Shown here: one piece after another, positions 1 through 25,725 of the stretch
Layout of the letters: the number at the start of each line of letters is the position of its first letter
Numbering within the stretch: position 1 is the stretch's first letter
Source of the DNA: Dehalococcoidia bacterium
GTDB lineage: Bacteria; Chloroflexota; Dehalococcoidia; DSTF01; RBG-16-68-14
NCBI GenBank assembly: GCA_040882355.1
Contig: JBBEBM010000047.1
Coordinates: 62,001-87,725, forward strand
Direction of reading: 5' to 3'
DNA length: 25,725 bases
The notes under the pieces: model-generated
The model's database searches: none
What the model was told of the DNA's origin: nothing
The model's input: the letters and a program-made list of their open reading frames with translations, nothing else
Program-made: the position numbers and the translations under genes

Positions 1-152
1 ATGTATGGGGCGACCCTTCGGCGGGCTCCCGCCCAGGCGAGTCTGCGACAGGGCAGGCTCCTGGCAGCGCCCTATCGCTGATGCGACGCGTCAAGGAGCA
101 GTTCGATCCACGCGGCACGATCAATCCGGGCCGCTTCATGGGAGGGCTGTAG
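1..152 (+). CDS. glcE: 3' end of FAD-binding oxidoreductase, glycolate oxidase subunit GlcE-like (partial, runs off left edge)
   Basis: Frame from nt 3 reads VWGDP...ALSLMRRVKEQFDPRGTINPGRFMGGL* (TAG 150-152), the typical FAD-linked oxidase C-terminus (K..FDP.G..NPG). It lies directly before glcF. Not in the ORF track. Confidence 0.8.
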   Translation, partial: VWGDPSAGSRPGESATGQAPGSALSLMRRVKEQFDPRGTINPGRFMGGL

Positions 153-153
153 C

Positions 154-1440
154 GTGGTCGAGCCGCATACCGAGATCGTCGACCGGCCGTCGCCGGAGGA
201 CCTGAGCCAGTGCGTGCACTGCGGCTTCTGCCTCCAGCAGTGCCCGACCTACCTGCAGCTCGGCCTCGAGACCGATTCGCCGCGCGGCCGCATCCACCTG
301 ATCCGCGCCGTCGCCGAGGGCCAGGTCGAGCCGACGCCGTCGCTGGTCGGCCATCTCGACCTCTGCTTGCAGTGTCGCGCCTGCGAGACTGCGTGCCCCT
401 CGAGTGTGCCGTTCGGCCGGATCATGGAGTCGGGCCGGGCGATGCTGGTGCAGCAGGGCAACGTGCCGTTCGCCTGGCGGCTGCGCGTCTGGCTGCTCAA
501 GCAGACGCTCCCCTACCCGGCGCGACTGCGGGCGCTCTTCGGCTTGCTGCGACTGTACCAGCGCAGCGGCCTCCAGCGTTTGCTGCGAGCGACGCGCCTG
601 CTGCGGGCGCTGCCAGGCGGCCTCGCTGATGCGGAGTCGATGCTGCCGGACGTGCCCGCGCGGGCCTACAGGGCTCCGGCCGCCACCGACGACGCCGGAA
701 CTCGACGCGTCGCGCTGCTCACGGGCTGCGTGATGCCGATCCTGTACCCGCGCACACACGAGGCAACGGTGCGCGTGCTGGCGCGCAACGGCATCGACAC
801 GGTCGCCCCGGCGGAGCAGCGCTGCTGCGGCGCACTCAGCCTCCACGCCGGCGATCGCCGCACCGCGCGCGACCTGGCCCGGCGCAACATCGATGCGTTC
901 CTCTCAGCGAACGTCGAGGCCGTCGTCGTCAACTCGGCCGGCTGCGGGTCGACGCTGAAGGAGTACGGCGAGCTGCTGGAGCGCGACGAAGCGTACGCCG
1001 TGAAGGCGCGCCGCTTCTCGTCGCTGGTGCGCGACGTGAGCGAGTACCTCACTGAGCTGCCCTTCCAGGCGCCAAAGGACTCCCTGCCGAAACGGGTGAC
1101 CTACCAGGACTCCTGCCACCTGGTGCACGCGCAGCAGGTGCGCTCCGCTCCCCGCGAGCTGCTGCGCTCGATCCCGGGCCTGGAGCTGATCGAGCTGGAG
1201 ACGCCGGACCGCTGCTGTGGCAGCGCGGGCGTCTACAGCTTCGCCCAGCGCGAGATGTCGCTCCGGCTGCTCGACGACAAGATGCGGGACGTGGCGGCGA
1301 CCGGCGCGCCCGTGATCGCGACCGCGAACCCCGGCTGCATGATGCAGCTCGAGGCGGGCCTGCGGCGGCACGGGCTGGCGGGACGCGTTGTTCATGTGGT
1401 CGAGCTGCTGGACGAGGCGTACCGGGCGGAGGAGGTATGA
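154..1440 (+). CDS. glcF: Glycolate oxidase iron-sulfur subunit (two 4Fe-4S motifs plus two CCG domains)
   Basis: CVHCGFCLQQCPTY, SPRGRI, CLQCRACETACPS, CCGAL, YQDSCHL, CCGSAG and ANPGC motifs. Confidence 0.92.
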   Translation: MVEPHTEIVDRPSPEDLSQCVHCGFCLQQCPTYLQLGLETDSPRGRIHLIRAVAEGQVEPTPSLVGHLDLCLQCRACETACPSSVPFGRIMESGRAMLVQQGNVPFAWRLRVWLLKQTLPYPARLRALFGLLRLYQRSGLQRLLRATRLLRALPGGLADAESMLPDVPARAYRAPAATDDAGTRRVALLTGCVMPILYPRTHEATVRVLARNGIDTVAPAEQRCCGALSLHAGDRRTARDLARRNIDAFLSANVEAVVVNSAGCGSTLKEYGELLERDEAYAVKARRFSSLVRDVSEYLTELPFQAPKDSLPKRVTYQDSCHLVHAQQVRSAPRELLRSIPGLELIELETPDRCCGSAGVYSFAQREMSLRLLDDKMRDVAATGAPVIATANPGCMMQLEAGLRRHGLAGRVVHVVELLDEAYRAEEV

Positions 1441-1967
1441 CACTGATGCGTGAGTTGCTCCTAGACTTCGCGACAGTTGGCCGTACCGCGGCGCGCATCA
1501 TCGCGGTCGTCGTCGTACTAGCGTGTACTTACCTGACGCTGGTCGTTATCGCAACGCTCATCTGCGACTCCAGATCGGAAGAGGCGCGGCCGCTGGAGAC
1601 CTTCTTCTGGATCATTCTGCCTGTTCCCGTACCGCTCCTGCTTGGAGTTCTGTTCGGCAGGCGGATTCCGGGATCAGAGCTTCTGCTGATCAGCATCGGT
1701 TCAATAGTCGCGGCTTCTGGGGCGCTGCTCTGGTGGGTCGGCGGGGTCGTCTGGATGCCTCTAGGTTGGATTGTCCTCATGCTTGGTTGCGGCAAGATGG
1801 CACGGGTCCGAATCTGGCCAGGCGTAAGGCGGGCGTGGCTGGATCAGCCTGACGATGGTTCCCTGCGGGCCGCGCTCATCAGCGCGCCGAGTACCAGTCC
1901 TCGCGGCTTGACCGAAGAGTTCTGGCGTTGGCTCAACAGGCCTCAGCCGCCGCGGAGCTTGTCGTGA
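1437..1967 (+). CDS. Hypothetical membrane protein (about 4 hydrophobic segments)
   Basis: ATGA overlap with the glcF stop and GTGA overlap with the next start; several hydrophobic stretches; more A/T-ending codons than neighbouring genes. Confidence 0.6.
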   Translation: MTLMRELLLDFATVGRTAARIIAVVVVLACTYLTLVVIATLICDSRSEEARPLETFFWIILPVPVPLLLGVLFGRRIPGSELLLISIGSIVAASGALLWWVGGVVWMPLGWIVLMLGCGKMARVRIWPGVRRAWLDQPDDGSLRAALISAPSTSPRGLTEEFWRWLNRPQPPRSLS

Positions 1968-2686
1968 CCGCGCCCATCCACATCCGAGGGCAAGCCGGCG
2001 ACGTGGCGCGGATCGTGCTGCTGCCAGGCGATCCTGGCCGGGCGACGCGCGTCGCGGAGCGGCTGGACGGCGCCCGCTGCTACAACGAGTTCCGCGGGCT
2101 GCTCGGCTACACGGGCGCGTACAAGGGCGTGCCTGTCTCCGTGCAAACGACAGGCATGGGCGCGCCGTCCGCCGCCATCGTTGTCGAGGAGCTGGCGCTG
2201 CTTGGCGCGAAGACGGTCGTCCGCATCGGCACGTGCGGCGGCGCGGGGCCGGACGTGCGCCCGACGGACCTGATCGTGGCGACGGCGGCGTGTCCCATCG
2301 AAGGCACGACGCGCCTCTACGTCGACGGCGATCCGTACGCGCCCGCCGCCTCGTTCCGCGTCGTGCGGGCGCTGGTCGACGCCGCTGAGCGGCTCGGCGC
2401 GCGCCATCACGTCGGCCTTGTTGCGACGGAGGACGCCCTCTACGCTGTCACGCCGGAGTGGCGCGAGCGCTGGGCGGCGCGCGGTGTGCTGGCGCAGGAG
2501 ATGGAGGCCAGCGCCGTCTTCACGGTGGCGGCGCTGCGCGGGCTGGGGGCGGGCTGCCTGCTCGTCGCGTCGAACTCCGCCGGCCAGCACGAACGCCTGC
2601 CAGACAGCGAGCTGGAGGACGCGATCGACCGCATGATCGACGTGGCGCTAGCGGCGGCCGCGGCGTTATCTGGGCCAGCCGCGTAG
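1964..2686 (+). CDS. deoD: Purine-nucleoside phosphorylase, DeoD/PNP_UDP_1 family
   Basis: VLLPGDPGRA, RGLLGYTG, TTGMGAPS, RIGTCG and EMEAS motifs. Start moved to GTG 1964, which overlaps the upstream TGA. Confidence 0.85.
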   Translation: MTAPIHIRGQAGDVARIVLLPGDPGRATRVAERLDGARCYNEFRGLLGYTGAYKGVPVSVQTTGMGAPSAAIVVEELALLGAKTVVRIGTCGGAGPDVRPTDLIVATAACPIEGTTRLYVDGDPYAPAASFRVVRALVDAAERLGARHHVGLVATEDALYAVTPEWRERWAARGVLAQEMEASAVFTVAALRGLGAGCLLVASNSAGQHERLPDSELEDAIDRMIDVALAAAAALSGPAA

Positions 2687-2706
2687 CCGGCCACGTCCCG
2701 ACTATT

Positions 2707-2794
2707 GCCACAGATTCACACAGATGAAACACAGATTTTGGCCAGAACGACGGTGCCTCGAACCTGTCTGTGTCAATCTGTGATCATCTGTGGC
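2707..2794. repeat. Imperfect inverted-repeat (REP/MITE-like) element built from CACAGAT units, between convergent genes
   Basis: Left arm GCCACAGATTCACACAGATGAAACACAGA (2707-2735); right arm TCTGTGTCAATCTGTGATCATCTGTGGC (2767-2794). Confidence 0.8.
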
Positions 2795-2801
2795 CCACGG
2801 C

Positions 2802-3335
2802 TCACTGAAGGCGCTTCTCGTACCAGGCGACGTCCCAGTAGCGGTCGAACTTGCGCCCGACGTCGTGCATGACACCGGTGAGCGTGAAGCCGAAGCGCTC
2901 GTGGAGGGCGGTCGAGGCGTCGTTGGGCAGCGTCATGCCCGCGATTGCGAGGCGCAGGTCCTCGTCGCGCACGGCGTCGAAGAGGGCGCCGTAGAGCAGC
3001 GCGCCGATGCCGCGGCCAGTGGCCTCCGGCGCGCAGTAGATCGTGACTTCGATGGTCGTGTCATAGGCTCGGCGGTCGCGGAACTTGTGTGAGCCGGCGT
3101 AGCCAAGCACGACGCCGTCCTGCTCGGCGACGAACAGCCGGTGCGGGCCGCGCTCGGCGAACTGCGCGAGCCACTCCCGGCGCTGCTCGACCGTGTACGG
3201 CTCGATATCGAAGGTGATCGGTGTGGTGAGAATGTAGTGGTTGTAGATCTCGGTCAGGCGCGGCAGGTCGTTGTCACGCGCGTGGCGGACGGTGGCATCG
3301 ATGGCGCTCGCGCTCGTCGGTCGGGAGGCATCCAT
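2802..3335 (-). CDS. GNAT N-acetyltransferase, phosphinothricin/methionine-sulfoximine acetyltransferase (YncA/MnaT) family
   Basis: IYNHYI...ITFD, GRGIG acetyl-CoA loop, LPNDAS.ALHERFGF and GRKF.RYWDV motifs. Confidence 0.9.
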   Translation of the reverse strand: MDASRPTSASAIDATVRHARDNDLPRLTEIYNHYILTTPITFDIEPYTVEQRREWLAQFAERGPHRLFVAEQDGVVLGYAGSHKFRDRRAYDTTIEVTIYCAPEATGRGIGALLYGALFDAVRDEDLRLAIAGMTLPNDASTALHERFGFTLTGVMHDVGRKFDRYWDVAWYEKRLQ

Positions 3336-3399
3336 GGTGGAGCGATCATAGCACCACCCAAGGCGCGCAAGGTTACAGTCGGGTTACGAATCGGATAGC

Positions 3400-3634
3400 A
3401 CCAGCTCCCTCGCCGCACGTTCCGTACCCATTGCGCCACTTTCTTGGACGTTGCCCAATGAGGATAGTCCTCGGCCTTGAGGATGCCCGCGCTTTCCTTC
3501 AGCGCTCACCTCAGTCGCTCGCGACGAACCCGCTCCTGAGCCGCCTCGGCTACAAAGGCCGCTCGCTGCCGTTTGCCGACCATCTCGTCGATGGCTAGCG
3601 CTAGGTCGCCCGGTATCGTTACACGAGTTCCCAT
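3400..3634 (-). pseudogene. RHH/CopG-type antitoxin-like gene interrupted by an in-frame TGA; no adjacent toxin; 3' end approximate
   Basis: ATG 3634: MGTRVTIPGDLALAIDEMVGKRQRAAFVAEAAQERVRRERLR*ALKESAGILKAEDYPHWATSKKVAQWVRNVRR, with TGA at 3508-3506. Near-palindrome GGTGATATCATC at 3635-3646 directly upstream. Confidence 0.65.
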
Positions 3635-3691
3635 GGTGATATCATCATCTCAGGTTGGCGCCAGCCTATCAAGCGGAAGTCTTGGCCACGC

Positions 3692-5308
3692 CTAAGCCTG
3701 GCCTTCGGTTGGTGCTTCGGCCTCTTCCGGCGCCTCCACTGTCAGGTGCGCCGCGACAGCATCGATCTGCTCGTGGAGGGGGCGCGCGGTCTCCACCACC
3801 ATGTGCGAGCCGAAGGGCAACTCGTCGACCGGCTCGCGGCGCTCCTGCTGCTGCTGGTAGATCTCCCATCGCCCGTCCGAGACGACGCGCTCCCCGCCCC
3901 GGCGCTCGCTCAGCCGCTCCCAGACGACCGACTCGTCCGCCTCGCACTCCAGCGCCAGGAACCGAGCGTCCGTCTCGAACGCGAGCCGCAGCGCGCCCTC
4001 GCGCTGGTCGCGACGCAAGTACGACGCGTCGAGCACCACCGGCCTGCCGCGCTCGAGCCAGGATCGCGCTTCGTCGAGGAGCGCCTGGTAGGTGTGCTCC
4101 GTGACCTCCGGGCTGTAGATCCCCTGCTCGTACTCGTCCCAGTGGCGCTCGGTCGATTCGATGCCGAGCAGCCGCTTGCGCGTCACGTCGGATGAGAGGA
4201 TGGCGGCGCCCAGCCGCGCCGCGAGCGCGTTCGCCAGGTGGCTCTTGCCGCTGCCCGTCACGCCGATGGTGATCAGCAGCGTCCGCGGCGTCAGCTCGGT
4301 CGCGTAGCGATGCGCAAGCGCGAAGTAGCGCCGGCAGCCTTCGGCGACGCGCGCCTTCTGCGCCTCGTCGATCTCCGGCTGGTCGAGTTGGAAGCCGTCG
4401 ACCTTGCCACGCACGTAGGCGCGGTAGCATTTGTAGAAAGGCAGCACGAGCGGCAGCGTCGAGTCAAGCGTCGCGCCGAGGTACGCACCCATGAGCACGT
4501 CCGAGAGGTCCTGCCGCCCGCGGTCCTCAAGGTCCATCGCCAGGAAGGCGATGTCGGCTGCAACATCCGAGAAGCGGAAGCGCTCGTTGAACTCGATACA
4601 ATCGAAGATGCAGACGCCGTCGTCGACGAAGCAGACGGCGTCCGCGCGCAGGTCGCCGTGGCAGTCGCGCGCGCGGCCCTCGCGGACGCGTAGCTCGAAG
4701 AGTGCGGCGTCGTCTTCGGCGATCGATTCGATGAACGCCTGGATCTCGTCGAACTGGTGGCGGGTGATCGTGCGGCCGATGAACGGTTCGGTCTGCTCGA
4801 AGTTCTCGCGCCAGTTGACCAGCGCCGTCTCCAGCCCGCCGTACGTGTCGATCTCATCGCTGCGCTCCGACGCGGCGTGGAAGTCGGCGACCGTGCGAGC
4901 GAGCCGCGACACCATGTCGGGCGTGACCCCATCGCGATCCAGGAGCGGCGTCATCATGCCCTCGTCGGGCAGGCGGCGCATCTTCACCGCGTACTCAGCG
5001 ACGCTGCCCTGCGCGTCGACCTTCAGCTCCCCCTCAACGTAGGCGATGGGCACGACGCCAAGGTACGTGCTGGAGCAGAGGCGCCGGTTGAGGCGCACCT
5101 CCTGCTCGCAGAAGTGACGCCGCTTCTCCAGCGTGCTGAAGTCGAGGAAGCCCAGGTCGAGCGGCTTCTTCACTTTGTAGACGAAGTCGCCCGCGAAGAT
5201 CAGGTACGAGATGTGCGTCTGGCGCAGCTCGATCTCACCGGTCGAGTGCGGGTACGCGTCGGGCGAGAGGAGCGCCTGGATCTGCGGCGACAGCGCGGGT
5301 TCCGCCAT
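3692..5308 (-). CDS. Bifunctional aminoglycoside-phosphotransferase-like kinase / P-loop (AAA_33) protein
   Basis: QTHISY, YKVKKP, CHGDL, FDCIEFN and D...DIAFLAMDL motifs, then P-loop GVTGSGKS and SSDVTRK. Real start is ATG 5308 (MAEPALSPQ), just after the upstream stop. Confidence 0.88.
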   Translation of the reverse strand: MAEPALSPQIQALLSPDAYPHSTGEIELRQTHISYLIFAGDFVYKVKKPLDLGFLDFSTLEKRRHFCEQEVRLNRRLCSSTYLGVVPIAYVEGELKVDAQGSVAEYAVKMRRLPDEGMMTPLLDRDGVTPDMVSRLARTVADFHAASERSDEIDTYGGLETALVNWRENFEQTEPFIGRTITRHQFDEIQAFIESIAEDDAALFELRVREGRARDCHGDLRADAVCFVDDGVCIFDCIEFNERFRFSDVAADIAFLAMDLEDRGRQDLSDVLMGAYLGATLDSTLPLVLPFYKCYRAYVRGKVDGFQLDQPEIDEAQKARVAEGCRRYFALAHRYATELTPRTLLITIGVTGSGKSHLANALAARLGAAILSSDVTRKRLLGIESTERHWDEYEQGIYSPEVTEHTYQALLDEARSWLERGRPVVLDASYLRRDQREGALRLAFETDARFLALECEADESVVWERLSERRGGERVVSDGRWEIYQQQQERREPVDELPFGSHMVVETARPLHEQIDAVAAHLTVEAPEEAEAPTEGQA

Positions 5309-5310
5309 GG

Positions 5311-6420
5311 CTACGAAGGCACGTCGAAGGGCGTCTTGAAGCCGTCCGGCTCGTACGCCCCCAGGACGATCAGCTCGAACGGGCCGTAGCCAACCTTGTC
5401 GCCCACGCGGTACTCGCAGACCGTCTCCGTCTGGACGTGGACACGCTCGACTGCGTTCGGGTCGTTCAGGTCCCAGCGTTCGCCTTCGACGACGAGCGGG
5501 CCGTGGTACTGCCCGCCTCGCCAGCCACTGGTGTAGGCGTAGCCGGCACCCTGCATGAAGAGGAGGCGCTGCGGACGCGCCTCGATGACGAGCTCGCGGC
5601 CGTCCGGCCCTTCGAGCGTGAGGGAGCCGCCGTCGAAGACGCGCGTGCCCGGCTTCATCTTGATGTCGTGTCGCACAACCCGGAGCTGCTCGGGCTCGCG
5701 CTCGCTTTCGTAGGGGAAGGCGCGCACGGCGATCTCGTGCCAGCGCCGGCCGTCCGTCTCCTCCGAGACGCTGTACAGGATCGCCGAGTCGTCGAACTGG
5801 ACCGGCGCCCAGTTCCAGTAGAAGCCGCCCATGCGGCCGTCGCCGGACGGCGCGCTCGCCGGCTCGCGGTCGCCGACGGGGCGGATCCCCCACGAGCGGT
5901 CACGGGCGCCCCAGAACGCCTCCGGCGTCACGTCGTAACGCTTGTCGCCGACCGTGAGCGTGCCTTCCCAGCGCCCGACCTGGGTCAGGCGCGTGTAGTC
6001 CATCACCACGCGATTGCCCGCGCGGCGGAAGAAGTGCGGCTCCTGGAACGGGAAGTGAGCGCCCTCGAAGGTGAGGTCGAAGTCCAGACCCCACTCGTTC
6101 GGCTCGCAAGCGACGCGCAGGCGGCGCAGCCCTTCGAGCACCTCGATGTGGATCGGCCCGGCGTTCGTCGCCGCCCGGTCGTGGCCGAGGGCGCGTGAGG
6201 CGCGCACGACCCACTGGGCGTCGCCCTGCGTGGCCGTCGCGAACGCGTCTATGACGCCGATGTTCGGGAAGACGCCGAGCGCCACGACGAGAAAGACCTC
6301 GCTCTTCAGGTCGAAGCAGGAGAAGTAGTAGCGGTCGTAGAAATTGCGGTCGCTCGTCGCGGCGCGGTCGAGCGTCTCCGCGGTCTGGTGGATCGGGTAG
6401 TCGTCGAAGGGGGTGAGCAC
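5311..6420 (-). CDS. Conserved hypothetical protein (tocopherol-cyclase/lipocalin-like beta-rich family)
   Basis: GGAGGAGG SD before GTG; LTPFDDYPIHQT, DRNFYDRYY and RDRSWGIRPVG motifs; strongly GC-biased third codon positions. Confidence 0.8.
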   Translation of the reverse strand: MLTPFDDYPIHQTAETLDRAATSDRNFYDRYYFSCFDLKSEVFLVVALGVFPNIGVIDAFATATQGDAQWVVRASRALGHDRAATNAGPIHIEVLEGLRRLRVACEPNEWGLDFDLTFEGAHFPFQEPHFFRRAGNRVVMDYTRLTQVGRWEGTLTVGDKRYDVTPEAFWGARDRSWGIRPVGDREPASAPSGDGRMGGFYWNWAPVQFDDSAILYSVSEETDGRRWHEIAVRAFPYESEREPEQLRVVRHDIKMKPGTRVFDGGSLTLEGPDGRELVIEARPQRLLFMQGAGYAYTSGWRGGQYHGPLVVEGERWDLNDPNAVERVHVQTETVCEYRVGDKVGYGPFELIVLGAYEPDGFKTPFDVPS

Positions 6421-6492
6421 GTCCTCCTCCTGCTGAGCTTCGCGCGACGCGGGTAGTGTAGCGGGAGAAGGGGTCTGAGCGAAATGCGACGT

Positions 6493-6693
6493 CTATGCAG
6501 CCGACCGGTGAGCCGTTGGCTCGATCGGGCGCGCTTGGGGCGCAGGACTGGGTGTCGACTGGGCGGGGCGGCCCGCGGGGTCCTGCATCGCGGCCGCGAG
6601 CAGCTCGCGGTCAGGCAACCCGCCGCCCACGGCGAAGTTGTATGCTACGAACCCGATTGTGTTCGCGAATCTCTGCAGCGGCGTGGTCTCCAT
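6493..6693 (-). CDS. Small hypothetical protein (66 aa)
   Basis: GAGGAG SD about 7 nt before the ATG; occupies an otherwise empty intergenic region; ends in RSAA. Confidence 0.55.
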   Translation of the reverse strand: METTPLQRFANTIGFVAYNFAVGGGLPDRELLAAAMQDPAGRPAQSTPSPAPQARPIEPTAHRSAA

Positions 6694-6811
6694 CAGCTAT
6701 CTCCTCGACTGTTCGATTTCCTTCACTCCCCACGATACGGGACGACCGGGCTGCGCGGGTTACCGGCCTGTGTCACTCTGGTTAACGATGTGTTACGCCG
6801 CCGACGAACGC

Positions 6812-6837
6812 AGGGGCCGGCGCGAACCGCCGCCCCT
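6812..6837 (-). terminator. GC-rich hairpin downstream of the surface-protein gene (possible terminator)
   Basis: AGGGGC-CGGCG / CGCCG-CCCCT stem; no clear U-tract. Confidence 0.4.
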
Positions 6838-6860
6838 CGTGGCTTGTGAACTTGTGGGTG

Positions 6861-7874
6861 CTAGCCAGCTCGGCCCTTCATCAGCGCGTAGCCCGCAGCG
6901 AGCGCTCCTGCGAGGCCGAGGGCGCCCAACGCGGCGAAGCCGACCAGGCTATCACTGTCGGCGCTGCCTGAGGTCGGCCCGCCGGTGGGCGGGAGCTGGA
7001 TCGACTCCTCGGTAGCGGTCGGCTCCGGCTCTTCGGTGGCAGTGGCAGTCGATGTGGGCGGAACCACAGCGACGAAGCTCCCGGCCTGCAGGAACACCGC
7101 CGAGTCGTAGCTCTCGTCGCTCGCGTCAGCGATAGCCAGCTTCATGTGGTTCGTCGTGCCGGGCGTCGCGGCGGACTGACAGGTGAGCACCGTCGTCAGG
7201 CCGTCCATCTCCGTGTTGATCGACCCGCCGCCGTCGTCCAGGTCGTTGTTGCGATAGAGCTCGGCATGAGATGGCGTCGGGTCTTCGCCCGTGTCCGGGT
7301 TGCCGTTGTTGATCGTGTTGACCGACACCGGATCGCTGTCCACCATCGCGCAGTTCTCGCCGTTGATGAAGAACGCGAAGACATCGTTGAACTCGGTGTT
7401 GACGTACTCGTTGTACTCGTCGGAGGCGAAGACGTACTGGAACGCGACCGCGTCCGTGTTCGGGACGAAGTCGAACTCCAGCACCGACGCGTCGAACGTC
7501 TCGAAGCCGGACAGCGCCTCCAGGTCCGTGTCGCCCGCGCTGCCAAAGGACGTGGTGATGCTATCGTCCACGTTGGGCCCGACGACGGAGCTGACGGCGC
7601 CTGAGCTGAGGATGACGCCCGAACCGAAGCCGATGATGTTAGCGGCGCCGGTGAACTCGCCGCCTGCCGCCTCGTCGCCGGTGTAGGTGACGTTGGAGAT
7701 GGCGATGCCCTCGCCTACCAGGTCGTTCGCCAGGTCGGACGGTTCGAGGGCTCCCGTGAGGTCGTCGACCGTGAGCGCCGAGCCGGCCTGGGCGCTCATC
7801 GCGACGAACATCGCGACGATGAGCCCGACGACGAGCGCCAAACTGGTGGTGATCGTGAGGTTTCGTGGCCGCAT
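6861..7874 (-). CDS. Secreted surface protein with choice-of-anchor L domain and C-terminal LPxTG-like sorting signal
   Basis: Signal peptide ending ...MSAQA; GVILSSG, DASVLEFDFVP, YVFASDEY.EYV...FNDVFAFF and KLAIAD.SD..YDSAVFL motifs; P/T-rich linker; LPPTGG followed by a hydrophobic helix and KGR. GGAGGGA SD favours ATG 7874. Confidence 0.85.
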   Translation of the reverse strand: MRPRNLTITTSLALVVGLIVAMFVAMSAQAGSALTVDDLTGALEPSDLANDLVGEGIAISNVTYTGDEAAGGEFTGAANIIGFGSGVILSSGAVSSVVGPNVDDSITTSFGSAGDTDLEALSGFETFDASVLEFDFVPNTDAVAFQYVFASDEYNEYVNTEFNDVFAFFINGENCAMVDSDPVSVNTINNGNPDTGEDPTPSHAELYRNNDLDDGGGSINTEMDGLTTVLTCQSAATPGTTNHMKLAIADASDESYDSAVFLQAGSFVAVVPPTSTATATEEPEPTATEESIQLPPTGGPTSGSADSDSLVGFAALGALGLAGALAAGYALMKGRAG

Positions 7875-8055
7875 AGTGGTTCCCTCCATACTACGGCGTG
7901 CTCGCCAAGTCCTAACGTTGCTGTCAAGAGTATCCTGCCTGTCGCCTTGAGGGTCAATACTGAAGTACGAGTATCCCAGGCCAGGCGTAGCGACGGCGTC
8001 GAAGGGCGCGCTATCATACGGCTAACGTTCCGTCGCGAAGCTGAAGGAGCCGCTC

Positions 8056-8901
8056 ATGACCACCGCCGTCGAGCCGCGAGAGCACACCGTCGAACTGCGC
8101 GGGCTGCGCTTCCACTATGTCGAGTGGGGCGAGGGCCGTGCGACGGGCGGCGCGCCGCCAATCGTCATACTGCACGGGCTGAGCAGCACGGGCCGCATCT
8201 GGGACGGCCTCGCGCGGGCGCTGCAGGACCGCTATCACCTCTTCGCGCCGGACCAGCGCGGCCACGCGGCGACGTCGTGGCCCGAGGCCGCCGACTACAC
8301 CACCGACGACCTGGTGGGTGACGTGGAGGCGCTCGTCGAGGCTTGGGGGCTCGACCGCTTCGTGCTGATCGGCCTCTCGATGGGCGGCATGAACTCGATG
8401 GCCTACGCAGCGCGCCACCCGGAACGCGTGACGCGCCTCATCGCCGTCGACATCCCGCCCAGGGTGCACCGCGACCTCGACCCGATGCGCCCCTTCTACA
8501 AGAAGATCGCCGAGGAGGGCCACCCGACGTTCGACTCGCCGGACGACGCGATCAAGCTGATCCGCGCGACGAACACGATCACGTTCGACGAGGCGCTGCG
8601 CCACCGGCTGCGCTACATCCTGAAGCAGCTCCCGGACGGCCGCTGGACGTATCGATCCGACCCGCGCATCAGCTACCATTGGACGCCCGCCGACTTGTGG
8701 GACGAGCTGTCGAAGATCACGGCGCCGACGCTGATCGTGCGCGGCGGCCAGTCGAACGTGCTCAAGGAATCGACCGTCGAGAAGATGCTCGCCGCCCTGC
8801 CCAACGGCCAGGCCGTCTGCATCGAAGCAGCGGGCCACACCGTGCCCGAAGACACGCCTGCGGAGTTCATCGCGGCGGTGGAGGCGTTCCTGGCGGGCTA
8901 G
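8056..8901 (+). CDS. Alpha/beta fold hydrolase
   Basis: HG oxyanion motif, DQRGH, nucleophile elbow GLSMGG, C-terminal AGH; AAGGAG SD. Confidence 0.92.
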   Translation: MTTAVEPREHTVELRGLRFHYVEWGEGRATGGAPPIVILHGLSSTGRIWDGLARALQDRYHLFAPDQRGHAATSWPEAADYTTDDLVGDVEALVEAWGLDRFVLIGLSMGGMNSMAYAARHPERVTRLIAVDIPPRVHRDLDPMRPFYKKIAEEGHPTFDSPDDAIKLIRATNTITFDEALRHRLRYILKQLPDGRWTYRSDPRISYHWTPADLWDELSKITAPTLIVRGGQSNVLKESTVEKMLAALPNGQAVCIEAAGHTVPEDTPAEFIAAVEAFLAG

Positions 8902-9008
8902 GACGAGGCGACCCGAGGCGACCGGCAATCGCCCTTGGCATTGCTCGTCCGCGCTTTGGCCGGGGCTCTGCTCGATTTCACTACTGCTGGCCAGGCCCTC
9001 GCCTGTTG

Positions 9009-9038
9009 TGGTAAAATTCAGACCAGAGCAGACCAGAA
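9009..9038 (+). promoter_or_regulatory. Extended -10 promoter and tandem direct-repeat operator of the TA operon
   Basis: TGgTAAAAT (9009-9017) followed by CAGACCAGA twice (9019-9027 and 9029-9037). Confidence 0.55.
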
Positions 9039-9050
9039 TTGAGGTGACCA

Positions 9051-9290
9051 ATGAAGCAGGTCGGCGTCTACGAAGCCAAGACGAAGCTTCCCAGCCTCCT
9101 TGACGATGTGGAGCGTGGTCAGAGCGTGACTATTACCCGCCACGGGCGCCCTGTCGCCCGCCTAGTTCCCATCTCGAGGCGGCAGCGCTCCGTGAAAGAG
9201 GTCATCGAAGCGATAGAGGAGTTCCGCAAGGGTCACACGCTTGCCGGCCTCACCGTTCGTGAGCTGATCGAAGAGGGACGGCGTCACTGA
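9051..9290 (+). CDS. Type II antitoxin, Phd/YefM (prevent-host-death) family
   Basis: VGVYEAKTKLPSLLDDVERGQSVTITRHGRPVARLVP; GAGGTGA SD; TGATG coupling to the toxin. Confidence 0.9.
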   Translation: MKQVGVYEAKTKLPSLLDDVERGQSVTITRHGRPVARLVPISRRQRSVKEVIEAIEEFRKGHTLAGLTVRELIEEGRRH

Positions 9291-9700
9291 TGGCGTTCGT
9301 TCTCGATGCCTCAGTGGCCCTGGCCTGGTCATTCCGCGACGAACAGAGCGCATACGCGCACCGAGTTCTCCGCCGTTTGCATGACGACCCAGCGCTCGTG
9401 CCAGCCGTCTGGGCGCTCGAAGTTGCAAACGGGCTCCTCGTCGCCGAGCGGCGGGGTCGCTTCACCGTTGCGGACGTAGCCCAGGCCTGTCAGGACCTAG
9501 CGGAGCTGCCCATCGAGTCGAGCGATCTAGCGCACGATCAGGCGCTAGGCCCGGTGCTCGACCTTGCCCGGGCGCACGCGTTAAGCGCGTACGACGCCGC
9601 CTACCTTGAATTGGCGATGCGCGAAGGCCTGCCGTTGGCCACCGAGGACGCCGATATGCAGGCGGCGGCGCAGCGCGTCGGTGTGCCGCTCGTGGCGTGA
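9290..9700 (+). CDS. vapC: Type II toxin, VapC/PIN-domain ribonuclease
   Basis: FVLDAS, EVAN, LSAYDAAYLELA and LATED PIN motifs. Confidence 0.9.
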   Translation: MAFVLDASVALAWSFRDEQSAYAHRVLRRLHDDPALVPAVWALEVANGLLVAERRGRFTVADVAQACQDLAELPIESSDLAHDQALGPVLDLARAHALSAYDAAYLELAMREGLPLATEDADMQAAAQRVGVPLVA

Positions 9701-9755
9701 AGCCTGGCCGATGACCCGAGGTCGGTAACAAGGTGCCGAGGAGGTGGGAAGAACG

Positions 9756-10784
9756 ATGGCAGTCTGGCTAGTGCGCGCCGGTGGACTGGGAGAGAGCGAA
9801 GACATTGCTCTCGACAACAACGTGGTGGTAATTGGCTGGCCTGAGTTAGGCGATTTGTCTCGGATCCAGACGCGAGAAGAGTTGGACGGGCTCTGTCGCG
9901 AGACGTTTCCGGATGCCAATCGGTCGAAGATTGCAAACTGGGTCGGCCAACTCTGGGCCTTTCGGGAACGGATCGAGCCGGGCGACTTGGCCGTTCTTCC
10001 ACTAAAGCGCCGTGCGGCCATCGCAATTGGCCGCGTCACAGGCACGTACCAGTATCGACCTGACTTGGCACAAGACGCGCGGAACACGCGCTCTGTGGAG
10101 TGGCTCGTTAAGGACCTCCCACGAAACTCTCTCGAGCAGGACATCTTGTACTCCCTTGGGGCCTTCATGACCGTCTGCAAGATCTCGCGGAACAACGCGG
10201 AGGAGCGGATCAAAGCAGTGTTGGAAGGTAGACCGCCACCTCGGGCGGCGTCCTCGGAAGGCGAGGCCGGTGAAGAAGGCCCCAGGATTGATGGCGAGCC
10301 ACCGGAAGACATCGATCAGTTTGCTCGCGATCAGATCCTCACGTTCATCGGTCGCAGGTTCCGAGGCCATGCCCTAGCTACGCTTGTCACCGCTGTTCTC
10401 CAGGCGCAGGGTTACAAGACGGAGATGTCGCCTCCAGGCGCTGACGGCGGTGTGGACATTACGGCAGGACGCGGGCCCATGGGATTCGACACTCCGAGGC
10501 TGTGCGTGCAGGTCAAATCAAGCGACAGCCCGGTCGACGTAAGGGTTCTCCGAGAGCTGCAAGGAGTCATGAAGAATTTCGGGGCCGAACAAGGGCTGCT
10601 TGTGGCCTGGGGTGGCTTCAAGGACTCGGTTGCGAAGGAGGCCCGTCAACGCTTCTTTGAGCTCAGGCTGTGGGACTCGGGCGACCTGGTAAGAGCGCTG
10701 CTCGAATTCTACGACCAGCTTCCTGAGGACCTACAGGCCGACCTACCGCTCAAGAAGATATGGATTCTTGTGCCTGAGGAGTAG
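9756..10784 (+). CDS. Mrr-family (type IV-like) restriction endonuclease
   Basis: N-terminal WLVRAG...VVIGW domain; C-terminal GADGGVDI...CVQVKS Mrr_cat D-(Q)xK motif; GAGGAGGT SD before ATG 9756. Confidence 0.88.
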   Translation: MAVWLVRAGGLGESEDIALDNNVVVIGWPELGDLSRIQTREELDGLCRETFPDANRSKIANWVGQLWAFRERIEPGDLAVLPLKRRAAIAIGRVTGTYQYRPDLAQDARNTRSVEWLVKDLPRNSLEQDILYSLGAFMTVCKISRNNAEERIKAVLEGRPPPRAASSEGEAGEEGPRIDGEPPEDIDQFARDQILTFIGRRFRGHALATLVTAVLQAQGYKTEMSPPGADGGVDITAGRGPMGFDTPRLCVQVKSSDSPVDVRVLRELQGVMKNFGAEQGLLVAWGGFKDSVAKEARQRFFELRLWDSGDLVRALLEFYDQLPEDLQADLPLKKIWILVPEE

Positions 10785-10844
10785 CCATGGGCTCCCTCTG
10801 GCGCCAGCCACGCGCCCTGAGCCCTCTAAGCCGGGTCCACAACT

Positions 10845-11732
10845 TCATGCATCTCGGCCCGCGTCGCGTAACGCTCCCCCCTGCCACGAGACGGTCGCGA
10901 GCGGGTGGCGGTCGAGGGGGAGGGCGAGGCGGCCGTCCGGCTGCGGTTCGAGGCGCTCGGTGAGGGCCTCGCGCAGGCGCTGACGGCGCGCGGCGTCGTC
11001 GCCGGCGGCGACCGTCTCGGCGAAGCCCTCGACCGCCACGTCGAGCGATGCGTAGCCGCGCGGCGTCTCCACCCACGCGACCTCCACGTTGGCGTAGCAG
11101 CCGAGCTGGTGGAGCAGGTTGACGGCATCGATGTAGGTCGGCTGCGGCAGGCGCGGCTGCTCGTGCACCGCCGCCCACAGCCCGATCGAGTCGAACCAGG
11201 GCTGCCGCACCATCAGGTGCAGGCAGCAGAGGCGCCGCGCGTGGGCGTCGAGGGCGCGCAGGAACGGCGCGACGTCTTCGATCGGGTAGAGGACGTGGGC
11301 GGAGATGACGACGTCGGCCTCCGGCGCGTTCGCGGCGATGTCGGGCCATGCGCCCTCGATCACGTCGACGTTCGTCAGGCCCTGCTCGGCGGCGTCCTCC
11401 CGAAGGAAGCGCAGCATGGCCGCCGACGGGTCGACGGCGGTGACGCGCCTGGCGTAGGGCGCCAGCGCGACGGTGTGGCGACCGGTGCCGGCGCCCACGT
11501 CGAGCACGGTGTCCTCGGGCCGGAGGCGGCGCAGCACGTACTCCAGGAACGGGTCGCCCGCCGCGCTCGCGTCCTTGGCGAACCGGCGATAGCTCTCGGC
11601 GCGCCGCGCCCAGTAGTCGTCGGTCGTGCGACCCTGCGCGGCGCAGGCCGCGTCGTGCTGCTCGCGCCTGGCGACGACGATGCGCCGCCAGCGGTCGACG
11701 TGGTCGATGGGCTCGGGCGAGGACGACGTCAT
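10845..11732 (-). CDS. Class I SAM-dependent methyltransferase
   Basis: VLDVGAGTG motif I, AVDPS and DVVISAHVLY. Confidence 0.9.
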   Translation of the reverse strand: MTSSSPEPIDHVDRWRRIVVARREQHDAACAAQGRTTDDYWARRAESYRRFAKDASAAGDPFLEYVLRRLRPEDTVLDVGAGTGRHTVALAPYARRVTAVDPSAAMLRFLREDAAEQGLTNVDVIEGAWPDIAANAPEADVVISAHVLYPIEDVAPFLRALDAHARRLCCLHLMVRQPWFDSIGLWAAVHEQPRLPQPTYIDAVNLLHQLGCYANVEVAWVETPRGYASLDVAVEGFAETVAAGDDAARRQRLREALTERLEPQPDGRLALPLDRHPLATVSWQGGALRDAGRDA

Positions 11733-11812
11733 TCGAGGCCTAGCGTTATGTCGAGAACTGCCCGCCCCAAGGCGAGCGCGCGGCCACTATAGCAGGTCGA
11801 GGGCCTCGGAGC

Positions 11813-12367
11813 TTAGCCGGTCGCGCGGAGCGGGCGCTGCCGACCTGCGAGGAGGTCGAGCGCGGCCTGGGCCGAGGCCGGCGTGCTCACGCCGAGGGCG
11901 TCCTGAACGGCGAGCCCGTCGCAGAGGGCGAGCAGCGCGCCCGCGGTCGATGAGTCGAAGAGCGCCGTGAGCTGCTCGCGCCACGCGTCGTACGCCTGCG
12001 TGAGCGCGGCGCGCACGGATGCGCTGCGTTCCGCCTGGGCGACGAACTCGACGAAGAGCCGCGCATCCTGCCCGGACGAGCCCAGCGCCTCCACGGCGCC
12101 GCCCAGCCCTGATGAGCGCCGGCTAGCGTCCGCGAGCCGCTGGGTGCGCGCGCGGCCCCAGCCGTCGATGAGCAGGAGCAGCGCCTCCTCCTTCGACTCG
12201 AAGTGGAAGTAGAAGGCGCCCTTGCTCACCTCCGCCGCCTGGGCGATGTCGTCCACAGTCGCCCCCTGGTAGCCGAGTACGGCGAAGACGCCTCGCGCCG
12301 CCTCGATCAGGCGGTGGCGGGTGCGCTCCGCGCGGAGCTGCTGTAGAGGGCCTTTCCTGGCTGTCAT
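11813..12367 (-). CDS. TetR/AcrR family transcriptional regulator
   Basis: TRHRLIEAA...GYQGATVDDIAQAAEVSKGAFYFHFESKE helix-turn-helix. Confidence 0.93.
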   Translation of the reverse strand: MTARKGPLQQLRAERTRHRLIEAARGVFAVLGYQGATVDDIAQAAEVSKGAFYFHFESKEEALLLLIDGWGRARTQRLADASRRSSGLGGAVEALGSSGQDARLFVEFVAQAERSASVRAALTQAYDAWREQLTALFDSSTAGALLALCDGLAVQDALGVSTPASAQAALDLLAGRQRPLRATG

Positions 12368-12567
12368 TGGGCTTCTCTAGAAGTATCGTCCGCCAGCTTC
12401 TTTCCGCGAAATGCTGCTGACACCGCTTCAGAAGGTCGAAAAACCCTTAGGGGGAAACCCTGTAACGACAGCGTCCTTGAGGCGTTAGTGCTTTGGTGCC
12501 AAGGAACGGCCCCCGCCATTCAGGCGAGCAGTAGCGGCAGGGAGCGCCTGACAATTTCATATCGAGG

Positions 12568-12660
12568 CGTCGACAAAGGGCAAACCCTTCGAAAGAGGGG
12601 GGCGCAAAGCCACGGGCCTACCGCTCGCAAGAGGAGTCAGGGCCGCCGGGCTGCCGAATC
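12568..12660 (+). ncRNA. Cyclic di-GMP-I (GEMM) riboswitch aptamer
   Basis: GGGCAAACCCTTC-GAAA-GAGGGGGGCGCAAAGCCACGGGCCTA...GGCCGCCGGGCTGCCGAA matches the Vc2-type architecture (GGCAAAC, GNRA loop, CGCAAAG junction, GGCCUA receptor). G at the position-20 equivalent. Confidence 0.93.
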
Positions 12661-12768
12661 GCCAGATTTGACAACCCCACCCCTTCGCTCCTCACCAAGC
12701 GCCCTACTCGTCCGAAGTCGCACGAGTCGCCGCCGCTGGTCGCCACAGGCGGCCGAGGGGGAACGAAC

Positions 12769-13491
12769 ATGGCCACGCGAGAAGAGACGATCCTGCAGCA
12801 CCTGCCGCTGGTGGCGTTCGTCGTGAACCGGCTCTCCGCCGACCGGGCCCGGACGCTGGGCTTGGACCGCGAGGACGCGATGAGCTACGGGATTGAGGGC
12901 CTGATTCAGTCCGTGGACGCCTTCGACCCCAGCCGGGGCACCAGCTTCGCCAGCTTCGCCGTGCGGCGCATCCGGGGCTCGATCCTGGATGCGATCCGCC
13001 GCCAGGACCCGCTGCCGCGCTCGCTGCGGCGCAGCACCCGCGAGGTGGAGCACACCGCGCAGGAGCTGGCAGCCCAGCTCGGCCGCTGGCCCACCACCAA
13101 GGAGCTGGCAATCCGAATGGGCACGACGCCCGACGCCGTCCAGGAGGTCCAGAAGCATGCCTCGTCGCGCTTTGTTTCGCTTGAGCACGTCCTCCAGGAC
13201 CGCTCGGGCGACGGCGGGAGCCAGCGCTGGGACCCTGTCGACGAGGACGAACGGGGCGACCCGGCGAAAGCTGTCGAGCGGCGCGCCTCGCTCTCGCTCC
13301 TCCAGCTCGCGGTCGACCACCTCAGCGAGCGGGACCGCGCCATTCTCCAGCTTCGCTACGGCGAATCTCGCCCCTTCCATGAGGTGGGCCGCATGCTCGG
13401 TCTCTCAGAATCGCGGGTCTGTCAGCTTCACAAGCGCATCCTGGGCCAGCTTCGCAAGCAGCTCGCAGTGGCGCTGGAGGAAGCGGCGTAG
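12769..13491 (+). CDS. fliA: RNA polymerase sigma factor, FliA/WhiG (sigma-28) family
   Basis: HLPLV, YGIEGLIQSVDAFDPSRG, RIRGSILDAIRRQDPLPRS and region-4 LGLSESRVCQLH; GAGGGG SD. Confidence 0.92.
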   Translation: MATREETILQHLPLVAFVVNRLSADRARTLGLDREDAMSYGIEGLIQSVDAFDPSRGTSFASFAVRRIRGSILDAIRRQDPLPRSLRRSTREVEHTAQELAAQLGRWPTTKELAIRMGTTPDAVQEVQKHASSRFVSLEHVLQDRSGDGGSQRWDPVDEDERGDPAKAVERRASLSLLQLAVDHLSERDRAILQLRYGESRPFHEVGRMLGLSESRVCQLHKRILGQLRKQLAVALEEAA

Positions 13492-13507
13492 CATCAGGCC
13501 AATTCCG

Positions 13508-13536
13508 CTACAGGGGGCTTCCGAATCTGCCGATAA
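13508..13536 (+). promoter_or_regulatory. Sigma-28-type promoter upstream of the HD-GYP gene
   Basis: Perfect consensus -10 GCCGATAA (13529-13536), with CTACA 16 nt upstream. Confidence 0.7.
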
Positions 13537-13581
13537 CAAAACAGAGGCGCCTAACGGCCTCGTCCGCGGCGCCGCGCCACG

Positions 13582-15063
13582 ATGAACGAGAGGCAATCTC
13601 GGCTGCCGCTCCCGACGAACGGCCAGCGAGAGGCAGGCGAAACGCTCGCTGAGCCTGAGCTGCCCTCGCATCCTGTTAGCCCGACCCAGGCGTCCAGCGA
13701 ACGGCTGAACTGGCGAGTCGCCCTGTACATCGCCCTCGTAGTAGCAGCGGCCGCACTTTGTGTTTGGTACTACGCCCCCCGGACGACGACCGAAGGCTGG
13801 CAGGGCTTCGTCGCGCTGATCATCCTGGCGATCGTCTTCGAGCGTGTCGGCATCCAGATCTACGGCGAAACGCACGTTTCGGCCGGCGTGGTCGCGCTCT
13901 TCGCCATCTCGATCCTGTACGGCGCTCCCGGCGTGACCATCGCTGCGCCGCTGGTCGTGCTGGCGGCGGAGACGCGAACGCGCAGTCCCTGGTACGGCCG
14001 CTTCTTCGACATGAGCAGCTACACGCTGGCGAACGTCGCCTCCGCCCTCGTCTTCCACGTACTGATCGACATCGACAGCGGCGTGGACGGCTGGTGGGTG
14101 CCGGCGGCGATCATCGCCATCGCCGCGAACTACGCGGTCAACATTCCTATCGTGAGCATCGAGGTCAGTCTCGAGTCCGGCGAGTCGTCAGTGGCGGTCT
14201 GGCGAGAGCAGCACCAGTGGCTGGTGCCTTACTACCTGGTCTTCGGACTGCTCGCGCTGGCGCTGGCGACGGCCTACGCGGCCCTCGGCGTCTGGGGGAT
14301 CATGGCGTTCGTGGCGCCGCCGCTCATGATGCGCTTTGCCCTTCACCAGTTCGTGAACAAGACGGAACAGACGGTGCTGGAGCTGAAGCAAAAGAACAAC
14401 CAGCTCGAGGCCGCGAACAGCGACATTCTGGAGATGACGCGCCAGCTCACCGAAACGTATGGTGGAACGCTCGAGGCGCTCGTGCTGGCACTCGACGCAC
14501 GCGATCGCGAGACGAAGGGCCATTCGCTCCGCGTCGCAGATTACGTGATGGCTGTCGCTCGCGAGCTGGGCATGAGGGAGGGCTCGCAGGAGTGGGTCGA
14601 CACCCAGCGTGGCGCGTTGCTGCACGACGTCGGCAAGATCGGCGTGCCTGACCAGATCCTCCACAAGCCGGGCCCGCTCACGCCTGAGGAATGGGACGAA
14701 ATGAAGCGCCACCCGGGCATCGGGCATGAGATGCTGCACGACATCGCCTTCCTCTCTGGGGCTGCCGAGATCGTGCACGCCCACCACGAGCGCTTCGACG
14801 GGAAGGGCTACCCGCGCGGACTATTGGGCGACGAGATTCCCCTTGGCGCCCGGATATTCGCCATCGGCGATACGCTGGACGCCATGACGTCGGACCGGCC
14901 GTACCGGAAGGCGCTGCCGGCGGAGGTCGCTCGCTGGGAGATCTTGCGGCACAGCGGCACACAGTTCGACCCGCAGGTCGTGCAGGCGTTCTTGCTGGTC
15001 TTCGACCAGTTGGCGAAGAAGGCGGAAGAGGACCACGAAGGGGAGCACGTGAGAGCTGCCTAA
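13582..15063 (+). CDS. Membrane-anchored HD-GYP c-di-GMP phosphodiesterase with multi-TM N-terminal sensor and coiled-coil linker
   Basis: About 6-7 hydrophobic helices, then TKGHSLRV, LLHDVGKIG, HHERFDGKGYP, D.LDAMTSDRPYR and GTQFDP; catalytic motifs intact. Confidence 0.93.
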   Translation: MNERQSRLPLPTNGQREAGETLAEPELPSHPVSPTQASSERLNWRVALYIALVVAAAALCVWYYAPRTTTEGWQGFVALIILAIVFERVGIQIYGETHVSAGVVALFAISILYGAPGVTIAAPLVVLAAETRTRSPWYGRFFDMSSYTLANVASALVFHVLIDIDSGVDGWWVPAAIIAIAANYAVNIPIVSIEVSLESGESSVAVWREQHQWLVPYYLVFGLLALALATAYAALGVWGIMAFVAPPLMMRFALHQFVNKTEQTVLELKQKNNQLEAANSDILEMTRQLTETYGGTLEALVLALDARDRETKGHSLRVADYVMAVARELGMREGSQEWVDTQRGALLHDVGKIGVPDQILHKPGPLTPEEWDEMKRHPGIGHEMLHDIAFLSGAAEIVHAHHERFDGKGYPRGLLGDEIPLGARIFAIGDTLDAMTSDRPYRKALPAEVARWEILRHSGTQFDPQVVQAFLLVFDQLAKKAEEDHEGEHVRAA

Positions 15064-15085
15064 GACGGCCCCCAACCAGACAACA

Positions 15086-15117
15086 AGAAGCGCGGCAAAC
15101 GCCGCGCTTCTCTCTTT
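15086..15117. terminator. Intrinsic terminator (probably bidirectional) between the HD-GYP gene and the convergent peptide gene
   Basis: Perfect 11-bp stem AGAAGCGCGGC / GCCGCGCTTCT with a 4-nt loop, followed by CTCTTT. Confidence 0.8.
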
Positions 15118-15146
15118 GCAGCCGTTGGGACGTGCGCCCCGCTACC

Positions 15147-15245
15147 CTACCACCAGCGGCGGACGCCGAGGACGGTGGAGGCGTGCGGCGCGAGCGCTGC
15201 CGCTGCCAGCAGAGCCACCGCAGCTACTGTCCAGATGAGCTTCAT
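15147..15245 (-). CDS. 32-aa signal-peptide-like small protein MKLIWTVAAVALLAAAALAPHASTVLGVRRWW
   Basis: ATG 15245, TAG 15147-15149; SD AAGGAAGGGGG upstream; own promoter upstream and terminator downstream; below the ORF-track size cutoff. Confidence 0.75.
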   Translation of the reverse strand: MKLIWTVAAVALLAAAALAPHASTVLGVRRWW

Positions 15246-15274
15246 TGCTCTACCCCCTTCCTTGCCAACGTTCT

Positions 15275-15317
15275 GACCAGTCAGTCTTGTTCTATGTCAA
15301 CTAGACCGACCTGTCAA
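15275..15317 (-). promoter_or_regulatory. Sigma-70 promoter of the peptide gene with two TetR-type operator boxes
   Basis: Minus strand TTGACA (15317-15312)-N17-TAGAAC (15294-15289). Boxes GACCGACCTGTC (15304-15315) and GACTGACTGGTC (minus strand, 15286-15275) overlap the -35 and +1 regions. Confidence 0.65.
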
Positions 15318-15423
15318 CGATTGCGTGGCAAGAGGCTGCGCTAGGGGTCACTTAGGGCTTCGGTAAACTGATGCTGCGGGACTCGCGTCGCGCTCGAGCC
15401 GAGTCCGCCAGGCAGGAGGTTGG

Positions 15424-16248
15424 CTAGGCGGAATGCTCCCAGCGCTGCCGCCGCCTGTCGCGCTCCAGACGGGCCGCGTTGAGGTCATCGACCGCTGCGG
15501 TGAGGGCCTCGTCGGGGTCCGGCGACTGTGCATCGCACACGGCCATGCCGGCGCAGATGCCGATCCAGAGAGGCGTGCTCCGCTTGCCGCGGCGCACGGC
15601 CACAGAGTCGCGAGCCAGGCGCTCGTGGAGTCGCTGGATGAACGAGCGCGCGCCAGCCGCCCCGCAGTCCGGCAGGACGAGCGCGAACTCATCGTCGCCC
15701 ATGCGGGCCACCATGTCGTTCTGGCGTTTGGTTTCGAGTAGGCAAGAAGTCACGTGGAGCAGGACGCTATCACCGGACGGCGGGCCGAACTGCTCGTTGA
15801 TGCGGGAGAGGTGGTTGATGTCGATGAGCACGACCGCTACGTGGCTACCCGAAACCTCAACGAGGCGGGCTTCCTCCAGTAATCGCTGCGAAAAGAGGTG
15901 GAACGTGGGCAGACCGGTCAAGGGATCGACAGGGTCGGCGCCCGGCTTCAGTTCTGCCAGGTTCGGTACCTGGACGAGCGTGGTCTCCTCGTCGTCTTCG
16001 TCCTCGCGTGGCGCGCGGAGCAGGAGGAATCCAGCACAGAGCAGCAGCAGCGAGATCCCCGCTAGCGCTCCTACCATCTGGAGAGGCAGGTCGAGCAACT
16101 CCTGGACCAGGAAGCCGGCTAGCAGCGGCGTCAAGGCCAGCACGGGCACCAGGACACGCCACAGCGCATCGCCGGACTGGGAACGCCGTCGAACGGTCGT
16201 ACCCGGGCCCGCTACCCGGACTCTGCTTCGCGCGTGTTCATCGCCCAT
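15424..16248 (-). CDS. Two-TM GGDEF-domain protein with degenerate A-site (GDDEF) and intact RxxD I-site
   Basis: DPLTGL, VLIDIN...IN..FG...GD and RQND-MVARM-GDDEF; two N-terminal hydrophobic helices. Confidence 0.88.
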   Translation of the reverse strand: MGDEHARSRVRVAGPGTTVRRRSQSGDALWRVLVPVLALTPLLAGFLVQELLDLPLQMVGALAGISLLLLCAGFLLLRAPREDEDDEETTLVQVPNLAELKPGADPVDPLTGLPTFHLFSQRLLEEARLVEVSGSHVAVVLIDINHLSRINEQFGPPSGDSVLLHVTSCLLETKRQNDMVARMGDDEFALVLPDCGAAGARSFIQRLHERLARDSVAVRRGKRSTPLWIGICAGMAVCDAQSPDPDEALTAAVDDLNAARLERDRRRQRWEHSA

Positions 16249-16275
16249 GGCGCAGGGTGCACACTCCTACTAGGA

Positions 16276-16304
16276 TCATCGGCAGCGGTGGTCCCAAGAT
16301 ATAG
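16276..16304 (-). promoter_or_regulatory. Sigma-28-type promoter upstream of the GGDEF gene
   Basis: Minus strand CTATA-N16-GCCGATGA, the same spacing as the promoter before the HD-GYP gene. Confidence 0.55.
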
Positions 16305-16320
16305 CTCCGAGGCCCGCCGG

Positions 16321-16348
16321 TTGACAGACGACTGGGAGACGCTATGAT
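16321..16348 (+). promoter_or_regulatory. Sigma-70 promoter for the Cys-rich gene and flavodoxin
   Basis: TTGACA (16321-16326)-N16-TATGAT (16343-16348). Confidence 0.6.
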
Positions 16349-16382
16349 GAACGCAACAGCCCTTCCTACGGAGACCCACCTG

Positions 16383-16928
16383 ATGCAGATCGACTGGGAT
16401 AAGACACTCGAGGAGATCCTGGCCGACAAGACGGCCTGCCCGCGCTGCGGCAGCTTCACGGACGACATCGTGGCTGGCTATACGCGTGAGACCTGGGGCG
16501 CCGAATACGCGCCTCGCTGCCAGTTCTGTAATCGCCGCGAAGACTGCGATGCGCGCAAGCTGGTCGTGCTCTGCGAGGGCTGCGCCCGGGAGCTTGGCCT
16601 GCGCTCTCGAAAGGTCGACCAGGAGACCCTGATGTCGATGCTCCTGAACGACTGTCGCAAGGACCTCGAGGAGTGCCTGGACTATCTAGCGGAATACTGG
16701 CAAGAGGACCTGGACGTCCCGCCCGACGAGACGAACAAGCGTTTGGAGGAGTACGATCCGGAGGTCTTTGGCGAGGAGGACGAGGCCCGCCAGCGGCTGG
16801 AGGAGGAGTACCTGACCTACCATCGCTGGTTCCGCGATCACCACCTCCGCCTCCCTGAGCCGGCCTGGCGTGCCGAGTACGCGGAGGAGATCCTGGCTCT
16901 AGGCTACTCGACGCTGCTGGGTGACTAG
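16383..16928 (+). CDS. Hypothetical Cys-rich (probable Zn-binding) acidic protein
   Basis: CPRC, CQFC-x5-C and CEGC motifs plus an acidic helical C-terminus. Start moved to ATG 16383 (GGAG SD) because ATG 16344 lies inside the -10 box. Confidence 0.8.
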   Translation: MQIDWDKTLEEILADKTACPRCGSFTDDIVAGYTRETWGAEYAPRCQFCNRREDCDARKLVVLCEGCARELGLRSRKVDQETLMSMLLNDCRKDLEECLDYLAEYWQEDLDVPPDETNKRLEEYDPEVFGEEDEARQRLEEEYLTYHRWFRDHHLRLPEPAWRAEYAEEILALGYSTLLGD

Positions 16929-16997
16929 CGAGTCGCGCTATGGACCGACCGGTACCGGGGCCCCTCTAGAGGGGCCGTTCTGTTCAGAGGGGGCTCT

Positions 16998-17516
16998 ATG
17001 GCCAACGCCGTCCGCGTCCTCCTGCTCTTCGATTCGCGCGGCGGGCTCACCGAGCAGCTCGCCGAGGCGATCGCTGAAGGCGTGCGCGCCGTCCCCGGCA
17101 CGGAGCTGCGTTACCGGCGCATCGATGAAGCCGATCAGAAAGAGCTGTTGGAGATCGAGGCGCTGATCCTCGGCTCGCCGAACTGGAGCGGCATGACCGG
17201 CAAGCTAAAGGACTGGATGGACCACAGCGGCGACCTCTGGGAGACGGGCGAGCTGGCCGGCAAGGTAGGCGCATGCTTCACGGCGGGCTGGTCGCGCTCC
17301 GGCGGCACCGAAGCGACGCTGCTCCAGCTCATGCACCTGATCCTGTCCCACGGCATGGTCTTCGTCGGCTTACCGTGGAGCGCGCTGATGCGCCGTTCCG
17401 GCTCCTACTACGGCGCGACCGCGCACGGTGAGGTGGCAGAGGACGACCGCGAGCAGGCGCGCGCGCTGGGCCGGCGCGTGGCGGAGACGGCTCTCCACAT
17501 GGCGACGGTCCGCTAA
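16998..17516 (+). CDS. Flavodoxin-like NAD(P)H-dependent oxidoreductase, WrbA family
   Basis: DSRGGLTEQLAEAIAEG, LILGSP, LAGKVGACFT, SGGTEATL and HGMVFVG. Confidence 0.88.
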   Translation: MANAVRVLLLFDSRGGLTEQLAEAIAEGVRAVPGTELRYRRIDEADQKELLEIEALILGSPNWSGMTGKLKDWMDHSGDLWETGELAGKVGACFTAGWSRSGGTEATLLQLMHLILSHGMVFVGLPWSALMRRSGSYYGATAHGEVAEDDREQARALGRRVAETALHMATVR

Positions 17517-18763
17517 CCGCCGGCTTCGAGGGAGTGCGCGCGCTCCGGCCAGGCGTCGCGGCGCGAACGTGGCGCTGGCTTCGCCGCATCAGCCCCGCTC
17601 AACGCCTCGGCGATGCGCTGACGCAGCTCATCCAGCCCCCATCCTCGCTCGGCCGAGATCAGCACAGCGTCCGGCCGGTGCTCCGCAAGCGACGGCTCGT
17701 AGGCTGTGAGCTCCTCCAGACTGGTGATCGCCGCGCCATTGCGCTCGGCCAGCAGGTCGACCTTGTTCAGCGCGGTGATGCGCGGCTTGTCGGTCAGCCC
17801 GAGCTCCGCGAGCGTGTCATCGACGGTCTGGCCTTGCTGGGCGGCGTTCGGGTGCGTGATGTCGACGACATGAAGCAGGAGGTCCGCTTCCTCCAGCTCC
17901 TCGAGCGTCGCGCGGAAGGCAGCGATGAGCTGCGTGGGCAGCTTCTGAATGAAGCCCACCGTGTCGGTCAACAGTGCCGCCCGCCCATCAGGCAGGTGGA
18001 GCTTTCGCGTCACAGGATCGAGCGTCGCGAAGAGCTGGTCCTCGACGAAGACGTCGGCGTCGGTCATCGCCCGCATCAGGGTGCTTTTCCCCGCGTTCGT
18101 GTAGCCGACCAACGCCACGATTGGTACGCCCGAACGAGATCGTTGCCGCCGGTAGAGCGAGCGTTGGCGGCGCACGGCCTCGATCTCGCGCTTCAGTCGA
18201 GTGACCTTGTTGCGCACCAGGCGGCGGTCCGTCTCCAGCTGGGTCTCGCCGGGGCCGCGCACGCCCATGGCGCCCTGCCGCCCACTGGTCCCGAGCCGTT
18301 CCAGGTGGCTCCACTGCCCGGCCAAGCGTGGTAGCAGGTACTCCGATTGCGCCAGCTCCACCTGTAGCCGCCCCTCGCGCGTGTTCGCCCGCATCGCGAA
18401 GATATCGAGGATCAGGGCGGTACGGTCGAGCACCTTCACCTTGAGCGCGTTCTCCAGGTTGCGCTGCTGTGAGGGCGACAGCTCGTCATCGAAGACGACG
18501 ACGGTGTAGTCGAGGGTATCGAGCTGGGCAACGATCTCCGCAAGCTTGCCCTGGCCGACGTAGTGAGCCTGGTGCGGGCGCTGCAGGCGCTGGCTCGTCC
18601 TGCCAACGATCCTGCCGCGGGCAGTGCGCACGAGCTGCGCCAACTCGTCGAGCGAACTCTCGGTATCCCATCTACTCGTCCGTCGCGAACCGCTAGTGCG
18701 TTCGACGGCGACGAGGAGCGCCCGTTCCGGCTCCGGCTGGGTGCTGTAGAGCTTCTTTGCGAT
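17513..18763 (-). CDS. hflX: Ribosome-splitting GTPase HflX (predicted non-canonical ATC start)
   Basis: DRTALILDIFA, LQVELAQ, GPGETQLETDRR, G1 GYTNAGKS, LFATLD, G3 DTVGF and G4 NKVD. No ATG/GTG/TTG between the SD (18778-18774) and the conserved ERALLV. Confidence 0.93.
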   Translation of the reverse strand: MAKKLYSTQPEPERALLVAVERTSGSRRTSRWDTESSLDELAQLVRTARGRIVGRTSQRLQRPHQAHYVGQGKLAEIVAQLDTLDYTVVVFDDELSPSQQRNLENALKVKVLDRTALILDIFAMRANTREGRLQVELAQSEYLLPRLAGQWSHLERLGTSGRQGAMGVRGPGETQLETDRRLVRNKVTRLKREIEAVRRQRSLYRRQRSRSGVPIVALVGYTNAGKSTLMRAMTDADVFVEDQLFATLDPVTRKLHLPDGRAALLTDTVGFIQKLPTQLIAAFRATLEELEEADLLLHVVDITHPNAAQQGQTVDDTLAELGLTDKPRITALNKVDLLAERNGAAITSLEELTAYEPSLAEHRPDAVLISAERGWGLDELRQRIAEALSGADAAKPAPRSRRDAWPERAHSLEAGG

Positions 18764-18880
18764 GAGGTATTCGCCTCCGCTGGCAGGATAGCATATGGAG
18801 TCGGCCGTTATCCGCCCGCTCCAAAGCACCTGAGAGAGATGGTCTTTGGCCTTCGGTCGCCATCGAGTATGTTGGTGGTG

Positions 18881-19024
18881 ATGGCTATAAGCAGACGGGT
18901 ATCCATGAAGAAGAGGAAAAAGCTTCTTCGGGCAGCTCCCGCGATGCGTGGGGCGCTCTGGAAGAAGTATGGCGATCTCGACGTCACCGAGTGGGTGGCG
19001 GAAGCGCGCCAGGGGCTCAAGTAA
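18881..19024 (+). CDS. Short hypothetical ORF, possibly an antitoxin-like remnant (start 18881 or 18905)
   Basis: MAISRRVSMKKRKKLLRAAPAMRGALWKKYGDLDVTEWVAEARQGLK; the tail resembles antitoxin C-termini (G..K......WV...R); lower GC. Confidence 0.35.
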   Translation: MAISRRVSMKKRKKLLRAAPAMRGALWKKYGDLDVTEWVAEARQGLK

Positions 19025-19040
19025 TGTCAGAGCCACCGCC

Positions 19041-20327
19041 GTGAACGTCCTCGTCATCGGCTCTGGAGCGCGCGAGCACGCTATCGCCTGGAAGCTGCGG
19101 CAGTCGCCGCGGCTGAACGATCTGTTCTGCGCGCCCGGCAACCCCGGCATGGCTGACGTGGGCGCGAACCTGCCCATCGCCGACAGCGACTTCGACGGGA
19201 TCGCGCGCGCCTGCAAAGAACACCGGATCGATCTCGTCGTCGTCGGCAACGAGGACCCGCTGGCGGCCGGCCTGGTCGACCGGCTCGCTGTCGAAGGCGT
19301 CGCGGCCTTCGGGCCGGCGCAGGCTGCGGCGGAGATCGAGTCGTCGAAGGCGTTCGCAAAGGAGCTGATGGCGAGGCACGGCATCCCGACGGCGCCCTTC
19401 GCCGTGTTCGACGATGCCTCGGCTGCCCGCGCATACGTCGAGTCGCAGCCCGGCCCGTTCGTCGTGAAGGCGGACGGCCTCGCACGCGGCAAGGGCACGA
19501 TCGTCACGCATTCGCGCGACGAAGCGATCGATGCGATCGAAGCGATCATGGTGCGGCGGGTCTTCGAAGCGTCGGGCGACCGAGTCGTCATCGAGCAACG
19601 CATGTCGGGCCCTGAGGTGAGCGCGCACGCTTTCACCGACGGCCGGACCGTCGCCCACCTCCCCTTCTCCTGCGATCACAAGCCGATCTTCGACGGCGAC
19701 GAAGGCCCGAACACCGGCGGCATGGGCGCCTACAGTCCGGCGGAGTGGCTGGATGAGGCGACGGCGCAGACGATCCGGCTCGACGTGACGGAGGCTGCCC
19801 TGAGCGCCCTGGCCGCCGAGGGGCGGGCCTATCGAGGCGTCCTCTACCCGGGCATCATGGTCACCGATGACGGGCCGATGGTGATCGAGTTCAACTGCCG
19901 CCTTGGCGATCCGGAGGCCCAGGTGCTGCTTCCGCGACTCGAAACCGATCTGCTCGACGTATGCTGGGCTGCCATCAACCAGCGCCTGCACGAGGTCGAG
20001 CTGCGATGGTCGGCCGAGGCTTGCGTGGCGGTCGTGCTCGCTTCAGGCGGCTACCCGGGCGAGTACCAGACCGGCCTGCCGATCGACGGTCTGGCCGACC
20101 TCGATTCGGACGTGCACGTCTTCCACGCCGGCACGCGCCGTCAGGATGACGGCACCCTCGTGACGGCCGGCGGCCGGGTACTGACCGTCTCAGCGAAGGG
20201 CGCGACGATAGAAGAGGCCCGCACGAGGGCGTATCGCAACGTCGAACGCATCCGCTTCCATGGCATGCACTACCGACGGGATATCGGAGTGGTGAAGGAG
20301 AATCCCCCTGTGAGGAGTCGTGCATGA
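19041..20327 (+). CDS. purD: Phosphoribosylamine--glycine ligase
   Basis: VLVIGSGAREHA, APGNPG, IESSKAFAK, VVKADGLA.GKG, GPNTGGMG and EFN.R.GDPE; start GTG 19041. Confidence 0.97.
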   Translation: MNVLVIGSGAREHAIAWKLRQSPRLNDLFCAPGNPGMADVGANLPIADSDFDGIARACKEHRIDLVVVGNEDPLAAGLVDRLAVEGVAAFGPAQAAAEIESSKAFAKELMARHGIPTAPFAVFDDASAARAYVESQPGPFVVKADGLARGKGTIVTHSRDEAIDAIEAIMVRRVFEASGDRVVIEQRMSGPEVSAHAFTDGRTVAHLPFSCDHKPIFDGDEGPNTGGMGAYSPAEWLDEATAQTIRLDVTEAALSALAAEGRAYRGVLYPGIMVTDDGPMVIEFNCRLGDPEAQVLLPRLETDLLDVCWAAINQRLHEVELRWSAEACVAVVLASGGYPGEYQTGLPIDGLADLDSDVHVFHAGTRRQDDGTLVTAGGRVLTVSAKGATIEEARTRAYRNVERIRFHGMHYRRDIGVVKENPPVRSRA

Positions 20328-20788
20328 CCGCTTCTCTCGTCGCCGTCGTGATGGGTTCCAAGTCGGACGCGCCCCTAATGCAGGAGTGCCTCGACCTGCT
20401 CGCGAAGCTGGGCATCCCGTACGAGTCGCACGTCATGTCCGCGCACCGCACGCCGGACAGAGTGCGCGAGTTCGCCTCGGGTGCCCGCGATCGGGGCATC
20501 GAGGTGATCATCGCCGCGGCGGGCGGAGCGGCGGCGCTGCCGGGCGCGGTCAAGGCGTACACCACCCTCCCCGTGATCGGCGTGCCGGTGCCCTCGAGCG
20601 CGCTCAAGGGCGTCGACTCGCTCCTGGCGATAGTCCAGCTTCCGCCCGGCGTGCCTGTCGCGACGGTGGCGATCGGCTCGTGGGGCGCCCGCAACTCGGC
20701 CCTCCTCGCCGCGGAGATCCTCGCCCTCAAGCACGAGGACGTCCGAAAGGCGTACGAGGACTATCGCCGGGAGCTGGCTTCGGGGTAA
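20324..20788 (+). CDS. purE: N5-CAIR mutase
   Basis: VVMGSKSD, SAHRTP, LPVIGVP, GVDSLL and PPGVPVATV. Confidence 0.97.
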   Translation: MTASLVAVVMGSKSDAPLMQECLDLLAKLGIPYESHVMSAHRTPDRVREFASGARDRGIEVIIAAAGGAAALPGAVKAYTTLPVIGVPVPSSALKGVDSLLAIVQLPPGVPVATVAIGSWGARNSALLAAEILALKHEDVRKAYEDYRRELASG

Positions 20789-20840
20789 ACTGGAAGCGAG
20801 TTCACTGTCCTACCTTGTCCTGTCCTAGCGAGGGTTCACG

Positions 20841-22133
20841 ATGATCCCTAGGTACTCGCGCCCCGAGATGGCCCGCATCTGGTCAGAGGAGCACAAGTAC
20901 GACACCTGGCTCCAGGTCGAGATCGCCGTCTGCGAGGCGTGGGCGGAGCTGGGCGAGGTCCCCCGCGACACGGTCGAGAAGATCCGCCACGCAAGCTACG
21001 ACATGGAGCGCATCGCTCAGTACGAAGTCGAGATGCACCACGACTTCAACTCGTTCCTGCGTTCGGTCGCCGACAGCCTGGGCGACGAGTCGCGCTTCGT
21101 CCACCTGGGCCTCACGTCGTATGACGCCGAAGACACCGCGCTGGGCCTGCGGCTGAAGGGAGCGGCGGAGCTGCTGGAGCGCGACATCGAGGCGCTGCTG
21201 GCGGTGCTCGAGCAGCGCGCGCTCGAGTGCAAAGACATGCTCTGCATGGGCCGCACCCACGGCATCCACGCCGAGCCGATCACCTTCGGCCTGAAGCTGG
21301 CGGGCTGGGTCGACGAGATGCGTCGCAACGCTCGCCGGCTGTCCGAGGCGAAGACGGACATCGCCGTCGGCAAGATCAGCGGGCCCGTCGGGAGCCACGC
21401 CTCGGTGCCGCCGGAGGTCGAGGAGCGCGTGTGCGCCCGCCTCGGGCTAGGTGTCGACGCCGTCAGCACACAGGTCGTCAGCCGCGACCGCCACGCGCGC
21501 TTCGTCGCGACGCTGGCCGTGATCGGCGCGTCCCTGGACCGCTTCGCGACCGAGGTCCGCCACCTGCAGCGCACCGAGGTGCTGGAGGCGGAGGAGCCCT
21601 TCGGCGAGGGACAGACCGGCTCCAGCGCGATGCCGCACAAGCGTAACCCTGAGAAGTGCGAGCGCGTCTGCGGCCTGGCGCGCGTCCTTCGCGGCCACGC
21701 GACTGTTGCCCTGGAGAACGTCGCCCTCTGGCACGAGCGTGACATCTCGCACTCGTCCGCCGAACGCATCATCCTGCCCGACGCATGCCTTGCACTGGAC
21801 TACATGCTCGACCTGTTCACCACGATCATGCGCGGCCTCCAGGTCTACCCGGAGCGCATGCGCGAGAACATGGAGGCGAGCTACGGCCTGCCGCTCTCGC
21901 AACGGGTGCTGCTCGCGCTGATCGAGAAGGGCATGCTGCGTCAGGAGGCGTACAAGCTGGTCCAGCGCAACGCGATGCAGTCGTGGAAGGAGCGTCGCCC
22001 CTTCCGCGAGTTCCTCGAAGCGGACGCCGACGTGATGAAGCAGCTTTCGCCGTTGGAGCTGGGCGAGCTGTTCGACTACGGTTACTACACCCGCCACGTC
22101 GACGAGAGCTTTCGGAGGCTGGGCCTGCTGTGA
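20841..22133 (+). CDS. purB: Adenylosuccinate lyase
   Basis: MIPRYSRPEM, HLGLTS, GRTHG.HAEP, GSSAMPHKRNP and LWHERDISHSS. Confidence 0.97.
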   Translation: MIPRYSRPEMARIWSEEHKYDTWLQVEIAVCEAWAELGEVPRDTVEKIRHASYDMERIAQYEVEMHHDFNSFLRSVADSLGDESRFVHLGLTSYDAEDTALGLRLKGAAELLERDIEALLAVLEQRALECKDMLCMGRTHGIHAEPITFGLKLAGWVDEMRRNARRLSEAKTDIAVGKISGPVGSHASVPPEVEERVCARLGLGVDAVSTQVVSRDRHARFVATLAVIGASLDRFATEVRHLQRTEVLEAEEPFGEGQTGSSAMPHKRNPEKCERVCGLARVLRGHATVALENVALWHERDISHSSAERIILPDACLALDYMLDLFTTIMRGLQVYPERMRENMEASYGLPLSQRVLLALIEKGMLRQEAYKLVQRNAMQSWKERRPFREFLEADADVMKQLSPLELGELFDYGYYTRHVDESFRRLGLL

Positions 22134-22681
22134 ACGAGCAGGGTAACGTCCTCAAGCAGCGCCGCGACCTGAGCCAGATCATCGAGACGACCGTGAATAT
22201 CTACAGACAGAGCTTCTGGCCGCTCTTCCAGATTGCCGCCGTGGTGATTCCACTCGGCATAGCTGGCGCCGTGCTCGCGGATACCATCGGCGCGTCGAAT
22301 TCGTTCGTGCCTGCGGAAGGTATGAGTCCGGGCGAATTCGCCGCATTGGTCGCGCTCGGCGTCTTCGGTGCCGCGGTGCAGTTCGTCGCCGGCGCAGCGC
22401 TCATTGCAGCCTTGCGGGGTCTCGGTGAGGGACGCGCGCCGGAGTTCGGGCAGGCCTACGATGTGGCGTTCGACAGGTTCTGGACCCTCGTAGCGGCCGC
22501 ACTGCGAGCCTTGTTCCATGTCGTGCTTTTCGCCATCACGATCGTTGGCATTCCCTGGGCGATCAACCGATCGGTGCGGTGGCTTTTCACGGCTCAGGCT
22601 GTCGTGCTGGACGACAGGCAGCTGCATACCATATCTCGGCTTTCTTGCCAAACACTCTTGACATGTACACATAATGTATAG
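22130..22681 (+). pseudogene. Membrane protein gene, probably 3'-truncated by the adjacent low-GC insertion
   Basis: GTG overlapping the purB stop; RDLSQIIETTVNIYRQSF plus 3 TM segments, ending ...IVGIPWAI...VRWLF..QAVVLD. Composition then shifts abruptly to AT-rich sequence before the stop. Confidence 0.55.
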
Positions 22682-22716
22682 TAGTCTAATGGTAGTTTAT
22701 AGCTAGTGAAGGATAG
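22645..22716 (+). promoter_or_regulatory. AT-rich promoter region of the inserted segment, reading toward purC
   Basis: TTGCCA (22645), TTGACA (22658), CATAAT (22670), TATAGT (22677) and TAGTCT (22682) hexamers in an AT-rich tract. Confidence 0.5.
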
Positions 22717-22721
22717 GTATC

Positions 22722-23108
22722 ATGTCAAGGGTGACTATAACGGTCGAGGGCGATCCTGGAGAGGCACGGGCGGCTCTGATGAAGGTCTTAGGCATCGAGC
22801 CTGATCCCGAAAGTGGCGTTCAACATCGGGAGGCGGGTTGGACAGAGGAGGAAATGGCGCGCTTTTGGGGGCTACTGAGGCCGGGTGCTAAACGAATCCT
22901 GACCGAAGTCGCGAAGTGGCCAGACGGCTATGGCTTGGAAAACCTCAAGCGAGTCCTCGAACTCACCGGTCAGGAGATCGGAGGCCAGAAATCGTCGATT
23001 GGCCATGCTATGCGCCAGTTTGAAGGGAAGCCCTACCCGATCCAGTTTGATGGCTACAACTATCGCATGGATGGTGATATCGCGGCCTGGATTAGAGAAG
23101 GAGATCCA
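22722..23108 (+). CDS. Low-GC 129-aa winged-helix-like (DUF6416-like) domain, with no stop and in frame with purC
   Basis: WTEEEMARFW..L...AKRIL.EVA...GY....L...L.LTGQEIGGQ.SSIG...YRM pattern; AAGGATAGG SD; open frame runs into purC. Confidence 0.55.
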
Positions 23109-24002
<894 letters not shown>

Positions 24003-24018
24003 GATGGAGGGAGCAACC

Positions 24019-24297
24019 ATGCCGCGAGAACCGCAGCGTATTCATCGATCGGAACGGGGCCACATCAGTGTCACCTTCGCCAGCTTGTTCTCGATAGCGG
24101 GCGCCGTGTTGCTCGCGGTGGGTCTGAGCGGCGACAACGACGGCCTCGCCATCGCCGGCGCCGTGTCGCTGGGCCTGGCGACGCTCGTCGGCGTGAACGG
24201 ACCACATCTCTGGGTGCGCCGCATCTATCAGCGCCTGGACCGGATGGCGCCGGACGACCCCGCCGTCCATCCGGGCAAGATCCGTATCGAACTCTAG
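24019..24297 (+). CDS. Small two-TM hypothetical protein
   Basis: GGAGGGAG SD, ATG 24019, two hydrophobic helices; fills the purC-purS gap. Confidence 0.7.
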   Translation: MPREPQRIHRSERGHISVTFASLFSIAGAVLLAVGLSGDNDGLAIAGAVSLGLATLVGVNGPHLWVRRIYQRLDRMAPDDPAVHPGKIRIEL

Positions 24298-24300
24298 GCC

Positions 24301-24567
24301 ATGCTTCTCGCGCGTGTCTACGTCACGCTCAAGCCAACCGTGAACGACCCGCAAGGGCTCACCATTCAGGGCGCCCTTCACTCGCTCGGCTTTGCTGAGG
24401 TCGAGAGCGTGCGGGCGGGAAAGTACCTGGAGATTACGCTCGATGGCGCAGACCGCGCCGCGGCCGAGGCGCAGGTGACGGACATGTGCCGCAAGCTGCT
24501 GGCGAACCAGGTGATCGAAGACTTCCGCTTCGAGATCGAGGAAGTCGTCGCGTCGTCGTCAGCCTGA
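24301..24567 (+). CDS. purS: FGAM synthase subunit PurS
   Basis: VTLKPTVNDPQG, VRAGKY and MCRKLLAN.VIEDF. Confidence 0.96.
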   Translation: MLLARVYVTLKPTVNDPQGLTIQGALHSLGFAEVESVRAGKYLEITLDGADRAAAEAQVTDMCRKLLANQVIEDFRFEIEEVVASSSA

Positions 24568-25188
24568 GCTCACTGGCGGGCCACTGCCGTGCAGCTCGGC
24601 GTCACGCTTCGCCAGGTAAGCTTCGTAGGCGGCGATCTGCTCGTCGCTCATCCAGCCGGGCCTGAGGCGGTGGCCGGCGGTCGAGATGTGGTTCTCCTCA
24701 ACCTCCTCGCTGTACTCCCACGCCTCGCCGCGCACGATCGCCAGCACCTCGTTCAGCTCGCCGGCGTGATACGACCAGTGCGTCGCCGTCATCGCAACGA
24801 TGTCGAAGAGCGGTATGGTCGCGCCCCAGTGGCAGGGGCGAGGCTCATCGAACGCCTCGTCGCTCAGATCGGCGAGCGACGCCTGCCACCGTTCGGCGCC
24901 CTCCTCCAGCCACGCGACAGTCTCGTCGAGGTAGGCCTGCGAGGGGTCGATCGTGTCACGCAGGCCGCGCGGCCAGTCGACGGCGCGCCAGTGTCGCGGG
25001 GTCTCGTCGAAGGCGTACGAGTGGTAAACGTGGCTCCAGCCCGCAGCGTGCTTGAGGATGCCGAGCATGGAACGGTAGCCGCCGGCCGCGTGCAGCGCTT
25101 CGGCAAGCGTGACGCTCTTGAGGTTGCCACGAAGGACATCATGCGCCTGCCGCAGCAGACCGCTGGCGAGCTCCGACCGCGTCCTCAT
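24559..25188 (-). CDS. DinB-family (DinB/YfiT-like) putative metalloprotein
   Basis: SMLGILKH and HWSYHAGEL His triad pattern; helical composition. Confidence 0.8.
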   Translation of the reverse strand: MRTRSELASGLLRQAHDVLRGNLKSVTLAEALHAAGGYRSMLGILKHAAGWSHVYHSYAFDETPRHWRAVDWPRGLRDTIDPSQAYLDETVAWLEEGAERWQASLADLSDEAFDEPRPCHWGATIPLFDIVAMTATHWSYHAGELNEVLAIVRGEAWEYSEEVEENHISTAGHRLRPGWMSDEQIAAYEAYLAKRDAELHGSGPPVSSG

Positions 25189-25249
25189 AGGCCGTGGCGC
25201 TCTCCGGCACGCCGCCCCGTCCTAGGTTCTCGGTTCTGCGCGAGCCGCG

Positions 25250-25725
25250 CTACGCCATCTCCGCCTGTTCCAGCATCATCTTGAGCTGCGGGTGGAGGCG
25301 CTCCTTGCGCTCCGGCATCCCGGCGACCTCCAGGCGGTGCATGTACTCCTTGAGCTGGCGGTTGAACGCGGCCATCGTCATTTCGATGCCCTTGTCCTGG
25401 TCACCCAGCTTGTAAGCGAACAACGAACCGAGCGACTGGCCGAAGTTCGGCGAACCGCCCGCGACACCGCCCCCTCCGCCTCGCACGATAGGCTCGGCGT
25501 AGTCCAGATAGCTGTGGATCTCCTCGCGACGCCACGGCTGCGTCTCCAAGATGTACTTCAGGTGCATCACACCGAACGCCACATGCCGCGACTCGTCCTG
25601 GGCGGCGAGGCGGAAGATGCGCTTCTCGGCGTCGTTGGTGGCGATGTACTCGCCCATGCGGAAGATCGACTGCACCAGGCCCTCGCCCTGCACGTGCAGG
25701 ATCGACGACATCTCGGTGAAGTCCT
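25250..25725 (-). CDS. Ferritin-like di-iron domain protein, 3' part (runs off right edge)
   Basis: Open frame from the edge: DFTEMSSILHVQGEG...AQDESRHVAFG (E...DExRH di-iron ligands). Confidence 0.75.
   Translation of the reverse strand, partial: DFTEMSSILHVQGEGLVQSIFRMGEYIATNDAEKRIFRLAAQDESRHVAFGVMHLKYILETQPWRREEIHSYLDYAEPIVRGGGGGVAGGSPNFGQSLGSLFAYKLGDQDKGIEMTMAAFNRQLKEYMHRLEVAGMPERKERLHPQLKMMLEQAEMA

Follow-up and report, generated by a model that had tools for sequence, protein, structure and literature searches.

In Clostridioides difficile, the OFF-type c-di-GMP-I riboswitch Cd1 lies upstream of the flgB operon, and high c-di-GMP lowers the sigma-28-type factor sigD. Riboswitches of this class are known with both signs, and in the two known cases of c-di-GMP control over a sigma-28-type factor, this one and that of Streptomyces, the factor is inhibited at high c-di-GMP. 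In non-flagellated Actinomycetota (Streptomyces, Rubrobacter), the sigma-28-family factor WhiG is controlled by c-di-GMP through the anti-sigma protein RsiG. The accessible text of two papers describes c-di-GMP control of WhiG-type sigmas, with predicted Rubrobacter WhiG promoters preceding DGC and PDE genes (PMC8325347), inhibition of the sigma-28-type factor at high c-di-GMP in Streptomyces, and two sigma-28 paralogs per genome in many taxa (PMC13595943). In that text, the word riboswitch has zero occurrences in each paper.

Sequence comparison identifies the locus described here, in a window of 25,725 nt (the whole stretch of DNA analysed), as a c-di-GMP signalling module that is conserved across an uncultured order of the Dehalococcoidia. 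It shares with RsiG-WhiG a sigma-28-family factor, a non-flagellated host, predicted c-di-GMP control and GCCGATAA-type promoters ahead of c-di-GMP turnover genes (accessible text of PMC8325347). However, it belongs to Chloroflexota, and an RNA aptamer in the sigma gene's own leader stands where RsiG-WhiG uses an anti-sigma protein. With C. difficile it has in common a c-di-GMP-I riboswitch controlling a sigma-28-type factor, here too most likely of OFF type. Whereas sigD lies far downstream in a large flagellar operon, the sigma gene here is the first after the aptamer, flagellar genes are absent, and the conserved predicted targets of the sigma factor are c-di-GMP genes. The lack of flagellar genes noted in the original prediction extends beyond the window, with zero matches for either flagellin or FlgM in the 93.9%-complete source genome. 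The aptamer class is identical to that found before GGDEF, EAL, HD-GYP, pilus and adhesin genes (GEMM-I); in contrast to those genes, the regulated gene here encodes a transcription initiation factor, adding a transcriptional layer.

We interpret the locus as a riboswitch-gated sigma factor and a phosphodiesterase joined in a positive-feedback module with an OFF-type switch, a reading that, as the whole explanation, we give a probability of roughly 0.55. A transcript from an ECF-type promoter would carry a canonical c-di-GMP-I riboswitch in its leader. This would gate a FliA/WhiG-like sigma factor via the ribosome-binding site in the window's family and via an intrinsic terminator in sister families. 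Bound c-di-GMP would lock the aptamer, freeing an anti-SD tract or letting the terminator form, and expression would be OFF. At low c-di-GMP the sigma factor would be made and would act at the GCCGATAA-type promoters of the adjacent membrane HD-GYP gene and of a gene for a membrane GDDEF protein. The phosphodiesterase would then hold c-di-GMP low, giving positive feedback and a commitment switch. Accessory to this would be the small membrane protein, along with a single TetR regulator or a pair of them. Of this scheme, the parts, how they are conserved and the motifs of promoters and riboswitch are shown; we infer the sign of the switch, the reading of the promoters by the sigma factor, what the peptide does and every enzymatic activity.

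All parts listed in the original prediction are present where it had placed them, and most are co-conserved, well beyond chance level, in five families of the one Dehalococcoidia order (f1, the window's own, to f5). Conservation of the layout in these relatives excludes chance. The original interpretation fared unevenly: comparative evidence backs riboswitch gating and the sigma-28-type promoters, but not the peptide's role or a quorum-like, self-contained circuit. The genome holds six other c-di-GMP-I riboswitches and, with 15 GGDEF-domain matches above the Pfam cut-off, at least 15 GGDEF genes outside the locus, and the module has no canonical cyclase, which argues against self-containment. 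Quorum-like behaviour is unsupported, as nothing points to secretion of the peptide.

The sigma gene (12769-13491, plus strand) encodes a 240-aa FliA/WhiG-family (sigma-28-type) factor with Sigma70_r2, r3 and r4 domains (Pfam). It scores 192.3 bits on TIGR02479 FliA_WhiG (cut-off 189.6) and 165.3 on the WhiG equivalog NF004935, below the cut-off of 343. Its best solved relatives are 6pfv and 6pfj (E=1e-36), which we take to be WhiG chains, with FliA chains behind them, and 57 of the 60 relatives have an ortholog, at 53-80% identity. Transcribed in the opposite direction from the sigma operon is TetR1 (11813-12367, minus strand), a TetR-family regulator with a TetR_N HTH (Pfam; E=3.4e-14, 52.8 bits vs 24). 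TetR1 reaches no cut-off among NCBIfam equivalogs, the best being ScbR-type at 69.8 bits vs 150. In relatives, 31 loci have a homolog in this divergent place (7/15 in f1, 10/10 assessable in f3, 2/2 in f4, 12/12 in f5 and 0/14 in f2).

About 100 nt 5' of the aptamer lies a promoter-like element, TGTAAC-N16-CGTTA (12461-12487, plus strand), which we presume to be ECF-type from known consensus sequences. Across an alignment of 17 f1/f4 leaders neither its TGT.A nor its CGTT varies, and f3 and f5 show the element too. A regular expression recovers it in 11 of 14 f2 ortholog leaders, the remaining three reading GTAAC...CGTT. No consistent covariation was found between the two boxes, and the element is therefore read as DNA, not RNA. 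The original prediction had passed over this promoter of the sigma operon, as it had the conserved 181-aa protein discussed below.

The aptamer (12569-12659, plus strand) passes two covariance models, with 76.4 bits on RF01051 (gathering score 35) and 68.3 bits on RF03167 (59; E=1.9e-14). It reads CGCAAAGCC, in agreement with the RF01051 consensus; that of RF03167 is CGCGAAG. Its junction is GCGCAAAGCC (RF01051 consensus ACGCAAAgCc) and contains the canonical A of the CGCAAAGC junction, presumably the ligand-intercalating A47 of Vc2. All seven c-di-GMP-I aptamers of the genome have CGCAAAGC or CGCAAAAC at this junction. The c-di-GMP-I-GGC variant (RF03167) was rejected despite its passing score, the junction column holding A and not the G that we take to give the variant its name. 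Because the junction matches RF01051 and not RF03167, we read the aptamer as a member of the canonical class. Genes for a GGDEF protein, a TadE/G-VWA protein and large proteins with no annotation follow the remaining six copies, two of which have sigma-28-type promoters. Directly before the window's aptamer is a conserved 5' leader segment, GGCAGGGAGCGCC-TCACAAC-like (12536-12568, plus strand), nearly invariant in the 17 f1/f4 leaders; part of it, by eye, complements the P1 5' strand.

All 42 published loci that could be assessed have the aptamer directly 5' of their sigma ortholog; they comprise the window and 15/15 relatives in f1, 12/12 assessable loci in f3, 2/2 in f4 and 12/12 published loci in f5. 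The unpublished f5 genome G044, outside these 12, also has the riboswitch. This adjacency at every assessable locus of four families supports the c-di-GMP gating of the sigma gene first proposed from the window.

The predicted expression platform (12660-12768, plus strand) comprises a C-rich anti-SD tract (12680-12686), a hairpin and the SD GAGGGGG (12755-12761). In the minimum-free-energy fold with the aptamer enforced, the anti-SD tract pairs with the SD; without the constraint, it pairs with the 3' half of the aptamer. Sealing off the aptamer makes the SD less accessible in 13 of 16 f1 leaders, with effects that are small in many and opposite in direction in 2 of the 16. Neither the window nor any of the 16 f1 leaders has the hairpin and U-run of an intrinsic-terminator platform. 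A free-standing hairpin with a U-run stands downstream of the aptamer in 13 of 24 f3-f5 leaders, and in all 13 the best alternative partner of its 5' strand is inside the aptamer; complementarity of that strand to the aptamer 5' end exceeds shuffles at 0.05 in 4 of the 13 only. These folds suggest that the riboswitch is most likely OFF-type, and the OFF-pointing leader architecture makes a positive-feedback loop plausible.

An ON-type riboswitch would have the opposite consequence, with high c-di-GMP inducing the sigma factor and then the phosphodiesterase, and the module would act as a negative-feedback homeostat or pulse generator without commitment. A messenger-induced phosphodiesterase would make a sensible homeostat, both signs are known for this riboswitch class, and the fold evidence for OFF is modest. 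However, the f3-f5 terminators stand on their own and meet their strongest competitor for pairing within the aptamer, enforcing the aptamer frees the window's anti-SD tract, and the two known precedents both run towards inhibition. We regard an ON-type switch as possible, if somewhat unlikely.

Behind the sigma gene, the OFF-type reading continues with a predicted sigma-28-type promoter (CTACAG, 15 nt, GCCGATAA; 13508-13536, plus strand, -10 at 13529-13536). It precedes the gene for a predicted multi-pass membrane HD-GYP phosphodiesterase of 493 aa (13582-15063, plus strand; HD_5, E=2.4e-35). The -10 pattern [CT]CGAT[AG][ACT] recurs between the sigma and HD-GYP genes in 47 of 49 loci and in all five families, in line with the promoter originally predicted here; a related 8-letter -10 pattern has a chance expectation of 0.19 per 260 nt. 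The N-terminal half of the protein is hydrophobic, and a match to MASE9 is sub-threshold (21.0 bits vs the Pfam gathering score of 24.3), with a distant relation possible. Both HD and HHERFDGKGYP are complete in the window's protein, and HD with HHExxDGxGYP is unbroken in 43 of 44 orthologs. Among 53 assessable loci of relatives, the gene is directly 3' of the sigma gene in 48; the other five, which lack it, are from f1 genomes that lost HD-GYP and kept the riboswitch and sigma factor. Where the HD-GYP and peptide genes converge, a hairpin with T-runs (~15087-15117) resembles a two-way terminator; a terminator scan returned only the minus-strand form, 15103-15089.

The second predicted target (15424-16248, minus strand) is a two-TM GGDEF-domain protein of 274 aa (E=8.4e-26, 91.1 bits) with a GDDEF motif and an RxxD I-site. 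The window reads RQND-MVARM-GDDEF, with RxxD five residues upstream, and orthologs have K/R-R-x-x-D. GDDEF with the upstream RxxD is found in the window and 14 of 17 orthologs, a regular expression for the motif giving no match in the other three. The active-site motif GG[DE]EF is replaced by GDDEF in the window and 13 orthologs and by ADDEF in one; the protein, which retains its I-site, is probably a c-di-GMP sensor and not a cyclase. In f3 and f5 together, 20 loci of relatives have the gene at the equivalent position; the window is the only f1 locus with it. Its sigma-28-type promoter (16276-16303, minus strand) has GCCGATGA at 16276-16283, 35 nt upstream of the gene start, with TATA 16 nt further upstream. 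Of 17 relatives, 15 share the window's -10 pattern, strengthening the earlier prediction of this promoter, and f3 has a canonical TAAA -35.

Sigma-28-type promoters of the form TAAA-N15-GCCGATAA are conserved beside the sigma gene, and their recognition by this sigma factor is a prediction. Either of two paralogs could read the GCCGATAA promoters, as the source genome (contig C52) and, at 35-42% identity, nearly all relatives carry a second FliA/WhiG paralog. If the C52 paralog reads them, the gated sigma factor would have another regulon, and the adjacency of the HD-GYP and GGDEF genes would be operon-like clustering of c-di-GMP genes with no direct loop. The presence of two paralogs in nearly every genome favours this, as does the difference between the -35 CTAC.G of the HD-GYP promoter, common to f1 and f5, and the TAAA of the f3 GGDEF promoter and two other riboswitches, since unlike -35 elements fit two sigma specificities. 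Yet the promoter follows the sigma stop codon within ~40-150 nt in all five families and its box has decayed where HD-GYP was lost. Both facts argue that the promoter is closely tied in function to this sigma factor, and we hold the C52 paralog to be a distinctly doubtful reader.

The small single-pass membrane protein of 32 aa (15147-15245, minus strand) has a GGAAGGGGG Shine-Dalgarno and TTGACA-N17-TAGAAC upstream of its ORF. Its dN/dS of 0.10-0.34 in 19 of 21 pairs (of the others, one is saturated and one nearly identical) identifies it as a real gene under purifying selection. A profile search finds it at 14 loci of three families (eight in f1 including the window, one in f4 and five in f3), each time in antisense orientation immediately 3' of the HD-GYP gene; searches of Pfam and NCBIfam gave no family. 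This conserved adjacency makes the peptide a candidate, not an established, modulator of the phosphodiesterase. It resembles MgrB of the MgrB-PhoQ type in being a ~30-aa single-pass protein beside a multi-pass signalling enzyme, a resemblance only. Small membrane proteins also occur in C. difficile c-di-GMP riboswitch regulons (accessible text of PMC13724677); in contrast to both, the peptide here has its own predicted sigma-70-type promoter and palindromic operator.

That promoter (15273-15317, minus strand) has a -35 TTGACA (15312-15317), a -10 TAGAAC (15289-15294) and a palindrome, CTGACCAGTCAG (15273-15284). TTGACA is invariant, and the palindrome, as ACTGACyGGTCAG or, in one genus, TACCGGTA, is kept in seven f1 loci. 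The 'TetR-like boxes' proposed earlier thus survive as one short palindrome that is conserved in relatives but falls below the repeat finder's threshold. In other families the divergent neighbour of the peptide gene is a second TetR, previously overlooked.

Beyond the GGDEF gene, a sigma-70-type promoter, TTGACA-16-TATGAT (16321-16348, plus strand; 11/12 consensus matches), is the sole such site in 11700-17000, where shuffles average 0.3; the f3 counterpart is TTGACA...TAGTAT. It serves the gene for an order-restricted 181-aa protein (16383-16928, plus strand), which, from its orthologs and an AF2 model (pLDDT 84.3), has a Cys-rich N-terminal part (Zn-ribbon) and a helical C-terminal domain. 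A start at 16344 ('orf194') was rejected, as 34 orthologs fix it at 16383. The protein has six invariant Cys and a mean column identity of 74%, only 66 representatives in 1.84 billion, and zero matches in Pfam, NCBIfam and PDB sequences.

The partner that matters most to the sigma factor might instead be this protein, as a co-factor or an anti-sigma of a new kind, with control mainly post-translational and the riboswitch secondary. It is the most constant neighbour, present in the fetched locus of 35 relatives including five without HD-GYP; 56 of the 61 genomes have exactly one copy of it. It has its own sigma-70-type promoter and is restricted to the order, as the module is, and no FlgM was found in the genome. 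However, it is present in G036 (one contig) and G023, where no sigma ortholog was found, and was not found in G019 and G026, which both have the sigma factor. Neither its sequence nor anything specific in its fold relates it to known anti-sigmas, and the c-di-GMP motif of RsiG is not visible by eye. Taken together, we consider such a primary role unlikely.

Two observations speak against the riboswitch-gated feedback reading. The five f1 genomes without HD-GYP show that it is dispensable, and family f2 lacks the riboswitch. None of its 14 sigma ortholog loci has a c-di-GMP-I aptamer, and the sigma factor, promoter and HD-GYP are retained. A different, unclassified structured leader, which the original prediction had not recorded, stands in the riboswitch's place. 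A more far-reaching joint reading, which we hold to be quite speculative, is a dedicated commitment switch in which a riboswitch-gated sigma-28 factor, in a positive-feedback loop with its own phosphodiesterase, would be tuned by the small membrane protein and the 181-aa protein. In it, the peptide would act on the membrane domain of the enzyme, the 181-aa protein would be a new kind of anti-sigma, and the f2 three-way-junction RNA, in the same promoter-gene interval, would represent a new class of riboswitch that responds to c-di-GMP or to a signal related to it. If true, this order would have a c-di-GMP commitment switch with parts so far undescribed.

The genome examined here comprises 3.33 Mb in 82 contigs (67% G+C, 93.9% complete), with the window on contig C47 (G000:C47:62001-87725), and was compared with 60 relatives from five families (f1 to f5) of one Dehalococcoidia order; the window's genome belongs to f1, and the unpublished genome G044 was excluded from all counts. 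The predicted parts list is present at the level of domains and motifs. A TetR gene (11813-12367, minus strand; TetR_N domain) is divergent from a c-di-GMP-I aptamer and a FliA/WhiG-family sigma gene (12769-13491, plus strand), whose product scores 192.3 against the FliA_WhiG subfamily cut-off of 189.6 and has 6pfv/6pfj as its closest solved structures, followed by FliA chains. The sigma gene is followed by an HD-GYP gene (13582-15063, plus strand), whose product joins a hydrophobic N-terminal half to an HD_5 domain in which the HD and HHERFDGKGYP motifs are both intact, and by a GGDEF gene (15424-16248, minus strand) with the motif GDDEF and RQND five residues upstream of it, in a genome with 15 GGDEF-domain matches above cut-off. 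No flagellar genes had been seen in the window, and at 93.9% completeness the genome yielded no flagellin and no FlgM.

The aptamer (12569-12659, plus strand) scores 76.4 bits against RF01051 and 68.3 bits against RF03167. At the diagnostic column the window reads CGCAAAG, as does the RF01051 consensus, where RF03167 has CGCGAAG, and the aptamer is therefore assigned to the canonical c-di-GMP-I class; this column presumably gives the GGC variant (RF03167) its name. Seven c-di-GMP-I aptamers occur in the genome. The weakest (contig C59, 4082-4164; 39.3 bits) is preceded by CTCTCACAACCGAATAG, which resembles CCTCACAAC..ATA, a segment that is conserved in f1 immediately before the sigma gene's aptamer; by their sequences, these segments may represent a common extension of the aptamer.

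Linkage was assessed by combining genome-wide RF01051 matches and one additional scan with the sigma coordinates. The aptamer precedes the sigma gene in the window and in 15 of 15 f1 relatives, in all 12 published f5 relatives, in both f4 relatives and in 12 of 12 assessable f3 relatives, two further f3 loci being cut by contig ends; the distance from aptamer to sigma ortholog is 80-250 nt wherever the two are linked. In f2, no RF01051 match was obtained in 11 of 15 genomes, the RF01051 matches listed for three others are off the sigma gene's contig or far from it, and in the remaining genome with a match, G024, the sigma locus was negative in a direct Rfam scan.

The gene order was examined by mapping the window's proteins onto the flanking regions (some 7 kb in either direction) of 55 sigma orthologs and four additional f2 paralogs. 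HD-GYP is the gene after sigma at 48 of the 53 loci that could be assessed; all five exceptions belong to f1 and carry the gene for a 181-aa protein directly downstream of sigma. A divergent TetR gene is found at 31 loci (0 of 14 in f2), and 35 loci have the 181-aa gene downstream. The GGDEF gene occurs at 20 loci of f3 and f5 and, within f1, in the window alone; in f3, f4 and f5, HD-GYP and GGDEF are separated by a second TetR gene. Most parts of the module are conserved in the five families beyond what chance would give; the aptamer and the divergent TetR gene are missing in f2, and the 32-aa peptide was not detected in f5, f2 or one f3 genus.

Several features of these loci lie outside this core. 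Upstream of the module are a protein with an Mrr-type restriction endonuclease domain (9744-10784) and a class I methyltransferase (10845-11732), the latter a retained neighbour in f1 that is also present, at greater distance, in f5. A flavodoxin/FMN-reductase-like gene (16998-17516) follows the 181-aa gene, as it does in several f1 relatives (82-86% identity). The HD-GYP ortholog of G002 (locus L067) aligns as two pieces and has no GYP motif, and in G027 (C1:1474494-1475193) and G046 (C1:19494-20205) the match to the sigma ortholog is split between overlapping frames, two in each case. Frameshifts or errors of assembly may account for all three.

The sigma-28-type promoters that had been predicted within the module recur across the order. 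The -10 element of the HD-GYP gene, GCCGATAA (13529-13536, plus strand), fits the flagellar/WhiG consensus given in PMC8325347. The pattern [CT]CGAT[AG][ACT] is found between sigma and HD-GYP at 47 of 49 loci, covering all five families, and the remaining two carry one-base variants; the background rate of the 8-letter -10 pattern is 0.19 per 260 nt. In f1 and f5, a CTAC.G element lies 15-16 nt upstream of this box, and at f1 loci without HD-GYP the box has decayed. This 8-letter pattern recurs before the GGDEF gene, as GCCGATGA 35 nt from its start in the window and in 15 of 17 relatives, with a canonical TAAA -35 element in f3. For the stretch as a whole, transcription is predicted to begin near 12495 (+), 13543 (+), 15282 (-), 16268 (-) and 16355 (+).

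Beyond the module, a sigma-28-type box also precedes a PilB/MshEN ATPase gene in the window's genome. Type IV pili were rejected as a regulon: no more than 19 of the 61 genomes yielded a PilB ortholog, and among 20 upstream regions only 4 have the box. The neighbouring c-di-GMP genes are the only predicted targets of the sigma factor with phylogenetic support.

The genome encodes a second FliA/WhiG paralog on contig C52 (locus L124, G000:C52:31714-46415, at about 5660-8160), near a CsrA gene that has a sigma-28-type TGCCGATAC box with a TAAA -35 element 121 nt upstream. Its neighbourhood also contains two response regulators and an unannotated 328-aa gene, and no flagellar genes. Elsewhere in the genome, putative sigma-28-type promoters of the form TAAA-N16/17-G[CT]CGATAC precede two other c-di-GMP-I riboswitches (G000:C19:34460 and G000:C32:10174), one of which heads a TadE/G-VWA protein gene. 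Such an arrangement would be feed-forward, with sigma factor and riboswitch acting on the same targets.

The direction of the switch was approached through leader folding. With the Rfam aptamer structure enforced, the minimum-free-energy fold of the window's leader pairs a C-rich tract (12680-12686) with the Shine-Dalgarno (SD) sequence of the sigma gene (12755-12761); in the unconstrained fold, the tract pairs with the 3' half of the aptamer. Sealing off the aptamer lowered SD accessibility in 13 of 16 f1 leaders, left it equal in one and raised it in two. A scripted search for a hairpin followed by a U-run returned none in the 16 f1 leaders and 13 among the 24 leaders of f3-f5, well downstream of the aptamer. 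In all 13, the 5' strand of the hairpin has its strongest competing partner within the aptamer and not in the spacer. A specific anti-terminator pairing with the aptamer's 5' end was rejected, as it exceeded shuffled sequences at the 0.05 level in only 4 of 13 leaders, and the claim is accordingly limited to a best partner inside the aptamer. A free-standing terminator with the aptamer as its competitor corresponds to an OFF-switch layout. These models suggest, with a probability of about two-thirds, that the riboswitch is OFF-type, so that bound c-di-GMP would lower sigma synthesis.

Upstream of the leader, the sigma operon carries an element TGTAAC-N16-CGTTA (12461-12487) that is conserved in all five families and looks like an ECF-type promoter when compared with ECF consensus sequences. 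Such a promoter would place the sigma-28-type factor below an ECF sigma factor in a cascade. The alternative that TGTAAC and CGTTA form an RNA stem was rejected, the interior showing no consistent covariation. The TetR-sigma spacer contained no inverted repeat at the thresholds of the repeat finder.

In f2, a different conserved RNA occupies the place of the c-di-GMP-I aptamer, between the same ECF-type promoter and sigma (L103:6868-6994, plus strand, in an f2 locus, and 13 other loci of that family). Its two hairpins lie within a closing helix, GGGAUGCG/CGCAUCCC, and a downstream GCCUCGC has as alternative partners the SD or a GCGAGGC within the element. The long-range helix is 85% paired, compared with 27-57% when the partner is slid, and includes six pairs with compensatory changes; none of 500 shuffles reached its score. 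A covariance model of the core matched 18 of 21 f2 genomes, once each except for two matches in G054, which has two sigma copies. The matches lie just upstream of sigma wherever sigma was mapped, and four fall in genomes without a mapped sigma (G061, G062, G064 and G065). A riboswitch used in multiple copies was rejected on this distribution, and Rfam returned no match to the leader even at E<=10. The f2 leader is a candidate new cis-regulatory RNA with an SD-sequestering platform.

The 32-aa peptide (15147-15245, minus strand) starts with a basic segment, continues with about 20 hydrophobic residues and ends in an APxxLGxRW-like tail, features that identify it, by sequence, as a small single-pass membrane protein. 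A profile built from f1 homologs and then widened located the ORF in 14 places (8 in f1, 1 in f4 and 5 in f3) and did not detect it in f5, f2 or one f3 genus. The gene is always antisense and immediately downstream of HD-GYP, and divergent from the second TetR gene where there is one. The eight f1 loci are every f1 locus with HD-GYP and sufficient downstream sequence; the peptide is missing from the five f1 loci without HD-GYP, a pattern that one deletion of adjacent DNA would also give. Pairwise dN/dS values are 0.10-0.34. The homologs of six f1 relatives have a common TTGACA -35 element and a strong SD, and their predicted start site coincides with a palindrome; near the window's peptide promoter the repeat finder, at its thresholds, gave one unrelated repeat only.

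The 181-aa protein (16383-16928, plus strand) combines a predicted Zn-ribbon with a helical part. Its start is fixed by 34 orthologs at 16383 rather than at the ATG at 16344, which overlaps a near-consensus sigma-70-type promoter (TTGACA-16-TATGAT). These orthologs have six invariant cysteines (C19, C22, C49, C55, C64 and C67) and a highly conserved C-terminal half. In a confident AF2 model (pLDDT 84.3, pTM 0.80), the N-terminal part is small and contains strands, and the helices are long and antiparallel. Foldseek against the PDB returned nothing at E<=0.001, a PDB sequence profile search nothing below E=0.25, and a wide fold search (VIA) only generic helical-bundle matches to residues 78-181, with a best Z of 8.5 in the common range and the N-terminal part barely covered. 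Of 1.84 billion representatives, 66 belong to this family, with only two full-length clusters, and the ESM Atlas returned its own Chloroflexota cluster alone. Of the 61 genomes, 56 have a single copy of the gene. Two genomes carry it and have no detectable sigma ortholog; in two others, which have a sigma ortholog, the gene was not found. A predicted complex with the sigma factor scored 0.00, which is uninformative either way.

Sigma-28-family factors are known to be controlled by c-di-GMP at the protein level, through RsiG-WhiG in Actinomycetota, and indirectly where a riboswitch heads a flagellar operon. In the present lineage, a non-flagellated one of the Chloroflexota, the RNA sensor lies immediately before a sigma gene that stands alone. 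The closest known system is the RsiG-(c-di-GMP)-WhiG switch (PMC7005675, PMC8325347, PMC13595943), in which c-di-GMP inhibits a sigma-28-type factor via an anti-sigma factor; pilus and DGC/PDE genes of Rubrobacter have predicted WhiG promoters in front of them (PMC8325347). The present module would follow the same logic via RNA, in another phylum. The literature searched, including parts of the WhiG papers PMC8325347 and PMC13595943, does not describe a c-di-GMP riboswitch directly upstream of fliA/whiG.

If the loop works as proposed, it would constitute a compact feedback switch of defined parts that could be rebuilt in a model host. The module also offers three candidate parts: the small membrane protein and the Zn-ribbon protein, the former conserved and the latter specific to the order, and the unclassified structured leader that stands in for the riboswitch in f2. 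For an uncultured order of soil and sediment bacteria, it is also an initial entry point to the regulation of lifestyle.

Follow-up and report, generated by a model that had tools for sequence, protein, structure and literature searches.

The window, that is, the whole stretch of 25,725 nucleotides analyzed in this study, bears a 32-codon micropeptide gene that faces the 3' end of a gene for an HD-GYP phosphodiesterase (Table 1). In translation, the micropeptide begins with an N-terminal Lys, followed by a hydrophobic stretch of ~22 residues, a proline-bearing motif, and a short tail of Arg and Trp, and the AF2 model is a single helix covering residues 2-31 with a pLDDT of 75.8. The gene lies in an open frame of 49 codons with no in-frame start 5' of the ATG and occurs as a single copy in its own genome. 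The initial annotation had named this ORF with its translation, both of which were confirmed exactly, and had given it the span 15147..15263; the first boundary stands, but position 15263 is the 5' edge of the ribosome-binding site and the ORF itself ends at 15245.

Table 1. Features of the micropeptide locus (positions refer to the window)
Feature	Position	Strand	Remarks
TetR-family regulator gene	11813..12367	-	Pfam TetR_N; candidate binder of the operator
c-di-GMP-I-GGC riboswitch	12569..12659	+	Rfam RF03167, 68.3 bits
FliA/WhiG-type sigma factor gene	12769..13491	+	Pfam sigma-70 regions 2, 3, and 4; upstream in the HD-GYP operon
HD-GYP phosphodiesterase gene	13582..15063	+	N-terminal multi-pass membrane domain (MASE9-like); Pfam HD_5, 2.4e-35; convergent neighbor
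Bidirectional intrinsic terminator	15085..15112	both	12-bp G+C-rich hairpin, common to the micropeptide gene and the convergent HD-GYP gene
Micropeptide gene, 32 codons	15147..15245	-	From the ORF list; ATG start, TAG stop, 32 aa; coordinates include the stop codon
Ribosome-binding site	15253..15263	-	Read from the sequence; purine-rich, GGAGG-like; 3' end 7 bases from the ATG
Palindromic operator (putative)	15272..15285		ACTGAC-NN-GTCAG type; just downstream of the -10 hexamer
Promoter	15289..15317	-	-35 TTGACA at 15312-15317, 17-base spacer, -10-like TAnnAn hexamer at 15289-15294
GGDEF-domain protein gene	15424..16248	-	Pfam GGDEF, 8.4e-26; upstream of the micropeptide gene on the same strand, 178-base gap
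Cys-rich protein gene	16344..16928	+	194 aa, several CxxC pairs; no Pfam or NCBIfam family

The strong Shine-Dalgarno sequence, the promoter, and the terminator that the initial annotation had assigned to the ORF could all be located, the terminator serving the convergent HD-GYP gene as well. A similar ribosome-binding site at equal spacing was found in all orthologues examined. A strict consensus promoter scan of the locus returned 0 sites, and the promoter call is thus based on conservation: the two hexamers are kept in register in 10/10 orthologues of the family to which the window belongs, and in the other families too. As for the terminator, a consensus scan of the minus strand found one terminator-like site against 0.3 expected from shuffles, and the hairpin folds with a z score of -2.9 on this strand (2/200 shuffles equally good) and of -5.2 on the plus strand (0/200). 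Hairpin terminators lie 3' of the ORF in the orthologues as well. In a search of RNA runs, one soil metatranscriptome run (0.04 share of words) gave a single 246-base contig of a relative, which extends across positions 14995-15238 at a depth of 2.9; contigs from RNA libraries cannot show strand, ends, or transcription, and this contig is no evidence of expression. The contig of this close relative differs from the window at 1 of 92 bases in the ORF and at 24 of ~150 bases in the flank, which hints at an additional constraint on the RNA level.

The genes around the micropeptide belong largely to c-di-GMP signaling. Residues 76-240 of the HD-GYP protein matched MASE9 (Pfam PF20972) at 21.0 bits and an E value of 3.4e-4, below the cut-off of 24.3. 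Of 93 genomes of the order, 78 have the HD-GYP membrane domain (the 93-genome tallies here and below take in one genome flagged as unpublished, G060, which has no match to the peptide). The pair of sigma factor and HD-GYP genes is kept in 27 of 29 loci of relatives, the other two of which end at a contig edge, and the riboswitch precedes the sigma factor gene in 8/8 loci of relatives with leader sequence, including the five without the HD-GYP gene. With the riboswitch placed before the sigma/HD-GYP operon, c-di-GMP would control its own degradation together with the sigma factor. Small membrane-associated proteins in a c-di-GMP network with sigma factors are also represented by the CD1980.2 family, which PMC13724677 describes as 58-aa proteins under c-di-GMP riboswitches, multi-copy and confined to Clostridioides difficile. 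The present gene, by contrast, occurs in a single copy of 6-34 codons under the control of an operator, and the riboswitch here would control the sigma/HD-GYP operon instead.

Two further genes of the neighborhood deserve mention. Among the loci of its family, only this genome has the GGDEF gene, and in two other families (f3 and f5; see below) a GGDEF gene lies beyond the TetR gene. The signature of the GGDEF protein appears degenerate in translation, with Asp for the second Gly, and this neighbor may be non-catalytic or of the receptor type. The Cys-rich protein gene, present in 15/16 genomes of the family, was considered as the real partner of the micropeptide and rejected; it is present in five genomes that have no micropeptide gene and is not adjacent in f3 and f5. 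The match to this protein contains in-frame stops in three genomes (two TAG in one and one TGA each in the other two).

The micropeptide had no counterpart in the curated libraries. Pfam-A gave nothing at its cut-off (the best match, TMEM65, scored 12.1 bits with E = 0.2, the cut-off being 25), NCBIfam 0 families, and the protein atlas a best score of 0.77, under the level of a lead; Rfam did not match any part of the whole unit. By tblastn and HMM searches of the loci around the HD-GYP orthologues, however, we identified homologues of 28-34 codons with a strong ribosome-binding site, each of which is convergent with an HD-GYP orthologue and sits directly 3' of it. The profile of these long forms (A2, 15 sequences) detected them in 20 of the 93 genomes of the order, 19 at E <= 1e-4 and one syntenic at E = 0.006. 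They are distributed over three of the five families of the order, which we designate f1 (the family including the window) to f5: 10/16 genomes of f1 with the window's own counted, 2/2 of f4, and 8/18 of f3. The long forms of f1, f4, and f3 are mutually alignable. Among 401 genomes of the class, eight matched at E <= 0.01, and the three strong ones are all inside the order; the five weak matches in the class outside the order (E >= 1.2e-3) lie inside long open frames, and nothing convincing was found there. In 1.84 billion representative proteins, 17 clusters matched the peptide, all of 27-87 aa, so that relatives elsewhere had already been called by gene callers. Altogether, the micropeptide represents an order-wide family of uncultured Dehalococcoidia-like bacteria with no match in curated protein and RNA libraries.

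Comparison within f1 revealed selection on the protein sequence. Among the 45 pairs formed by the ten f1 sequences, dN/dS was 0.08-0.49 in 36; eight of the remaining pairs are saturated at synonymous sites, and one has two synonymous and no non-synonymous changes. The mean pairwise differences at the first, second, and third codon positions were 0.32, 0.19, and 0.59, respectively, the third being the most variable. The hydrophobic part and the proline motif are conserved within f1 and the tail is variable, with dN/dS well below 1 across the hydrophobic part. A small ORF beside orthologous HD-GYP genes and a dN/dS below 1, both of which the initial annotation had proposed to look for, were thus found. 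On this comparison of sequences, we regard the micropeptide gene as a genuine gene under selection on its protein product.

The loci beside the HD-GYP genes of f5, f2, and genus g11 of f3 have no long form, and the promoter and the palindrome are still present 3' of the HD-GYP gene. These loci carry, in this order, a strong ribosome-binding site, an ORF of 6-9 codons (mini-ORF), and a hairpin. The mini-ORFs of most f5 loci are 6-8 codons long (consensus F-R-[VI]-x-W); those in g11 and g39, both genera of f3, have 7-8 codons (K-K-x-H-W-W type), and those in f2 have 7-9 (G-W-G-D type). An ORF of intermediate length (19-23 codons) was found in genus g29 of f5. A promoter, a palindromic operator, a ribosome-binding site, and a terminator lie beside an HD-GYP orthologue in all five families of the order. 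We scored 68 orthologous loci by one fixed rule, which required TTGACA at 85-145 bases upstream together with a ribosome-binding site and an ORF of 5-40 codons. Of these loci, 61/68 were positive on the strand convergent with the HD-GYP gene, against 1/68 on the control strand. Seven were missed, among them the window itself and another known positive, both of which have leaders of different length. Trp occurs within the last five residues at 56/68 loci by the same rule and at 0/68 on the control strand. The earlier view of the ORF as a dedicated transcription unit is supported.

We further compared 24 mini-ORFs of f5, which were picked by pattern after the independent fixed rule had already found them. 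Trp is present in 24/24, while Arg is specified by four different codons and Val/Ile by six, the flanks are divergent, and the stop codon is TAA in 20/24. Conserved basic, Trp-bearing C-termini were among the features that the initial annotation had proposed to look for, and most C-termini are indeed basic and/or rich in Trp; in f2, however, the tail is acidic and 2/13 loci have no Trp. Tandem Trp codons occur in the window and in f3. The exact pentapeptide VRRWW, which the initial annotation had singled out, is not conserved, and Trp near the end is the only near-universal residue. A likeness of the tail to arrest motifs (SecM and the macrolide +x+ type) was also considered and set aside, as the motif is not conserved across families.

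In the tree of sigma factor plus HD-GYP (FastTree, midpoint root), g11, a genus with mini-ORFs, groups inside f3 as the sister of a genus with long forms (support 1.0). Likewise, f5 with mini-ORFs is sister to f1 with long forms, and f4, which has long forms, is placed outside both. We consider it most likely that the helix was lost at least twice independently, with the start codon, the tail, the promoter, and the terminator retained, and it was probably lost in f2 also. Since the helix has been lost repeatedly and the ORF retained, what matters seems to be the tail and not the membrane helix. The idea that a short tail is the active part thus finds support of a kind that had not been foreseen: the relatives of 6-9 codons have no hydrophobic part and nearly always keep a Trp near the end.

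A comparable pattern is known from cyanobacteria. PatS and PatX, which act on HetR, are encoded by very short ORFs of variable length, in which only the C-terminal penta- or hexapeptide is conserved and active and the N-terminal part is variable and partly hydrophobic. There is no homology to the present peptides, and the tail (RGSGR there, Trp-bearing here), the receptor, and the setting are all different. In size, the mini-ORFs resemble mccA, the 7-codon gene for the microcin C precursor (PMC4231749 and PMC6495379): both are free-standing ORFs (6-8 codons here) with a strong ribosome-binding site, a hairpin terminator, and a short transcript. They differ in that no MccB-type modifying enzyme or export genes are found near the present ORFs and in that the C-terminal residue is Trp, not Asn.

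Two observations were made in individual mini-ORF loci. The f2 loci (L026-L030 and L115-L122) share a conserved leader hairpin with an AAGGA-type loop, 20-30 bases before a near-invariant ribosome-binding region, which points to a role of this leader as RNA in f2. At locus L018 of genome G035, five tandem G+C-rich, hairpin-like repeats of ~40 bases lie between the mini-ORF terminator and the stop codon of the HD-GYP gene and widen this intergenic region to ~500 bases.

A palindrome follows the -10 hexamer in all families, and other families have, at the position equivalent to that of the window, a perfect ACCGAC-NN-GTCGGT palindrome. We also considered the palindrome as an RNA hairpin; with a folding z score of 0.05, it folds no better than shuffles, and it is thus read as a DNA site. 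In f3, f4, and f5, a TetR gene and the peptide gene diverge from either side of the palindrome, while the TetR gene of f1 has moved to the other side of the operon. For 8/8 of the divergent TetR proteins of the type seen in f3-f5, the best match in this genome is the TetR gene of the window. The upstream region of the window's TetR gene contains no such palindrome. The operator at the transcription start is most likely bound by the TetR repressor of the locus, judging from its position and from the gene arrangement. Among the nearest solved relatives of the TetR protein, the top one is an unnamed TetR regulator (6srn), and CprB (E = 1.4e-10, residues 8-134) and AvaR1 are included; the outer ACATAC arms of the operator are common to the consensus site of CprB/ArpA printed in PMC4150764. 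We take the similarity to CprB and AvaR1 and the ACATAC arms as leads only.

Scanning the genome for the palindrome with <= 2 mismatches yielded 28 matches, among which no regulon could be defined and one other shows the same promoter layout. This second combination of promoter and palindrome is found on contig C75 at ~52633 (locus L067, ~3130-3190), before a gene for a membrane protein of ~560 aa without a Pfam family, which is possibly a second target of the same repressor. Seven matches (C4:25047, C17:62095, C17:135537, C46:10477, C53:73540, C53:73684, and C62:54251) are copies of a conserved element of ~60-70 bases in similar contexts, two of them 144 bases apart; we regard it as an unclassified dispersed repeat, the core of which resembles the palindrome by chance.

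The distribution of the genes in f1 ties the peptide gene to its neighbors. The membrane HD-GYP gene and the peptide gene occur in one and the same set of ten genomes (10/10). Of the other six genomes, G015 is cut by a contig end at the locus, and the remaining five have neither the peptide gene nor the HD-GYP gene; in these, 92-354 bases separate the sigma factor gene from the next gene, and this gap contains no small ORF. The same five have no TetR gene upstream of the sigma factor gene and no palindrome, while the sigma factor gene and the riboswitch remain. According to the tree, the joint losses in f1 fall in at least two lineages. As adjacent genes can go in one deletion, the joint loss of the peptide and HD-GYP genes is weaker evidence than it looks; the TetR gene, which lies beyond the sigma factor gene and was lost separately, provides the stronger argument. 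Synteny and joint loss in the genomes compared thus show the peptide gene to be tied to both the HD-GYP and TetR genes.

Based on the above, we tentatively propose that the gene encodes a TetR-controlled micropeptide of a c-di-GMP module, the basic/aromatic tail of which is active and the helix of which is a dispensable anchor or carrier, acting on the input domain of the HD-GYP protein. The peptide gene would be transcribed from its own sigma-70-type promoter, gated by the palindromic operator with the TetR repressor, and transcription would stop at the hairpin common to the convergent HD-GYP gene. The working part of the product would be the short basic/aromatic tail. In the 32-aa form, the dispensable helix may hold the tail at the cytoplasmic membrane and raise its local concentration, and the tail would act at the membrane interface on the MASE9-like input domain; for MASE9, ligand binding is proposed to occur within the membrane in a preprint (10.1101/2021.11.05.467447). 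In this manner, a signal sensed by TetR could be coupled to c-di-GMP breakdown and, via the riboswitch, to the sigma factor operon. The membrane topology complicates this proposal. In f3 and f4, the N-terminus has two to three Lys/Arg and the tail none to two, mostly one, and these charges suggest that the tail faces outward; with the mini peptides made in the cytoplasm, a site of action common to both forms is not obvious. The link between the peptide and the HD-GYP protein comes from their co-occurrence, and TetR as the target would fit the divergent arrangement equally well. The TetR-type operator on the promoter, which had not been seen in the initial annotation, makes the TetR regulator an equally good candidate partner.

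The main rival to our proposal is accordingly that the peptide is a ligand of the TetR regulator, not of the HD-GYP protein, and relieves the repression of its own gene, either directly or once the long form has been exported and taken up again. Such an auto-inducing loop would resemble SHP/Rgg, ComS/ComR, and PatS/HetR on a TetR scaffold. The precursors of the streptococcal SHP and ComS/XIP pheromones are 17-35 residues long; their N-terminus is basic, their middle part is hydrophobic, and the active peptide, which sometimes contains Trp-Trp, is located at the C-terminus. The layout of our long forms is alike, as is a gene that adjoins, and is controlled by, a transcription factor gene. The divergent TetR genes of f3, f4, and f5, where the peptide promoter bears the palindrome, and the loss of the TetR gene jointly with the peptide gene are in favor of this idea, and so are the quorum-signal receptors CprB and AvaR1 among the nearest solved relatives and the operator arms that match the CprB/ArpA consensus (PMC4150764). 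However, the regulator here is of the TetR family and not of the RRNPP/Rgg type, the phylum is different, and the mini forms have no precursor part. A gene for a receptor of the Rgg/ComR type (HTH plus TPR) was not found next to the peptide gene, the neighbors being TetR, HD-GYP, GGDEF, sigma, and Cys-rich genes. We know of no peptide ligand for any natural TetR protein, and the PDB similarity of the present one is mostly in the DNA-binding domain. The idea also leaves unexplained the strict convergent synteny with the HD-GYP gene in five families, including f1 with its relocated TetR gene. We thus regard a TetR ligand as unlikely, if the most serious competitor.

As a second alternative, the peptide may be an uncleaved one-helix membrane protein that uses its transmembrane helix to dock on the HD-GYP membrane domain, much as MgrB docks on PhoQ. 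MgrB and SafA, both of which act on PhoQ, are likewise one-helix peptides of a few tens of residues, encoded in a unit of their own and genetically tied to a multi-pass membrane signaling protein, and SafA is similar also in that it could connect one regulator (here TetR) to another pathway. There is no sequence relation to either, and the partner here is a c-di-GMP phosphodiesterase of the HD-GYP type, a candidate by genomic context, and theirs a histidine kinase. The single helix of the AF2 model, the purifying selection on the hydrophobic part and the proline motif in f1, and the perfect co-occurrence with the HD-GYP gene in that family are consistent with docking. Nevertheless, the gene has been kept through at least two losses of the helix, which makes the helix dispensable in relatives of the present peptide (f5, g11, and probably f2), and the HD-GYP orthologues of f5, g11, and f2 are accompanied by a peptide of 6-9 residues only. 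Helix docking is therefore a distinctly unlikely explanation.

We judge it to be quite unlikely, too, that the ORF is a regulatory device, either a leader or arrest ORF, in which Trp codon supply or stalling at Trp-stop would set terminator read-through into the HD-GYP antisense, or a dual-function small RNA. Several features can be read in this way: Trp as the sole near-universal residue, with tandem codons in the window and f3, the preference for TAA in f5 (20/24), a unit that always faces the HD-GYP gene, the conserved 5' hairpin in f2, and the near identity of nucleotides between two close relatives. Ribosome-controlled termination is moreover known for the 7-codon mccA (PMC4231749). On the other hand, beyond the terminator lies only the convergent HD-GYP gene, and the comparison with trp-type attenuators found no same-strand target genes downstream, no conserved antiterminator structure, and no Rfam match; the hairpin is at least 35 bases past the stop codon in several loci. 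The conservation of non-Trp residues through synonymous change and a dN/dS well below 1 across the hydrophobic part are also at odds with a device of this kind.

The least favored reading of the peptide as such, and a very improbable one in our view, is that of a Sec-type signal peptide cut by signal peptidase I, from which a pentapeptide is freed as an external pheromone for the HD-GYP sensor, as had been suggested in the initial annotation. The layout indeed resembles n, h, and c regions, the tails and the mini peptides are similar in size, and the second of the two cleavage sites named obeys the -3/-1 rule, with its motif conserved in f1, f4, and genus g29 of f5. Cleavage at the first site, after Ala-Leu-Ala, does not hold, as it has Pro at +1, which blocks signal peptidase I, and the pentapeptide that would be released at the second is not conserved. 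The mini forms have no export signal of any kind, which argues against obligatory Sec secretion. Within f1, the supposed signal peptide is the best conserved part, and only 3-7 residues follow it; a chain of 32 residues furthermore leaves the ribosome before co-translational targeting is possible. Finally, a type I toxin or another small hydrophobic peptide outside c-di-GMP signaling, to which the size, the hydrophobicity, the convergent arrangement, and the common terminator might point, is most improbable for a single-copy gene that shows vertical synteny throughout the order, disappears along with the module, and has mini forms of insufficient length for a membrane span.

Annotation routinely overlooks small proteins, and to our knowledge very few have been tied to c-di-GMP enzymes; nor do we know of inputs to HD-GYP membrane domains such as MASE9. 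In this respect, comparative genomics has yielded a candidate peptide partner that is kept and lost with the enzyme, as well as a defined operator with a candidate repressor; in addition, the natural range of gene lengths, from 34 codons to 6, serves as a deletion series and directs attention to the active part. The question of the partner of MASE9-type HD-GYP proteins becomes testable with synthetic hexapeptides in simple assays of binding and of enzyme activity. Among functional coding genes, the 7-codon mccA is the shortest known to us, and six-codon genes conserved at the amino-acid level would rank among the shortest functional coding genes described. We finally put forward, as a speculation that is rather unlikely in its full extent, a signal system shared by the order: a TetR protein related to butyrolactone receptors would switch on a peptide gene of down to six codons, the Trp tail of its product would tune the membrane HD-GYP protein, and the 32-aa form would be the ancestral, membrane-anchored one. 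If this is true, a micropeptide would connect a sensor of a diffusible signal both with c-di-GMP levels and with a sigma factor under riboswitch control in these bacteria.
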